A DNA stretch of 64,000 nucleotides, taken from the NCBI GenBank assembly GCA_963677705.1, contig OY782497.1, positions 4,703,603 through 4,767,602 of the forward strand, given 5' to 3'. Numbering within the stretch: the first letter of the stretch is position 1; each line of letters opens with the position of its first letter. The translations under genes and the position numbers were made by a program. The DNA comes from Myxococcota bacterium. Its GTDB lineage: Bacteria; Myxococcota_A; SURF-8; G963677705. The notes under the pieces are model-generated. The model saw nothing but the letters and a program-made list of their open reading frames with translations, was not told the origin of the DNA and did no database searches. Shown in pieces: positions 1-64,000 of the stretch.

Positions 1-1156
1 CGGCAGCCCTGGCAATCCGGTCCATCATCGCGATGGCCTGAAGTGGGTACATGCCGTTGCTGGTTTCGCCGGAGAGCATTACGCAACTGGAACCTTCTCG
101 CACGGCCTCGTGAACATCCGTCACTTCCGAGCGGCGCGGGCGCAGGCTTTGTTCCATGCTGGCCAGCATTTCCGTGGCCGTAATCACCGGACGCCCCAGC
201 AGGTTGCCTCGGCGGATGATCTCTTGTTGCAGGTAAGGGATACTTTCCGGGTCCAACTGCAAGCCCAGATCCCCACGGGCAACCATCACGCCGTCACTGC
301 ACAGCAGGATGTCGTCCAGGTTTTCAATGGCCTGGGGCGTTTCGATCTTACTGATTACCCAAGGAAGGCATTCCAGCCCCCATTGTTCAAGCTGCTCCGG
401 TTCGCGCTGTTTGAACCATTGCCACATGCGGTATTTCAGGGTGATCGCATCCTCGGCGCGTTTGACGAAGCTTTGGCAGACAGCGGTGATCGGGCTGGCA
501 ATGCCGCATTCGGGTAGCAGCAGGGCGAGGTCTTCCAGGTCTTTGCGCGTGCAACTGGGGGCTTCCATCGGAACATTGGCCGGCGTGATGCCTTTATAAC
601 TGCCGATGCTCGTCCCGCTGCGCACCTCGGTTTCCAGCACACCGCCGGGTTTCAGACCCTGACCGGTGAGTTTGAGCAGTACCTCTCCGTCGCCGAGAAG
701 AATGTCAATGTCTTTGCGGGTTTTCAGGGCTTGTTCCACTGCCTGATACAGCTTGGTGAACGGCTTGTTGTCCAAAAGGACGGACACGCCGTCCGGGTTG
801 CCTTCCACCATGTCTTGGGTGTGCAGGTTGAAACGTTGCCCTATATGGATGGGTACCGAAGACTCCGGAAACTGCCCCAGACGGATTTTCGGGCCTTGCA
901 GATCCGGCATGACGGCGAAGCTTTGCCCTTTCGGGGCGTAATTGCCCAAGGTCATTTCACGGATCATCGTTACGGTTTCATCACGGGCCTTGGTGTCTTT
1001 GATGTGGCTGAAGTTGATACGCAGCACGTTGGCACCGGCGGCCAAAAAGAGCTTGGCCTGGCTGGTTGTGCTGAACTCTTTGAGTTTGTCTGCGTTGTCA
1101 TTGGCGATGGCCCGCTTTGGTCCCAGAGTGGCGATGATGGCGCTTTTTCGTTGCAT
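1..1156 (-). CDS. pyk: Pyruvate kinase (3' end runs off the window)
   Basis: Not in the ORF track. Manual reverse translation from ATG at 1156 gives MQRKSAIIATLGP...LRINFSH...DLQGPKIR...SKIETPQAIENL...DGVMVARGDLG...ATEMLASM...PRRSEV...MLSGETS, all hallmark pyruvate kinase motifs. Confidence 0.93.
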   Translation of the reverse strand, partial: MQRKSAIIATLGPKRAIANDNADKLKEFSTTSQAKLFLAAGANVLRINFSHIKDTKARDETVTMIREMTLGNYAPKGQSFAVMPDLQGPKIRLGQFPESSVPIHIGQRFNLHTQDMVEGNPDGVSVLLDNKPFTKLYQAVEQALKTRKDIDILLGDGEVLLKLTGQGLKPGGVLETEVRSGTSIGSYKGITPANVPMEAPSCTRKDLEDLALLLPECGIASPITAVCQSFVKRAEDAITLKYRMWQWFKQREPEQLEQWGLECLPWVISKIETPQAIENLDDILLCSDGVMVARGDLGLQLDPESIPYLQQEIIRRGNLLGRPVITATEMLASMEQSLRPRRSEVTDVHEAVREGSSCVMLSGETSNGMYPLQAIAMMDRIARAA

Positions 1157-1291
1157 GATCCTCTTTTCCTCGTCTGGAGGGCTGATTCTCCGGCTCTTGG
1201 ATGCTTGGTTTCAGTGGGATAAATCGGTAAATTTCGGCTTCCTTGTACTGAATACGAAAGAAAATGTCGTGTTTGCTTTTAGTGAAATGGC

Positions 1292-3637
1292 TTATCCACG
1301 AACGAAGCGGAGGATGGCTTCATGTTGGCTTTGGCCATCCAGTCCGGCTTCCACCATGACTTGCTCTGCCTGGCCTGAACCCAGGTAGTGGCCTTTCTTG
1401 AAGGGATACAGCGAAGCCTTTCGTCCCCGGTTACTGAAAAGGAAGCGTTCCAGCGGAGCGAGGGTGAACCCGCTGATCGCCATTGCGTTTCGAGCCAGTT
1501 CTTCCGGGAAGATGGCTTCCTTTCGTTCATCGGTAAGCAGGTCAAACAACTCCAGGCTGGAAAGGTAATACACGTCCAACGAGATGGATTGATCGGTTTT
1601 CAGATCCGGCCAGACATGGCGGAGAAACTCCAGGCCGACATCACTTCCTTGCAGTAGCAGAGCATGGCGGGCCGGGGAGCTTGTTCCCACACTGCAAAGC
1701 TTGTACAATCCTTCGGTGCAGGCCGTGGCCGGAGCCAGTTCCAATGCCTCACGGTCAGGAACTTCTTCCGAAGGCCGGGTGACGAAGGGGGCAATCAGGC
1801 TAGGGTGTTTATCCAAGGCGGTACGCAATAGTGGGGCGATCTCGTTGGGTTCCAAAGGCGTCAACGTGATGGCGCTGCCTTGAGGGAAGTTATCGCACAG
1901 CAGTTGCAGTGCTTGCGGATCGGCGTGTGTCGGTCCATCTTCCCCGGTTTTAACGCCCGCGTGGCCATTGACCATGATGAAGGGATTGGCCTCAACGCCG
2001 AAGGCTTCCCTGCGGGTCTGCTGTCCGATGGCGTGCAGGCGGGCCGCCGTGTGCTGCATGGCAGCGATGAATGCGCTGTAGCTTGAGCTGACACCGATAT
2101 GGGCACCGAAGGCGCTGACACCACACTGAAAGGCTCCCATCAGGTCTTCACAGATCCCGCCCAGGCTCAGCAGGCGGGAATCCGGGTTTTGTGTGGCATG
2201 GTAGAAACCGCTGGGTAAATCGGCTGCCGCTATGGATACGGAGGTGGAACCGTAGAGGTCTGCGGCACCGATTACCAAGGCACCGTGGCTTTGTCGGTTC
2301 AGATCACGCAACACCTTACCAAGCTGTTCACGAAGAGCCACGGACGAGCCTGCCGGGCAGATGAGTTCTGCCGGGATCTCGCGGTTTGAACCCTGCGGAA
2401 CGTGATCCAGGACTTCCCGCTGTGGTGCGTTGGCTCGTGGTGTCCTTCGGGCGTTCTCCACATTTTCACGAGCCTGGTTCACTCTTTTGGCTGCCCAGGC
2501 ACAAAGGCGAGAATCCTTTCGCCAGGCATCGGCCAGAGTTTTCAGGTGGTTCCAGTAGGTTTGCTCCAGAGCTTCTGGGGAGCCGGTATCTTTCATCGAA
2601 GGAAAGCGACATTGGAAGCGTTGTTCAACCGGCTCAAGGACGTGAGTCTTGAAGGCATCCGAGCAGAACCCGTGTCCGGCTCCGTGGCTCTTTCGACCCT
2701 CAATCCCGTACTGCTTACCCTTCACGGTATGGTAGACAATCGCGGTCGGGCGGGTATCGGCGGGGTTCAAGGCGAAAGCCTGGGCGGTCAGCACCTGTTG
2801 CATGTCGTGGCCATCCGGCACATGAATCACCCGAAAGCCGTGGAGAGCGCACAAGGATTCCGGAGTCCATTGCACGTAATCGCCGGGTTTGTCGTCCTCC
2901 TTGCACACGCGGTCGGAATCGATGGATGCCTGGTTGAAATCAAGATGAAGCATCAGGTTGGAAAGGCCCATTGTGGCTGCCGCAGCGAGGGCTTCCTGGG
3001 CACGACCGGGGGTCAACCCCGCTTCACCTTCCACGACATGAACCCAAGGAGTCTTGTTTCCAAAGAGATCCCTCGCGGCAAAGGCCAGTCCGCAGGCTCC
3101 GCCGAGCCCGACACCGCTGGCTCCGGTGGTGATGGGGACGAAGGGAACGTTGCAGCCGGGATGACCATCCAAGGCTTTGCTTTGGAATTGCTTAAACAAA
3201 GGCGTGGGCTGAGTGGGATTGCGACGGAAACCGAGCAGGTCTTCCAGACGGAGCCGGGCGTGCAGATCCGCTGGTAGGGCGTCCGGGGTGTGTTGGGCGG
3301 TAAGGTCATCCCGCAGGGCCAGCATGGCGTACAGCCCCATTGCTTTGTGGCCGGCGGCGTAAACCAGCAGGTCGTTGGTTTGGGCCAGCGGTTGGGCCAG
3401 ATCGTAGAGCATGTGCTGAAACTGCAAGCCGAGGACAATCTGTGTGCAGGAGAGGCTTCCGCCGGGATGTCCGGAGGTGGGGACGAAATTGAACATCAAG
3501 CCGCAGAGGGTTCGGTAACACAGAGCGAGATCATCAAACACCGCGTGGTCTTCTTCGGTGAGATTCACGCCGCGTTGCGGCATCACATCCAATACGTTGA
3601 TGATGTCGTTCCGGTTCTGGCTTTCTTGGTGCGTCAT
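1292..3637 (-). CDS. tkt: Transketolase-family ThDP enzyme (divergent)
   Basis: Motifs SGHPGGSLS, AGHKA, LDGHP, DFNQASID, GICE, GEDGPTH. The ThDP motif reads GEA instead of GDG. Confidence 0.85.
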   Translation of the reverse strand: MTHQESQNRNDIINVLDVMPQRGVNLTEEDHAVFDDLALCYRTLCGLMFNFVPTSGHPGGSLSCTQIVLGLQFQHMLYDLAQPLAQTNDLLVYAAGHKAMGLYAMLALRDDLTAQHTPDALPADLHARLRLEDLLGFRRNPTQPTPLFKQFQSKALDGHPGCNVPFVPITTGASGVGLGGACGLAFAARDLFGNKTPWVHVVEGEAGLTPGRAQEALAAAATMGLSNLMLHLDFNQASIDSDRVCKEDDKPGDYVQWTPESLCALHGFRVIHVPDGHDMQQVLTAQAFALNPADTRPTAIVYHTVKGKQYGIEGRKSHGAGHGFCSDAFKTHVLEPVEQRFQCRFPSMKDTGSPEALEQTYWNHLKTLADAWRKDSRLCAWAAKRVNQARENVENARRTPRANAPQREVLDHVPQGSNREIPAELICPAGSSVALREQLGKVLRDLNRQSHGALVIGAADLYGSTSVSIAAADLPSGFYHATQNPDSRLLSLGGICEDLMGAFQCGVSAFGAHIGVSSSYSAFIAAMQHTAARLHAIGQQTRREAFGVEANPFIMVNGHAGVKTGEDGPTHADPQALQLLCDNFPQGSAITLTPLEPNEIAPLLRTALDKHPSLIAPFVTRPSEEVPDREALELAPATACTEGLYKLCSVGTSSPARHALLLQGSDVGLEFLRHVWPDLKTDQSISLDVYYLSSLELFDLLTDERKEAIFPEELARNAMAISGFTLAPLERFLFSNRGRKASLYPFKKGHYLGSGQAEQVMVEAGLDGQSQHEAILRFVRG

Positions 3638-3688
3638 GACGACTCCTTGGGATGGGTACGAATGACCCGCCTGCTTGGATTAGGTGAC

Positions 3689-3718
3689 TTGTCGTTGCAT
3701 CTTCCTTTCTGGTATAAA
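3689..3718 (+). promoter_or_regulatory. Candidate sigma70 promoter for the methyltransferase pair
   Basis: TTGTCG-N18-TATAAA with a TGn extended -10, about 100 nt upstream of the ATG at 3816. Confidence 0.5.
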
Positions 3719-3815
3719 GCCTGCTCCAAGCGCTGTCTAGGAATTTCGCTTGACCCGATGCAGGCTTGGTCGTAAGACATGGGCGAACCCTTCGCCGTAA
3801 AGGAAAGTAAGGACG

Positions 3816-4661
3816 ATGGATTATCAGTTGTTAGATGCCGGAGACGGTCGGAAATTGGAACGGGTAGGGCCGTATACTCTGATTCGCCCCTGTACCGAAG
3901 CGCTATGGAAACCGCGGCTAAAGCCCGAACGCTGGGCCGATGCCGATGCCGAATTTCGCCGTGAAGGAAAGAAAAGCGGTTGGGTGGCCAGAACAAAACT
4001 ACCGGAGCAATGGCCTCTTCGTTTTGGAGAGTTGACCATGCTGATCCGTCCAACGGATTTCGGCCATTTGGGTTTGTTCCCTGAACAGCTTGCCAGTTGG
4101 GATTGGATCACCGAGCGCTTGCGAAAGACCCGCCGGGAGTGTTCGGTGTTGAGCCTGTTTGCCTATACCGGTGCGGGAACCCTCGCCTGTGCCAAGGCGG
4201 GAGCCAGACTCTGCCATGTGGATGCCAGTAAAGGCATTGTGGAATGGGCCAGGGAAAACGCCCGTGAGAGTGGTTTGGAGAATGCACCGATTCGCTGGAT
4301 TGTGGACGACGTGAAAAAGTTCCTGCGCCGTGAGGTCAAGCGGGGACATCGTTATGATGGTATCATTCTCGACCCGCCGACCTTCGGTCGCGGCAGCAAG
4401 GGCGAGGTGTGGAAGATCGAACGGGACTTGGTTCCACTGCTGGAGTTGTGCCTCGAGGTATTGAGCGAACGTCCCCTGTTTGTGGCGATGCACGGCTATA
4501 CCCTGGGGATGAGTACTCAGACCTATCGCAACCTGATGGAAGATGCCTTGGAAGGCTTGCCGGGGAGCATCCATCACGGCGAGTTGACCAGCATTCCCGA
4601 ACACGGCTTGCGGCCTTTGCCCCATTGCGCGGTGGTTCGGTACGACGGCTTGAAGGAGTGA
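3816..4661 (+). CDS. Class I SAM-dependent RNA methyltransferase (RlmI/RlmK C-terminal-like)
   Basis: GHLGLFPEQ, VLSLFAYTGAGT, VDASK and ILDPPTFGRG motifs. Confidence 0.85.
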   Translation: MDYQLLDAGDGRKLERVGPYTLIRPCTEALWKPRLKPERWADADAEFRREGKKSGWVARTKLPEQWPLRFGELTMLIRPTDFGHLGLFPEQLASWDWITERLRKTRRECSVLSLFAYTGAGTLACAKAGARLCHVDASKGIVEWARENARESGLENAPIRWIVDDVKKFLRREVKRGHRYDGIILDPPTFGRGSKGEVWKIERDLVPLLELCLEVLSERPLFVAMHGYTLGMSTQTYRNLMEDALEGLPGSIHHGELTSIPEHGLRPLPHCAVVRYDGLKE

Positions 4662-4664
4662 CCC

Positions 4665-5489
4665 ATGCCTATTGACGGTTTGTATGCCGAGCAGATCACC
4701 AGCCTTGCGAACCAGCAGGTAAAAGATGCGGTCAAGCTTCGTGACCGGCGTCAGCGTAAAAAACGCAACCAACTCCTGGTGGAAGGCTACCGGGAAAGCT
4801 ACCGCGCTTTGCATTTCGGGAAGGTGACACCGGAGAACTTCTTTTTCTGCCCGGAGCTTTTTTTAGGCGAAAACGAAGGGGAACTGTTGGGACTGGCCCA
4901 GGAACGCGGAGCGCGACTTCTGGAAACCAACAAAGCAGTGTTCCAAAAACTGAGTTACAGAGATCGCCCCGACGGATTGCTGATGGTTGCTCCGGCCTTG
5001 GAGCGTCGTTTAGACAGTCTGGACCTGTCGGACCATCCGATGGTGATTATTGCCGAGCAGATTGAAAAGCCGGGAAACCTGGGCACCATTCTTCGTACCG
5101 CCGATGCCGCCGGGGCTCATGCGGTGGTGGTCTGTGATGGCGTGACGGACATCAACAACCCCAATGTGGTCCGAGCCAGCACCGGGACGCTGTTCACGGT
5201 TCCGGTTGCCGAAGCCAGCCTTTCCGAAACGCTTTCCTGGTGCGAAGAACACAAGCTGGCCCTGGTGGCGGCAACGCCCCATGTGGAAACGGAGTATACC
5301 TCGGTGGATTATCGCCAAGGGGTAGCGCTGGTTCTGGGAGCCGAGCAATACGGCTTGAGTGAAACGATGCTCAAGGCAGCGCGGTATCCGGTGCGGATTC
5401 CGATGAATGGGTTTGCGGATTCGCTCAATGTGGCTCAGGCGGCGACGATTCTTCTTTTTGAAGCCGTGCGCCAACGTCGTAAGGTCTAA
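4665..5489 (+). CDS. TrmH/SpoU family RNA 2'-O-methyltransferase
   Basis: EKPGNLGTILRTADAAG, LGAEQYGLS and IPMNGFADSLNVA SPOUT motifs. Confidence 0.92.
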   Translation: MPIDGLYAEQITSLANQQVKDAVKLRDRRQRKKRNQLLVEGYRESYRALHFGKVTPENFFFCPELFLGENEGELLGLAQERGARLLETNKAVFQKLSYRDRPDGLLMVAPALERRLDSLDLSDHPMVIIAEQIEKPGNLGTILRTADAAGAHAVVVCDGVTDINNPNVVRASTGTLFTVPVAEASLSETLSWCEEHKLALVAATPHVETEYTSVDYRQGVALVLGAEQYGLSETMLKAARYPVRIPMNGFADSLNVAQAATILLFEAVRQRRKV

Positions 5490-5555
5490 CCCGGCGGTTC
5501 ATTCTGAACCAAGCCCGCATAAAACAGACTGGAAGGCCAGGGTTCTCCTGGATAC

Positions 5556-5583
5556 AAAAACGCCCCGGAAACACCGGGGCGTT
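5556..5583. terminator. Intrinsic terminator between convergent genes
   Basis: AACGCCCCGG-AAACA-CCGGGGCGTT hairpin. The A-tract on the left gives a U-tract on the minus strand (pepD). Confidence 0.75.
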
Positions 5584-5610
5584 GAGAATTAATGGTTTGC
5601 CGTTTTGTGC

Positions 5611-7104
5611 TTAAGCCGGAAGCTTCCCTCTGGCAATTGCGCTCAGGAGGGCGGAGAGTAGCGCCCAGAAATTCTGAACGCTTTCAATGTGTACTCGTTC
5701 GTCCGGGCTATGGGGAAAATCAATCTCCGGGCCGAAACTGAGCATGTCCATACCGGGAAAGCGTTCACCGATCAGGCCGCATTCCAGTCCGGCGTGAATG
5801 GCGGTGATCTTCGGATCGTTGCCCGTGCGTTCTTTGTGCAACTGGCGCGCCAGGGTCAACACGGGGCTTTCCATGTTGGGTTGCCAGCCGGGGTAGCCAT
5901 CACCGGTGGCGGCTTTGGCTCCGGCCAGTCTGGTCACGGCGGCGTTCTGTTTGAGCAGCAGTTCCATTGCTTCCGCATTGCTGGAGCGCGTACTGTTCAG
6001 AACGAACAGATGGTCTTGCTTGGTCTGGGCCAAGGCAAGGCTGTTGCTGGTTTCCACCAGGCCGGGGATGTCCTGGCTCATCGCGAAGATCCCGTTATAG
6101 AAGGCGAGAATCGCTGCCAGATTGGTGTTGACATCATCCTCAGACCAAACCTGCTTCGGAGCCTCCTCTGGGGTTTCGATGTTCAGAGTGAAATCTTCCT
6201 CATGGGGGAAGGCGTCGGCCAGCTTGGAGTGAATCTCCATCGCCAGATCATCCAACTCCTGCTGGTGGTCGGGATGAACCAACAAGATGGCGTTGCCCTC
6301 GCGGGGGATGGCGTTGTGGGCGCTTCCAGCGTTGAAGCTGGCAAGCCACAGGCCGCCGTTCCAGTTGTCTTTCTTCGCCTGATCGAAAAGGCGGGTCAGC
6401 AGTTCAGCCAGAAGTTTCAGAGCATTGCCGTGGTTAAGGTGAATATCGCAGCCGGAGTGACCGCCCTTCAACCCTTTCAGCGATACATGCAGCGGAACCA
6501 GCCCTTGGGGCGCGTCCTGCCAATGCAGGGGGAATTCGCTGGAAAGATGAGTTCCGCCAGCGCAGCCGACATAGAGCATTCCGTCTTCTTCGCTGTCCAG
6601 GTTGAGCATGATCCGCCCGGTCAACAGAGCCGGGTCCAGACCCATCGCGCCGGTGAGGCCGGTTTCTTCGTCCACTGTGAACAGCAGTTCCAGCGGGCCG
6701 TGTTCCACATCCGGGCTTTCCAGCATGGCCAACTCCGCCGCCACGCCGATGCCGTTGTCTGCACCCAGGGTCGTGCCGTCGGCGGTAAGCCATTCGCCGT
6801 CGATCATCGGGCGGATGCCGTCTTTGGAGAAGTCAAAGACGGTGTCGGAGTTCTTTTCACAGACCATGTCGATGTGGCTTTGTAGAATCACCGTCGGAGC
6901 GGTTTCAAAGCCGGGCGTCGCCGGAACGGCCAACACCAGGTTCCCCGTGCTGTCTTCCCGCACTTCGGCACCCAGGCGCGTACCGGTTTCACGAATGAAC
7001 TCACGGATTTCAGCTTCGTTTTTAGAGCAGTGAGGGATGGCGCAGATTTGCTCGAAATATTGCCAGAGTTTTTGAGGTTTCAGCCCTTCGGTGACGTTTG
7101 TCAT
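5611..7104 (-). CDS. pepD: Aminoacyl-histidine dipeptidase (M20C)
   Basis: QSHIDMV, GTTLGADNGIG, FTVDEETGL, GGHSG, IHAGLECG, HSPDE motifs. Start set to MTNVTEG at 7104. Confidence 0.93.
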   Translation of the reverse strand: MTNVTEGLKPQKLWQYFEQICAIPHCSKNEAEIREFIRETGTRLGAEVREDSTGNLVLAVPATPGFETAPTVILQSHIDMVCEKNSDTVFDFSKDGIRPMIDGEWLTADGTTLGADNGIGVAAELAMLESPDVEHGPLELLFTVDEETGLTGAMGLDPALLTGRIMLNLDSEEDGMLYVGCAGGTHLSSEFPLHWQDAPQGLVPLHVSLKGLKGGHSGCDIHLNHGNALKLLAELLTRLFDQAKKDNWNGGLWLASFNAGSAHNAIPREGNAILLVHPDHQQELDDLAMEIHSKLADAFPHEEDFTLNIETPEEAPKQVWSEDDVNTNLAAILAFYNGIFAMSQDIPGLVETSNSLALAQTKQDHLFVLNSTRSSNAEAMELLLKQNAAVTRLAGAKAATGDGYPGWQPNMESPVLTLARQLHKERTGNDPKITAIHAGLECGLIGERFPGMDMLSFGPEIDFPHSPDERVHIESVQNFWALLSALLSAIARGKLPA

Positions 7105-7208
7105 GGTAACCTTCCTTGTTTGAAATGATCCGCGTTTTTTCCGAGGTGGATCATAACGCAACGACGAACGCTGTCAATGGGAAGAGTGACCGGAACCGGG
7201 CTTTTTCA

Positions 7209-7715
7209 TCAGATGGAGATTTTACGGAGAACCCGTTGCAGGCGCTCCTTCACGGATAGGTCTCCTTCAAGGGTCAGGATGGTGCAGGATCGTGCCGCAA
7301 GCCAGCGTTTATGCTTGGCCAGACTACGGCCTTCAGACGCAGGATGATCGTAGCCGGAGGCCCAGTCAATGGACTCCTGATTGATGAATCCGTAGCGTTG
7401 CATTTCACGGACCTTGAGCCGGGTGATGCGGATCGTGGTGTCAAGATAGAGAAAGACAATGCAATCGAAGGCATCTTCAATATCCGCCCCCCAATCCATG
7501 ACCGAGCCGGATACCACCAGGTTCTCATGGTTTACAAGAGCTTGCCTCATTTGTTGACACCGCTGGTTGCGCTCTCGCCTTGTGGTAAACGGAGGATCGG
7601 TCGGTAGCCAGAAAAGGTCGTCCGTGTCCACAAACGTCCAGTTGAGTGTAGAGGCCAGGGCTTGTCCGAGTGTTGTGGTTCCCGACCCCGATGCGCCTGT
7701 GATGAGCAGGTTCAT
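7209..7715 (-). CDS. P-loop nucleotide kinase-like protein (adenylate kinase/AAA_17-like)
   Basis: ITGASGSGTTTLG, DTDDLFW and VVSGS motifs, 168 aa. Confidence 0.75.
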   Translation of the reverse strand: MNLLITGASGSGTTTLGQALASTLNWTFVDTDDLFWLPTDPPFTTRRERNQRCQQMRQALVNHENLVVSGSVMDWGADIEDAFDCIVFLYLDTTIRITRLKVREMQRYGFINQESIDWASGYDHPASEGRSLAKHKRWLAARSCTILTLEGDLSVKERLQRVLRKISI

Positions 7716-7772
7716 GCTTGCCTTCTATCCACCTTGCTTGTGGGTTCGATCCTCGGTCTTCGTGAATGAAAC

Positions 7773-9194
7773 TCAGGAGGGTTGGCCGACTCGCTGGAGA
7801 AAGGTCTGAGCGTGGCCGCTTTGAGGTGTCTGCGGGTAGTGTTGCACCAGGTGTTGACAAATCTGGGCGGCAACGTCCGGCTTTCCCAGGTCTCGGAAGA
7901 GTAGCACGGCGCAGTCTAAAAGAGCCTGCGGGGTTTCCGGGTGGTTGGGATGTTGCTGGGCCTGAACACGGAGCAGGCGAGCCTCCAAGAGTTTGTCTTG
8001 GCTTTGCTGGGCCTGCTGACGCAGAGCGCTGAAATCCTGAACTTCCAACGGGGGAACTGCCTGTTTCTCAAGCAGGGAATTGAAGAAATCAGCAGCCTGT
8101 TTGACGGCGCCGTTTTCCACGGAAACCTGAATTACCAGACGGGCAACGCCGGGAATCTCTTCGGCTTTGTTTTGGGCTACGACCGCTTGATACAAGCCCT
8201 TGGCGGCTTGCAGGTTGATTGGGCTTTGGGAAAGCTTCTCGCGATAAAGCTGCTCGGCGCGTTCCGGTTGGTCTTTTTCCATCGCCTTTTGAGCATCGGT
8301 AAGAAGATCCGTCGGTTTGTAGGTCGCCTGGGTGACACGGACCCGGCTGATACGTTCAATCTCTAGGCTTTGGTTGTTGAAGTACGCAAAGCGTCCGATC
8401 AGGCGTGCCGTCCAGAAAGTTCCGGCAGCGATGAGAAACAGAACGGGAAGCTTGAGCAATGCTCCCAGACCGTAGGGGAAAAAGAGGGATGTCAGAAACA
8501 GGAGCAGCAAAGGTACGCCCAGACCGAACAGGCTGAAAAACCACAGGCCCAGCCAATCTTCCATTTCAATGGCGCGAAAGCGCTGCTTTTGTCCTTGCAT
8601 GGAAAAGGCGGAGAGCCAGCCGCCCCCGGTGGCGTAAGCCAACCAGACGAAGGGCATGACCGCCAGAAAAACGAGAAACAGAAAGGAAGACCAGAGAGTC
8701 TGGCCGATAACGGATTCCTGCCAAAGGGTGTAATTTCCCACCTCGACAAGAACAGGGAAAAAGATGAGGGGATTGACAAGCAAAGAAAAGCCGTCACGGA
8801 TACCGGGTCGCTTCCAGATGTCTGTATCGGGTAGGCCGTGGGCGGTATAACGAAACAGGCGGGTACCCAAAAGGAGCAAGGCAAACCAGCCCGCCAGACG
8901 AACGAAAATCAAGGCCTGGTCAGGGACCAAGGCAAACCCGGCGTACCACAGGCCGGTGATAATGCCTAGCAGCACGAGGGGTTTCATGTCTAACAGATAG
9001 AAATAGGCCTGTTGAACGTGGGCGGACCAGGGCATGACCTGGTTGGGTTCCTTCGGAATATTCAACGCGCCACGGCAGTAAGGGCAGAGCGGACCATTGG
9101 CTTCAGACAAGGCTCGTTTGGGGGAAACCTTGGCATGGCACTGGGGACAGTCAAAGACGATACGCTGGCTGCTACGGCTCAGGTCGGGACTCAT
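7773..9194 (-). CDS. Membrane protein with N-terminal zinc ribbon, multiple TM helices and C-terminal TPR-like repeats
   Basis: CPQC...CPYC, about 6-7 hydrophobic segments, Ala/Gln/Leu-rich helical C-terminus (PQALLDCAVLLFRDLGKPDVA). Confidence 0.7.
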   Translation of the reverse strand: MSPDLSRSSQRIVFDCPQCHAKVSPKRALSEANGPLCPYCRGALNIPKEPNQVMPWSAHVQQAYFYLLDMKPLVLLGIITGLWYAGFALVPDQALIFVRLAGWFALLLLGTRLFRYTAHGLPDTDIWKRPGIRDGFSLLVNPLIFFPVLVEVGNYTLWQESVIGQTLWSSFLFLVFLAVMPFVWLAYATGGGWLSAFSMQGQKQRFRAIEMEDWLGLWFFSLFGLGVPLLLLFLTSLFFPYGLGALLKLPVLFLIAAGTFWTARLIGRFAYFNNQSLEIERISRVRVTQATYKPTDLLTDAQKAMEKDQPERAEQLYREKLSQSPINLQAAKGLYQAVVAQNKAEEIPGVARLVIQVSVENGAVKQAADFFNSLLEKQAVPPLEVQDFSALRQQAQQSQDKLLEARLLRVQAQQHPNHPETPQALLDCAVLLFRDLGKPDVAAQICQHLVQHYPQTPQSGHAQTFLQRVGQPS

Positions 9195-9209
9195 GGGCTG
9201 GGCCTTTGC

Positions 9210-9995
9210 TTACTTTTTTAGGATCGGTTTCAAAATCACTTTGCCGTTGTTTTCTTCTACGCGGAACTCCACGTCTCGTGCGTTGTATTTCTGCTTGAGG
9301 GCTTCACGCTGACTTTCCAGCTTTCCCCGCAGCTTGGTTCGGTTGATACCTGCCGTGACATCGCCTAGCGAACGCTTCTTGTCCAGGTAACTCATGATGG
9401 TCTGGTCAATGGGATCGTAGGCCGGACCTGCGTTGCTTGAAGCGGCTTGAGGCTGGCGACCCAAGGGGACGATACCCGGTGAGGAAGGTTGATTCTCCGC
9501 CGCGACAGCGGAAACCGAAGAAACCGCAGAAACCGAAGGTCCGCTTGGGGAGGATGTGTTCATTGAGGACACCGCGCTTGTCGGAGTGGTTTCAGGAGCG
9601 GCTTCAGCGGCCTGAGCCTCGTTGGGTGCTTCGCTGGTTTGCGGATCTTTGCTGTAAAACGATTTCTTTTCTTCACCTTTTTTCAGGTTGGCGTGGAAAA
9701 TATCCCGTTTGTAGGTTCCGTTTTCAATCTGACGGATGATGCGTTCCCAGTAGTTGTTCAACGTGACGAAGCGCCCGATGGTGGATTGATAACGAAAGCG
9801 GATGCTAGCGTTTTTGATGTGCATCGCGTTCAGACGGCTGATCATGCCTCGGATACGGATGCGTTTGTCCGATGGGTTGATGTTCTCAATGCCGGCAAAG
9901 TAGACCTCGAAGCGGTGTCGCAGATCCTCAATGGCTTCTTCCAGCTCCTTCAATTCCCGCTCGCCAATGCTGTTTCGCGGATCGCTTTTTAGCAT
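9210..9995 (-). CDS. Hypothetical protein resembling the MXAN_5187 C-terminal domain family
   Basis: N-terminal FEVYFAGIE...RFRYQS...YWERIIRQIENG and C-terminal LKQKY...VEFRVEENNGKVILKP, joined by a Ser/Ala/Pro linker. Family recalled from memory. Confidence 0.65.
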   Translation of the reverse strand: MLKSDPRNSIGERELKELEEAIEDLRHRFEVYFAGIENINPSDKRIRIRGMISRLNAMHIKNASIRFRYQSTIGRFVTLNNYWERIIRQIENGTYKRDIFHANLKKGEEKKSFYSKDPQTSEAPNEAQAAEAAPETTPTSAVSSMNTSSPSGPSVSAVSSVSAVAAENQPSSPGIVPLGRQPQAASSNAGPAYDPIDQTIMSYLDKKRSLGDVTAGINRTKLRGKLESQREALKQKYNARDVEFRVEENNGKVILKPILKK

Positions 9996-10305
9996 GAACC
10001 ACTTCCTTTGCTAAGCATCACAATTGTTTTGAGGAATCATACGCGACATGATAACACCTGATCTTCCCCATTCCTCACCGCCTGCATTCTACCGGATTCA
10101 TCTTCGTTTTACCAGTTTGAAATTGGCAGGGCCGGTTGCTTGTTTGCATCGGAATGTGTCCTGTGTGATCCGGAGAGAAGCAGATCCGTGCGCTTTCCAT
10201 GTGAATTGCTTGCATTCCTTGTTGGGGGGCTTATAGTTTCCTTGAAACGAAGGGGAAATCCGACTCTTCGATGCCTGGGACTGTCAACCTGAATGAGGTA
10301 TTGAT

Positions 10306-11139
10306 GTGCTGACCGTGTGTCCACAGTGTAAAAAAAGCCTGGTGGTTCCTGAAGCCGGAGTCAACCGCTGCAAACATTGTAAAAGTGTGGTGTATCTTGC
10401 GGAACCCGGTAGCCATGAAACCGATAGGGTGATTGCCACTGCTGAAGAAGTGCAAGAGGATGCAGAGCGCCAGAACCAGCGTTTCACGCAGAGCCAATCT
10501 GAGCCGGTGGAGATTCCCTGGGAGCAGGGGAAGCCGGTCAATTACTGGCAGGCGTTCTGGTCTACCTGGATGCGCTCCGTATTTTCGCCCACCCGCTTTT
10601 TTTCCTCGCTGAACCCGAAGGGAAAAGGAACACGGGGGTTTGCCTTCGGTTGGTTGGTGGTGACGGTATCTTTGCTGGTACATTTCGGAATGATCGTCGC
10701 GTTTTTCTCCCTTGCCACCGAGCAACAATATCAGGAGTTGATGACCAGTTTGCAGGAAATCAACGCTCAAGCCGCGCAGATCGGGCGGGCCGATCAATTG
10801 ATGATCAGCAAACTGATGCTCTTGTTTACGCCGTTGTTTGCCGCCGGATATTTGTTCATCAGTGCCGGGCTGAGCCACAGCGTACTGAAATTCCTGGAGA
10901 TCGGTGAGGACCGTTTTCAACTGACTCTGAAAGCTGTGGGATATGCCGCCGGACCGATGCTCTTTTTCCTGCTTCCCAGCACCGGAGCGATGATTGCTCT
11001 TCCCTGGACGGCGTGGTTGACCATGCTGTCGATTACCAAACTCCACGGAATTGATTCCTCCAAAGCCGTGCTGGTGGTTGGCTTACCCTTCATGGTGATG
11101 ACTTTCGGGATGATGATGATTCTCGGATTGGGGATGTAA
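10306..11139 (+). CDS. Zinc-ribbon plus Yip1-family membrane protein
   Basis: CPQC...CKHC, then IPWE...FWSTW...FSPTRFF and about 5 TM helices. Confidence 0.75.
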   Translation: MLTVCPQCKKSLVVPEAGVNRCKHCKSVVYLAEPGSHETDRVIATAEEVQEDAERQNQRFTQSQSEPVEIPWEQGKPVNYWQAFWSTWMRSVFSPTRFFSSLNPKGKGTRGFAFGWLVVTVSLLVHFGMIVAFFSLATEQQYQELMTSLQEINAQAAQIGRADQLMISKLMLLFTPLFAAGYLFISAGLSHSVLKFLEIGEDRFQLTLKAVGYAAGPMLFFLLPSTGAMIALPWTAWLTMLSITKLHGIDSSKAVLVVGLPFMVMTFGMMMILGLGM

Positions 11140-11182
11140 CCAAGGAAGGCGAGGGATCGCTTCTTCTTCTTTTCTGCTACGC

Positions 11183-11210
11183 AAAAAGGCGACCCGTTCG
11201 GGCCGCCTTT
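11183..11210. terminator. Intrinsic terminator for gatD, probably bidirectional
   Basis: The minus strand reads AAAGGCGGCCCG-AA-CGGGTCGCC-TTTTT. Confidence 0.7.
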
Positions 11211-11234
11211 GATCTTGGTCGCTTGAGTTCTTGC

Positions 11235-12623
11235 TCAGCGTTTGACGGTATGTAGGAATTCTTCCACCTCTTCCAAGCCACCCTGGAAAATAAGGTAGCC
11301 GTTGTAGGGTTCGCGTTCCGTAATATCGCGACAGACGGGAGTGAGCATCCGTTTTTGAACTTCGTCCCGGTCATGGCTGTGACCAAGAACCCAACCCAGC
11401 TTCATGTAGGCGGTTTCCGGCGTCATGTTGGCCGCAGGAACAATTCCGGCTTCCATCAGGTCGCGTCCGGTATCATAGACGTACATCTGCACAAATCCGT
11501 ACAGGGTTTGTACGGTCATGTAGATATGTACACCCTTGGCGATGGCCCGCTTGATGGCCGGGTACACCGGTTTGTTGATATGCCCAAGGCCTGTACCGGC
11601 AATGACGATCCCTTTGTAGCCATTGTCCACGAGGGAATCAATGATGTCCGCCTTCATGCCCGGATAGTAATAGACGATGCTTACGCGATCGTCATAGACC
11701 GGATCAATGATCGGTTTCCGGCTTGCGTCGCGGTGCTGATAATCCTTGCGCAAGGGGGTGAGATCACCACGGCGGATTTTCGCCAGGGGAATATCACTCA
11801 AAGTGCGGAAGGTGCTGCGGTAGCTGGAGTGCATTTTGCGCACGCGGGTTCCCGGATGAAGCAGACCGTATTGGTCGCTGGTGGGACCGAACATGCAGAC
11901 CATCACTTCGGCAATATCTCCGTGGGCCGCTGCGTAGGCCGAGTGAATCAGGTTCAGCGCGGCATCACTGGAGGGGCGGTCACTGGAACGCTGTGAGCCG
12001 ACCATCACGATGGGAACCGGCGTGTTTTGAACCATGTAGGATAATACCGCCGCCGTGTGGTGCATGGTATCGGTTCCATGACCGATGACGATGCCGTCTA
12101 CGCCGTTGGCGATGGCTTCACCGATCTTGTTGGCCGTGATCGCGTATTGCTCCCAGCTCATGTTCTCGCTGAACACGCCGAAGAGTTTTTCCGTCTTCAG
12201 GTTGCAGATGTCGGCCAACTCCGGCACGCTGCCGTAGAGTTCACCGGGGCTGAACGCGGGAATCACGGCGCCGGTACGGTAATCCAAACGGCTGGCGATG
12301 GTTCCGCCCGTACCGAAAAGCTGCACGTTGGGCTTTTTGGCGTCGTAGGGGAATTCCTTCTCCGGGATTTTGTAGTTGGCTGCCCGGTAGCCGATCTGTT
12401 TCATTTCCACTACAGTGTCGGCCAGCAAACCCAGGTTGTACCCTGTTTCCAGCTTCAGCACGATATGCTTGGAGTCCGCCGTTTCCGAGCGGGGGAGAAT
12501 CAGACCCTCGTAACGTCCGTTTTGGGTGCGAACCTGAACCTCGCTCCAGACTTGGACATCATGTTTTTTCAGGACGGCCAGACTTTCGTCCCGATAGCCT
12601 TTGTAACGATCCTCGTTTGCCAT
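11235..12623 (-). CDS. gatD: Glu-tRNA(Gln) amidotransferase subunit D (archaeal type)
   Basis: GatD-specific N-terminal barrel (YEGLILPRSE...HIVLKLETGYNLG) followed by an asparaginase-like domain with GTGGTIASRLDYRTGAV, HGTDTM, GSQRSSDRPSSD and RVRKMHS. Confidence 0.93.
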   Translation of the reverse strand: MANEDRYKGYRDESLAVLKKHDVQVWSEVQVRTQNGRYEGLILPRSETADSKHIVLKLETGYNLGLLADTVVEMKQIGYRAANYKIPEKEFPYDAKKPNVQLFGTGGTIASRLDYRTGAVIPAFSPGELYGSVPELADICNLKTEKLFGVFSENMSWEQYAITANKIGEAIANGVDGIVIGHGTDTMHHTAAVLSYMVQNTPVPIVMVGSQRSSDRPSSDAALNLIHSAYAAAHGDIAEVMVCMFGPTSDQYGLLHPGTRVRKMHSSYRSTFRTLSDIPLAKIRRGDLTPLRKDYQHRDASRKPIIDPVYDDRVSIVYYYPGMKADIIDSLVDNGYKGIVIAGTGLGHINKPVYPAIKRAIAKGVHIYMTVQTLYGFVQMYVYDTGRDLMEAGIVPAANMTPETAYMKLGWVLGHSHDRDEVQKRMLTPVCRDITEREPYNGYLIFQGGLEEVEEFLHTVKR

Positions 12624-12666
12624 GAAGTTTCTCCGTATTGTCTAACGAGTGATCCACCCGGTAAGG

Positions 12667-14616
12667 TTATTGTCCATCCGTAATGACGCGGTTCAGTTTT
12701 TCCAACACGGTCTTGGCGGGAACGCGGCCCAGCAGTTGGGACATGATGGTTCCCATCAGGAAGTGAATGCGTATCTGTTTTTCCTTGGAACGCAGGCCGT
12801 GCTGTTTGTTCATCGCTTCGTCCAAGAGGACTTGCAACTGTTCGCTCTCGTTCCCCTGAATGCAATAGGGGCTCAAGGCTTCATCCATGCTGGGGGCTGG
12901 TCCGATGAGGAAGCGCTCCAGCACCGCACCCACGGCATCCGAAAGCAGTTGTTCTTTGTTCAGGGCTTCGCAGAGCATGGAAAGAGCTTGTGTATCCAAG
13001 CGGCTCGTATCGGCACCTTTGCGATCCGCATAGCTCAGAGCCTGGCTCAAGCGACAGATCATGAACCGGCGATCCAGGGAAGGATATTGTTTCAGCACCT
13101 CATCAATGGTGCGACCCCAGGTGAGGCGTACCATTTTCTGAAGAACTTCCGGCGGCAGGTTCAGCGTATCATAGCGCTCACGCAGATCCCAGGGGCGTTC
13201 AGGAAGGTCTTCACGGGCTTTGGCCTTGCGCTCTTCCGTAATGGAGATGGGCGGAAGGTCGGTATCCGGATACATGCGGTCCGCGCCGGGAAGGATGCGC
13301 TCGAAACCGGTGATGCCGTGGGATAGCGCCTGGCGTGTTTCTGGAGGGATCCCTTCCAGGGCTTCTTTGGCCCGGATGATGATTTCTTTGGAGGCCGTTT
13401 CCAGGTCTTCCGGGCTTCCCCAGACCACGATGAAGGCGTCTTCCTTCCGGCCACGGAAACGCTTGCGGATGCGGTTCCACTGGCTGTGGGAAATCGTCGG
13501 CTCCAGACTGTCGGAATGAATCATGTTGGGGAAACTGTCCAGACAGGCGATGACGCGTACACGGTCGCTGATTTCCCTGGCGAAGTTGACCAGAGGTTGG
13601 GTCGGCTCATTGAGGATGCCGCCGAAGCTGACCAACTGCACGGCCATGACTTCTTTACCTTCATCCAAGGCCTTGCGGATGGGCAGGTATTCGGTGTCAT
13701 GCAGAATACCGGTTACTATCTTGGAATGAGCTTGAAGGGTGTCCGGTGCCAAACCACGCTGGGTGAGAATATCCCGGATACGCAGCAGGTTCCATTGGCG
13801 CATCGCTTCGTGGTAGGTCAACAGCGGAATTTTCTTCAGGGAATCCACTCCCTTGATTTCAACACGGGTTCCGCCTTCAATGCTTACATTGACATCCTGG
13901 CGGGCGGCACCACGTCCGGTACGGACCAAACCGGTGGAGCGGGCCATTTCACGGATGATTTCTCCGGCCTGCTGCATTTCCCACGGGGTGTAAAGTTCTG
14001 GTTCGGTTACCGTTTCGATCAAGGGCATACCCAGGCGGTCCGTGCGGAACCAGATGGTGTGACCCTGATCTTTGATTTCGCGGCAGCTATCTTCCTCCAT
14101 ACCCAGTTGGCGGATGCCGATACGGCGGCCCAGGAGGCGAATCCAGCCATCCACACCCAAAATGGTGGTGCGTTGAAACCCGGTGGGAATGGAGCCATCC
14201 AGATATTGCTTTCTAGCAATATGCAACTCATCCACCAGGTTGAGGTTCAACAGAATGGCGATGCGCAGCGCGATGTCAATGGCCTTCGGGTCCGGCTCAA
14301 ACGGAGGGCTGTCATCCATTTCATAGGTGCAGACCGTTTCCGGATTGAGCATGTAGATGATTTCTTTTTTCGTCTTGAATTCCATCAACGCGGTGCGGTC
14401 GTATTCACCCAGTTCACTCAAGGTGGGGCGCATGTGCCGCAAGACTTCCGCGTCGTAATCCGTGGAATAACGCCCTGCCGGGCAACGACAGAAAAGTTTG
14501 CGATCGGTCAATAGCTGCTGGTGGATCTCAAGACCACCTTTGAAGCCGAGGGCTTGCCAATCTTCGATGGTCATTTGCGCCAGCGGCTTGAAGGGATTCT
14601 TGCTGAAATCGTGCAT
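12667..14616 (-). CDS. gatE: Glu-tRNA(Gln) amidotransferase subunit E (archaeal type)
   Basis: GLEIHQQL...KLFCRCP, MRPTLSELGE, RKQYLDGSIPTGFQRT, EEDSCR, DRLGMPLIE, RQDVNVSIEGGTRVEIKGV, an AspRS-like insertion, then ETRQAL...LPGADRMYPDTDLPP. At 649 aa it is GatE-sized rather than GatB-sized. Confidence 0.93.
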   Translation of the reverse strand: MHDFSKNPFKPLAQMTIEDWQALGFKGGLEIHQQLLTDRKLFCRCPAGRYSTDYDAEVLRHMRPTLSELGEYDRTALMEFKTKKEIIYMLNPETVCTYEMDDSPPFEPDPKAIDIALRIAILLNLNLVDELHIARKQYLDGSIPTGFQRTTILGVDGWIRLLGRRIGIRQLGMEEDSCREIKDQGHTIWFRTDRLGMPLIETVTEPELYTPWEMQQAGEIIREMARSTGLVRTGRGAARQDVNVSIEGGTRVEIKGVDSLKKIPLLTYHEAMRQWNLLRIRDILTQRGLAPDTLQAHSKIVTGILHDTEYLPIRKALDEGKEVMAVQLVSFGGILNEPTQPLVNFAREISDRVRVIACLDSFPNMIHSDSLEPTISHSQWNRIRKRFRGRKEDAFIVVWGSPEDLETASKEIIIRAKEALEGIPPETRQALSHGITGFERILPGADRMYPDTDLPPISITEERKAKAREDLPERPWDLRERYDTLNLPPEVLQKMVRLTWGRTIDEVLKQYPSLDRRFMICRLSQALSYADRKGADTSRLDTQALSMLCEALNKEQLLSDAVGAVLERFLIGPAPSMDEALSPYCIQGNESEQLQVLLDEAMNKQHGLRSKEKQIRIHFLMGTIMSQLLGRVPAKTVLEKLNRVITDGQ

Positions 14617-14704
14617 GGTGGAAACCTATGACAGCAGGGGATGAGGTTTCGGTGCCGAAAACGGCCCCGGTTCACGGTTGGTCGGCAGACCCGCATACGC
14701 GCGT

Positions 14705-14733
14705 AACATAGGAAAAGCTTTCTAAGAAAGCAA
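14705..14733 (-). promoter_or_regulatory. Candidate sigma70 promoter of gatED
   Basis: The minus strand reads TTGCTT-N17-TATGTT, about 90 nt upstream of the gatE ATG. Confidence 0.6.
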
Positions 14734-14880
14734 GGAAAACCGGGCGAGAAAACGAGCATGATTTTTGTGATGCAGCAAGCCGTAGACTGGCTTGGTATGT
14801 CGCCCGTGGCGTTCTGGCGTCTTGCCAGAATGAAAGCGCGGTTTATGAACGGAACCGATCCATGAGCAAGGTGACATCTC

Positions 14881-15855
14881 TCAGCGATCGGATGGTGTGA
14901 TAAAGGCTTGCTCCCAATTGGCGGTAAGATGGGCCAATAGATTTAACAACTGAATATGACGACGGATTACACGCCGGAAGCGGTGAACATGGGCCGGGTT
15001 GAAATAGTTCCAGGTCCGAAAGCCGGTCAGCGGGCTTTTCTTGATGAAGCGCCAGGTTCCTACTTCCAGCGTGAGCGGCAGAAAGTGACCTTCCTCGCCG
15101 GGGTTCTGCTCAAGATAGCGGTCGTAGAGGTAATCCCATAAATCGCCGTTGGTGCAGTAATAGCGGGATTGTGGCGCGAAGTCATACTTGGCGTATTTCA
15201 GACTGTTATCGATCAGTTGGGCAATACGCCGGTATTCCTCCCAGGTTGGGGGGAGTCCCTGCTGCTTGGCGTAGGGTGTCCAGAGGCAATCGCGCACCCC
15301 GAAACCGGAGTGAAGATCCATCGTGATGGAAAAAGGAGCGTTGAAGCACTGCTCTTGCACGAGGCGTAGGAGCAGGCGGCTTTCCAGTTCCAAGTCCTGT
15401 TTTCCACGGAAATAGGGGAGCCAGGCCGACCAGCGGTGCCCGCCGATAAACACACTGGGGCAGGCGCTTTCCACCGGGGCATTGCGCATCAAGTCCACGC
15501 CGTGGCCGTTGGACCGCGTCATGTGTACCAGTCCCGCCGGGTTGACGATGGGAATCCCCACCATGCGTACCTTGGTCAATAGGTCCCGAAACTGCTCGTT
15601 CCAATCCGTCTGCTTCAAGGCGAAATCCAGGAAATGAACCAGGATCTGCACGCCGATGACTTCAAGTCCATGTACGCCGGCGAACAACCCCAATACGGGA
15701 AGTTCCTCCAGGTTTTCTGCTTCATGGTCCGTCAGGGAAAAGCGTTGAATAGGTTCCCGGCCTTTGCGGGTAGGAACGCTGTCCAGGCTTTCCAGACGGA
15801 AATAGCGAGGATAGCGCTTGGCCAAGGTCTGCAACTGAACGTGTTCGGAGATCAT
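14881..15855 (-). CDS. M14-family zinc carboxypeptidase-like protein
   Basis: AGVHGLE (HxxE), IVNPAG...RSNGHGVDLMRN, MDLHSGFG and TLEVG motifs. Start set to MISEH. Confidence 0.8.
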   Translation of the reverse strand: MISEHVQLQTLAKRYPRYFRLESLDSVPTRKGREPIQRFSLTDHEAENLEELPVLGLFAGVHGLEVIGVQILVHFLDFALKQTDWNEQFRDLLTKVRMVGIPIVNPAGLVHMTRSNGHGVDLMRNAPVESACPSVFIGGHRWSAWLPYFRGKQDLELESRLLLRLVQEQCFNAPFSITMDLHSGFGVRDCLWTPYAKQQGLPPTWEEYRRIAQLIDNSLKYAKYDFAPQSRYYCTNGDLWDYLYDRYLEQNPGEEGHFLPLTLEVGTWRFIKKSPLTGFRTWNYFNPAHVHRFRRVIRRHIQLLNLLAHLTANWEQAFITPSDR

Positions 15856-16091
15856 CCGTTTACTTCCCCCGTTGTGATGATGAAAGAGCGTCTTTTCTTC
15901 CACAAAGGTCGTCTGAATCTTAGAGAAGTAAAGGCAAAGTGCAACGGCTTTCATGGTCTTACGGAGAACTAACAGAACTGTGTAAGGAAAAACCTTGGAC
16001 GAAAAGCCCTGAGCTTGGTACCTACAGAATGTCTTGGTTGTTCCTGTTCTATGCGTTTCCTTCTTTGTTTGGAAAAGAAATCGGCAAGCCT

Positions 16092-16811
16092 ATGTCGTTG
16101 TATGACACCAAAATCCTGTCGGATGATTCCGCCGCGCATCAGCTTCTCCTGGTGGAGGATGACCCCCATTTGGGTGAGATGCTCTCCCGTGGTCTTGGCG
16201 AAGAAGGCTATCAGGTGAACTGGATTCAAGATGGCGCGCAAGCCATCGCCTGGCAGCGCAGTCACCCGGCGGATCTGATTATCCTTGATTGGATGCTCCC
16301 CGGCAAAGACGGCCTGGCAGTATGCCGTGCCGTGCGGGCTTCCGGCAGTACGGTGCCTATCCTTCTGCTGACGGTGAAGAACGAGCCGGAAGACAGGGTG
16401 AAAGGTCTGGATGCCGGAGCCGATGATTTTCTGGGGAAACCCTTTTCCTTTGATGAACTGCTCGCCCGGCTGCGGGCTCATCTGCGCCGCGTGGCCCGCT
16501 TTGAAGACCGCTATCTGCGGGTGGAAGATTTAACCCTGGATACCGTGACGCGCAAAGCGTTTCGCGAAGGGAAAGAGATCGAACTGACTGGTAAGGAATT
16601 TGCCCTGCTTGAATACCTGCTGCGTCGTCCCGGCGAGGTGATCAGTGAACAGGAGTTGGTTACCCATGTCTGGGGATTGGATTTCGATCCGAAAACCAAC
16701 CTGGTCAGTGTCTATGTTCATCATCTGCGGCGCAAGATCGACCAACCGTTTGCAACAACACTTCTTCATACCGTGCGCAAGCGGGGTTATCGTTTGGGGA
16801 ATGGTTCATGA
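16092..16811 (+). CDS. OmpR-family response regulator (CusR/CzcR-like)
   Basis: LLVEDD, ILDWMLPGKDG, GLDAGADDFLGKPF, LTGKEFALLEYL and TVRKRGY motifs. Confidence 0.93.
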   Translation: MSLYDTKILSDDSAAHQLLLVEDDPHLGEMLSRGLGEEGYQVNWIQDGAQAIAWQRSHPADLIILDWMLPGKDGLAVCRAVRASGSTVPILLLTVKNEPEDRVKGLDAGADDFLGKPFSFDELLARLRAHLRRVARFEDRYLRVEDLTLDTVTRKAFREGKEIELTGKEFALLEYLLRRPGEVISEQELVTHVWGLDFDPKTNLVSVYVHHLRRKIDQPFATTLLHTVRKRGYRLGNGS

Positions 16812-18223
16812 CGGGCCGGTCCATGCGCGTCAATCTCAGTTTGTGGTTCTTCGTGCTGTTTGCCGTGGCGCTGAGCTTGTTTCTTCTGGCGGAGTTCGGT
16901 TTACGGGAGTGGCAGCGGATTCGATCGGCGGATGAACACCTGCTTTTATTGGACCAGAGCATTCAACGGATGGTGCGTTCGCCCGATGGACTGAGCAGCC
17001 TCTTTCCGGAACGCTTGCAGGCGATGTCCCGAAACCACGGGGCTCATATCTCCTACTGGCCTGACTGTGACAGGCCGGATCGGTTTCAGGATTACGCGGG
17101 AGGGTTTTGGACCCACAAGCCCATTCTTCACGGTCATCATGAAAATCCCAAGGCGTTTCCGGAAACCATGCACCTGGAAACGCAAACCCTCTCCGCTCCG
17201 TACCTCGGTACCCAGGTTCGTGTCCTGATCCGAAGGTTGACCACGGCGGATAGCCGCCTGCCGGATGTCTGTTATCATGCTCTTGTCTTTCAAGATGCCA
17301 TGCCTGCAATGGCAAGGTCGATCTGGCCCTGGACCCTGCTGCTGGTGTTTCTGCTTCTGGGTTTGACCAGTGTCGTGGTGTATCTTGTTTTAGGGCGGGT
17401 TTTTGCTCATGTCCGGGATGTGGCAGAGCTTTCCAAACAGATTTCCGCCAAAGACCTTTCCCTGCGCCTGGATGAGTCCCGCGCCCACGGAGAGTTTCAG
17501 GATCTGATGGAAACTCTCAATGGTATGCTGGACAGGCTGGAAGCTTCTTTTTTGCAGGTCCAACGTTTTTCCGGCGATGTGGCCCACGAGTTGAAGACCC
17601 CGTTGACCACTTTGCTGGGGGAGTTGGATTTAGCCCTTCGGCGAGAGCGAACCCCAGAGCAATATCGCCAAAGCCTGATACGGCAGCAGGAGAGGCTTGG
17701 CTCTCTGGTGCGCTTGGTGGACGACCTCTTGCTGTTAAGCAAATTGGATGAAGGAACCTCGACCCTGAAGCTTGAACCCGTTTCCTTGGATGACCTGGCT
17801 CTAGCAAGCTGTGAAGCCTTGTTTTCTCTGGCGAGCCGGAAACAGGTGAACCTACTCCTCCCGGAACCGACGGGGTTTGTCGTGCAGGGAAATCCCCGCT
17901 TGTTGGAGCGCCTTCTGGGGAATCTTCTGGAAAACGCCATCAAATATTCTCCTTCCGGGGGCGAGGTGACTTTACAGGTCTTTGAGGCATCAGGCGCGGT
18001 GTGTATCGAGGTTTCAGACCGTGGGCATGGGATCGCCAAGGAGCAGCAAGCGCGGGTATGGGATCGTTTCTATAGGGTGGATGACAGTCGCTCCAGAAAG
18101 ACGGGTGGTTTCGGTCTGGGCTTGAGCCTGGTTCAAGCCATCGCCAAGGCACATCAGGCCGGCATTACCTTGGAAAGTGAAGCCGGGCAGGGAACGCGGA
18201 TTCGGCTGGCCTTTCCACGTTGA
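16808..18223 (+). CDS. Membrane sensor histidine kinase (HAMP-HisKA-HATPase)
   Basis: Two TM helices, AHELKTPL, NLLENAIKYS, DRGHGI, FYRVDDSR and GFGLGL. Overlaps the regulator stop by 4 nt (ATGA). Confidence 0.93.
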   Translation: MTGRSMRVNLSLWFFVLFAVALSLFLLAEFGLREWQRIRSADEHLLLLDQSIQRMVRSPDGLSSLFPERLQAMSRNHGAHISYWPDCDRPDRFQDYAGGFWTHKPILHGHHENPKAFPETMHLETQTLSAPYLGTQVRVLIRRLTTADSRLPDVCYHALVFQDAMPAMARSIWPWTLLLVFLLLGLTSVVVYLVLGRVFAHVRDVAELSKQISAKDLSLRLDESRAHGEFQDLMETLNGMLDRLEASFLQVQRFSGDVAHELKTPLTTLLGELDLALRRERTPEQYRQSLIRQQERLGSLVRLVDDLLLLSKLDEGTSTLKLEPVSLDDLALASCEALFSLASRKQVNLLLPEPTGFVVQGNPRLLERLLGNLLENAIKYSPSGGEVTLQVFEASGAVCIEVSDRGHGIAKEQQARVWDRFYRVDDSRSRKTGGFGLGLSLVQAIAKAHQAGITLESEAGQGTRIRLAFPR

Positions 18224-18297
18224 GTCCTTGTCACTCCGGTCGTGTCTGATTTTGTCAAGGGTTCATCGTTCAGCATCCCCAACGCAGAGTATTCCAA

Positions 18298-18540
18298 GGC
18301 TCACCATCAAGGATGGGGTTCCCATCTATCCGCCTGCGCGTCCCGTGTCTTTTCCGGCTTCTCGCGGCTCTCGGACGGCCCTCAAGGCTGAACTGTACCT
18401 CACTGCGTTCGGGCCTTGACCGCCGCCCTTGGCGACCCGCCTGGCCGTCACCCGACACGGGGCGGCTCTGTCGGGGATGGGAACGAGAGACGCCATCCGT
18501 TTTGACAAACGGTCATTTTCCCGACGATGGAATCAGAGCC
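18298..18540. repeat. Structured intergenic repeat, long copy (MITE/PATE-like)
   Basis: Both ends match 44716-44808. Contains hairpins GATGGG-GTT-CCCATC and CCGTTT-TGAC-AAACGG plus internal stems, and begins GGCTC and ends GAGCC. Confidence 0.65.
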
Positions 18541-18659
18541 GGAAAAAAGCGTGTCAGGTCTTGGAAAAGCCCTTGATCTTCCATAAAAGAGTTCCTAGAT
18601 TATCAAGACTGATCATGTGGCGGACACCCATTTGCCCGCTCTAAAAAGACGAAGGGACG

Positions 18660-21299
18660 ATGATGACGAATACCGAAACGCCGAAAACCATTTATCTGAA
18701 AGATTATCAAGCACCGTCTTACTGGGTGGATACCGTTCACTTGCGCGTGGAATTGGGAGAAGAGTTTACCGTGGTAAGCTCGGACTTGACTCTTCGCAAA
18801 AATGAAGATTCCAAAGATACCGATCTCGTTTTGTACGGCATGGAACAAAAGCTGGTTCGTGTTGCCGTGAATGGAAAGGAACTTTCCGAAAACGAGTACC
18901 GTTTGACCGAAAAAGAACTGGTTCTGAGCAAGCTTCCGAACGATGCTACAGTGAGCATCGTCAGTGAGATCAAACCTCAGGAAAACACCGCGTTGCTGGG
19001 TTTGTATAAATCCAGCGGTAATTTCTGCACCCAGTGCGAGCCGGAAGGCTTCCGACGCATCACCTATTACCCGGACCGTCCCGATGTGATGGCCGCATTC
19101 AAAACCACCATCATTGCGGACAAAGAAAAGTATCCGGTGTTGTTGTCCAACGGAAATCCCATCGAACAGGGAGAGTTGGACGGCGGGAAGCATTTTGTGA
19201 CCTGGGAAGACCCGTTCAAGAAACCCAGTTATCTGTTCGCCCTGGTCGCCGGAGATCTGGTCTATCAGAAAGATTCCTTCACCACGATGTCCGGGCGGGA
19301 CATTGAACTGCGCATTTATGCCCAGGCTCACAACCGCAACAAACTGGACCACGCGATGGAATCGCTGAAGCAATCCATGAAATGGGATGAAGACACCTTC
19401 GGTCGTGAGTATGACCTGGATCTGTTCATGATTGTCTCCGTGGATGATTTCAACATGGGTGCGATGGAAAACAAAGGGTTGAACATCTTCAACAGCGCCC
19501 TGATCCTGGCTCTTCCCGAAACTGCTACGGATGAAGACTACGACCACATTCAAGGCGTGATCGGCCATGAATATTTCCACAACTGGTCCGGTAACCGCGT
19601 TACCTGCCGGGATTGGTTCCAACTGAGCCTCAAGGAAGGGTTTACCGTTTTCCGTGACCAGCAGTTCAGTGGAGATATGACCAGTCATGCGGTCAAACGC
19701 ATTGAAGACGTAGGCCGCCTGCGTATGCGTCAGTTCGTGGAAGACGCTGGGCCGTTGTCTCACCCCGTCCGCCCGGAAAGCTATGTGGAAATCAACAATT
19801 TCTACACGGCGACGGTGTATGAAAAAGGCGCCGAAGTGGTTCGCATGTACCGAACCCTGCTGGGAGCGGATCTCTTCCGCAAGGGAACGGATCTGTATTT
19901 CGAGCGTCATGACGGACACGCGGCCACCATTGAAGATTTCGCCCAGGCGATGGCCGATGTCTCCGGGAGGGACTTCACTCAGTTCAAACGCTGGTACAGC
20001 CAGTCCGGGACACCGCGCCTGGATATCCGGGATACCTATGACGCCGAGGCCAAGTCCTATACCCTGCACGTTCGCCAGAGTTGCCCGCCGACGCCGGGGC
20101 AGACGGAAAAACAACCTTTCCTCATTCCCTTGAGTGTGGGCTTGTTGGATGCCGCCGGCAAGGCAATGATTCCCGCCTGTGAGGGAGCGCGTATCGACGG
20201 CACCACGGCGGTGCTTGAAGTCACCGAGGCCGAGCAGGACTTCGTCTTCACCGGGGTTGAGCAGAAGCCCGTACCCAGCCTGCTGCGTTCCTTCAGTGCG
20301 CCGGTCGTACTCAACTACGAGTATACGGACAAAGAACTGGCCTTCCTGATGGCCCATGATGACAACCTGTTCAATCGCTGGGATGCCGGTGTGAAACTGG
20401 CCGAGAAAGTGATTCTTGGTTTGGTGGAGGATCTGCAACAGGGCCGCGAAATGGTTTTGAGCGAAGCCTATGCTCAGGCTTTCGGTCAGTTGATCAACAA
20501 CCCGCCGGAAGACCTTCGCCTCTTGGCTCAAGCGATGGAACTGCCCCGTGACAACGTTCTGGCCCAGGCGATGAAGGTGATGGACACGGATGGCATTCAC
20601 CGCGCACGCGGCTTCGTGAAGAAGGAATTGGCCCAACGGTGGCAGAAGGACTTGCACGCCTTGTATGAGGCCAACCTGGATCATGGTCCCTTCTCTGCCG
20701 ATGCCAAAGCCATCGGTCAGCGGGCCGTGAAAAACATCTGCCTTGACTACCTCGCCTTGTTGGAGGATGGCGAGGCCATGCTGAAAGCCCACTTCGAGCG
20801 GGCGAACAACATGACCGACAGCCTGGCTGCGTTGAAGATTCTGGCCAGTTCCGACTTCGCCTACCGCACCGAGGCGCTGGAAGCCTTCTACCAACAGTGG
20901 AAAGACGATCCGCTGGTGATGGATAAATGGATTGCCATTCAGTCGGAATCCAGCCGTGAAGATACCATTGAACGGATCGGTGAATTGGCCGAGCATCCGG
21001 CCTTCACTCTGTCCAACCCCAACAAAGTCCGGGCGCTGATCGGCTATTTCGCCCGGTTGAATCCGGTGCGCTTCCATCAGGCCGATGGCCGGGGCTACAA
21101 GCTTGTGACGGACTACGTGTTGACTTTGAACAAGCGCAATCCGCAGGTAGCAGCCTGGTTGCTCTCTTCTTTCGGCTCCTGGAAGCGTCTGGACGAAGCC
21201 CGTCAGGCTTTGGTTCGTGAACAGCTTCAGCGGGTTCTGGATGGTGGAGATCTGTCTCCGGATGTGTATGAGATCGGCCAGAAGACCTTGAACGGCTAA
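18660..21299 (+). CDS. pepN: Aminopeptidase N (M1)
   Basis: CTQCEPEGFRRIT, GAMENKGLN, GHEYFHNW, LKEG, YEKGAE and NPNKVRAL motifs. Confidence 0.96.
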   Translation: MMTNTETPKTIYLKDYQAPSYWVDTVHLRVELGEEFTVVSSDLTLRKNEDSKDTDLVLYGMEQKLVRVAVNGKELSENEYRLTEKELVLSKLPNDATVSIVSEIKPQENTALLGLYKSSGNFCTQCEPEGFRRITYYPDRPDVMAAFKTTIIADKEKYPVLLSNGNPIEQGELDGGKHFVTWEDPFKKPSYLFALVAGDLVYQKDSFTTMSGRDIELRIYAQAHNRNKLDHAMESLKQSMKWDEDTFGREYDLDLFMIVSVDDFNMGAMENKGLNIFNSALILALPETATDEDYDHIQGVIGHEYFHNWSGNRVTCRDWFQLSLKEGFTVFRDQQFSGDMTSHAVKRIEDVGRLRMRQFVEDAGPLSHPVRPESYVEINNFYTATVYEKGAEVVRMYRTLLGADLFRKGTDLYFERHDGHAATIEDFAQAMADVSGRDFTQFKRWYSQSGTPRLDIRDTYDAEAKSYTLHVRQSCPPTPGQTEKQPFLIPLSVGLLDAAGKAMIPACEGARIDGTTAVLEVTEAEQDFVFTGVEQKPVPSLLRSFSAPVVLNYEYTDKELAFLMAHDDNLFNRWDAGVKLAEKVILGLVEDLQQGREMVLSEAYAQAFGQLINNPPEDLRLLAQAMELPRDNVLAQAMKVMDTDGIHRARGFVKKELAQRWQKDLHALYEANLDHGPFSADAKAIGQRAVKNICLDYLALLEDGEAMLKAHFERANNMTDSLAALKILASSDFAYRTEALEAFYQQWKDDPLVMDKWIAIQSESSREDTIERIGELAEHPAFTLSNPNKVRALIGYFARLNPVRFHQADGRGYKLVTDYVLTLNKRNPQVAAWLLSSFGSWKRLDEARQALVREQLQRVLDGGDLSPDVYEIGQKTLNG

Positions 21300-21342
21300 A
21301 TAAACTTTTTCTCCTTGTGGGGTGCATCCAACCCCGCAGGGC

Positions 21343-21372
21343 TTGACAAGCCAGGCCAAGCTTTCGTACACT
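21343..21372 (+). promoter_or_regulatory. Candidate sigma70 promoter of selC
   Basis: TTGACA-N18-TACACT, 24 nt upstream of the tRNA. Confidence 0.65.
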
Positions 21373-21396
21373 TGACCTTGCTTGATCGTATTTGTT

Positions 21397-21492
21397 GGAA
21401 GCGGATGGGTTCTGGTGGGCTCCGCGGTCTTCAAAACCGTTGTGGGGCGTGAGAGCGTCCTGGGTGGGTTCGATTCCCACACGTTTCCGCCA
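21397..21492 (+). tRNA. selC: tRNA-Sec (anticodon UCA)
   Basis: 6-bp D stem with TGGT loop, CT-TCA-AA anticodon loop, long variable arm, GTGGG-TTCGATT-CCCAC T arm and encoded GCCA end. Lies directly upstream of selA. Confidence 0.96.
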
Positions 21493-21500
21493 TGTTTTCA

Positions 21501-21526
21501 AACCGGCCCTTTGGGCCGGTTCTTTT
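21501..21526 (+). terminator. Hairpin with U-tract after selC (terminator or processing signal)
   Basis: AACCGGCCC-TTT-GGGCCGGTT-CTTTT. Confidence 0.65.
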
Positions 21527-21607
21527 CTAACCACCATCCGTTTACGAGGGCTGATCCGTCGGTTTGATTGAGGATGGCACCCGCTGCACTCGTTGAGGTG
21601 AAGGTTC

Positions 21608-22987
21608 ATGAACGGCACCAACCCGTTTCGTTTGTTACCGAAGATTGACGTATTGTTGAATCGTGAGGATCTTCACGAGTTCGAGGGGAAGTTCGGACAT
21701 CGCTGGGCCGTGGACCTGGCGCGTGAGGTCGTCGAGCAGGCCCGTAGCCATCTCGTCAACGATCCCACAACGGATGTTCCCAAGCTTATCCAGCGTTTGG
21801 TTGAACGGGCTTTGCGCCACGCTCGATTGAGCCGTCTCCAGCGCATTGTCAACGCGACGGGGATTATCCTGCACACCAACCTGGGACGTGCGCCGTGGAG
21901 CGACGACTTGCTTGCTCGCGTGGTGCCCACCTTGGGTGGTTATACCAACCTGGAATACGACCTGATCGGCCAGACACGCGGTGGACGAGGACGCGGAACG
22001 CGGGAAGCCATCGCCAGATTGAGCGGGGCAGAAGATGCCTTGGTGGTGAACAACAACGCGGCGGCGGTGCTGCTGGTGCTGTTTGCCTTCGCGGCGGGGC
22101 AGGATGTGCTGGTCAGCCGGGGTCAGTTGGTGCAGATCGGCGGGGGCTTTCGCATCCCGGATATTCTTCGTCAAAGCGGAGCGCGCCTGGTGGAAGTGGG
22201 AACCACGAATATCACCAGCGTGACGGATTATCAGAACGCCTTGCCGGATGAGGGTGGAATGCTCTTGGTTGTGCATCAGAGCAACTTCCATCAGGGCGGG
22301 TTCGTTTCCGAACCGAGTTTGCAGGAACTGGCATCGCTGAAAAATGAAACTCGTCTGTTGGTGCATGACTTGGGAAGCGGAAACCTGTTGGAAAACGCGC
22401 CGGACTTCTGGCGGAGGGAACCCCTCGTTTCGGAAAGCCTCCGTCAAGGGGCGGACCTGGTCTGCTTCAGTGGCGACAAACTCCTTGGAGGCTGTCAGGC
22501 GGGTATCATCGCCGGTCGAAAAGACCTGATTACCCGCTTGGGCAAACACCCGATGATGCGTGCTTTCAGACCGGATAAATTCACCTTTGCCATGTTGCAA
22601 GAAGTCACCCGTATCTATGAAACCGATGAGCGCCAACGTTTACCGCATCTTGAGAAAGCGTGCCAGGCATCGGAAACCCTGGAAGGGCGGATTGATGCCT
22701 TTCGGCGTAAGCTGGAACTCTCCGCCAGCGACTACCCAACCGTGGTGACTCACGGTGAAATGGGAGGGGGAAGCCTGCCCGGAGCGGCCTTTGACAGCCG
22801 GGGATTGGTTGTGGAAACCCGAAACGTGGATCAGGCCGAGCGTTTCTTCGAGCAGCGTAATACACCGGTGCTGGGTGTGGTTCGCCACAAACAACTGGTT
22901 TGGGATTTCCTGACCGTTTCTGACAAGGAAGAAGTGATTCTTGCCCAGGCGCTCACGCAGTGGCGCAGGCAATCCGGCTTGTTGTGA
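21608..22987 (+). CDS. selA: L-seryl-tRNA(Sec) selenium transferase
   Basis: VNATGIILHTNLGRAP, VVNNNAAAV, SRGQLVQIGGGFRIPD, VEVGTTN, DLGSG and FSGDKLLGG (PLP Lys) motifs. Confidence 0.96.
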   Translation: MNGTNPFRLLPKIDVLLNREDLHEFEGKFGHRWAVDLAREVVEQARSHLVNDPTTDVPKLIQRLVERALRHARLSRLQRIVNATGIILHTNLGRAPWSDDLLARVVPTLGGYTNLEYDLIGQTRGGRGRGTREAIARLSGAEDALVVNNNAAAVLLVLFAFAAGQDVLVSRGQLVQIGGGFRIPDILRQSGARLVEVGTTNITSVTDYQNALPDEGGMLLVVHQSNFHQGGFVSEPSLQELASLKNETRLLVHDLGSGNLLENAPDFWRREPLVSESLRQGADLVCFSGDKLLGGCQAGIIAGRKDLITRLGKHPMMRAFRPDKFTFAMLQEVTRIYETDERQRLPHLEKACQASETLEGRIDAFRRKLELSASDYPTVVTHGEMGGGSLPGAAFDSRGLVVETRNVDQAERFFEQRNTPVLGVVRHKQLVWDFLTVSDKEEVILAQALTQWRRQSGLL

Positions 22988-23054
22988 TCCGAAGCCCATC
23001 CTGATTCAATGGAATGAACCGAACGATGATGATGAACCTGGAAAGGAAAACGCC

Positions 23055-23666
23055 ATGAGTAATCCCCTTGTTGATGCCAAAGGCAAGCTTTGTCCTGTTC
23101 CTCTGGTGATGACTAAAAAAGTGTATGACGAACTGAGTGAAGGCGAAACGATGACCGTATTGGTGGATAACGACACCAGCGCCAAAAACGTGCAGACCTT
23201 CATCCTGGAATCCGGAGGCAAGGTCAAGCTGAGCAAAGAGGGTGAGGTTTCCAGCCTGGAGGTGGTGAAAGGCAAGATGGAAAGCGGTACGGCGGAAGAC
23301 TACTGTACCACGGATCTTGCCGCGCCGCATATTGTTTATCTGGCCAGCGATCAGATCGGCACCAAGACTCCGGAAGGTGAGGAGTTGGGCATTGCGCTGA
23401 TGAAAGCGTTTCTGGGAACTCTGAAGGATGTTCGTCCGCTGCCCAGCCATCTGATTTTCATCCATGAAGGGGTGAAGCTATTGGTGGAAGGCACCAAGAC
23501 CGAAAGCCTGATTGCAGAATTGAAAGGGCTTGGTGTGCAGTTGGTGGCTTGCGGTACCTGCCTGGATTATTTCGGCCTGATGGACAAGCAATCCATTGCC
23601 AAGGTGTCCAATATGTACGACATCCTGAGTTTGCAGACCAAAGCCGGAAAGATCCTCAAGCCCTGA
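23055..23666 (+). CDS. yedF: Selenium-metabolism sulfurtransferase-like protein (TusA plus DsrE-like domains)
   Basis: DAKGKLCPVPLV (CPxP), ELGIALMKAF, ACGTCLDYFGL and SNMYDI motifs. RBS AAGGAAAA precedes the ATG at 23055. Confidence 0.88.
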   Translation: MSNPLVDAKGKLCPVPLVMTKKVYDELSEGETMTVLVDNDTSAKNVQTFILESGGKVKLSKEGEVSSLEVVKGKMESGTAEDYCTTDLAAPHIVYLASDQIGTKTPEGEELGIALMKAFLGTLKDVRPLPSHLIFIHEGVKLLVEGTKTESLIAELKGLGVQLVACGTCLDYFGLMDKQSIAKVSNMYDILSLQTKAGKILKP

Positions 23667-23685
23667 CTTTCTCTTGGATAGAGCC

Positions 23686-25602
23686 ATGAAACCTGTTACG
23701 CCAAGCCAGCACGTTCCCGTGATCTTCGGTACCGCCGGGCATATCGACCACGGCAAAAGTTCCTTGGTTCAAGCCTTGACCGGCACGGACCCGGACCGCT
23801 TCAAGGAAGAAAAGGAACGCGGTATCACCATTGATCTGGGCTTCGCCTTTCTGTCGCCATCCATCGCGCTGATTGACGTCCCCGGTCACGAGCGCTTCAT
23901 CAAAAACATGGTTGCCGGTGCGGCGACTGTGGATTTTGCCATCTTGGTGATTGCTGCCGATGATGGCGTGATGCCCCAGACCCGCGAGCATGTGGAGATT
24001 CTGGAACTGTTGGGCGTCAAGTCGGGGATGGTTGCCTTGACCAAGAAAGACAAGGTGGATGAAGACTGGTTGGACCTGGTGCAGGAGGATGTCAAGGAGT
24101 ACCTGGAAAGTACGGTCTTTGCCGATGCTCCCTTGTATGTCTGCGATAGCCTTTCCGGGGATGGGATCGAAGCCATTCGGAGCGCCCTGTTTGACTTGGC
24201 TGCGCAGAAGCAACAAGCCGGGACGGGGAATCATTTCTACATGCCCGTCGATCGCGTCTTCAGTGTCAAAGGTCACGGGACGGTGGTAACGGGTTCTGTG
24301 CTTTCCGGACAGGTGCGTCCTGAAGATAACGTGGGACTTCTCCCGTGGGGGCGTACTTTGCGCGTCAGGCGTTTGCAAAGCCAAGGTAGGGAAATCCCTC
24401 AGGTGGTTGCCGGGAACCGGGCGGCCTTGAATCTGGCGGATGTGGATGTCGAAGACATTTCCAGGGGGATGGTTTTGGCCACGCCGGATGTTTTCCAGGC
24501 CAGTCGCTACCTGGATGTGAAGCTCCATGCTCTGTCCAGTTTCGGTAAACCCCTGCTTCATCGGCAACGGATGCGCGTTCACGCCGGGACGGCGGAAGTG
24601 ATGGCCCGTCTGGCGATGATGGATGGCGAGCGCATTGACCCCGGTCAGGATGGTTTTGTGCAACTGATTCTGGAAAGCCCCTTGGCCTTGCGTCGTGGGG
24701 AACGATTCGTGATCCGCCAGTACAGCCCGCTGCGTACCATCGGAGGCGGGGAGGTGCTGAACCCCAATCCGGAGAAACATAAGAGAAACCGCCCGGAGGT
24801 TCTGGACCGTCTCAAGCAACTTGCCGAAGGCACCCTTGCCGGGTGGATTGTTCAGCGGGTGGATCAGGCTACGAGCCTGCGCTTGGATGAACTGGCCGGG
24901 TTGTTGGACCAGACCGAGGAAACCCTCCAGACGGATGTGGACGCCTTGGTGGAAGACGGGCGATTGGTTCGTCTGGAGACGGGCAATCGGGTGGCTTCCG
25001 GAGCGATTTTCGCAGCCTGGCTGGAATCGGCCTCGTCATATCTGGATGCCTTCCATCAGAAGTATCCGCTACGTGCCGGAATGCGGCGGCAGGAATTGTT
25101 ACAGAAAACGAAGATCGCGGCCAAAGGCTTTGTCTCTGATTTCATGCGTCATGGCTTCGGGAATGGCTCCTTGCGTGCCGTGGGGACGGATCTGGTTGCG
25201 CTTCCTACCTTCGAAATCAATCTGACGCGCAAAGAGCAGCAGATGGTTCAGCGCTTGGAGCAGGAACTGCGCAATGCGGCTTTTATGCCTCCACAGGCCA
25301 AAGAGGCCGCCCACCTGGTAGGGCTTCCCAAAGCCGATGCCTTGCTGGAATACCTTGTGTACCTCAATCGGGCGGTGTGTCTGGAAGGCTTCTTCTTCCA
25401 TCAGGAAAACCTTCGTAGTGCCGAACAGTCCCTTGCCCGGCGTTTTTCCGAGCAAGAACGCCTCACTGTCGCGGAGATCCGGGATCTGTTCAACACCAGC
25501 CGGAAGTATGCCGTTCCCTTGGTGACTTATTTTGATGCTCTGGGTTGGACCAAACGCGAAGAAGATGTGCGCATCCGTGGGGAAAAGCTGAGCGAACTTT
25601 AG
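23686..25602 (+). CDS. selB: Selenocysteine-specific elongation factor
   Basis: FGTAGHIDHGKS, EEKERGITIDLGFA, DVPGHERFIKNM, and a winged-helix C-terminus with TSRKYAVP. Confidence 0.96.
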   Translation: MKPVTPSQHVPVIFGTAGHIDHGKSSLVQALTGTDPDRFKEEKERGITIDLGFAFLSPSIALIDVPGHERFIKNMVAGAATVDFAILVIAADDGVMPQTREHVEILELLGVKSGMVALTKKDKVDEDWLDLVQEDVKEYLESTVFADAPLYVCDSLSGDGIEAIRSALFDLAAQKQQAGTGNHFYMPVDRVFSVKGHGTVVTGSVLSGQVRPEDNVGLLPWGRTLRVRRLQSQGREIPQVVAGNRAALNLADVDVEDISRGMVLATPDVFQASRYLDVKLHALSSFGKPLLHRQRMRVHAGTAEVMARLAMMDGERIDPGQDGFVQLILESPLALRRGERFVIRQYSPLRTIGGGEVLNPNPEKHKRNRPEVLDRLKQLAEGTLAGWIVQRVDQATSLRLDELAGLLDQTEETLQTDVDALVEDGRLVRLETGNRVASGAIFAAWLESASSYLDAFHQKYPLRAGMRRQELLQKTKIAAKGFVSDFMRHGFGNGSLRAVGTDLVALPTFEINLTRKEQQMVQRLEQELRNAAFMPPQAKEAAHLVGLPKADALLEYLVYLNRAVCLEGFFFHQENLRSAEQSLARRFSEQERLTVAEIRDLFNTSRKYAVPLVTYFDALGWTKREEDVRIRGEKLSEL

Positions 25603-25853
25603 GCGGTTATGCAAGGGAGGGAACGGCCTTTGCAGCACGCGGCTCCCCAGGATTGGGAAGGAACAGGAAAGGCTCCATGCTTGAGGGCTTCATCTTCCCC
25701 TACGGTTGATGTTCCGAAATCAGGATTCCCACCCGTAAGGTCCATCAAGGCAAGAATTTTCTTGCTTTTACCCAAAAAGACGGTACGATTCATCGCCTTG
25801 AAACGGACCATTGAGGACGGTTGGAATCGTCCAAACTTGAAAGGAACCGAACG

Positions 25854-26072
25854 ATGAAACAGAATATTCACCCCGAATACAAGCAGGCCACCATCACCTG
25901 TGCCTGTGGGAACGTTATTGAAACCCGCTCCACCGTCGGTAACTACTCGGTGGAAATCTGCTCGGCCTGCCACCCCTTCTACACCGGCAAGCAAAAGCTT
26001 CTGGATACCGAAGGTCGTGTGGATCGCTTCAACAAGAAGTTTGCCAACCGCAAAAGACTGGGTTCCAAATAA
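25854..26072 (+). CDS. rpmE: 50S ribosomal protein L31 (zinc-binding type)
   Basis: MKQNIHPEY...CACG...[15 protein letters not shown]...GRVDRF. Confidence 0.96.
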
Positions 26073-26315
26073 GCCCATTGCCTGCGATGGATTTTGTCAT
26101 TCCAAACGCGGAGGCTCACTGCGAGTCTTCGCGTTTTTTCATGGGTCAAGGCCCGATCTGCCGAAGCGGATGCGGTGAAGCGTGGTGTCAGAGATTATAC
26201 CTTTCCTTCCGCTTTCTTACCCTTTTGCTCTTGCATGGGCTGACAATTGACTTATACTACCAGGGTAGGACTTTTCGTACTTTGTTAGGAACCCCTTCTT
26301 GATGGTGAATTCCGA

Positions 26316-27395
26316 ATGAACACCAAGCATAATGTCGGCGGACAAGCCGTAATTGAAGGTATCATGATGCGCTCCCCCTCTTCGTTGGCTGTGGCTGTAC
26401 GGCGTGCCAACGGTGAGATTGTGGTGAAAGAACAACCCTGGGAATCCATCTGGGACCGTTTTACCTTTCTTCGCTGGCCCTTTATCCGTGGCTCCATCGT
26501 GTTGATGGAAGCAATGGTCAACGGGATTCAGGCACTGACCTTCTCGGCGGATCAGGCGATGGCCGATGAAGAACTGAAAACCAAGAACACCAAAAACAAG
26601 TCCGACGAGGACACGGCAGACCAGGAAACGGACGAGGAGCAAGTCAAACCGATGAGCCGTTGGATGCTCTGGGGAACCATCATCCTGTCTCTCTTGTTTG
26701 GGTTTGCGCTGTTCAAAGGGGTACCTCACCTGGTGGCCACGGGGCTGGGTTATGTCACCGGTGATGAGATCACGACCAAAGATCCGCTGTTCCATATCAT
26801 TGACGGTGCGGTGAAGATCCTGATTTTCGTCGGCTATGTCTGGGGAATCAGTCTGATGGAAGACATGCGTCGGGTGTTTCAGTACCACGGTGCGGAACAC
26901 AAGGCGATTTATACCTATGAAACCGGCCAGGATTTAACCGTTGAAAACGCCCGGAGCTTCACCACACTGCACCCACGGTGCGGAACCAGCTTCATCATGG
27001 TGGTCCTGCTGCTTTCCATCTTTGTCTTCGGTGCGGTGTTCCCCTTCCTGCCGCAGTTCAGCGAGAATCGCGTCATCAATGCTCTGCTCCAGATTGCCGT
27101 GAAGCTTCCTTTGATGTTCCCCGTCGCGGGTTTGGCCTACGAGTTCAACCGTTTTGCGGGAAAACACATGGATAACTGGCTGGTACGCATTCTGATCAAG
27201 CCCGGCCTGTGGCTGCAATTGATTACCACCAAAGAGCCGACCGATGACCAATTGGAAATCGCCCTGGTCGCCTTGCGCAAATCCTTGTGGCGTGAAGAGG
27301 TGGGGATTCAGGCCGTTGCAATGGATTCCAATCACCTGGAAACCTTTGCCAGCTATGCCGATGTCCAATTCGGCTCGGAGCCGGTCCAGGCCTGA
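26316..27395 (+). CDS. DUF1385 family membrane protein
   Basis: VGGQAVIEGIMMR, RVFQYHGAEHK, HPRCGTSF, LQLITTKEP. The position after rpmE is typical for this family. Confidence 0.9.
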   Translation: MNTKHNVGGQAVIEGIMMRSPSSLAVAVRRANGEIVVKEQPWESIWDRFTFLRWPFIRGSIVLMEAMVNGIQALTFSADQAMADEELKTKNTKNKSDEDTADQETDEEQVKPMSRWMLWGTIILSLLFGFALFKGVPHLVATGLGYVTGDEITTKDPLFHIIDGAVKILIFVGYVWGISLMEDMRRVFQYHGAEHKAIYTYETGQDLTVENARSFTTLHPRCGTSFIMVVLLLSIFVFGAVFPFLPQFSENRVINALLQIAVKLPLMFPVAGLAYEFNRFAGKHMDNWLVRILIKPGLWLQLITTKEPTDDQLEIALVALRKSLWREEVGIQAVAMDSNHLETFASYADVQFGSEPVQA

Positions 27396-27420
27396 CCGAA
27401 ACGCTTTTCTTCAAGCAGGA

Positions 27421-27450
27421 AAAACCCCGTCGAGGACTCGGCGGGGTTTT
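27421..27450. terminator. Bidirectional intrinsic terminator
   Basis: AAAACCCCGTCGAG-GA-CTCGGCGGGGTTTT between convergent genes. Confidence 0.8.
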
Positions 27451-27482
27451 AGGTTTTTCAGAGCTTTGTCGTGTAAGGTCTG

Positions 27483-28379
27483 TTAAACGATCTCTACCCG
27501 TAGAAGTTGCTGACCAAGGAATACCAGATCGCCGTGCCGCAATTCCTGTTCCTGGTTGATGCGGGAGAACGTTCCGTTCTTGCTTCCTTTGTCCGTCAGG
27601 TAGAAATGGCCGTTTTTGTGGCTGATGGTGCAATGGCAGCCGGACATGAAGGAGTCATGGGGGAAATTGATCTGGCAGCCTTCACGACCGATGTTGAACT
27701 CCTGGTTTGCTTTGACCGTAGATACCGAGCCTTCAAGGCCGGTTTCAAGAACCTGGGTGAGCAGCAAGGACGGCTCCGGCATGTCCGGGCTTCCCAGAAA
27801 CTTGGTTTCGTCTTCTTTCACGTTGAGACAGGGCAGGGCGGGAACATCACTGATGATGTTGCAACGAAAGAGCTGCTCTCCGCAGCGGAAATGGCTCCCC
27901 TCGCCAAGCTCCACGGGAAGGGATATTTTCACATAGATGCCGTTCAGGCTTCCCTCATCGGAAACGAAAAGCTTGTTGCCGAAGTAGAAAAAGTTGCCGT
28001 GACGCGGGGAAACCAGTGGGTCGTCCGGGAAGTGCAGAAAGCCTTCTTCTCGGCCGGCGAGGTGGTCGGTCTGAGTGAGCTGGTAGCTGATTCCGTCGAA
28101 ACCGCCACCACGGATGATGGTCAGCTTGGCCTTCCCGCTTTCCTGCATCGCACCGAAAAACTCGGTTTTGCCACCGCCCCGGTTGGAGGGTTCCTCGTAT
28201 TTGCTGCCGCATTTGGGGCAGAACAGGGAATCCAAAGCCATTGGGCTTCCGCATTGGAAACAGAATTTTGTTTCCGGTTGACTTTCCACGCTGGCCGGAT
28301 CAACCAGATCATACCCGCATTGGATACAAAATGTGGCGTCGTCACTGTTGTTTGAGCCGCAATTGGGGCAAACTTGCAT
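27483..28379 (-). CDS. Double zinc ribbon plus two FHA domains
   Basis: CPNC/CIQC/CFQC/CPKC, then two FHA cores: GR...VSPRH...SLNG and GR...MSGCH...SKNGT. Confidence 0.85.
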   Translation of the reverse strand: MQVCPNCGSNNSDDATFCIQCGYDLVDPASVESQPETKFCFQCGSPMALDSLFCPKCGSKYEEPSNRGGGKTEFFGAMQESGKAKLTIIRGGGFDGISYQLTQTDHLAGREEGFLHFPDDPLVSPRHGNFFYFGNKLFVSDEGSLNGIYVKISLPVELGEGSHFRCGEQLFRCNIISDVPALPCLNVKEDETKFLGSPDMPEPSLLLTQVLETGLEGSVSTVKANQEFNIGREGCQINFPHDSFMSGCHCTISHKNGHFYLTDKGSKNGTFSRINQEQELRHGDLVFLGQQLLRVEIV

Positions 28380-28795
28380 GGTTCCGCACCTTTGTTGAAG
28401 TTCCCATAAACAAGTTTCGTATCACGATTGTCTGAAAAAGGCAAGCCTTGGATTTATGAGGAGATTGTTAGAATGCGTCTATGTAAGTTGTTTAATTTAC
28501 AGAAGAAGATGGTTGCATGGGTTTGCAATCCTCAAAATAGAAACCGTTCAGATGATCGCGGTGAAGGTATTCTATCACCGTCATGACATGTTGGGTCACG
28601 CCTGGGAACTTCTGAAGCCGCACGTCTTACGAGCAATAAAACCTTGCTCTGTGCGGAGAACGAACAGGGAATGCTGCGTATTCTAAAAAGGAACCATGCA
28701 CCCTTTTATTCACGATTTCATCACGACACGGCCTGTTTATACCTGGTCGCCCCAGTAATCGCTATAATTCCAAATATCAAGATTCTATAGCTTGT

Positions 28796-31700
28796 CTATT
28801 TCCCTGGAGAAGTCTGCTCCTTGATGGAGCGCTCTTCCTCTTCTTGTTCTTCTGGCTCCTGCTCGTCTGTCAGATCACTTTCTTCGCCCAAAGACTGTTC
28901 TTCAACTGGAGTTTGTTCCGGTGAGAATGCGGCTTTTATTTCTTCGACGGAGACAAGCTCTTCGGCCAGCTTGGCCAAGTCTTTGTAGGTTACGGGAGAC
29001 TCGGTATCCCAGGCCACCTGCCGAATGCGAAGCTCCAAGTCACGGTCGGCTTGGTTGGTCCGGGGAGCGTCGGAGTTCAGGCGGTTTTGTAGCAGTACGT
29101 CACGATGATCGTTCACACATTGTTTTGCCTGCCCCACGAGTTCTTGAGCATTTTCTTGAATCATCTGTTGATAAATGGTCTTGTCCTGCGGACGATCCCG
29201 TGGGTCTTCCGGCAGCTTGACTCTCCAGTTTCCCGGATAGGCAATATCGCTTTCCACTCGGCTGCGCTTCATCTCACATACGCACAGGGGTTTCTCACCC
29301 AGTTCCACGGTCAGCACACTGTTCAGAGTGTAGCTCCATGTCCATTTTTGTGCGAGGTAAGGGTGATCTTTGGGTTCTTGCACTTCAATGGTCATTGGTT
29401 CACCCAGACATTGTTTCCGGCTACGTTTCAATCGTTTCCGAAGTCGTTTTTCCGTGCGTCGTTTATAGACATCCTCACTGATCATCATCGCCGGTATTGC
29501 AATCAAACCCAAAATCGCGCCGACTCCACCGCTATCTTCGAGGTCTTCCATCCTCTTCTCGTTTTCCATCCTAACAATACGCCTTTCTGTGCGCCAGATG
29601 CGGTACTTGGTTTGCAGTTTTGAATACTTGTCACAGGCCTCCTTTTTCTTCGGGTTGGGGACGGTCTTGGGGACAAGGTAGGTATGGATGTTCAATTGTG
29701 GGGTTTGTTTTTCTACCACGGTTGCATCCAGTACCGTGGGGGCAAGGACCAGGTCAATACCCGGCTTGGCGTAGTCTTCAGTCAGCAAGCCCATATTGTG
29801 CAGCAGGGTATCACGCTGAAACGTAGCCATCGCATCATCAACGGGTAAGCGTTCGCCATCCAGTACGACGTGGGGGTGGGAAGATTCCCACAGGCGCAGG
29901 GGAGCATCTGCCGTGGTTGGGTTATCCTCGGCTTGTGGCAAGATTTCGGCACGTAATTCGCTGTAGAGGGTTGCCAGTCCCCAGGTTCCGCGTTTGTAGG
30001 CTTGCGTTGCCTTGGTCAGCCAGTAGCGGTCAAGGGCGTCACGCAGAGAGGTGCGCAGTTCCTCTTGCCCCGGAGCCTTACCGGCTTTTGTTGAACGAAG
30101 CCACAATGTAAACGCGCCCAGCGGGTCGCCACGGCTCAGTTTCTTCTTTGAAAGCACCATCAGGTTTTCCGCCGCCCTACAACAGTGAATGGCTTTGGCG
30201 GTATTCAACAAGTGGTGCCCGCTTTGAGCGCCCAGGGCGTTTGAAAAGGCGGAGTCAAAGTCTTCCGAGGACAACTCCGGATTTCCAACCAGCTTGCGCC
30301 ATGTTGCCGCAGCTTGCTTGCCCCTCGTCTCCCGCAGGTACTTACTCAGCCGCTTGGTTCGTTGGATGCAGGAATCGTTTTCCAGCGGGTCCAGGTCGGT
30401 CACACGGCGGCGGTCGATGGCGAGGGCACATTGCTCCAAGGCATCGTTTTTTTCGGGAGTCAGAATGCCGAAATCCTTGGTGGCGGCCAGTTCTTGCAGA
30501 CTGGAAACCTCTCCCTTCAAGCAACGATCCCGTTCTACCCAAAGCGCTTTCTCTGCTTTATCCACGGTGACTTGTACCGACAAGGCCAGGTCAGCAAACC
30601 AAAGAGCCTGGGTTGCCTGGATTCCCAAGGTTGAGTGGGTGGCGAATTGCAGGAAGAGATCCAGCCGTTCTTCGGCCATATAGGTTTGGAACTCCTTGCG
30701 GGCCCAGGCGTCGAACTCGGTGGGACAGTTGGTGATCAGATGATCGGCGCTCTGGGGATCCAACTCCATCGTTAAATCGACACCCGCCAAGGCGGCAGGA
30801 CAGTACAAGGGAAGAAAAGGCTTGGCTTCGTCTACCGTGGACCAGTCTTTTCCGCTGAGCCAGGCCAGAGCGTCGGCGTTCCAGGTGGCCTTGTCACTTT
30901 TCTGGCCTTGGGTGCGTAGAAGACGGCGTGCTTCTGTATCTTTGTAGGTCAGAGAAAAAAAACGAAGGTGTGAAACGAACCACTCCGCGCCTTTGTCCGG
31001 TGAGGTGTAGGCGTAGGCTTCCAGAACTGCACGCAAGCGCTCTTTGACTGTTGGATCGCTTTCGGAAAAACTTCCCTCCGGGCAGCGGTCAGCAGAGCGT
31101 ATCCAGGTGTTGAATACCTCACGATCCTTTGAGGCGTTGTCTATATCGTGGTCCAGACGGTTCACCATCCGGGTGCAGGCCTCTTTCATTGTAAGTTTCC
31201 AGGCCTGGTTGAAGCTCTTTGCCTGTTCAGGTGCCAGCCGTGAAACCAGGCAATCCAGTTCCTCGTCAGAGGGTAGCTCTTCCAGGTCGGCGCGGTTCAA
31301 CTTGGAGGTCCACTCTTCAGCCAGATTGGCCGCGCATTGCGCAACAAAAGGGGCATCGCAGGGGCGCAGATCCTCTCGGCAGATAGACTCGAACATGCAG
31401 GCATCTTCATCCTTGGCCAATTTTGTTACGCTGGCTTCAAGCGCCTCAATCACTTGCTCGGATATTTGGGGGCGCAGTTCCTCATCCTGGATGCTTTCGA
31501 GTATCAGGTCATGAAAGCTACAGAAATCCCCAGGATTCTCGGCCCTGTTTAGATCGTTGACCAAGGTTTCGTGCATGGTGGTACGCAACTTCTTCCATGC
31601 GTCCATCCCTTCCAGGCTTCGGGGTTCAGGTCCAAGAATCCTCCTCAAGCAGGCTTGCCCGGTCAGGCGCTCTCCTTTCATGCCGCAATCACGCCACAGA

Positions 31701-31825
31701 ACACGCGCTTCAGGAATCGGGGCATCGGGTGGAAGCCAGGTCGATTGGCGGGCGCAGGATGTGAAACATACGACCACCATCAACCAGGGAACTTGAAACA
31801 TCCAGCGTGTCCAGGCTGCTCTCAC
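28796..31825 (-). CDS. Large Cys-rich hypothetical lipoprotein (start may be ATG at 31801)
   Basis: 1009-aa ORF with lipobox-like VVCFTSC, more than 20 Cys, mostly helical composition and an acidic tail. No family recognised. Confidence 0.7.
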   Translation of the reverse strand: MRAAWTRWMFQVPWLMVVVCFTSCARQSTWLPPDAPIPEARVLWRDCGMKGERLTGQACLRRILGPEPRSLEGMDAWKKLRTTMHETLVNDLNRAENPGDFCSFHDLILESIQDEELRPQISEQVIEALEASVTKLAKDEDACMFESICREDLRPCDAPFVAQCAANLAEEWTSKLNRADLEELPSDEELDCLVSRLAPEQAKSFNQAWKLTMKEACTRMVNRLDHDIDNASKDREVFNTWIRSADRCPEGSFSESDPTVKERLRAVLEAYAYTSPDKGAEWFVSHLRFFSLTYKDTEARRLLRTQGQKSDKATWNADALAWLSGKDWSTVDEAKPFLPLYCPAALAGVDLTMELDPQSADHLITNCPTEFDAWARKEFQTYMAEERLDLFLQFATHSTLGIQATQALWFADLALSVQVTVDKAEKALWVERDRCLKGEVSSLQELAATKDFGILTPEKNDALEQCALAIDRRRVTDLDPLENDSCIQRTKRLSKYLRETRGKQAAATWRKLVGNPELSSEDFDSAFSNALGAQSGHHLLNTAKAIHCCRAAENLMVLSKKKLSRGDPLGAFTLWLRSTKAGKAPGQEELRTSLRDALDRYWLTKATQAYKRGTWGLATLYSELRAEILPQAEDNPTTADAPLRLWESSHPHVVLDGERLPVDDAMATFQRDTLLHNMGLLTEDYAKPGIDLVLAPTVLDATVVEKQTPQLNIHTYLVPKTVPNPKKKEACDKYSKLQTKYRIWRTERRIVRMENEKRMEDLEDSGGVGAILGLIAIPAMMISEDVYKRRTEKRLRKRLKRSRKQCLGEPMTIEVQEPKDHPYLAQKWTWSYTLNSVLTVELGEKPLCVCEMKRSRVESDIAYPGNWRVKLPEDPRDRPQDKTIYQQMIQENAQELVGQAKQCVNDHRDVLLQNRLNSDAPRTNQADRDLELRIRQVAWDTESPVTYKDLAKLAEELVSVEEIKAAFSPEQTPVEEQSLGEESDLTDEQEPEEQEEEERSIKEQTSPGK

Positions 31826-32227
31826 CGTGCTTCTCCTCGCGTTTGTTTTGAAACCGACATGAATGTCGAATCAGAAATATATTACCAGATTACCATCTTT
31901 GGAGGGAGAAATCAACTTGAATGGCGTGCTTGCGGGGTAATTCTGTTCTGGAATGCTACCCAACGATGGTTTTATCGAATATCCAGAGGATGCGATGAGA
32001 GAGAGGCGTGCTCACGCAGGGACTTCATGGATTGATTGATGATTGGTGGGCAAAATGGAAATCAGGAGGCTGGAGAGGAGGAATCAAAACGTGGCTTCAT
32101 GGCCTGGGTTGGGAACGGTGTCGTGTGGTGGGTCCGTGGGAAAATGAGTGGTGAATCAATACATCCAAAGTGAACGAAACAGGGTGAATCGGGATCGTGA
32201 ACATGGGGTAGGCCATGAAGCCGATTC

Positions 32228-32416
32228 TCAGGGATTCTTCCGCTGGGGAGTGCTGATGATCTTCCAGAGGAGTTCGCGCAAGGCCGTGTCCGGGTCCGAA
32301 GCCAGGACGTTTTCAATGGCTTGCAAGAGGGTCATATCGCCGGATACAAACTGCAAGGGGCGTTCGGTGTGTGTTTCATCGTGGGCTGTCTGCGTTACAT
32401 CTTTTGTCGTGTTCAT
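32228..32416 (-). CDS. Small hypothetical protein (62 aa)
   Basis: Strong RBS AAAGGAG upstream of the ATG and a sigma54 motif about 70 nt upstream. Confidence 0.55.
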   Translation of the reverse strand: MNTTKDVTQTAHDETHTERPLQFVSGDMTLLQAIENVLASDPDTALRELLWKIISTPQRKNP

Positions 32417-32488
32417 GATGCTCTCCTTTGCCGAAACAGGGTGAGTGAAGAATCCCTGTGTTGCTTGTTTCGGCTATTGTGAGACAGA

Positions 32489-32504
32489 AGCATGTTTCGT
32501 GCCA
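32489..32504 (-). promoter_or_regulatory. Sigma54 (-24/-12) promoter
   Basis: The minus strand reads TGGCACGAAACATGCT, with exact GG-N10-GC spacing. Confidence 0.7.
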
Positions 32505-33017
32505 TCATGTTAACGTGTAGTAAATGCTGGGAGTAATTCTATTTCATGTCCTTTGCCTGTGCCACCGGTTGTTCCAAAGCGACAGGATCGGGTGGTTTTG
32601 TTGTCAATATCGGCTCAAGATGGAACACGCTTCTTAAACAGGTGAGACTAGGTCGGATTCTCACCGACAGACGAGGGAAAAGTCACCAATTAACCGTAAT
32701 TTAGGAAAAGGCAAACAAACCATTGAATAGAATGGCGTAACCTGCGGAGCCAGGGGATGTTCGTGGGTTCATTCTGTGGATGTGATACAGAATCCTTTGC
32801 CTGAAGGAAGGAAATGAAAATGGACAAAGCCATGAAATATGGGTTGATTTTCCAAGATCATGAGTTAGGCTCTACAAAGATGGAATCGGAAGCCGCTCCT
32901 GATGCGTTTCTTTCCCTGGAAGAACGGGAGCGGCAATTCCTACAACACAGAGACCGGCCCGCTTTATCCCCACATGACAAGAGGGAAGGCGGAGCCTTCG
33001 ATCAAGGAGTCAGCCTC

Positions 33018-35441
33018 ATGGCCAAAGTGGATATGCACTGCCACTCCCGCTATTCGGACAAGCCCGTACACTGGATCTTCCACAAAGTTGGCGCCCGCGA
33101 ATCCTACATCAAACCTGAAACCCTCTATCACCGGCAAAAGAGCCGTGGTATGGACTTCGTGACCATCACGGATCACGATGTCATTGACGGTGCGTTGGAA
33201 ATTGCCTCGAACCATGATGACGCCTTCGTCAGTTGTGAGTTTACCTGCAGTTTCCTGAAAATCCCCGGACGCTTCCATATCTGCGTCTATGACATCACGG
33301 AAGAGGATTACCGTATCGGACGCAGACTCTCTACCGACATTGTGGAGTTTGCCGCCTACTTCCGCGAGCGTGGAAAACTGGTCAGCGTGCCTCATCCCCT
33401 GCACACCTACCGGGGTGATACCACCTTGGAGCATCTGGAAAAGCTGGTTTTACTCTTTGAGAACTTCGAGGAGTTCAACGGCCTGATGATGAAAGAGGCC
33501 AACGTGATGCAGAAGGCCTTCTTGGATAACCTCTCGCCGCAGATCATTGAGCGCCTGGTTGACAAGCACGGCATTGAACCGGTGTTCCCGGAGCCGTGGA
33601 AGAAAGGCCGTGTGGGCGGAAGCGATGACCATAGTTCCTTCTTTCTGGCCAGCGGATGGACGAAGATCGACGGCGAGATTCAAACCTACCAGGATTTCCT
33701 CAACGGTATCCGCGAAAAGCGCTCCGTCGGCGAAGGCATCAGCAACCACACGCTGCGCTTTGCCCACTCCACCCATACCAACGTGGTGGACTACTTCATG
33801 GAAAACTTCTGCCCGGAAGGCCCACTGCACGAGCGGGCAACCCAGGTGGCACGTCTGGTCTTTGGCGACCAGATCAAAGAAGTGGAACTTGCCGCCCGCT
33901 TGAAGGAAAAGGCGGATGGCGATTCCTCCTCCCTGACCCAGCCCTCACGTGAAGACATGCTCATCGCCGGGCTGACCCAGATTGTTATGCGTGACTGGCA
34001 CGACCCGAACCTGCTGTTTGATCGTGTCGTGGGGCGTGACCTGCAAGAGGAAACCTTCACCATCATTTCCACGATGTTCAACACCCTGGTCAATCGCTCC
34101 ATCAGCCAGTGGGTAGAGATGATGAAGCAGGGGCGCTTGGCCGACGCTTTTTCCAAGTTGGCGCTGATTGCTCCCACGGCGATGGCTGCCGTACCTTATA
34201 TTATGGGGTTCCGGCATTTCCACTCGGACAACGCCTTCCGTCGTGAACTGGCCCAAGAATACAGCCTGCGCAATCCTATGGAAGAGCGACCGGAAAAATG
34301 GGCCTGGTTCACCGATACCGTGCTGGATGTCAACGGTGTGGCACGGACCATTCAAACCGTGAGTGCCCTGGCGGAAAAACACAACACGCCGATCACGACG
34401 ATGACCTGTCATCCGACCAAGCCGCCATTCAGTGGACACATTGAGAACTTCAAACCCATTTACCACTTCAGCCTGCCGGAATACGAAAGCATGGTCATGG
34501 GTATTCCGCCCATTCTGGATATTCTGCGCCATTGTGAAAAAGAGAAGTACACCCGTTTCATCATCAGTACGCCGGGACCGCTGGGCCTGGTGGCGATGTG
34601 GGTCGCCAATATCCTGGATATTCCTACGGTGGCGATCTACCACACGGATATTCCCAACTATGCGCGCATCCTCACCGGAGATAAAACCGTGGAGGGCTTG
34701 GCCTGGTTGCTGGTCCGTGGCTTCTATAGCAATGTGGATCAGGTCTACGTTCTGACCGAGGCCTACAAGACCCTGCTGCTGGAAAATGGCGTGAAGCACA
34801 ACGACATCCGCATCTTCCCCAAAGGAACGGATCTTGAATTGTATACGCCGGATCGGCGCAAGCCCGATCTCTGGCAGAAATACGAAGGGCTCAACGGTGG
34901 AAGCAAGATCCTTTATGTAGGCCGTGTGAGTAAGGAAAAAGATTTGGACGTGCTGCGGCTGGCCTATCGTCAGATTCGTGAGAAACGGGACGATGTAGAC
35001 CTGGTCATCGTCGGTGATGGTCCCTACCTGAAGGAACTCAAAGAAAAGATGGCCGAGATTCCCGGCGTGCTGTTCACCGGTTTTGTGGAAGGAACCGACT
35101 TGGCGGAACTGTACGCCAGCTCCGATGTCTTTGCCTTCCCCAGCACGACGGACACCTACGGCTCGGTGGTCTTGGAAGCCCAGGCCTGTGGTCTGCCGGT
35201 GGTGGTCAGTGACCAGGGTGGCCCGAAGGAAGTTATTGTGGATGGAAAAACAGGCATCGTGACCAAGGCTAAAAACGTGGATAGTTTCACCGAAGCCTTG
35301 CTGCGCCTGGTGGATGATGAAGACCTGCGTGAGAGCATGGGCTATGAAGGCCGCCTGCATACCGAAAACAAGAGCTGGGAGAACGCCTTCCAGACCTTCT
35401 GGGATGGTCAAACCCATCTGAGTTACCAACCCAAAGACTGA
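33018..35441 (+). CDS. PHP metallophosphoesterase fused to a GT4 glycosyltransferase
   Basis: PHP motifs DMHCHS, TITDHD, SCEF, PHP, GGSDDH. GT-B motifs DVNGVA, YHTDIP, YVGRVSKEK, FPSTTDTYGSVVLEAQACGLPV. RBS AAGGAG precedes the ATG at 33018. Confidence 0.88.
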   Translation: MAKVDMHCHSRYSDKPVHWIFHKVGARESYIKPETLYHRQKSRGMDFVTITDHDVIDGALEIASNHDDAFVSCEFTCSFLKIPGRFHICVYDITEEDYRIGRRLSTDIVEFAAYFRERGKLVSVPHPLHTYRGDTTLEHLEKLVLLFENFEEFNGLMMKEANVMQKAFLDNLSPQIIERLVDKHGIEPVFPEPWKKGRVGGSDDHSSFFLASGWTKIDGEIQTYQDFLNGIREKRSVGEGISNHTLRFAHSTHTNVVDYFMENFCPEGPLHERATQVARLVFGDQIKEVELAARLKEKADGDSSSLTQPSREDMLIAGLTQIVMRDWHDPNLLFDRVVGRDLQEETFTIISTMFNTLVNRSISQWVEMMKQGRLADAFSKLALIAPTAMAAVPYIMGFRHFHSDNAFRRELAQEYSLRNPMEERPEKWAWFTDTVLDVNGVARTIQTVSALAEKHNTPITTMTCHPTKPPFSGHIENFKPIYHFSLPEYESMVMGIPPILDILRHCEKEKYTRFIISTPGPLGLVAMWVANILDIPTVAIYHTDIPNYARILTGDKTVEGLAWLLVRGFYSNVDQVYVLTEAYKTLLLENGVKHNDIRIFPKGTDLELYTPDRRKPDLWQKYEGLNGGSKILYVGRVSKEKDLDVLRLAYRQIREKRDDVDLVIVGDGPYLKELKEKMAEIPGVLFTGFVEGTDLAELYASSDVFAFPSTTDTYGSVVLEAQACGLPVVVSDQGGPKEVIVDGKTGIVTKAKNVDSFTEALLRLVDDEDLRESMGYEGRLHTENKSWENAFQTFWDGQTHLSYQPKD

Positions 35442-35484
35442 TCTGCTCCGAACAGAGCGCTTCAAAACGACCTCTGCCTTGGAT

Positions 35485-35509
35485 GCCCTCCCTTCGGGGA
35501 GGGCTTTTT
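35485..35509 (+). terminator. Intrinsic terminator
   Basis: GCCCTCCC-TTCG-GGGAGGGC-TTTTT. Confidence 0.88.
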
Positions 35510-35845
35510 GGTCTCATCTTGCCGGTTTCGTAAGACGCGATGACGCATTAGTGTCTCTGGCATCTCTGTTTTCAGGTAGGAAAAATTTTCCATAGTAAAA
35601 TATATAGCATGATTGCTTTCATGTTGTGTCTGATCTGTCCTATCTGGAATCGTCAAATTCGTGACAAAATGGGGAAAGAATTTCCCTCTTTCCTAGCCAG
35701 GGAATCGAGGGTGATGTCTGGTTTGACGCGATTCGTCTGTATTTAAGAAATCAATGGAATAACAGGAAATATTTTCTTCGTTGTCTCTTCAGTTCGGACC
35801 TTTTTTCCCTTTGTCAATAAAAACGACAAAAAGAAAATTCTCCTC

Positions 35846-35872
35846 TCAAGAGCGCTGTCATGGAGTCGATCC
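35846..35872 (+). promoter_or_regulatory. Sigma28 (FliA) promoter of flagellin 1
   Basis: TCAA-N15-GTCGATCC versus consensus TAAA-N15-GCCGATAA. Confidence 0.65.
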
Positions 35873-35983
35873 AAGAAGCGTGACGGAAAGAAATTGTGAA
35901 AAGAGATAGTGATGAAGAAACGGATAAACCCAAAACCAATCAACAGAAGAGCGGAGGTGACCTGTGATTCCCTTATCACTTAC

Positions 35984-36017
35984 GGGCAAGACGGACTTTG
36001 CCCACTAGTTTCATGGA
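35984..36017 (+). promoter_or_regulatory. CsrA-type operator of flagellin 1
   Basis: GGGCAAG-ACGGAC-TTTGCCC hairpin plus ATGGA overlapping the SD. Confidence 0.7.
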
Positions 36018-36026
36018 GGTCTTGAC

Positions 36027-37190
36027 ATGGGATTCAGAATTCAAAACAATTTGGCGTCCATCAATGCTCACCGTTATCTGAGCATCAATGACAACTCGCT
36101 GAACCAAACCTTGGAACGCCTCTCGTCGGGCTACCGAATCAACAGCGCGGCGGATGATGCAGCGGGGCTTGCGGCTTCGATGCGGATGCGTACAGAAATT
36201 GCTAGCCTGAAGGTCGCTTCTCGTAATGCTACGGAAGCGAGCAGCGCTCTGCAAGTTGCCGAGGGTGCGATGAGCGAAATCGGCATTATTCTGGAACGCC
36301 TCAAAGAACTGGCGACTCAAGCTGCCAGCGGTAACTCCAGCGGGGACCGCTCCAAGATTGATGTAGAGCGCGCGCAACTGGTTCAGGAACTGGACCGGAT
36401 CGTCAGCTTCACCAAGTATGGTGACGATGTCCTGCTGGATGGCACCTTCGGTGGTGCGGAACTGGATGAGGTCAACACCACGGCCTATGTGGCGGGTATC
36501 ACCAATATCGACGTGACCAACGCCGACATCAGTGAAACCTATACCATCGACACCGGTGACTTGGATGGTGATGGCGATAACAACGATATCAGCCTCACCG
36601 ATTCCAACGGCAACGTGCAGACCATTCTGGACATCGCCGCTCCGGCTGGTGATCTGGCGATGAACGAAACCAAGCAACTGAACTTCAGTGACCTTGGCGT
36701 GGTTCTGACCTACAACAACCAGTTCGACATCGCCAACGGTGGCGCGATTGATGGAACCATCATTCAAACCACGGCAACGGCGGCCAAAGCCACCTACCAG
36801 GTCGGTAACAAAAACAACGGTACGAACCAGATTTCCTTCAGCATTGATTCGCTGAGTTCGAATACCTTGTTTGCTGCCGGTGGTGGTGCCATTGACTTTA
36901 CCACCGTCGCCGCAGCTCAAACGGCCTTGACGACCATTGATGATGCCGTCTCCAAACTGGCTACCGCTCGTGCGGATCTTGGTGCTTTGCTGAACCGCTT
37001 CAGTTATACATCCAGCAACCTTGCCACCAGCATCGAGAACAAGACGGCCAGTGAGTCGGTGATTCGCGATGTAGACATGGCCGCCGAGATGAGCAACTTC
37101 ACCAAGTACCAGATTCTGGTGCAGGCGGGAACCGCCATGTTGGCCCAGGCCAACCAGGCTCCGCAGAACATTCTTTCCTTGCTTCAATAG
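36027..37190 (+). CDS. fliC: Flagellin 1
   Basis: MGFRIQNN...RLSSGYRINSAADDAAG...IRDVDMAAEM...LAQANQ. Confidence 0.96.
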   Translation: MGFRIQNNLASINAHRYLSINDNSLNQTLERLSSGYRINSAADDAAGLAASMRMRTEIASLKVASRNATEASSALQVAEGAMSEIGIILERLKELATQAASGNSSGDRSKIDVERAQLVQELDRIVSFTKYGDDVLLDGTFGGAELDEVNTTAYVAGITNIDVTNADISETYTIDTGDLDGDGDNNDISLTDSNGNVQTILDIAAPAGDLAMNETKQLNFSDLGVVLTYNNQFDIANGGAIDGTIIQTTATAAKATYQVGNKNNGTNQISFSIDSLSSNTLFAAGGGAIDFTTVAAAQTALTTIDDAVSKLATARADLGALLNRFSYTSSNLATSIENKTASESVIRDVDMAAEMSNFTKYQILVQAGTAMLAQANQAPQNILSLLQ

Positions 37191-37213
37191 ATCAGTCACT
37201 TCCGTTCTTCATC

Positions 37214-37243
37214 AAACCGGCGGGGTTGTCCCGCCGGTTTTTT
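37214..37243 (+). terminator. Intrinsic terminator after flagellin 1
   Basis: AAACCGGCGGG-GTTGT-CCCGCCGGTTT-TTT. Confidence 0.85.
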
Positions 37244-37316
37244 CGTGCAACCAACGGGTTTTGCTCAATGAATGCGGTTAGGGGGAATTTTTTTCCGGAA
37301 AAATGCACGACCCCGG

Positions 37317-37343
37317 TAAAGAACTCCCACCTGATGACGATTC
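37317..37343 (+). promoter_or_regulatory. Sigma28 promoter of flagellin 2
   Basis: TAAA-N15-GACGATTC. Confidence 0.65.
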
Positions 37344-37414
37344 TATCTCGTGAAGGCGCTGGACAAATGGTTTGGCCGGGGCTTTCAAAACAAGTGAATC
37401 GTTTTTCTTATTTC

Positions 37415-37448
37415 GGGTGATACGGACATCGCCCACCCATTTCACGGA
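37415..37448 (+). promoter_or_regulatory. CsrA-type operator of flagellin 2
   Basis: GGGTGAT-ACGGAC-ATCGCCC hairpin plus ACGGA overlapping the SD. Confidence 0.7.
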
Positions 37449-37456
37449 GGTTTGTC

Positions 37457-38623
37457 ATGGGATTCCGCATTCAAAACAATATCGCTTCCATCAATGCACA
37501 CAACTATCTGACCAAGGCCGACAATATGATGTCGAAAACCTTGGGACGCCTGTCGTCGGGCTATCGCATCAATAGCGCGTCTGATGATGCCGCAGGCCTG
37601 TCTGCGTCGATGCGTCTTCGTGCAGAAACCGCCAGCTTGAAGGTGGCCAGCCGCAACGCGGCAGAGGCTTCCAGCTCGCTGCAAGTGGCGGAAGGCGCGA
37701 TGAACGAGATCGGCTCCATTCTGGAGCGGCTGAAAGAACTGGCCACCCAGGCCGCCAGCGGTAACGCCGGTGCCGACCTGGCCAAGATCGACGCCGAACG
37801 CTCCGATCTGACCGCTGAAATCGACCGGATCGTGAACTTCACCCAGTACGGTGGTGACACCCTGCTGGATGGTTCCTACGGTGGCGTGGCGTTGGATACC
37901 AACAATGCCAACTCCGATGCCTGGGATGTTCAGGGTGTGACCAACATCGACGTGAGCAATGCCAAAGTCAGCGAAACCTACACCATCACGGTGGGTGACT
38001 TCGACGGCGACGGTGACAACGATGATGTGACCTTGACCGACAGCAATGGTAATGCCCAGACCATTGAAGACCCGGAACTCTCTGCGAACCTGGGTATGAA
38101 CGAAGAACGTACGCTGAACTTCAGCGAACTGGGCGTGAAGATCAGCTACAACAGCCAGATGGGCCTTGTCGGTGGCGATCTTGCGGACCTCGATGGAACC
38201 AACGTGGTGACCTTGGCCACGGCTCCGACGGCGAAGTTCCAGATCGGTAACGAGAACAACGGTGACAACCAGATCGGTTTTGCCTTGAACAGTTTGGCCA
38301 CCGCCGACCTGTTCACTGCTGCGGTGGATCTTTCTTCGATGTCCGGTGCCCAGACGGCGCTTGACACCATCGACAGTGCGATCAGCAGCTTGGCCACGGA
38401 ACGCGGCAAAGTGGGTGCTTTGATGAACCGCTTCAGCTACGCATCCAGCAACCTTGCCACCAGCATCGAGAACAAGACGGCCAGTGAGTCGGTGATTCGC
38501 GATGTAGACATGGCCGCCGAGATGAGCAACTTCACCAAGTACCAGATTCTGGTGCAGGCGGGAACCAGCATGTTGGCCCAGGCCAATCAGGCTCCGCAGA
38601 ATGTGTTGTCGCTGCTGCGGTAA
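37457..38623 (+). CDS. fliC: Flagellin 2
   Basis: Flagellin N- and C-terminal conserved domains, 388 aa. Confidence 0.96.
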   Translation: MGFRIQNNIASINAHNYLTKADNMMSKTLGRLSSGYRINSASDDAAGLSASMRLRAETASLKVASRNAAEASSSLQVAEGAMNEIGSILERLKELATQAASGNAGADLAKIDAERSDLTAEIDRIVNFTQYGGDTLLDGSYGGVALDTNNANSDAWDVQGVTNIDVSNAKVSETYTITVGDFDGDGDNDDVTLTDSNGNAQTIEDPELSANLGMNEERTLNFSELGVKISYNSQMGLVGGDLADLDGTNVVTLATAPTAKFQIGNENNGDNQIGFALNSLATADLFTAAVDLSSMSGAQTALDTIDSAISSLATERGKVGALMNRFSYASSNLATSIENKTASESVIRDVDMAAEMSNFTKYQILVQAGTSMLAQANQAPQNVLSLLR

Positions 38624-38651
38624 GCTTCGCGCAAGTCTTTCAACCAAACCT

Positions 38652-38690
38652 GAAAACGGGAGAGGAAAATTCCTCTCCCGTTTTCTTTTT
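38652..38690 (+). terminator. Intrinsic terminator after flagellin 2
   Basis: GAAAACGGGAGAGGAA-AA-TTCCTCTCCCGTTTTC-TTTTT. Confidence 0.88.
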
Positions 38691-38693
38691 GTC

Positions 38694-38720
38694 TAAAGAT
38701 TCCAAAGAAATGTCCGATTC
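38694..38720 (+). promoter_or_regulatory. Sigma28 promoter of flagellin 3
   Basis: TAAA-N15-TCCGATTC. Confidence 0.72.
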
Positions 38721-38791
38721 AATACATGGAGGCCTAGCATGTGTCCGGACAACATTGATTGCAACTGTCTCCGTGTTCGACTCTACCTAGT

Positions 38792-38824
38792 GGGTGATAG
38801 GGATATCACCCCCAACATCAGGGA
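38792..38824 (+). promoter_or_regulatory. CsrA-type operator of flagellin 3
   Basis: GGGTGAT-AGGGAT-ATCACCC hairpin plus AGGGA overlapping the SD. Confidence 0.7.
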
Positions 38825-38832
38825 GGATAGCT

Positions 38833-39999
38833 ATGGGATTTCGTATCCAAAACAACATTGCTTCCATTAATGCACACAATTATCTGACCAAGGCGGACAG
38901 TATGATGTCCAGAACCTTGGGACGCCTGTCGTCGGGCTATCGCATCAACAGCGCGTCTGATGATGCCGCAGGCCTGTCTGCGTCGATGCGTCTTCGTGCA
39001 GAAACCGCCAGTTTGAAGGTGGCCAGCCGCAACGCGGCAGAGGCTTCCAGTTCGCTGCAAGTGGCGGAAGGCGCGATGAATGAAATCGGCTCCATTCTGG
39101 AACGGCTGAAAGAACTGGCCACCCAGGCCGCCAGCGGCAACGCCGGTGCCGACCTGGCCAAGATCGACGCGGAACGTTCCGATCTGACCGCTGAAATCGA
39201 CCGGATCGTGAACTTCACCCAGTACGGTGGTGACACCCTGCTGGATGGTTCCTACGGTGGCGTCACCTTGGATACCAACAACGCCAACACGGATGCCTGG
39301 GATGTTCAGGGTGTGACCAACATCGATGTCAGCAACGCCAAGGTCAGCGAAACCTACACCATCACGGTGGGTGACTTCGATGGCGACGGTGACAACGATG
39401 ATGTGACCTTGACCGACAGCAATGGTAACGCTCAGACCATCGAAGACCCGGATACTTCCGCGTCTCTGGGCATGAACGAAGAACGCACGCTGAACTTCAG
39501 CGAACTGGGCGTGAAGATCAGCTACAACGGGCAGATGGGCCTGATTGGTGGCGATCTTGCGGACCTCGATGGAACCAACGTGGTGACCTTGGCCACGGCC
39601 CCGACGGCGAAGTTCCAGATCGGTAACGAGAACAACGGTGACAACCAGATCGGCTTCGCTCTGGCAAGCCTGGCCACCGCCGACCTGTTCACCAGTGCCG
39701 TGGATCTTTCTTCGATGTCCGGTGCCCAGACGGCGCTTGACACCATCGACAGTGCCGTTAGCACCCTGGCCACGGAACGCGGCAAAGTGGGTGCTTTGAT
39801 GAACCGCTTCAGCTACGCATCCAGCAACCTTGCCACCAGCATCGAGAACAAGACGGCCAGTGAGTCGGTGATTCGCGATGTGGATATGGCCGCTGAGATG
39901 AGCAACTTCACCAAGTACCAGATTCTGGTGCAGGCGGGAACCAGTATGTTGGCCCAGGCCAATCAGGCTCCGCAGTCGGTGTTGTCGCTGCTGCGGTAA
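38833..39999 (+). CDS. fliC: Flagellin 3 (near-identical paralogue of flagellin 2)
   Basis: Flagellin domains. True start is the ATG at 38833, after SD GGAGG. Confidence 0.96.
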   Translation: MGFRIQNNIASINAHNYLTKADSMMSRTLGRLSSGYRINSASDDAAGLSASMRLRAETASLKVASRNAAEASSSLQVAEGAMNEIGSILERLKELATQAASGNAGADLAKIDAERSDLTAEIDRIVNFTQYGGDTLLDGSYGGVTLDTNNANTDAWDVQGVTNIDVSNAKVSETYTITVGDFDGDGDNDDVTLTDSNGNAQTIEDPDTSASLGMNEERTLNFSELGVKISYNGQMGLIGGDLADLDGTNVVTLATAPTAKFQIGNENNGDNQIGFALASLATADLFTSAVDLSSMSGAQTALDTIDSAVSTLATERGKVGALMNRFSYASSNLATSIENKTASESVIRDVDMAAEMSNFTKYQILVQAGTSMLAQANQAPQSVLSLLR

Positions 40000-40029
40000 G
40001 CGCAACGTAGGAGGATCTTTCCTCCATTC

Positions 40030-40061
40030 GGATGGAGAGGGGACGCCCTCTCCATCCCTTT
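40030..40061 (+). terminator. Probable terminator after flagellin 3
   Basis: GGATGGAGAGGG-GACG-CCCTCTCCATCC followed by a short CTTT. Confidence 0.65.
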
Positions 40062-40098
40062 CCACCTAAAGAAATGTCGGTTTCATCCTGATGACCGC

Positions 40099-40125
40099 TC
40101 AAGGCATCGAGGACACTGCCGATTT
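40099..40125 (+). promoter_or_regulatory. Sigma28 promoter of flaG-fliD-fliS
   Basis: TCAA-N15-GCCGATTT. Confidence 0.72.
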
Positions 40126-40146
40126 GTATCATAAGAGAGGTGTATT

Positions 40147-40542
40147 ATGGCGGATTTCAAAACAGTCGAACGCATTTCTGCACCGGTGCAAAACGTCACC
40201 AAATCGCAGGAAGGAAGCGCCGCCAAATTGAAGACACGGGACGAGGGCAAGACGACGGAGATGATTGCCCTGGCCAAGAAGATGTCTGAGATGAAGGAAG
40301 GCCAATTGGACGAAGAGGAACTGAGCAAACACGTCAGTTTCCTCAACTCCCAACTGGAAGTGAACAACCTGTCGCTTCGTTTGTTCATCAAGCGGGATGA
40401 AACCCACAACCGGCTGGTCATTCAGCTTCGGGATGAAGAAACGGGCGAAGTGGTTCGTCAATTCCCACCGGGAGAAATTTTAACCATGTATGCCGATGTC
40501 GGTGCGACCAGCGGTCTGGCCGTGAACCACGTGGCAAAATAG
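40147..40542 (+). CDS. flaG: Flagellar protein FlaG
   Basis: LVIQLRDEETGEVVRQFPPGEIL motif, located between flagellin and fliD. Confidence 0.88.
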   Translation: MADFKTVERISAPVQNVTKSQEGSAAKLKTRDEGKTTEMIALAKKMSEMKEGQLDEEELSKHVSFLNSQLEVNNLSLRLFIKRDETHNRLVIQLRDEETGEVVRQFPPGEILTMYADVGATSGLAVNHVAK

Positions 40543-40593
40543 GAACGGCTCCGGCGGTGATAGGCACCGCAAACGGGTCGAGGAGACTATCCG

Positions 40594-43500
40594 ATGTCTA
40601 GTAGTGTCCAAAGTATATCGGGCCTTGTCAGCGGCCTTGATTGGCGGGAAACCGTTTCCCAACTCATGGCGATTGAGGGGCAGCGGGTCACCCTTGTTGA
40701 AAGCAAGGTGTCTCAGGCAGAAGAGAAGATTGATGCTTGGAAGAAGGTGGAAACCTATATGAAGAGCATCCAGACTTCGTCCAAGAACCTCAACAATTCG
40801 GATTCCTGGGATATTTTTTCCGCAACCATGACGTCCAGCAACGCCGATGTCAAAGCAAGCGATCTGCTTTCGCTGTCGGCCAGTTCTTCCGCCTCTCCTG
40901 GTTCGTATGATCTTGTTGTCAAAAGCCTGGCTCAAAAAGAAAAGATTTCCAGTCAGAGTTTTCAGGCCATCAACGAAGACCTGGGTCTGTCCGGCGAAAT
41001 CCTTGTCGGTGGGCAGGTTGTTGATATCAAAAGCACCGATACCCTGACCAATATCCGAGATTCCATCAACGCGGCCAATCGGGGAGCCGAGGCCAGCGGC
41101 GTGACGGCGACCATCGTCAGTTATGGTGAGGACGATCACCGTCTGATTCTGACCAACGATGCCGCCGGTGATACGCGGGTGGATGTTCGTGATACCGGTT
41201 CCAGCCTGCTGCAATCTTTGGGTTTGGCCAGCACCAGTACGGAAGTGGTTACCACCACCAGCAACGGTGCGGCCAGCGATTGGTTCAGTGCCTCCACGGT
41301 TTCTGTGGAAACCATGTTGGGTTTGAGCGCCGCGCCGAGTTCGGCCCTGGTTTCCATTGGTGGCTATTCAAACCTGAGCATTGATCTTTCCGGTTCCCTG
41401 GATGATATCAAAACCAGCTTGAACACCCAGGCCGGAGCGGACATCGCCAGCATTGAAAGCGAAGAAATCGATGGCAGCACCCAGTATCGTCTACGCCTGG
41501 TTGGAGCAAGCTTTACCGATGATAACAACGTCTTGGAAGCCTTGGGCGTGGTTCGTGCCACCCAGGGGCAGATCAACCAGCAGATGCAGTCTGATGTGCA
41601 GTTGGAGACAACCGCTCTGGCAACGGCAAGTTCGGCAACCCTGCTGACCGATCTCAACACCGGAAGCGGTGCCAACAATGTCACCGTGGGAGATACCATC
41701 CGGATTTCCGGTAAACAGCACGATGGTAGTGTTGTCGATGATACCTTTACCATTGGCGCCGGCAGCACGCTTCAGGATCTGCTTACCGTAGTGGAAACCG
41801 CTTTCGGTGGTGATGTCACGGGAAGCGTCAACGCCAACGGTGAGCTGGAGTTCACCGCGACCACCGGTGGCGAAAGTAAATTGGAAATCAACCTCTTTGC
41901 CAACAACGAAGGCGGTGGAACCCTGGACCTTGGCTCGGTTGATGTGTCCGTCTACGGTAACGATAGCCTGCTTCAAGCGGGACAAAGCGCCGTGTTGGAA
42001 ATCAACGGCTCGGAAGTGGAACGAAACAGCAACACCATTTCCGATCTCATCGGCGGTACCACCTTGACTCTGAAAAAAGCGGATGCAAGCACCACCTTGA
42101 CTCTGAATGTCGAGCGGGATTTCGATTCCATCGAAGATGATGTGCAGGGCATGGTGGATAAAATGAATGAACTGCTCTCCTACATCTCCGATCAGCAATC
42201 CTATGATTCGGAAGCAGAGCAGGTTGGTGGGGTGCTATTCGGTGAAACGGCGCTCAGTTCCATCCGTTCCGGGATTGTCGGTTCCTTGATCTCCACCATT
42301 CCCGGTGCGGCGTCGGATATGCGTAACCTGGTTCTGGCCGGTATTCACCTCGATGACGAAGGTCTGATTACCATTGAGTCGGATGAATTCCGCGAGAACC
42401 TGGAAACCCGCTTTGAAGATGTCCGTTCCCTCTTCTCTTTGACCGGTACCTCGGATAGCACGGACCTGGAATTGATCGGTGCGAACCGTGACGTAAACAA
42501 TGATGATTACGCGGTCAACGTAACCCAGGCCGCCAGCCGAGGCAGTGTGACCGGTACGGCAGACCTGAATGACGTGGATGGTTTGGATGGTAATGACGTG
42601 TTGACCATCACGGATGTCAGTACGGGGCGTTCGGCAACGGTGAACCTGACATCGGGTATGAATCTGGACGAAGTAATTCAGAGCATCAACAGTGAGATGA
42701 ACCGCGCTGTGTCTGAAGTTCTGACTGGTGATACCGCGCTGACAGCCTCCGGCTCTCCGGCAACGACCTCTACCACCTGGGATAGTGTCGATGGCGGTGG
42801 CGTGGTTGCCGGAGATACCATCTCCATTGCCGGTACCGCAGCGAACGGACAGGCAGTCGTGGGAGAATATACCATTGATAACCCTGGAAGTGACACCATC
42901 AATGGCCTGCTGAGCGCCATTGAAGAAGCATTCAATTACGATGTTTACGCCAGTTTGGATGCCAGCGGGCAGATTGTGGTGACCTCCCGTGATGGGCGGG
43001 ACGCGGATCTTTCTCTGAACTTGGGCGCGAACAACGAAGGTGGAGGTTCTCTGGATCTTGGTTCCTATTCCGTAACCCAGGAAGGTCGTTATGCGATGGA
43101 AATCAGCGCCCTGGATGCAGGGGGTGGACAACTGATGATTCGCCATGACAGCTACGGTAGCGACAACGGTATCCTGCTAAGTCAAAGCAGCAATCATCTG
43201 GGGATGGCCGATGCCCAGTTCGATGGAACCGATGTTGTGGGAACGATCAACGGTGAAGCGGCTACCGGTAAGGGGCAGACCCTCTCCGCCGATGACGATA
43301 CCAGTTCGGAGGGATTGACCCTGCGCTATTCGGGAACCATCCTCGGAAATATCGGTTCCTTGAATGTTTCCGTAGGCTTCGCAGAGTTGATTGAACGCCT
43401 TAGTTTCAACCAGGTGGATTCCTTTGACGGACTGATTGCATCCCGCAAGGAAACCCTGAACAGCTCGATTGATACGCTCAACGATCAGATTGAGCGAATG

Positions 43501-43623
43501 AATAGACGATTGGACATGAAGGAAGAACAGATGATTGCCCAATGGACCCGGATGGAAACAACGCTTAGCGCTTTGCAGAACCAGGCGAGCTGGTTGTCTG
43601 CGCAGTTGTCTTCCTTGGGTTAG
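40594..43623 (+). CDS. fliD: Flagellar filament cap protein, unusually long (1009 aa)
   Basis: ISGLVSGLDWRETVSQLM, VKSLAQ, AGQSAVLEING..VERNSNTISDLI..TLTLK, GVLFGE, and C-terminal EQMIAQWTRME. Confidence 0.93.
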   Translation: MSSSVQSISGLVSGLDWRETVSQLMAIEGQRVTLVESKVSQAEEKIDAWKKVETYMKSIQTSSKNLNNSDSWDIFSATMTSSNADVKASDLLSLSASSSASPGSYDLVVKSLAQKEKISSQSFQAINEDLGLSGEILVGGQVVDIKSTDTLTNIRDSINAANRGAEASGVTATIVSYGEDDHRLILTNDAAGDTRVDVRDTGSSLLQSLGLASTSTEVVTTTSNGAASDWFSASTVSVETMLGLSAAPSSALVSIGGYSNLSIDLSGSLDDIKTSLNTQAGADIASIESEEIDGSTQYRLRLVGASFTDDNNVLEALGVVRATQGQINQQMQSDVQLETTALATASSATLLTDLNTGSGANNVTVGDTIRISGKQHDGSVVDDTFTIGAGSTLQDLLTVVETAFGGDVTGSVNANGELEFTATTGGESKLEINLFANNEGGGTLDLGSVDVSVYGNDSLLQAGQSAVLEINGSEVERNSNTISDLIGGTTLTLKKADASTTLTLNVERDFDSIEDDVQGMVDKMNELLSYISDQQSYDSEAEQVGGVLFGETALSSIRSGIVGSLISTIPGAASDMRNLVLAGIHLDDEGLITIESDEFRENLETRFEDVRSLFSLTGTSDSTDLELIGANRDVNNDDYAVNVTQAASRGSVTGTADLNDVDGLDGNDVLTITDVSTGRSATVNLTSGMNLDEVIQSINSEMNRAVSEVLTGDTALTASGSPATTSTTWDSVDGGGVVAGDTISIAGTAANGQAVVGEYTIDNPGSDTINGLLSAIEEAFNYDVYASLDASGQIVVTSRDGRDADLSLNLGANNEGGGSLDLGSYSVTQEGRYAMEISALDAGGGQLMIRHDSYGSDNGILLSQSSNHLGMADAQFDGTDVVGTINGEAATGKGQTLSADDDTSSEGLTLRYSGTILGNIGSLNVSVGFAELIERLSFNQVDSFDGLIASRKETLNSSIDTLNDQIERMNRRLDMKEEQMIAQWTRMETTLSALQNQASWLSAQLSSLG

Positions 43624-43675
43624 GAGTCTACTAATGGGCGATGATCGAACCCCAAACGCGTGAAGGGAGTTACGC

Positions 43676-44101
43676 ATGGTCACGGCACGTGGAAGAGCAT
43701 ACGATCAGTACCGAGAAATGAAAACCACACCGGTGGACGGCTTGCAGATTATTCTGATGGCCTACAAGCGGATACGGGAGAACATCGATCATTCGATCAA
43801 AATGATTGATGAGAAGAAGTATTACGAAAAAGGTCAGAAGATCGCCAACAGCTTGGATCTGATTCACGAGCTGATGAGTTCCCTGGACATGGATAAGGGA
43901 GGCGAGATTGCCAAGCAGCTGAACGACCTGTATCTGTCGTGCATCCACCACCTGATGGTTGCCAACGAAAAATTGGATACCAAGCGCCTGCGCCAAGTGG
44001 ACCATATCATCAAAAACATCGAAGACGGCTTTTTGGCTATCGAGCAAAAGCGCCTTGAGGGGCAAGGCCTGGCCGTGCATGAGGATGATCTGAGCGAATA
44101 G
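43676..44101 (+). CDS. fliS: Flagellin chaperone
   Basis: AYDQY...IHELMSSLDMDKGGEIAKQLNDLY. Confidence 0.92.
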   Translation: MVTARGRAYDQYREMKTTPVDGLQIILMAYKRIRENIDHSIKMIDEKKYYEKGQKIANSLDLIHELMSSLDMDKGGEIAKQLNDLYLSCIHHLMVANEKLDTKRLRQVDHIIKNIEDGFLAIEQKRLEGQGLAVHEDDLSE

Positions 44102-44176
44102 ATCGGATGGTCTTTACAAGGGTTTACAAACGCATGTACGCTTCACGCGGGATGTTTTGGGTGGAGTAGGGGGATC

Positions 44177-44557
44177 ATGGAAAATCCGACAACCTTTTTT
44201 GAGGAATACAATACCCTGTTGCAGCGCTATCGGAAGGCGACGGAAGAGCTTCGCGCCCATCTGGATAGCAAGTCTTGGATTAAAGTTCGCCATTGGGTTC
44301 AGGTACGAAGCGGTTTGATTCAAGAGTTGGACCGTGCCAGCGGTCAGCGGGATGCAATCCGCTCCCGCGAGCCTGCTCTCTGGGAAGAGTGGTCCAGCCG
44401 TTGGCAGGCGATGTTGGTTCATGTGTCACGCCTGGAAAAAGGACTGACCGAGGATCTTCGCGGCGGTATCGAAGAAATGAAAACAGGAAACGGGCAGATG
44501 AAAAAAGCCCGCAAAGCCGCCACGGCCTTTGCCTCCATGCAAGGACGGGCCGAGTAA
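44177..44557 (+). CDS. Helical hypothetical protein in the FliT position
   Basis: 126-aa helical protein directly after fliS. Assignment is by synteny only. Confidence 0.55.
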   Translation: MENPTTFFEEYNTLLQRYRKATEELRAHLDSKSWIKVRHWVQVRSGLIQELDRASGQRDAIRSREPALWEEWSSRWQAMLVHVSRLEKGLTEDLRGGIEEMKTGNGQMKKARKAATAFASMQGRAE

Positions 44558-44715
44558 GACCAGGCGTTTTCTCGTATCGCCATCGTAGAGTAGGCGTGAA
44601 TCAAGTGCCAGGAAGGGCTGTAGGCTGGCTTTCCTTGGCCGGTCGTTTCCATTGATGTATGTTTGTTGCAACCAGACAGGCTGGCCCTTGTCTGGTTTTT
44701 GTGATTCAATTCCCC

Positions 44716-44808
44716 CAAGGATGGGGTTTCCGTCCATCCGTGTTCATCTTCCCGTGTGATTCCGTCCGTTTTGACAAACGATCATTTCCCCGGAGCCGGG
44801 ATCAGAGC
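44716..44808. repeat. Structured intergenic repeat, short internally deleted copy
   Basis: The left ~45 nt and right ~45 nt match the ends of 18308-18540. Confidence 0.65.
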
Positions 44809-45112
44809 TTGGTTTATAGGGATGTCTGAAGCAATTCAGGCTACCCGATAGGTCTTGAGCCAAACGGCTTGGATCACGTCCTTCAAGGTAGGTCTTACAC
44901 AGTTTCCGGAACTCTGCCCTTCATCATCATTCCAGCCATGAAGGATCCTTGACGCTTCTGCGCCTTGGCTTTTGACAAGGGGGATTTCGTTTTTGACACG
45001 GAATCCCTCATGCCGTTTCCTGAAACTGTCAAGAGGCTGACACTTTGTTCTCAGCTACCGGGGGACTTGGCTAACTCTGCGGATCTGGTCGTGTTTTGTG
45101 ATGGTTCGTTTT

Positions 45113-45128
45113 TGGCACGTCCGTTGCT
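45113..45128 (+). promoter_or_regulatory. Sigma54 promoter of the TPR-EBP-flgB operon
   Basis: TGGCACGTCCGTTGCT is a near-perfect consensus match. Confidence 0.85.
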
Positions 45129-45186
45129 ACATCAGGATGGCGAAGCAACGTCACTGAAGCCGTGAAACCAATAGAGGAATCATTTC

Positions 45187-47688
45187 ATGAACACTTCCAG
45201 CCCCATTTTCCAAAACAGATTGCTCGGCGCACTCAGTGTGTGTCTGCTCTGCCTTGGTACAATGGGAACGGCCTGGGCGGCTCCCGCCGTTCGGGACATC
45301 GAGCAGCACCTCTTGTTCCAGACCAACCCGGATACCGTGTATGATGTGCAGTGGGTGGATGCCAAACAGGCCTTGACCGTTACCTTCCTCAATCCTCCGG
45401 AAGACCTCGCCAGCCAGATTACACGGACCCTTGGCCCCGCCGTCGCCAGTTACACCATTGAATCCACCACCGAGGATAAGCTTCAGGTGGCCTTTTACCT
45501 GAGGCCCGGCAAGCCCAAGCTTTCCCATAGCCGTACTCTGGAACCCTCTACGGTGACCATCAGCATCAAGGCCCGCTTGATGGACTATGACCTGATTCCG
45601 GACATCATGACTCCGCGTTTCTTGACCCAGGAAGCCTTGACGCATCTGCCGATCCGTATTCCTTCCAATCTGAAAGATCCCCGCGCCGTGCGCCGTAAGC
45701 AGGAAGATCAGAGTGAAGAAGCCTTGGCGGCACTGAAAGCAGGCCGCTTTGAAGAAGCCAAAAAGATTTTCAATCAACACCTGACGACCAAGCAGACCCA
45801 GGTGGAAGACCAAAGCCGCGCCGGGATTCTTCGCGCTGAATATGAACAGGTGTTGCAAGGCAAAGCGGTGAACCCCACCGTAAGCGATCACCTTTTGCAG
45901 TCTTACGATACGCTGCGCAATGCGCGGATGCGTCAGTCTGTGTTGTTGATGCTGGGTCATCTGATGTTGCTGGATCACCAACCGGAACAGGCTGAGCGCT
46001 TGCTGGCCCGTGGCTATCCCCAGGCGGACGAAGACCTTCAGCCCTATTACGCCATTCTGCTGGCCCGCGCCCTGTTGACCTTGGGGAAGAAAAACGAGGC
46101 CGACCGCTTTCTGAAACGCCACGAGCCCTGGGGCCGCGAAGCCTGGGCAATGGCCCATTGTCTGACACGATCCTGGAGAGTGTATTTGGATGGGGATGCC
46201 GGCAAGGCCGTCGAACACATGAATCAATGTGGTTCCTCCAGCCAGGATCATACCAAAGAAACCGGTGATTTCTATCGTGCCCAGCTTCTGGCCATCGCCA
46301 AGCGCTATCCGCAAAGCGATCAGGAATACTTCAAGGTGATCAACGGCAGCCATTATGACGCGGACTATCTGTACGCCTCGGTATCGGGCTATGCCGATCT
46401 GCTCACCCTGTTGGGTCGTCGTGAAGAGGCTCGCCGCTGGTTGGATCAGGCGATCAATTCCAGTGACAAAGCCATTGGCCCTGAAAGCGAAGGCTGGATT
46501 CGGTTACTGATGCTCAAACGGCGTATGCTTTCGCCGGATGTGAATGTTGAGAACGAAATCTCGCGTTACCTGGCGGTATCGGAAGATCCGCCAAGCCGCT
46601 TGGATCTGATGGCCCAGTTCTATCGGGCGACCTTTGCCGATCTTACGGCCAAGCCCAAGGACGCCTATGAAGCGGCGAACAAGATTCTCAAAACCCGTAA
46701 AGGGCGCTTGCTGCAATTGCAGAATCCGGAATGGTTCAACCGTATCCTGGTTCAGTATTACCGGGATCTGGCCACAAAGAAGGATTGGAGTTCCCTTGTC
46801 TATCATACCTCTCTGAATGAATGGGGGCGTCTGGATGGTTTGGAACGCCAAGAGGTATTGTCGATTCTGGCGGAAGCTCTGTTGCAGCGCGGGATGAACG
46901 GTCGGGCGATTACCATGATGCACGAACTGCTCAAGCATCTGAAAGACCAGCCTTCCAGTCGTCATGTTTTGAAGAAACTGGTGTCTACCTACCTGCGCCA
47001 GAAAGATACCTATCGTGCCGGAAAGACCGTGGAATACTACCAGTCTCTATTCTCTGACAAACCGGAGGACAAGCACTACATCCATGAGGCACGGGCGCAG
47101 ATTTACGAAAGTACCGAAGAGATGAACAAGCTGGTGGACGAATTGAACACCTTGCTTGAAAGCACCACCAACCCGGACAAGCGTTTTGAAATTCTGATCA
47201 AACGGGCGCGGGTTCAAGAACAGCTTGGTGATGATGCGGGCATGGAACGCAGCCTGCGTGAAGCCGTGGGGATTGCGCCTACGCCGATGGAAAAGGCCGA
47301 TCTGCTTCGTGAATTAGGCTTGAGAGCTTACATGCGTGAGGAATTCAAGCAGTGCGCCAAGGATCTGCGCGGCTATCTTGCGGCCATTGCCAATACCACG
47401 GAACCCGTTGGGGATGTCTTGTTCACACTCGGCTTTTGCAACCAGCAGCTCAGCAAGGCCCAGGAAAGCATCAAAGTCTTGGAAAAAGCCATTGCCGTTG
47501 CGCCGGAGGATTCGCGTGTGCCTTACGCTCGTTATGCCATTGCCCAGCAGGCTTTGGCGGCCAACGACACCAAACGGGCCCAGGAACAGCTTGCTCAACT
47601 CAAGCAGACCGGTGAGGAATTCTGGCAGGGCATCGGCGATTTCATGGAAACCAAGGCCGGCTTCAAGCCGCCGACCCAAGCAAATTAG
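45187..47688 (+). CDS. Exported TPR-repeat protein (PflA-like scaffold candidate)
   Basis: Signal peptide ending TAWA-A, beta-rich N-terminal region and an extensive TPR-like helical array, 833 aa. Confidence 0.7.
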   Translation: MNTSSPIFQNRLLGALSVCLLCLGTMGTAWAAPAVRDIEQHLLFQTNPDTVYDVQWVDAKQALTVTFLNPPEDLASQITRTLGPAVASYTIESTTEDKLQVAFYLRPGKPKLSHSRTLEPSTVTISIKARLMDYDLIPDIMTPRFLTQEALTHLPIRIPSNLKDPRAVRRKQEDQSEEALAALKAGRFEEAKKIFNQHLTTKQTQVEDQSRAGILRAEYEQVLQGKAVNPTVSDHLLQSYDTLRNARMRQSVLLMLGHLMLLDHQPEQAERLLARGYPQADEDLQPYYAILLARALLTLGKKNEADRFLKRHEPWGREAWAMAHCLTRSWRVYLDGDAGKAVEHMNQCGSSSQDHTKETGDFYRAQLLAIAKRYPQSDQEYFKVINGSHYDADYLYASVSGYADLLTLLGRREEARRWLDQAINSSDKAIGPESEGWIRLLMLKRRMLSPDVNVENEISRYLAVSEDPPSRLDLMAQFYRATFADLTAKPKDAYEAANKILKTRKGRLLQLQNPEWFNRILVQYYRDLATKKDWSSLVYHTSLNEWGRLDGLERQEVLSILAEALLQRGMNGRAITMMHELLKHLKDQPSSRHVLKKLVSTYLRQKDTYRAGKTVEYYQSLFSDKPEDKHYIHEARAQIYESTEEMNKLVDELNTLLESTTNPDKRFEILIKRARVQEQLGDDAGMERSLREAVGIAPTPMEKADLLRELGLRAYMREEFKQCAKDLRGYLAAIANTTEPVGDVLFTLGFCNQQLSKAQESIKVLEKAIAVAPEDSRVPYARYAIAQQALAANDTKRAQEQLAQLKQTGEEFWQGIGDFMETKAGFKPPTQAN

Positions 47689-47703
47689 GACGAGGAAGGG
47701 ATC

Positions 47704-48720
47704 ATGGTCCAGAGACGAACTCCACAGACTGACAACCAGGAATCCTCGCATTTCCCGGAGCTCGTAACCAGGGATTCACAAATGCGTTCCCTGTTGAACA
47801 TGGCGCGAGTCGTGGCCCAGAGCGATACCAATGTGCTGATTCTTGGTGATTCGGGAACGGGGAAAGAATTGCTGGCTCGCGGCATTCACCGGCTCAGTCA
47901 TCATGCCAACGGTCCCTATCTGGCTGTGAACTGCGCAGCCATCCCTGGTGATCTGCTGGAAGCGGAGTTGTTTGGTTGGGAAAAGGGAGCCTTCAGCGGA
48001 GCCGTGGCTTCCCGCGCCGGTCGCTTCGAGCAAGCCAACCGTGGTTCCCTGCTGCTGGATGAGATCGGTGATATGCCGATGACCTTGCAGGCCAAACTGC
48101 TGCGGGTGTTGCAATCGCGGGAAGTGGACCGCCTGGGCGGCACCGCACCCATCCCCATTGATGCACGGATCATGGCCACCACCCATCGCGATCTACGCAC
48201 GATGGTTGAAGAGGGTGGGTTTCGTGAAGACCTGTTCTACCGCCTGAGTGTGTTTCCCTTGATCCTGCCTCCCCTGAAAGAACGGGTGGGCGATGTGCGG
48301 ATGCTTGCGGAGCATTTTACGCGCCTGTTTGCCAGAGGGCGACCCTTGTCCGAAGGCGCGGCTCGTCGCCTGGAAAGCCATCCCTGGCCGGGAAACGTGC
48401 GCGAACTGGAAAACGTGGTTCGACGTGCCGCCATTCTGGCCTATGAATCCGACCGCATTGAGGAAGAACATATCCAATTGGAAGTCATCAGCCGACCGGT
48501 TGAACCGATGGTGGAAGTGGGGGACACGGTTCACGATATGGAACGCAAATTGATTCTCAAAACTCTGGAAGCCTGCAATGGCAACCGCACGCGGGCCAGT
48601 CGCATGTTGGATATCAGCACGCGCACGCTACGCAACAAACTTAAAGAATATGTGGACAAAACCACCAAGAACAACCCCTGGGAAAACAAGATTCTGGAAC
48701 AGTACGCACAAGGGGCCTAG
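47704..48720 (+). CDS. Sigma54-dependent activator (AAA+ and Fis HTH) lacking an N-terminal regulatory domain
   Basis: GDSGTGKELLA, VNCAAIP, ELFGWEKGAFSGA, LLDEIGDM, FREDLFYRL, WPGNVRELEN, NRTRASRMLDIS. Confidence 0.92.
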   Translation: MVQRRTPQTDNQESSHFPELVTRDSQMRSLLNMARVVAQSDTNVLILGDSGTGKELLARGIHRLSHHANGPYLAVNCAAIPGDLLEAELFGWEKGAFSGAVASRAGRFEQANRGSLLLDEIGDMPMTLQAKLLRVLQSREVDRLGGTAPIPIDARIMATTHRDLRTMVEEGGFREDLFYRLSVFPLILPPLKERVGDVRMLAEHFTRLFARGRPLSEGAARRLESHPWPGNVRELENVVRRAAILAYESDRIEEEHIQLEVISRPVEPMVEVGDTVHDMERKLILKTLEACNGNRTRASRMLDISTRTLRNKLKEYVDKTTKNNPWENKILEQYAQGA

Positions 48721-48750
48721 GGAAACCCAAACCCATAGGAGGGACGATCT

Positions 48751-49122
48751 ATGAAAACGATGTTTGGCAACATAACCCACGGCATGGCGGCGGATCTTGA
48801 ATTCCGTATGCTGCGCCACAACATGCTTTCAGCCAACCTGGCCAACCTGGATACGCCGGGCTTTGTGGCCCAAGACCTGAAGTTCGATCGCGTGGTGCAG
48901 TCGGTCTTTGAAGGGGAATCAATGGACTCCCGCAATGGCAGTACTCCCGGCGTCTCTGCTCAAACCGTGGTCGTTCCCGGCACGCCGGGCGCGGACGGCA
49001 ACAAGGCGGATATGGAAAAAAACATGGGGCTGATGAGTGAAAACGCCCTGAAATATCAGTCGACGGCAAAGTTCCTGAACCGTCACCTGTCCATGTTGAA
49101 ATACGCCATCAACCAGAGGTAA
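48751..49122 (+). CDS. flgB: Flagellar basal-body rod protein
   Basis: LSANLANLDTPGF and DGNKADMEKNM motifs. Confidence 0.9.
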   Translation: MKTMFGNITHGMAADLEFRMLRHNMLSANLANLDTPGFVAQDLKFDRVVQSVFEGESMDSRNGSTPGVSAQTVVVPGTPGADGNKADMEKNMGLMSENALKYQSTAKFLNRHLSMLKYAINQR

Positions 49123-49127
49123 GCATC

Positions 49128-49559
49128 ATGAATCTATTTTCATCCATGAGAATCAGTTCGTCGGGCATGAGCGCTGAACGGCTCCGCGTGAACCTGATTT
49201 CCTCCAACCTCGCCAACGCCAATGTTACACGCGGGGAAGATGGAAAACCCTATAAACGCCTGGATGCCTCGTTCAAGAATCTGCCCACCGGCTTTGATAA
49301 CTTTCTGGACATTGCCACCCAGGATGGCCGTAACGCCGCCCCGGAAGTGGAAGTGGACCAGGTCTACCAGAGTCCGACTTTCAAGCGTGTTTATGAACCC
49401 AGCCATCCCGATGCGGACGCTGAGGGCTATGTAACCATGCCGGACATCAACCCGGTTGAGGAAATGGTGGACATGATTATGGCCAGCCGATCCTACGAAG
49501 CCAACGTCTCTGTGTCTACCACTGCCAAAGGCATGATTAAAGCGGCCTTGAGCCTGTAA
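49128..49559 (+). CDS. flgC: Flagellar basal-body rod protein
   Basis: SGMSAERLRVNLISSNLAN, YEPSHPDAD, EMVDMIMASRSYEAN. Confidence 0.95.
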   Translation: MNLFSSMRISSSGMSAERLRVNLISSNLANANVTRGEDGKPYKRLDASFKNLPTGFDNFLDIATQDGRNAAPEVEVDQVYQSPTFKRVYEPSHPDADAEGYVTMPDINPVEEMVDMIMASRSYEANVSVSTTAKGMIKAALSL

Positions 49560-49577
49560 CGCGATAAGGAGAACACC

Positions 49578-49874
49578 ATGTCCATTCAAGGACTGAGCAA
49601 CCAGAACCCGACCAAGGTGATCAAAGCCTACGAAGACGCCGAACCGAAACAGGGCGTTACCTTTGCCCAGGTTTTCAAAGATGTCACCGGAGAAGCGGCC
49701 AAGGCTCACGCCGAGGCAGAGAAATCCGTGGCGGATTTCGTCGGTGGGGAAAAAGGAAGCGTTCACGAAACCATGATCGCCTTGGACAAGGCAGATATGA
49801 AATTGCGCCTTTTGGTGCAGGTGAAAAACCGCCTGCTGGAAGGCTACCGTGAACTGATGAGAATGCAAGGATAA
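49578..49874 (+). CDS. fliE: Hook-basal body protein
   Basis: VHETMIALDKA...LVQVKNRLLEGYRELMRMQ. Confidence 0.93.
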   Translation: MSIQGLSNQNPTKVIKAYEDAEPKQGVTFAQVFKDVTGEAAKAHAEAEKSVADFVGGEKGSVHETMIALDKADMKLRLLVQVKNRLLEGYRELMRMQG

Positions 49875-49935
49875 GCGACCTGTCGGGGCCGTGTGAAGAA
49901 TGGCTCCATTGCAACCGTAGTCAGGGAGAAGCACC

Positions 49936-51540
49936 GTGGACCTGAAAACGCTACAGAACCAAAAGAGCGTCCAGGAGATGAAGAAACTTCTGGATACCTT
50001 GGACACCAGGCAGAAAATTGGAATCAGCGCCGGAATCCTCTCCGTGTTCGGCTTTTTGATGTACCTGATTTTTGCCAGCAGTGGTGAGGCATATGTGCCC
50101 TTGTTCTCCAGTGTGAACGAGGAAGATGCCGCCCGTGTGGTGGATACGCTGAAGGAAGACAAGGTTCCTTACAAACTATCCAGCAGGGGGAAGATTCTGG
50201 TTCCAAGCAGCATGGTCAACGAACTTCGTCTGCGCATGGCCAGCAGTGGCGCGTTGCAGGGCGGGCCGGGCTTTGAACTGTTTGATACCAAGAACTTCGG
50301 CATCAGCGATTTCGTGCAGAACGTCAACTTCCGCCGAGCTTTGCAAGGGGAGTTGGGGCGGACAATTGCCAGCTTGGATGTTATTGAAAAAGCCCGTGTG
50401 ATGTTGGTGATCCCCAAGAAGCGGGTTTTTCTGGACGAGCGTGTTCCTCCTTCGGCCAGTGTGGCTCTGCGCTTGAAAATGGGTTCCACTCTGAGCCCGG
50501 ACCAGGTGCATGGCATTGTGGGGCTTGTGTCCAGTTCGGTGGAAGGCTTGGAAACTCACCGCGTGACCATCGTCAACCAACGGGGCGTTTTGCTGGCCGG
50601 TGGCGATGTCGATAAAAACGGAGCCGAAGCTTCGACCGATGAAGTGCTGACCTTGCAGCAGGAAGTTGAACGCAAACTGGAACGCAAGGTTGAAGATGTT
50701 CTCCAGCGTATTGTCGGACCGGGGCGTGTGGTTGCTCGGATCACCGCGCAGATTGACGTGCGCAAAGAGCAGCGCAAGGAGCAGAGCTTTGACCCGGACC
50801 AGATTGTTGTCACCAGCGAGCGCCGGACCCGTGAAAGTCGCATGGAACCCAATCGTACCGGTATTCCCGGCTCACAAGGCAACCAACCGGGGGTTGTGGC
50901 TGTCAGTACCAACCAGGAACCGGCATCCAACATGATGCGTGAGAATGACCAGATCAACTACGATACCAACCGTGTGGAAAGCAACATCACGACGATGGTG
51001 ACGGATCTGGAACATTTAAGTGTCGCCGTGTTGATTGATGATGCGTTGGTAGAAGATGAAAGCGGCGAGATGGTCTTCAAGCCGCGTACCAAGGAAGAAA
51101 TGGAACGTCTGACGTCCCTGGTGGAGCAAGCCGTCGGTTTCCGCGCCATTCGTGGTGACAAGGTCAAGGTGGTGAACGTCCGTTTCAACGATGATCTTCT
51201 GGGAGCGGAAGGCGTAGCACCTTGGGCGGCGTATGTGGATGTAGCGGCACAGTATTTCCTTCCCTTGGCGATTATTGCCGTGCTGTTTTTCGCGATGCGT
51301 CCATTGATTAGCAGCATCAGCAAGCGGATTTCTCCTGAAGAAGAGCCGGAGGAAGAAGAAGAAGAGCGAGAACTCACCGAAGAAGAACTTCGTAAGAAGA
51401 TGGAAGATGAGTTGGCGGCTCACAAGGGACATCTGTCCCAAGAAGTGGAAGAAAACAAGCGAGCGATTGCTCATATCGCCAGTAACGATGTCGACATTAT
51501 TATCCATACGGTGAAAAAATGGCTAGCGCAGAGCAGATGA
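49936..51540 (+). CDS. fliF: MS-ring protein
   Basis: Two TM segments, GFELFD, RALQGELGRTI, ARVMLVIP, PSASVAL. GTG start. Confidence 0.95.
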   Translation: MDLKTLQNQKSVQEMKKLLDTLDTRQKIGISAGILSVFGFLMYLIFASSGEAYVPLFSSVNEEDAARVVDTLKEDKVPYKLSSRGKILVPSSMVNELRLRMASSGALQGGPGFELFDTKNFGISDFVQNVNFRRALQGELGRTIASLDVIEKARVMLVIPKKRVFLDERVPPSASVALRLKMGSTLSPDQVHGIVGLVSSSVEGLETHRVTIVNQRGVLLAGGDVDKNGAEASTDEVLTLQQEVERKLERKVEDVLQRIVGPGRVVARITAQIDVRKEQRKEQSFDPDQIVVTSERRTRESRMEPNRTGIPGSQGNQPGVVAVSTNQEPASNMMRENDQINYDTNRVESNITTMVTDLEHLSVAVLIDDALVEDESGEMVFKPRTKEEMERLTSLVEQAVGFRAIRGDKVKVVNVRFNDDLLGAEGVAPWAAYVDVAAQYFLPLAIIAVLFFAMRPLISSISKRISPEEEPEEEEEERELTEEELRKKMEDELAAHKGHLSQEVEENKRAIAHIASNDVDIIIHTVKKWLAQSR

Positions 51541-52583
51541 TACAAGAGGCCGCAGCGGCCATGTCGGGTGGTGCCAAAGGTGAAGGCGGCGGCGAGTCGA
51601 TGAGCTACGCTCAGAAGGCGTTGATCGTAATGCTCGCCCTCCAAGAAGATCAGGCTACCGAACTATTCAAAGCCTTGTCGGACCGGGAAATTCGGCAGCT
51701 TTCCGCAGAGATTGGCCGCTTACGGTCACTCAACGTGGAAACGATCAACGAAGCCTTGGAAGACTTCATCATGGAAGCGGCGCAGCAAGATGGCAGCATC
51801 GCCCGTGGAGAGCAGTGGCTCCGTGCGGTGATCGAGCGTGCTATTGGCCCGACCAAAGCCAAATTGCTTTTGAAGAACATGGCCGCTCATCAGAAGTTTG
51901 AAGAGCTCGCCTCCTACGACTTGAAAGCGTTGGTGCATATTATCCGTCGTGAACACAGCCAGACCCAGGCTGTGATCTTGGCGCATATCCCGCAGGAAAA
52001 ATCCGCAGGAATTCTGGAGCAACTTCCTGAAGACGAGCAGGCCGAGGTGATCTATCGGATTGCCACCTTGGACCCGGTTCCTCCGGAAGTGGTGATGGAG
52101 ATCGAAGAAACCCTGTCGCGTGAAGTGCAGGCCTTTGGTAGCCAGAAGACCAGCGAGGTGGGTGGCGTGAAGCCGGTGGTCGATATCCTGAACATGATGG
52201 ATAAAAGCACGGAAGGTCGTGTGCTCAATGAAATTGAGGCCATTGATTCTCAGCTTGCCGAAGAAATCCGCGAGAAGATGTTCGTCTTCGAGGATCTGCT
52301 GCTTCTGGACGATGCCGCGATTCAGATTCTGCTGCGCGAGATCGACAGTAACACTCTGGTGCTTGCTCTTCGTACCAGCCAGGACGACATTCGCGACAAG
52401 ATTCTCAACAATATGTCCAAGCGTGCAGCCCAGATGATTATGGACGATCTGGAAGATATGGGACCGGTGAAGATGCGCGAAGTGGAAGCCGCTCAAACCG
52501 CCATTGTCCGTGCTGCAATGTCCCTCGCGGAAAGTGGCCAGATCGAGATTTCCTTCGGCGGAGATGGAGATGCCTATGTCTAA
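51519..52583 (+). CDS. fliG: Motor switch protein
   Basis: EHSQTQAVIL, GGVKPVVDILN, MFVFEDL, NMSKRAA, EVEAAQ. Confidence 0.95.
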   Translation: MASAEQMIQEAAAAMSGGAKGEGGGESMSYAQKALIVMLALQEDQATELFKALSDREIRQLSAEIGRLRSLNVETINEALEDFIMEAAQQDGSIARGEQWLRAVIERAIGPTKAKLLLKNMAAHQKFEELASYDLKALVHIIRREHSQTQAVILAHIPQEKSAGILEQLPEDEQAEVIYRIATLDPVPPEVVMEIEETLSREVQAFGSQKTSEVGGVKPVVDILNMMDKSTEGRVLNEIEAIDSQLAEEIREKMFVFEDLLLLDDAAIQILLREIDSNTLVLALRTSQDDIRDKILNNMSKRAAQMIMDDLEDMGPVKMREVEAAQTAIVRAAMSLAESGQIEISFGGDGDAYV

Positions 52584-53427
52584 TAGTGTTATCCGACATG
52601 ACAGAGAAGATTACGACACCGTGGTTGAAATGATGTTTTCTGAAACCGGTCCCATGCCGGAAAAGCCCGATGTCTATGGCCGAAACCTTCACGACCTGAC
52701 CAACCCGCGTAATCAACAGGAGCCGCAGGCTTTATCCGACGCCGCAACGCATCCTGATGAGACTCATTCCGGTATGGAAACAAGCTTGGAAGATATGGAA
52801 TCGGCCCAGGACGGATTAGAGACGGCATCGGATGACAGCCGTGAGGATCAAGACCCGCAGGAAGCTTCCATTAGCCAAGAGGTCACCCAGGCCGACGTGC
52901 CTCTTCCTCTCCCGGAGGAGGTGCCCGACTTTCGTGACCTTGTACAGACGGCCTACGATCTGGGGTTTCGCGAAGCGACCGAGCAACAACAGGCACGTAT
53001 CGACCCTCTGGTTGAACGCTTGAAAGATGGGATCGACAAACTGAATCTGTTCAGCCGCCACCTGGTGGACCGTGCCCGCAGCGAGACGGTGGATATTGCC
53101 GTGGCCTTGGCCGAGCATCTTCTCCAAGACCATATTATGGCCAATCCCTCGGTGCTGCTTCGTCAAGCCCGCGGGGAGATCGAACAGCTTCGCGGACGGG
53201 AAGAGATTGTGATCCGACTTCACCCTGAGTTGTATGAGTCTTTTGAAGGCTTGGTGAAGAGCATCAACCAGGAAACTCCCGGTCTGGCAACGATCCTCTT
53301 GCAACGTGATCCCAAGTTGGAAGCCGCCGGATGCGTGATTGATACGGACATGGAGCAGATCGACCTGACCTGGTCTTCCCGCTTGCAGCAGTTGCTCAAC
53401 GGCGGAGAAACCGAGGAAACGCCATGA
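52576..53427 (+). CDS. fliH: Flagellar export protein
   Basis: AYDLGFREA, IVIRLHPE, DPKLEAAGCVIDT, plus synteny. Confidence 0.85.
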   Translation: MSNSVIRHDREDYDTVVEMMFSETGPMPEKPDVYGRNLHDLTNPRNQQEPQALSDAATHPDETHSGMETSLEDMESAQDGLETASDDSREDQDPQEASISQEVTQADVPLPLPEEVPDFRDLVQTAYDLGFREATEQQQARIDPLVERLKDGIDKLNLFSRHLVDRARSETVDIAVALAEHLLQDHIMANPSVLLRQARGEIEQLRGREEIVIRLHPELYESFEGLVKSINQETPGLATILLQRDPKLEAAGCVIDTDMEQIDLTWSSRLQQLLNGGETEETP

Positions 53428-54755
53428 ACCTGGAGCCTCTCTTCCAGACCAGGCCGGACAGGCCCCTTCAGGCTGGACGCCCCATTTCCCGAAAAGGAAA
53501 AATCCAGCGTGTGGTGGGAACGCTGCTTTCCGGCTACGTGCCACGAGCGATGATCGGCTCTTTGTGTCGCATTCATCCTGCCGATGGTCGGGATTCCATC
53601 TTGGCGGAAGTGGTGGGGTTTCAAAACCAGCAGACCTTCCTCATGGCATTTGGCTCGGTGCGTGGCATTGCTCCGGGTAGCATCATCGAAGTGTTGAATT
53701 TCCGTACCACCTTGCCGGTATGCGATGCCATGCTGGGTCGTGTGGTCAACGGTCTGGGCGATCCCATCGACGGAGGGCCGCCTTTGACCGCGACAGATGA
53801 AGTCTTTCTCTATGAACAACCGGCCAACCCGCTTTCCCGTGGGATGATTGACGAGCCGGTCGATGTGGGTATCCGCTCGGTCAATGCCCTGCTTTCCATT
53901 GGACGTGGGCAACGCCTGTGCATCATGGCCGGTAGTGGTGTCGGTAAGAGCGTTCTTCTGGGTAGCATGGCCCGGTTTGCCAAAGCCGATGTCAAAGTGG
54001 TGGCCCTGATTGGTGAGCGTGGGCGTGAAGTGAAGGAATTTGTTCATCGCTTTATGAGTGAAGACAATCCCAACACCATTGTGGTCAGTGCCACCAGCGA
54101 TGATCCTCCCTTGCTGCGTATGCGTGCGGCCTTTGTCGCCACCGCCATTTCCGAATATTTCAGCCAGCGTGGCAAGAACGTCTTGTTATTGATGGACAGC
54201 CTGACCCGTTTCGCAATGGCTCAGCGGGAAATCGGCTTGGCTGTTGGGGAACCGCCAACCACCAAAGGCTATACGCCGTCCATTTTCAGTATTCTTCCTT
54301 CTCTGGTGGAACGGGCGGGAACCTGGCAAGGGCGGGGGAGCATTACCGCTTTGTACTCCGTGTTGGTGGAAGGCGATGATTTGCAAGATCCCATCGGCGA
54401 TTCCGTGCGCAGCCTGGTTGATGGTCATATCGTGTTGAGCCGCGAATTGGCCAGCCGGAATCAATATCCTGCCATTGACATCTTAGGCAGTCTGTCGCGA
54501 AACATGGTGGAGATTGTCTCCGAAGATCATCAGAACGCAGCCGGTACCTTCAGGGATCTCCTGGCGGAATACCGCAAGGTGGAAGACCTTGTGCGCATTG
54601 GTGCCTACAAGAAAGGAGCGGACCCCAAGGCGGACCGCAGTGTGAAGATGATTGGCGCCTTGCAGGACTTTCTCCGACAAAAGCCCCATGAGTATCGCTC
54701 CTTTGATGAGTCCAACGCGACGCTTCAGGCACTTGTCAGTGAGGGGCAGGGATGA
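53424..54755 (+). CDS. fliI: Flagellar export ATPase
   Basis: AGSGVGKS, ALIGERGREV, LMDSLTRFAMAQREIG, YPAID. Confidence 0.96.
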   Translation: MNLEPLFQTRPDRPLQAGRPISRKGKIQRVVGTLLSGYVPRAMIGSLCRIHPADGRDSILAEVVGFQNQQTFLMAFGSVRGIAPGSIIEVLNFRTTLPVCDAMLGRVVNGLGDPIDGGPPLTATDEVFLYEQPANPLSRGMIDEPVDVGIRSVNALLSIGRGQRLCIMAGSGVGKSVLLGSMARFAKADVKVVALIGERGREVKEFVHRFMSEDNPNTIVVSATSDDPPLLRMRAAFVATAISEYFSQRGKNVLLLMDSLTRFAMAQREIGLAVGEPPTTKGYTPSIFSILPSLVERAGTWQGRGSITALYSVLVEGDDLQDPIGDSVRSLVDGHIVLSRELASRNQYPAIDILGSLSRNMVEIVSEDHQNAAGTFRDLLAEYRKVEDLVRIGAYKKGADPKADRSVKMIGALQDFLRQKPHEYRSFDESNATLQALVSEGQG

Positions 54756-55025
54756 AACGATTGCCGTTCAAGATTCACCGATCGGTGCCGATCCTATTTC
54801 CAGACGGCAAGCCACGGCGGCTTGGCGGAGTTGAAAAACGAGGAGACAGACCCGGATTACGCTGGGTCAGCCGGTTCATAGGAAGAGCAGGGAAACGCTC
54901 TGGTCCTCATGCTCCGAGGCAATCCTCAAACACAAACTGTAGACATGTCATCCAGGCGCAGGCCGTATCGTCTTGTGCAGTGCTGGACATGTCAAGCATT
55001 CGAGTTGAAGACAAGGGGGTCTTCC

Positions 55026-55661
55026 ATGTCTAAAATCCTATTTCTGATGGTCACAACAACCCTGGCTGTGGGTGTGATTCTTGGTATGCCCTTTGAAGAA
55101 CAGCTCAAAGCCATTGGGGCCAAAGATGAAGATCGGGTCGAGCAGAATGCTCCCGTTGAAGGTGGAGCCAATCCTCCTCAGCCTGCGCCGCCCCAGATGG
55201 AAGAGCGCAATTTCTTTCCGAAATCCAAAGGGAAAACGCAAGGAACCGCCAATCAAGATCCAACAATGGCGGCCCTGGAGCAAGGCGTGCGTGAGAAGCA
55301 GATGAAAGACCAGCTTGCCGAAGCGAAGCGTGAAGTGTTGGAGCATCTGGCCGAGGCCAAGTCTCTGCATGAGAGCGTGAATGACATGCTGAAAAAAGAG
55401 AAGGACAAGCAAGACATCTCCAAACGTAAAAGCTTCAAGCAGCTCAATGACATCGTCAGTGGGATGAAACCCAAACAGGCCGCTCAGTTGTTTGAAGCCT
55501 TGGATGAAAATCTGGCCGTGGACCTTTTGGCCAGCATGAAAACCCGAAAGGCGTCCAAAATCATTTCTGCTCTGCCGGCGGAAAAAAGTGCGCGCCTTTC
55601 CAAGTCTTTGTTGACCCGGAACCTGTCGGACCTCACGCCCGACAAGGCTCTCCCAAACTAA
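55026..55661 (+). CDS. MotE/FlbB/YlxF-like flagellar protein (MgtE N-terminal-like repeat)
   Basis: N-terminal TM, coiled coil, and GMKPKQAAQLF...MKTRKASKII. Confidence 0.78.
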   Translation: MSKILFLMVTTTLAVGVILGMPFEEQLKAIGAKDEDRVEQNAPVEGGANPPQPAPPQMEERNFFPKSKGKTQGTANQDPTMAALEQGVREKQMKDQLAEAKREVLEHLAEAKSLHESVNDMLKKEKDKQDISKRKSFKQLNDIVSGMKPKQAAQLFEALDENLAVDLLASMKTRKASKIISALPAEKSARLSKSLLTRNLSDLTPDKALPN

Positions 55662-55679
55662 GTTGAAAGGAGGTTCCCC

Positions 55680-57224
55680 GTGGATGTAAGCATGGCTCCC
55701 TTTCTGATGGAGCCGATGAGCCACGAAACGGAGTCTCCGGCCCAAAGCCCGCCGGATTGGCAGGTTCATGATTCCTTTGAACGGGAACTGGATCAGGTGG
55801 ACCGTAAGCAGGAGAAAGGCTCCGTAGAGGATTATGCAAGCCATGATCCCGATGAGAATCAAGCAACCGATCAGGCGGTGTCCGCAAGGGAGGATGAAGA
55901 AAGGTACTCCGCCGAGCATGAAACCGACAACCCTTTAGATGATGAACACGACGATTCATACAGCGAGTCTCTTGATAAGCACGCCCCGTTGGAAGACCCG
56001 ATGGAACGGGCTTGGGATCGTCGGCAACAAGCCAGGGATCGCGCCCTGGAGGCACGGGAGCAGGCACGCTCCAACCGAGTAGAATCCACATCCTTTCTGG
56101 TCGCTGGGGCTGGACGAGACGGGCTTGCCGCAACGATGGCACAGCTTGTTTCTTCTACGCAACACGGGGGAAGGTCAAGTTCCTTGTCCAAAGCCTGGCA
56201 AGGGAATCAGCAAACCAAGCTTATGCAGCCTGTCGTAGAAGCCGCAGCTGGGAAGACCTCTGTTGAAGATCGTTTACAGAGCTTGTTGACCAGCTTGCAG
56301 AATCCTCGGACCTTCCAGTCCAAACCCTTGCATGTTGAAAAGCCATTGCCCTTCCATGACGCGGCGCTGAAGCCCTCGGTAGGAGGGAAGACTGCGCATC
56401 TGGAGAAGCCGATTCACAGCGTCGAGGGTACGAAACCTCCCTCTACGTTGAATGAAAGCGCTCAGGTTGATGTCAACCGTGAGCTTCACGTCCCGAAGGT
56501 TGCTCAGAGTAAGGCAGATGCCGCAGGTCGTCAGACCCAAGGCGCCGAAGGCTCTGACCGCCAGAATCAGGATCGTGTACCAACCACTCCGGGAGAGAAG
56601 TCTCAGACCAGCACTCAGCGTGAGTTGCAGGCCAGAGAAGCCAAGGCGGCGGCTAACCGTGTTGAGTTGGAGGGCCAGGATCGACAAACAGGAACACGGA
56701 AAGCATCTACGGCCAAACGCTTCGGAACCGAGATGGATCTGGCCCAAGGGGTGACCGGTAGCAAAAGTACCGCGACCAATGCCTCTTTGGGGAGTCAGGC
56801 TCTTTCTCGCTCGGTGGTGGTTAGCCGCATTCCGGAGCAGGTCAGTCAGATGATGGAGCAGGGCCAGAATAAGCTGGAACTTCGTCTGGACCCGCCGCAC
56901 CTGGGAAAACTGAATGTCTCGATTTCCCGCCAGGCCGATCATGTCGCGGTGAAGCTGGTGGTGCAGACCCAACACGCAGGGGACGCACTGAAGTCCATGC
57001 AATCGGAAATGTTGCAGAAGCTGGGTCTGGAAATCAACGATGCGGTGGAATTGTCTATCCATGTTGAAAGCCAGGCCAATCAGGGAGACGGAGGCTACGC
57101 ACAGCATCAGACCTTTGAAGAGGATGACGCGCCCAGCCAATCCGTAAGCCGTGTTCGTTCCCGACGTTCCTCAACCCAAACCGGCTCCGTCCATGATGGC
57201 GCGGGCTTGCATCTGATCGCCTGA
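55680..57224 (+). CDS. fliK: Hook-length control protein
   Basis: Low-complexity N-terminus and C-terminal [15 protein letters not shown], located before flgD. Confidence 0.88.
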
Positions 57225-57243
57225 GCGGTCCGGGAGAAAAACG

Positions 57244-58035
57244 ATGTTCATTAATGCAACCGATTCGAGTTCCATTCCCACCACGGATGGCTCGTCTACG
57301 ACAGAGATGGGCAAAGACCAGTTCCTGGAGCTGTTTATTGCCCAACTGGAAAATCAAGACCCTTTGAACCCTACGGAAAACGAAGAGTTCGTCGCACAGT
57401 TGGCCCAGTTCTCGGCCTTGGAGCAATCCATCGCGCAGAATGAAAACCTGCAAACCCTGATCATGACCGAATACGCCCAGGTCAAGGCCGGTACCGTGTC
57501 CTACATCGGAAAGGAAATCCAGGCGGCTGGTGATTGGGTGAATTATGAAAAAGGAACTGAGGCGTCCATGAATTTCGAGTTGCTGGGGGACGCCGAAGAG
57601 GTGACGGTCAGCATCTATGATGAAGATGGAAACCTCGTCCGGGAGATGGACCTGGCAGACCAGACCCACGGAACGGTGAGTTTCACCTGGGATGGCAAGG
57701 ATAAAAACAACTCTCCGATGGCCAGTGGACGATATACCTATGAAGTTTCCGCAAAAGATGCCGATGATAATAAAGTAGAGGCCATTCCCTTGGTGACGGG
57801 TGTGGTAACCGGTGTCGATTTTAGTGAGGAAAATCCCATGCTGATGATTGGAGACGAAGCAGTGAGCATAGCCGATGTCATTGCCGTCCTCAATGCCGAT
57901 GGAACGAAAAGCGACCCGGACGAGATCACCACAGCATCCAACGGAACGAGCGAAACAGATACCCTGATGCTTGGACCCAATGGAATCAGTACCCAGAACT
58001 GGTTGAATGTAACCAACCCCTTCTTGGAGGGATGA
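57244..58035 (+). CDS. flgD: Hook capping protein
   Basis: [22 protein letters not shown]...[10 protein letters not shown] and FTWDGKD. Confidence 0.95.
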
Positions 58036-58036
58036 G

Positions 58037-58408
58037 ATGAAAATCCAGTCCACCCGACCGTTAAAGATCGTCGAGCCATCACCTCAACAAACGGAGGCGC
58101 CCGCCAAGTCGGAGGGTAGCTTTGATTCGGTGATGGTCGAAGAGCTTTCGCGCAATGGGGTGGAAGTGTCCAAACATGCTGCCAAGCGGATCAAAAGCCG
58201 CCAGATCGAATTCTCGGAAGACGAGGCGAAACGTATCGGTCATGGGATGCAGCTGGCCACCCAGAAGGGGGCTCGTGAAGCCTTGCTGTTGTTGCAGGAC
58301 AAAGCCCTGATTGTGGATGTTCGCAACCGCAAGGTGGTGACTGCGTTGGACAGGGATGCCTTGAAAGAAAAGATTGTGACCAATATTGACAGCACCCTGC
58401 TGTTGTAA
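58037..58408 (+). CDS. Flagellar operon protein (TIGR02530-like)
   Basis: SKHAAKRIKSR...ALIVDVRNRKVVTA...TNIDS, between flgD and flgE. Confidence 0.88.
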   Translation: MKIQSTRPLKIVEPSPQQTEAPAKSEGSFDSVMVEELSRNGVEVSKHAAKRIKSRQIEFSEDEAKRIGHGMQLATQKGAREALLLLQDKALIVDVRNRKVVTALDRDALKEKIVTNIDSTLLL

Positions 58409-58503
58409 GCCGGTGGCGGCTGGTCCCTAACGGGAGGCTTACCCACCACAACAAGACGTGTGATTTTTGTAAACCTCGATGTGACTTACCTTGGAGGGAC
58501 AGG

Positions 58504-59790
58504 ATGAGTTTGTTCAGAATGATGAATATTGGCTATTCCGGAATGATTGCCAATAGCTTTGCCATGAATGTGATTGGCGATAATATCGCCAACATGAACA
58601 CCATTGGTTTCAAGAAGAGCCGTGCCGTGTTTGCTGATGTCGTCGGTTCCCAGGTGGCCGGATGGGTCGCCGGATCGCGCCAAGGCATTGGTACTGAAGT
58701 GCAAGACTCGGAGAAAATGTTTGCTCAGGGGAGTATGCTCAGTACCGGAAGCAGCTTGGATCTGGCGATCAACGGTAATGGGTTCTTTGTGGTCCGTGGT
58801 GATCATAATGGAATCAATTCCAACTACTACACCCGCGCTGGGCAGTTCCATGTGGATAAGGAAGGCTACCTGATTGATGTCCACGGTCTGCGTGCCCAGG
58901 GATACGGTGCCGACGACCAGGGAAACATTGTCGGTGGCGTGGGGGATATGTACATCGGTGATAAGTCCACCCCGGCGACGGTGACCTCGTCGATTACCAT
59001 GAACGCGAACCTTCAGGCCGATGTGGATTCCATCCCTGGAGGCTTTGATGTCGCCGATCCGGACAACACGAGTAATTTCTCCAACGTCGTGACGGTCTAT
59101 GACAGTTTAGGCAACGCCCATGATGTGACTGTCTATTTCACCAAAACCGCAGACAACACCTGGGACTACAACGTGGTTGTTCCCGGTGATGATCACACCA
59201 GCGGCACCGATCAGATCTGTGCGGCGGGAACCCTCACCTTCAATACGGAAGGGGCCTTGCAGAGCCAGACCACAACGATGGCCTCGGACTTTGACTTTGT
59301 CGGTGCAACCCAGGATCAGGTCATTGATATGACCTTCGGAGATCCCATCGCGGATGGTGGAACCGGTTTTTCGGGAACGACCCAGTATGCCTCGGATTAT
59401 AGCGTAACCTTCCAAAGCCAGGATGGAGCCAGCTCCGGCAACCTGCAAAGTGTCTATATTGATGAAGGTGGCTTGATTACCGGCGTGTTCTCCAACGGGG
59501 AAAAACGGGAAATCGGCCAGCTTGCCCTGGCAACCTTCAAAGGAATGGGCTTGGATGGCGTCGGAGGAAATCTCTATACCGCGACCAAGGAAAGCGGTGA
59601 TCCCAGCGTAGGCGCCGCTGGTACGGGGGGACGCGGGGGCATTCAGACCTCCATGCTGGAGCAATCCAACGTGGATCTTACCGAAGAGTTCGTGAACCTG
59701 ATTACCGCCCAGCGCGGATTCCAGGCTTCCAGCAAGTCCATCAGCACGGCGGACTCTCTGTTGCAGGAAGTGGTGAACCTGCGTCGTTAA
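58504..59790 (+). CDS. flgE: Flagellar hook protein
   Basis: VIGDNIANMNTIGFK, DLAINGNGFF, YTRAGQF, VYDSLG, LEQSNVDLTEEFVNLITAQRGFQA. Confidence 0.96.
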   Translation: MSLFRMMNIGYSGMIANSFAMNVIGDNIANMNTIGFKKSRAVFADVVGSQVAGWVAGSRQGIGTEVQDSEKMFAQGSMLSTGSSLDLAINGNGFFVVRGDHNGINSNYYTRAGQFHVDKEGYLIDVHGLRAQGYGADDQGNIVGGVGDMYIGDKSTPATVTSSITMNANLQADVDSIPGGFDVADPDNTSNFSNVVTVYDSLGNAHDVTVYFTKTADNTWDYNVVVPGDDHTSGTDQICAAGTLTFNTEGALQSQTTTMASDFDFVGATQDQVIDMTFGDPIADGGTGFSGTTQYASDYSVTFQSQDGASSGNLQSVYIDEGGLITGVFSNGEKREIGQLALATFKGMGLDGVGGNLYTATKESGDPSVGAAGTGGRGGIQTSMLEQSNVDLTEEFVNLITAQRGFQASSKSISTADSLLQEVVNLRR

Positions 59791-59820
59791 TGGTTGGAAT
59801 CGTTTCCTGCGGCACGTATC

Positions 59821-60266
59821 GCCGAGGGAATGTTGATCACGCCGGGAGATTCCCGGTAGGGGAGGGACCCCCGAAAGCATGTCGGTCCCAGGCACGGACG
59901 CCTTGCCAGGTGGAATCCATGACGCCGCGTCGACACGGACACGGATCAGGTTTTCGGGGCGACCGGCACGATATCCGACAAGGCACGGATGGCTTGTTCG
60001 GACAACGCAAGGATGGTGGCAATCAACGGAGCGTGGTTGGAAGACTACGCGAGAGAGTGAAGGGTACGGAAACGCTTTGCTTTTTGCTTGCCCAATGAAC
60101 CTTGGTTCATGGCAACCCGTTGGGCCTTGTTGGAACGAATGAGGTCGTCATCCTTGATATGGCATGATAAGGAAGGGATTGCTTATCATGCCGCCATTTG
60201 CCTCTGTAGCAACCATCTATGATGGATCTTCATCCAAAGGGAACTCCGAGCCTCGGAGTTCCCTTT
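59821..60266 (+). ncRNA. Candidate CsrB/RsmY-like CsrA-binding RNA
   Basis: 13 ANGGA motifs, several in hairpin loops, ending in a 15-bp perfect inverted repeat. No credible ORF. Confidence 0.55.
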
Positions 60267-60587
60267 CATCGTTTTGGCATCCCTTACCCGTTCTTGGCGC
60301 GATTACGTGTCAAAAGACCGACTTTTTCTGGAGAATGCGGGGGTGCTTCCCTCAGAGGGATTGGTTTCAGATCCTTGGGACTTCGGAGAAGCCAACTCTT
60401 CCTGCCTTGGATACCTCGGTATCACTGTCTCTTGAAAATTATAAAAAACACATAGATTCCAGTAAGAAAGGTCGCTTTTGCTTCTGGTCGTGTCAAGTCT
60501 TGTTCCCCGGCTGGAGGCAGATGTTTGCCCTTCGTGTCAAATTCTCAACCCGTCCAGGTTTTGGCATTGGAAAGGCATCTTTCAAGT

Positions 60588-60603
60588 TGGCACACATGAT
60601 GCT
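60588..60603 (+). promoter_or_regulatory. Sigma54 promoter of the motA operon
   Basis: TGGCACACATGATGCT, with exact GG-N10-GC spacing, about 80 nt upstream of motA. Confidence 0.72.
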
Positions 60604-60681
60604 GTATCGGGGTGTGGAACCAATCCTTCTTCGTTGAGTTGACTTGAAACCTGATCCACTGAACCGGAAGAGAGAAAGATT

Positions 60682-61458
60682 ATGGATCTAGCAACCATCA
60701 TCGGATTTGTAGCAACCTTCGGTATGATTATCGGTGCCATCCTGGTTGGTGGCTCTCTCGGTGACTTTCTGGATGTCCCGTCTATTCTGATCACTGTGGG
60801 TGGTACCTTCACCGCAACCTTCATTACCTATCCATTCAGTGAGGTAGGTAAGCTGCCCAAGGTCATCAAACATGCCTTTTTGTACAAAGGTACCGAGGTC
60901 AGCTCAATCATCCGCGAAATCGTGGAGACGGCCCAGTTGGCACGTAAGAAGGGGTTGCTTTCCATTGAATCCAACCTGAAAGACGACAGCCACCCGCTGT
61001 TGCGTCTTGGGTTGCAATTGGTGGTGGATGGTCACGAAGCGAAGGACGTTGATCAGATCCTGGGTACCGAGATGGAAGGAATGAAAGAACGCCACCGTCA
61101 AGGGGCCGACCTCTTTGGTACGATGGGCCTGATTTCTCCTGCAATGGGATTGATCGGTACCCTGATTGGACTGGTGCAGATGTTGAAGAACCTATCTGAT
61201 CCGTCCTCTATCGGTCCGGCAATGGCCGTTGCGTTGTTGACGACATTCTACGGCTCCTTGTTGGCCAACATCATTTTCAACCCCATTGCCAACAAACTGA
61301 AGACCCGTAGCCAGGACGAAGAGACGGTGAAGTCGATGATCGTCACGGGCGTGCTGGCCATTCTTTCCGGGGATAACCCGCGCATCATTGAACACAAGTT
61401 GAATTCCTTCCTGCCGAAGGTCCAGCATGTGGATGTCTTCAACGCCGGTGCAGAGTAA
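60682..61458 (+). CDS. motA: Stator A subunit (MotA/PomA family)
   Basis: DVPSILITVGGT, LGLQLVVDG, PAMGLIGTLIGLVQML, MAVALLTTFYG, NPRII. Confidence 0.95.
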   Translation: MDLATIIGFVATFGMIIGAILVGGSLGDFLDVPSILITVGGTFTATFITYPFSEVGKLPKVIKHAFLYKGTEVSSIIREIVETAQLARKKGLLSIESNLKDDSHPLLRLGLQLVVDGHEAKDVDQILGTEMEGMKERHRQGADLFGTMGLISPAMGLIGTLIGLVQMLKNLSDPSSIGPAMAVALLTTFYGSLLANIIFNPIANKLKTRSQDEETVKSMIVTGVLAILSGDNPRIIEHKLNSFLPKVQHVDVFNAGAE

Positions 61459-61492
61459 ACAGGATAACCCTTGAGAGCGACGGAGGTGCGTT

Positions 61493-62194
61493 ATGCCGCA
61501 ACCCGTAAAGAAAAAATTTATCGAAGTCAGAGATCCGGCAGCTCCCCTGTTTCTCGGCCTGATGATTATCATGCTTGCCTTCTTCATCGTCCTGAACAGC
61601 ATGGCCACCCAAGATGAAATCCGCACGTTGAAGGCTCTGGAAAGCATCGCCTTCGGCTTTGGAACCTCCGGGGGTAGCAATCGCGTGATTGATCTGAACT
61701 ACCAGGATTCCAGTCTGAAAGAACCGATGAGCATGGAAAAACGCCTGCGCCGCATGGTGCGTGACGTGTTCCTGAGCCAACGTGATCTTCGAGATCAGAT
61801 TCATTTCATGGAAGACGAGCGCAAACTGATCTTAACCCTGGATGGCCTGCTGACCTTCGGAAATAATCGTTCGGCTCTGAACCCGGTGGTCTTTCCGATT
61901 CTTGATCGTCTTGCCTCGATCATCCGTACCACCTCGCAGCCGGTCTACATTCAAGGTCACGCCGAGCCGGATGGTTCACCCAACCGGAACTACAATTACA
62001 TCCTGGCCGCCAAACGAGCCTGGAGTGTTTACACCTATCTGTTGGAAAGCGGACGGATTCCTTCACACCTGCTGGTACCGGAAAGCTTTGGCGACCTGGT
62101 CCCCCCGCGCAAGAACGCCCTGAGTAAAAACGCACCGGAATGGCGTCGGGTCAACCTCGTATTCTACAAGGATGAAGTCGATGTTCGACGATAA
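61493..62194 (+). CDS. MotB-like protein 1 (no conserved TM Asp; OmpA-like C-terminus)
   Basis: TM FLGLMIIMLAFFIVLNSMA, C-terminal IQGHAE...NYILAAKRA...RRVNLV. Confidence 0.82.
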   Translation: MPQPVKKKFIEVRDPAAPLFLGLMIIMLAFFIVLNSMATQDEIRTLKALESIAFGFGTSGGSNRVIDLNYQDSSLKEPMSMEKRLRRMVRDVFLSQRDLRDQIHFMEDERKLILTLDGLLTFGNNRSALNPVVFPILDRLASIIRTTSQPVYIQGHAEPDGSPNRNYNYILAAKRAWSVYTYLLESGRIPSHLLVPESFGDLVPPRKNALSKNAPEWRRVNLVFYKDEVDVRR

Positions 62195-62885
62195 GAAAAA
62201 ACAAAAAGTGGTGGAGATCATCTCCTATCCGGATGCCTGGATGCTCACCTTCAGTGACCTGGTAACCCTGATGCTCACGTTCTTCGTCCTGCTTCTGTCG
62301 ATGAGCCATATGGATACCGAAAAGGCCGCGATCATGTTCCAGGCGATGATTGACCAGAACAGCGGCATCAACCCCGTTGAAAACACCCGTCGTCTGATGC
62401 CTGCCACCCAGGATTTGTCGGCCCATGTCCCGCCACCACCGCACCAGACCGTGCGTGGCAACAGTCCCAAGGAATTGCATCAGAACCTGATGCGTTGGAT
62501 CAATAGCAATCGTCTGGAAAAGAACCTGAGTGTGAAACAGGAAGGCAAGGAACTGGTGATCCGGATTACCGATGACATCAGCTTTGAAAACGGATCGGCG
62601 ACCATTCCTGAAAAGCTGAAACCCATTCTGGCTACCCTGGCCAACCTGTTGGACAGCTACGAACATCACCGCCTGCGCATTGATACCTATTGCCGGGCGG
62701 AGGAAATGGACAGTGAAGAGGCGATGCGTTCCCTCTCTCTGCGACGGGCCACCACACTGGCCGAGGAATTGGGAAAACGCTCGGAAAACGACAGAATTGT
62801 TTCACTGATGGGGTATCCCCGTCCGCCCACCGAAGATGAAACCGACCAAGGGTATGTGGTCTTCACCATTAAGAAGGAGAAATGA
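62172..62885 (+). CDS. motB: MotB-like protein 2 (canonical TM Asp; degenerate OmpA-like domain)
   Basis: TM WMLTFSDLVTLMLTFFVLLLSMS, C-terminal SFENGSATI...LSLRRA but no GHTD. Confidence 0.88.
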   Translation: MKSMFDDKKKQKVVEIISYPDAWMLTFSDLVTLMLTFFVLLLSMSHMDTEKAAIMFQAMIDQNSGINPVENTRRLMPATQDLSAHVPPPPHQTVRGNSPKELHQNLMRWINSNRLEKNLSVKQEGKELVIRITDDISFENGSATIPEKLKPILATLANLLDSYEHHRLRIDTYCRAEEMDSEEAMRSLSLRRATTLAEELGKRSENDRIVSLMGYPRPPTEDETDQGYVVFTIKKEK

Positions 62886-62888
62886 ACG

Positions 62889-63470
62889 ATGGCCGATGAA
62901 GCGAAACAAGGTGGAAAAAGCCAACTTCTGATTGTTGCCTTGATTGCCCTGAATACCGTAGCCCTTGGGCTGGGTGGGTACTACATGCTGACCAAAGATG
63001 ACCAGGCGGCGACGCCTGCGCAGCAGGCTGTTGCTCCTGCGGTTCCCGGTGCCGAGGTTCCCGCCGGTCAAGGCGTCCAGCCCCAGGCTCAAGCGCAAGT
63101 CCCTGCTCCCGCCGAAGAAGAATACCCGGAAGAACCCCCGGCAGAGGGGGAAGAGGGGAAGCCCGTAGGTCCGAATCTCGTGGACCTGGAAAGTTTCCTG
63201 GTCAACCTGGATGAACCCGGTGTCAATCGTTACCTCAAGGTGAATTTGCAGGTTGAAACCCGACGCAAGAGTGATGCAGGCAAGTTGGAAGACTACAAGG
63301 TTCAGCTTCGTGACGAGATTTTAACCTATATGTCGAGCCTGAATCTTGATCAGACCCAAGGCATCGTGAACAAAGAAATCATCCGTGGAAACATCCGCAA
63401 CCGGATCAATCGTCTGTTGAAGTCGGATGTCATCAAAGGTGTCTATTTCACGGAATTTGTCATCCAGTAA
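62889..63470 (+). CDS. fliL: Flagellar basal body-associated protein
   Basis: N-terminal TM, FLVNLDE...RYLKVNL, LRDEILTYMSS, VYFTEFVIQ. Confidence 0.93.
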   Translation: MADEAKQGGKSQLLIVALIALNTVALGLGGYYMLTKDDQAATPAQQAVAPAVPGAEVPAGQGVQPQAQAQVPAPAEEEYPEEPPAEGEEGKPVGPNLVDLESFLVNLDEPGVNRYLKVNLQVETRRKSDAGKLEDYKVQLRDEILTYMSSLNLDQTQGIVNKEIIRGNIRNRINRLLKSDVIKGVYFTEFVIQ

Positions 63471-63527
63471 GCCAGACCGAGTCGGTGAACGCAGCCGGTA
63501 TTTTACGACGCAAACGCGGAGAGCCCT

Positions 63528-64000
63528 ATGTCGAACAAAGTTCTCAGCCAAGACGAAATCAACTCAGTCCTCAATGCGGTACAGCAGGGCAAGCTGGATC
63601 TGAGCGACGAAAACACGGATCTGCCTAAGGAACAACCGGTCAAGGATTTCGACCTGCTCAAGCAGGATCAGATCTCTCGCGGTCGCCTTCCCGGCATTTA
63701 CATGATTTTCGACCGCCTTTCCCGGCATTTGCAGGTCAACCTGTCCAGTTCCTTACGGAAAACCGTTGAGGTTCATGCCGAGTACGCCAGTATTATGAAA
63801 TACTCGGAATGTATCAATCAGGTCGTCAACTCCGCCTGCTTCGTCATTGTTCGCACGCCGCCCCTTCGTGGTTTGTCCATGATTATCTTTGAGCGTGTGT
63901 TGGTCTATTCCTTGTTGAATTCCTATTTCGGCGGGCCGTCCGATGGCTCCATCGGTAACCGAACCGGCAACGAGCAGGATTTCACCCCCATCGAACTGCG
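63528..64000 (+). CDS. fliM: Motor switch protein (runs off the window)
   Basis: Manual translation gives MSNKVLSQDEINSVL...DFDLLKQDQISRGRLPGIYMIFDRLSR. Confidence 0.92.
   Translation, partial: MSNKVLSQDEINSVLNAVQQGKLDLSDENTDLPKEQPVKDFDLLKQDQISRGRLPGIYMIFDRLSRHLQVNLSSSLRKTVEVHAEYASIMKYSECINQVVNSACFVIVRTPPLRGLSMIIFERVLVYSLLNSYFGGPSDGSIGNRTGNEQDFTPIEL

Follow-up and report, generated by a model that had tools for sequence, protein, structure and literature searches.

What does the RNA downstream of a hook gene do when the gene and its terminator are separated by several hundred nucleotides? In the order-level relatives of the Myxococcota bacterium considered here, an organism known from metagenome assemblies only, the flgE stop is followed within 20-60 nt by a terminator and then by a σ54 promoter (TTGGCAT-N5-TTGCA) and motA, without any array of the kind described below, whereas 445 nt intervene between the flgE stop and the terminator in this genome. 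A preliminary description of the window (the whole stretch of 64,000 nucleotides that was analysed) had read this segment as a non-coding, candidate sponge RNA for CsrA, a proposal to be judged by the density of ANGGA motifs along the genome, by their conservation in relatives, by a search against the CsrB/Rsm models of Rfam and by the presence of csrA and fliW.

The features of the locus are collected in Table 1. The hook gene is the final member of a 14-gene co-directional flagellar cluster with gaps of at most 153 nt, headed by a consensus σ54 promoter (TGGCACGTCCGTTGCT) found at 45113 by a pattern scan, and the segment (called here the array) sits directly 3' of flgE on the same strand. 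A terminator scan found one terminator after the array but none separating it from flgE, and neither a σ70-like nor a σ54-like promoter was found before the array, in line with the preliminary description. With the flgE stop on one side, an intrinsic terminator on the other and no separate promoter found, the segment is most naturally read as co-transcribed with flgE. No ORF follows the array in the predicted transcript, the terminator and the σ54 promoter of motA intervening; this promoter scored 10/11 in the pattern scan and is kept in the close relative described below. Three GTGTCAA boxes (60307, 60490 and 60534) were also observed in the motA promoter region. The earlier remark that the array occupies the slot of flbD carries no weight, because the relatives have no gene there, only the terminator and the motA promoter.

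Table 1. Coordinates of the flgE-motA locus, of the hairpins within the array and of the flagellin leaders (positions in the window)
Feature	Position	Strand	Basis
Three flagellin-gene leaders, candidate CsrA operators	35984..38830	+	Flagellin_N and Flagellin_C domains; sequences read
flgE, hook protein, 428 aa	58504..59790	+	Pfam FlgE_D2, Flg_bbr_C, Flg_bb_rod
Non-coding GGA array, putative flgE 3' UTR or RNA processed from it	59791..60235	+	Motif counts, shuffles, fold
H1, AGGC-ACGGAC-GCCT, 4-bp stem, hexaloop ACGGAC	59890..59903	+	GGA unpaired P = 0.96
Tandem ACGGA-C-ACGGA, partly single-stranded	59932..59948	+	Motif count, fold
H2, ~12-bp interrupted stem, C-ACGGAU-G at tip	59974..60002	+	ΔG = -13, GGA unpaired P = 1.0
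H2b, CAATCA-ACGGAGCG-TGGTTG, weaker hairpin, GGA in 8-nt loop	60020..60039	+	Fold
H3, interrupted stem presenting U-ACGGAA-A	60054..60083	+	GGA unpaired P = 1.0
H4, 11-bp stem, AGGGA in loop	60161..60192	+	ΔG = -19
Intrinsic-terminator-like hairpin, 14 bp, U-rich tail	60236..60277	+	Terminator scan and inverted repeat; AAAGGGAACTCCGAG-C-CTCGGAGTTCCCTTT CATCGTTTTGG
motA promoter region, outside the array	60278..60681	+	σ54 promoter TGGCACACATGATGCT at 60588-60603
motA	60682..61458	+	Pfam MotA_ExbB

All 13 ANGGA motifs of the preliminary description were recovered exactly on the plus strand of 59791-60266 (59825, 59863, 59894, 59935, 59941, 59985, 60009, 60026, 60066, 60169, 60174, 60222 and 60238), 12 of them inside the array itself and the 13th in the terminator stem. 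This corresponds to 13 ANGGA, or 21 GGA, in 476 nt. The minus strand of the same segment carries only three and is not enriched. The genome as a whole holds on average 2.17 ANGGA per 450-nt window (sd 1.6), in agreement with the earlier estimate of about two by chance, and dinucleotide shuffles of the segment gave 3.25 ± 1.7, with 13 or more in 0 of 2000. The ACGGA form alone was seen 6 times against 0.84 expected, a count that none of the 2000 shuffles attained. Sliding windows over both strands of the 5.18-Mb genome place the array at the genome-wide extreme: eight loci reach at least 12 ANGGA per 450 nt, and the seven others lie within long ORFs, mostly as acidic coding repeats of the D-T-D-G-D type, so that the array is the sole non-coding locus of such density. 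Inspection of the other non-coding ANGGA-rich loci (8-11 per 450 nt) showed them to be diffuse and revealed no second array. As side observations, a 14th ANGGA lies beyond the segment at 60356, and an ANGGA-rich locus at 5046361 is antisense to a σ54-activator gene.

The array is predicted to be highly structured, with a folding energy of -212.5 kcal/mol (z = -5.3) on the plus strand compared with -184.7 kcal/mol (z = -4.3) on the minus strand. In the global ensemble the GGA at 59894, 59985, 60066 and 60174 are unpaired at P ≥ 0.96; robust loop exposure in the global fold is limited to 4 of the 13 motifs, those at 59825, 60009 and 60238 being among the ones placed in stems. Local folding leaves 7 of the 13 GGA sites unpaired at P ≥ 0.7, and the mean unpaired probability is 0.59 for GGA and 0.38 for random triplets (P ~0.014). 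An energy-based scan counted six loop-presented ANGGA with ΔG ≤ -4 in the array, the one at 59825 being doubtful. At least five loop-presented ANGGA occur at eight loci genome-wide, each of the others being coding on one of its two strands. The hairpins drawn in the preliminary description all exist, among them the stem of 11 bp (60161-60192) and, at the end of the segment, the perfect inverted repeat of 15 nt (60236-60266), but the ACAAGGC/GGCTTGT and GAAGGGT/ACGCTTT stems each contain one G-G mismatch.

One close relative was available for comparison, a metagenome contig (L193) whose FlgE is 88% identical. Apart from it, an FlgE-based search of genome and metagenome contigs returned no relative above 45% identity, and a MotA search for further close relatives returned none above 54%. 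It should be noted that this contig apparently comes from an error-prone long-read assembly, as judged from its fragmented motA, and that with just two sequences available the covariation reported here is descriptive. Four-fold degenerate sites are 53% identical between the two genomes, which is near saturation, and the array overall is 51% identical, whereas identity rises to 68% in its ANGGA motifs (P = 0.0055) and to 95% in the four motifs of the apical loops. The array of the relative contains 11 ANGGA in 425 nt on the plus strand and none on the minus strand (3.6 in shuffles; as many in 0 of 2000), and 8 of these 11 can sit in hairpin loops.

The conservation is unevenly distributed along the array. 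The first 70 nt past the flgE stop are poorly conserved. H1 of the relative is GGGC-ACGGAA-GUCC, in which one A-U pair has become G-C, a compensatory change, and one G-C pair has become G-U (G-U pairs occur in H1 of the relative and in H3 of the window), and from the tandem region an ACACGGA is kept nearby, at 1800 of the contig. H2 retains its CACGGA loop and a 12-bp helix, although AACGGG/CCCGTT replaces ACAAG/CTTGT in the stem, and the place of H2b is taken by a different hairpin with AUGGAA in a 7-nt loop. The best-conserved block of the array is H3, in which GAAGGGTACGGA(A/G)ACGCTT is kept and whose extended stem shows two compensatory, three one-sided and no broken pairs. H4 becomes a 13-bp stem with an ACGGAA hexaloop followed by U6, and includes two compensatory pairs (U-A to C-G and A-U to G-C). 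Taking H1, H3 and H4 together, 3 of the 21 pairs are compensatory, 3 one-sided and 1 broken, and RNAalifold folds the H3-H4 block into 35 pairs, of which 7 are compensatory and none is broken. A terminator stands at the same place in the relative, built from an unrelated stem (ACGGGTTCTCG/CGAGAACCCGT) with the tail TTTTTCGTTTTGG. Conservation of the GGA loops and of their stems, with compensatory changes, was thus found in this single relative. The loop motifs are shown to be under purifying selection, and the number of motifs to be maintained, in the one close relative.

Beyond this pair, the array was sought more widely. A DNA search in 40 relatives gave no match, and a covariance model of the H3-H4 block, run against 301 genomes of the phylum, recovered its own genome only and none of the 300 others. 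A non-coding ANGGA cluster downstream of flgE was present at 0 of ~173 foreign flgE loci; the best candidates among these, L125 and L025, were rejected, their ANGGA clusters being coding, and an order-wide pattern search for three spaced CACGGA returned only acidic coding repeats. BLAST against its own genome found the array to be unique and hence neither a repeat nor a mobile element. Among named sequences, the closest FlgE homologues come from Myxococcota MAGs. On the genomes and contigs searched, the array is restricted to one genus- or family-level lineage, and its absence from the order-level relatives and from the 300 other genomes of the phylum suggests a young, dispensable add-on.

Which protein could read these loops? 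The genome encodes one CsrA (86 aa; genome position 4889875-4890135; Pfam, 68.6 bits), whose gene adjoins fliW in a flgK-flgL-ORF-csrA-fliW cluster, so that both genes looked for are present; in the order, every flgE-bearing genome has one csrA. The search against Rfam had the opposite outcome: cmscan of 59000-61500 with all 4227 families of Rfam 15, the CsrB/Rsm models among them, gave no match at E ≤ 10, and the array is therefore an analogue of these RNAs and not a member of their family. The flagellin-gene leaders at 35984, 37415 and 38792 each contain a GGA hairpin and a GGA over the Shine-Dalgarno sequence, the hairpins having 7 bp and the hexaloops ACGGAC, ACGGAC and AGGGAT, and the Shine-Dalgarno sequence reading ANGGAGG in each. 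In B. subtilis, the CsrA operator of the hag leader consists of the BS1 hairpin and of BS2 over the Shine-Dalgarno sequence, and exactly this layout is seen in the three flagellin leaders described here. Their hexaloops recur in the loops of the array. The array itself does not qualify as a leader operator of the hag or flaA type, since a terminator and a σ54 promoter separate it from motA. The hexaloop CANGGANG is reported as the high-affinity CsrA/RsmE site (PMC4894983), and both H1 (C-ACGGAC-G) and H2 (C-ACGGAU-G) match it exactly. Taken together, these features point to a real, selected RNA element, most likely a CsrA-binding one, that probably serves CsrA as a decoy or as a docking site, through sponge or cis action, in a bacterium where control of CsrA by FliW alone would have been expected.

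For this conserved, highly structured non-coding RNA of 445 nt, titration of CsrA is the explanation that we favour, with about an even chance of being correct. The array would be transcribed as the 3' end of the σ54-driven flgB...flgE operon, ending at 60236-60277, and processing might leave a stable fragment of that end. Since the displayed motifs match both the CsrA recognition element and the genome's own flagellin-leader hairpins, each transcript could bind several CsrA dimers: about 6-8 A(N)GGA would be offered, in hairpin loops or in short unpaired stretches, to the single, flagellum-linked CsrA of the FliW type. While the hook operon is transcribed, the array would lower the level of free CsrA, and the three flagellin mRNAs would then be relieved of repression, on top of the FliW switch. 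The preliminary description had put forward a putative hook-to-filament checkpoint of this kind. Where FliW is present, it is generally held to control CsrA near-stoichiometrically, and hook-operon mRNA is normally far scarcer than flagellin mRNA; effective titration would for the latter reason need a stable, accumulating fragment. We propose more tentatively, and with less than even confidence, that a flagellum-dedicated CsrA of the FliW type has here two antagonists, FliW and an independently evolved multi-site RNA decoy in the 3' end of the σ54 hook operon, by which transcription of the middle genes would license translation of the late flagellins.

Such a decoy would resemble several described systems without coinciding with any of them. 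CsrB, CsrC, RsmX, RsmY and RsmZ of the Gammaproteobacteria likewise contain many A(N)GGA, several of them in hexaloops of the CANGGANG type, and end in an intrinsic terminator; as with these decoys, a cognate CsrA is encoded in the genome and the number of motifs is kept while the sequence drifts. The motif density of CsrB is higher than that of the array. Unlike these RNAs, the array shows no sequence or structure homology to the family (the Rfam search above), has, in the scans for σ70- and σ54-like promoters, revealed neither its own promoter nor control of the GacA/UvrY type, and lies in what is probably the 3' UTR of a structural gene of the flagellum, in a non-gammaproteobacterial lineage with a FliW-type CsrA. 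Closer in its origin is RsmW of P. aeruginosa, a 3'-UTR-derived RsmA binder (PMC4950607). Like the array, RsmW is not separated from its gene by a terminator and lacks an independent promoter, and it is believed to be cut out of the co-transcript; RsmU of Xanthomonas (PMC7694677) also belongs among the close known systems. In RsmW as in the array, some motifs alone are exposed, 3 of 7 GGA lying in loops in RsmW. By contrast, RsmW is ~120 nt long, has 7 GGA and lies behind a small hypothetical gene, whereas the array is ~445 nt long with 13 ANGGA and follows the flgE that ends a 14-gene cluster; the two share no homology, and binding is shown for RsmW and predicted for the array. In C. jejuni, a FliW-type bacterium, the flaA mRNA titrates CsrA (Dugar et al. 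2016, PMC4894983), so that there too, as proposed for the array, mRNA-borne GGA hexaloops act beside FliW on a FliW-type CsrA dedicated to flagellar genes. The flaA element is, however, a translationally repressed 5' leader with two GGA hexaloops that probably binds one dimer, whereas the array is a multi-site 3' UTR with no downstream ORF.

The same motif and structure evidence would also be expected if the RNA bound CsrA in cis, and this is the alternative that survives best, although we regard it as rather unlikely. Docking of CsrA on the 3' UTR would then alter the stability, processing or localisation of the flgE or hook-operon mRNA, and since free CsrA reports flagellin that is not yet exported, expression of the hook genes would be tied to that signal, titration not being the point. 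The physical continuity of the array with the predicted flgE transcript (no promoter found before it and the terminator after it) fits such an action. However, 6-8 sites far exceed the needs of a cis switch, and the relatives manage their flgE without the array. Known cis CsrA sites moreover lie mostly in 5' leaders and overlap the Shine-Dalgarno sequence, which also counts against this reading. On the other side, RsmA has been reported to alter the levels of the RsmW co-transcript (PMC4950607), and C. jejuni CsrA binds many flagellar mRNAs (PMC4894983).

Structure conservation alone does not identify the ligand, and the array might instead be a structured 3' UTR, or an sRNA derived from it, that acts without CsrA, as a base-pairing regulator, a platform for another RNA-binding protein or a stabilising or processing element; this comes next in order and is, in our view, unlikely. 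The precedent is CJnc230/FlmE of C. jejuni (Konig et al. 2024, PMC11187230), which is cut out of the flgE mRNA at its 3' end and favours the expression of late flagellar genes. It lies directly downstream of flgE, is co-transcribed with the RpoN-dependent flgE mRNA and links middle to late flagellin expression; the array shares the genomic position and, presumably, the σ54 co-transcription. CJnc230 is nevertheless a short sRNA that acts by base pairing to repress the mRNAs of flgM and Cj1387c and has no homology to the array, which is 4-5 times longer, is built of GGA hairpins and gave no sign of special complementarity to the flgM 5' region: in a crude test with RNAduplex against positions -70 to +30 of flgM, 86% of random 100-mers bound more strongly than the array. 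The A(C/G)GGA in the apical loops are specifically kept while stems and linkers drift, and these loops are identical to the CsrA consensus as well as to the flagellin operators. Retention of the loop motifs, with their number maintained by turnover (13 versus 11), is more in keeping with an array bound by a protein than with one base-pairing seed.

A functionless segment, either the remnant of a decayed gene or a locally duplicated G-rich spacer in which the GGA excess is a by-product of small duplications, appears very unlikely. Short internal duplications do exist (AGGCACGGACGCCTTG and AGGCACGGATGGCTTG, and the tandem ACGGAC-ACGGA), and the order-level relatives do without the array. Against this, the loop motifs are 95% kept where neutral identity is 51-53%, the stems change in a compensatory manner, motif number and strand bias are maintained in the close relative despite saturated neutral sites, and the terminator, though altered in sequence, has kept its place. 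Codon usage, homologue search, annotation and the close relative all bear out the non-coding nature that had been ascribed to the stretch: ORFs within the array have codon-usage scores like those of wrong frames, Pfam matches neither the 102-aa nor a 157-aa ORF, and the public assembly of the same organism calls no gene in the array. A small protein from the 102-aa ORF (59790-60098), in the slot held by flbD in some bacteria, is almost certainly not the explanation, for although this frame is open and its ATG overlaps the flgE stop as TAATG, an arrangement typical of translational coupling, its codon-usage score (-0.09) falls under the 5th percentile of true frames, an exhaustive search of 1.84 billion representative proteins gave one low-complexity match and no real homologue, and the close relative lacks both the ORF and the overlap, the corresponding ATG frame ending after 5 codons.

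The antagonists of CsrA are usually divided between RNA sponges in the Gammaproteobacteria and FliW in Bacillus, Campylobacter and the spirochaetes, whose flagellum-linked systems are the ancestral ones. FliW-type systems have been reported to be without antagonising sRNAs (PMC4894983). If titration by the array is true, RNA decoys for CsrA would have arisen more than once and could coexist with FliW, and one element would join a 3'-UTR-derived RNA of the Rsm kind with a regulatory RNA derived from the 3' end of flgE. Being found in a single lineage of genus or family level and missing from the order-level relatives, the array may then offer a snapshot of the birth of such an element between a stop codon and its terminator.

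The genome carrying this locus (G000) is a single contig of 5.18 Mb with 54.9% G+C from an uncultured organism, and no other of the species genomes compared belongs to its genus or family; the nearest named homologues of its FlgE are found in Myxococcota MAGs (about 45-50% identity). The flgE gene is the final one of 14 co-directional, tightly packed genes (gaps of at most 153 nt), a cluster that begins behind the σ54 promoter consensus TGGCACGTCCGTTGCT at 45113, the sole perfect σ54 consensus within the 64-kb window. The flgE-motA spacing amounts to 891 nt. Downstream of motA, the two consecutive MotB-like genes (61493-62885) each encode MotB_plug and OmpA domains and overlap by 23 nt.

Features of the flgE-motA region and its flagellar neighbours
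Feature	Position	Strand	Basis
fliK	55680-57224		Pfam
flgD, then small 'Flagellar_put' gene	between fliK and flgE		Pfam
flgE	58504-59790	+	Pfam
ANGGA-rich array	59791-60235		
Hairpin H1	59890-59903		
Hairpin H2	59974-60002		
Hairpin H3	60054-60083		
Hairpin H4	60161-60192		
Intrinsic-terminator-like hairpin, 14 bp and U-rich tail	60236-60277	+	terminator scan
motA σ54 promoter TGGCACACATGATGCT	60588, about 80 nt before motA start	+	10 of 11 consensus match
motA	60682-61458	+	Pfam
Two motB paralogues, then fliL	after motA		Pfam

The preliminary description had listed 13 ANGGA motifs behind flgE, and every position proved exact. Genome-wide, 450-nt windows contain 2.17 ± 1.6 ANGGA per strand, and in sliding windows the array is among only 8 loci, both strands included, that reach 12; the other seven all lie inside long ORFs, most of them acidic D-T-D-G-D-type coding repeats. 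Dinucleotide-preserving shuffles of the segment yielded 3.25 ± 1.7 motifs (0 of 2000 reached 13), ACGGA by itself has 6 occurrences where 0.84 are expected, and the complementary strand is not enriched (3 ANGGA against 1.6 expected). It should be noted that acidic coding repeats are a systematic source of false positives in GGA-density scans: ACGGA/ANGGA-rich tandem repeats encoding D-T-D-G-D-like motifs within very long ORFs (up to 1901 aa) occur in G000 at 4819297-4820987, 210915, 1034022, 1748740, 2098294, 3238930 and 4310878, and at loci L195-L209 of two other genomes (G003, G004).

The array segment is non-coding. Open reading frames of the gap (102, 87 and 157 aa, plus antisense frames) have codon-usage scores of -0.09 to -0.30, like wrong frames, compared to 0.235 ± 0.125 (5th percentile 0.008) for the true frames of G000. 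The ATG of the 102-aa ORF overlaps the flgE stop as TAATG; this ORF has no Pfam domain, a search of 1.84 billion representative proteins gave it no real homologue, and both the ORF and the overlap are absent from L193, the locus on a metagenome contig of the sole close relative. In a second ENA metagenome assembly, which contains the same organism with identical sequence, the gap between flgE and motA was left without a called gene. The segment occurs only once in the genome, which rules out a repeat or mobile element.

Regarding folding, the + strand is the more stable (z = -5.3, -212.5 kcal/mol, versus z = -4.3, -184.7 kcal/mol for the - strand). The hairpins described from the sequence alone are all present, including the 11-bp stem and the perfect 15-nt inverted repeat, with the correction that two of the quoted stems carry a G-G mismatch. 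In the global ensemble, the GGAs at 59894, 59985, 60066 and 60174 are unpaired with P ≥ 0.96, and under local folding random triplets have a mean unpaired probability of 0.38 and the 13 GGAs one of 0.59 (P about 0.014); stems hide several of the motifs. When all ANGGA of the genome were scanned by folding energy, 6 counted as loop-presented in the array (59825 being doubtful), and only 8 genome loci contain at least 5, all except the array being coding on one or other strand.

In keeping with the proposal of a CsrA-sponge RNA, a genome search located csrA and fliW in one cluster, ordered flgK, flgL, a 281-aa ORF (4888996-4889841 of G000), csrA and fliW, which is the ancestral flagellar arrangement. 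The csrA gene is single (86 aa, Pfam 68.6 bits). Genomes of the order with flgE have exactly one csrA each, and one genome without flgE has none. The three flagellin leaders in the window each combine a 7-bp hairpin, whose hexaloop is ACGGAC, ACGGAC or AGGGAT, with an ANGGAGG Shine-Dalgarno sequence, which is the layout of the two-site CsrA operator in hag and flaA, and these hexaloops recur in the array. The high-affinity CsrA/RsmE apical hexaloop is cited, in a passage of Dugar et al. (PMC4894983), as CANGGANG, of which H1 (C-ACGGAC-G) and H2 (C-ACGGAU-G) are literal instances.

The FlgE protein search returned one close relative (P0003, 88% identical, on the 52-kb ENA contig of L193) and the MotA search no further one, so that a single relative is informative here. 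The two genomes agree at only 53% of the four-fold degenerate sites of flgE, motB and fliL, so neutral positions are near saturation. The flgE-motA gaps can be aligned, the array being 51% identical overall, its ANGGA motifs 68% (P = 0.0055 versus random pentamers) and the four apical-loop motifs 95%, the sole change (AGGGA to ACGGA) retaining the motif; GGA conservation, on which the preliminary description had made its proposal depend, is thus found in this relative. In L193, 425 nt of the + strand contain 11 ANGGA, compared to 3.6 ± 1.7 in local shuffles (0 of 2000 reach the observed count), and the - strand has none. Apical hairpin loops can accommodate 8 of the 11. Several ANGGA are new, with no aligned site in the window, so their number is kept up by turnover.

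Stem changes from the window to L193 comprise A-U to G-C and G-C to G-U in H1, U-A to C-G and A-U to G-C in H4, and two G-U pairs becoming G-C in H3. Over the 21 pairs of these three hairpins, 3 changes are compensatory and 3 one-sided, and 1 terminal pair is broken; RNAalifold gave 35 pairs for the H3-H4 block, 7 changed on both sides and 0 broken, covariation from two sequences being descriptive and carrying no significance test. H2 retains a 12-bp helix of largely different sequence under an invariant CACGGA loop. Similarly, the terminator is found in the same position, built from an unrelated stem sequence. Judged from these alignments, the pattern is that which selection on loop-presented GGA hairpins would be expected to leave. 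The L193 motA (2503-3453) is fragmented into short called genes of 142, 41 and 44 aa, which suggests frameshift errors in the long-read assembly, and indels in the L193 array need caution. In L193, H4 (2013-2056; 13-bp stem, ACGGAA hexaloop) is directly followed by U6, compared to only UUU in the window, and may itself be a terminator, giving two in tandem.

In agreement with the preliminary description, which had found no separate promoter, no σ70- or σ54-like promoter was found ahead of the array; the simplest reading is that the hook-operon transcript includes the array as its 3' UTR. Seven relatives from the same order, with FlgE 45-55% identical, have a classical terminator hairpin within 20-60 nt after flgE; compared to them, the window has an insertion of about 445 nt between stop and terminator. 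None of the seven has a GGA cluster after flgE, and in at least two a TTGGCAT-N5-TTGCA promoter precedes motA. The 11-mers TAGCAACCATC and ATGATGGATCT directly before the terminator (60207-60229) recur at the motA start (60679-60699) in swapped order (ATTATGGATCT and TAGCAACCATC), and may have been left behind by a rearrangement or duplication from which the long spacer arose. One family of the order has an insertion of some 1.1 kb between motA and the flgE terminator, with an ORF of about 270-290 aa on the - strand (L191 of G001, 1282-2594; L192 of G004, 1285-2459). Three GTGTCAA boxes, CGTGTCAAAAG at 60307, CGTGTCAAGTC at 60490 and CGTGTCAAATT at 60534, sit 50-280 nt upstream of the motA σ54 promoter and make up half of the six + strand occurrences in the window; L193 likewise has three (2104, 2134, 2361). 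These boxes may be enhancer sites for a σ54 activator.

We prefer a role of the array in trans, CsrA binding included, and give it about an even chance. Its absence from all more distant relatives and the burial of several motifs argue against a strong sponge effect, as do the normal scarcity of hook mRNA relative to flagellin mRNA and the control by FliW, thought to be near-stoichiometric. A role in cis, in which CsrA occupancy would modulate the fate of the hook mRNA, seems unlikely. Slightly less likely still are roles unrelated to CsrA, such as that of a base-pairing sRNA resembling CJnc230/FlmE, a repressor of flgM that Campylobacter processes from its flgE mRNA (PMC11187230): conservation concerns the loop motif and the number of motifs and not a single seed, and the array gave no signal against flgM in a crude duplex test.

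The array matches no Rfam family. It resembles the Csr/Rsm decoys in predicted function, CJnc230 in position, the sponge formed by the C. jejuni flaA mRNA in regulatory setting (PMC4894983), and RsmU (PMC7694677) and RsmW in origin, the latter an RNA that binds RsmA, derives from a 3' UTR and is not separated from its gene by a terminator (PMC4950607). The combination of a multi-site GGA array, a flgE 3' UTR and a FliW-type non-gammaproteobacterium appears to be undescribed in the literature searched. In the preferred trans reading, the σ54 hook-operon transcript, or a stable 3' fragment shielded by the array hairpins and the terminator, would bind several CsrA dimers; free CsrA would then drop while the middle genes are on, and repression of the flagellin mRNAs would be relieved alongside FliW.
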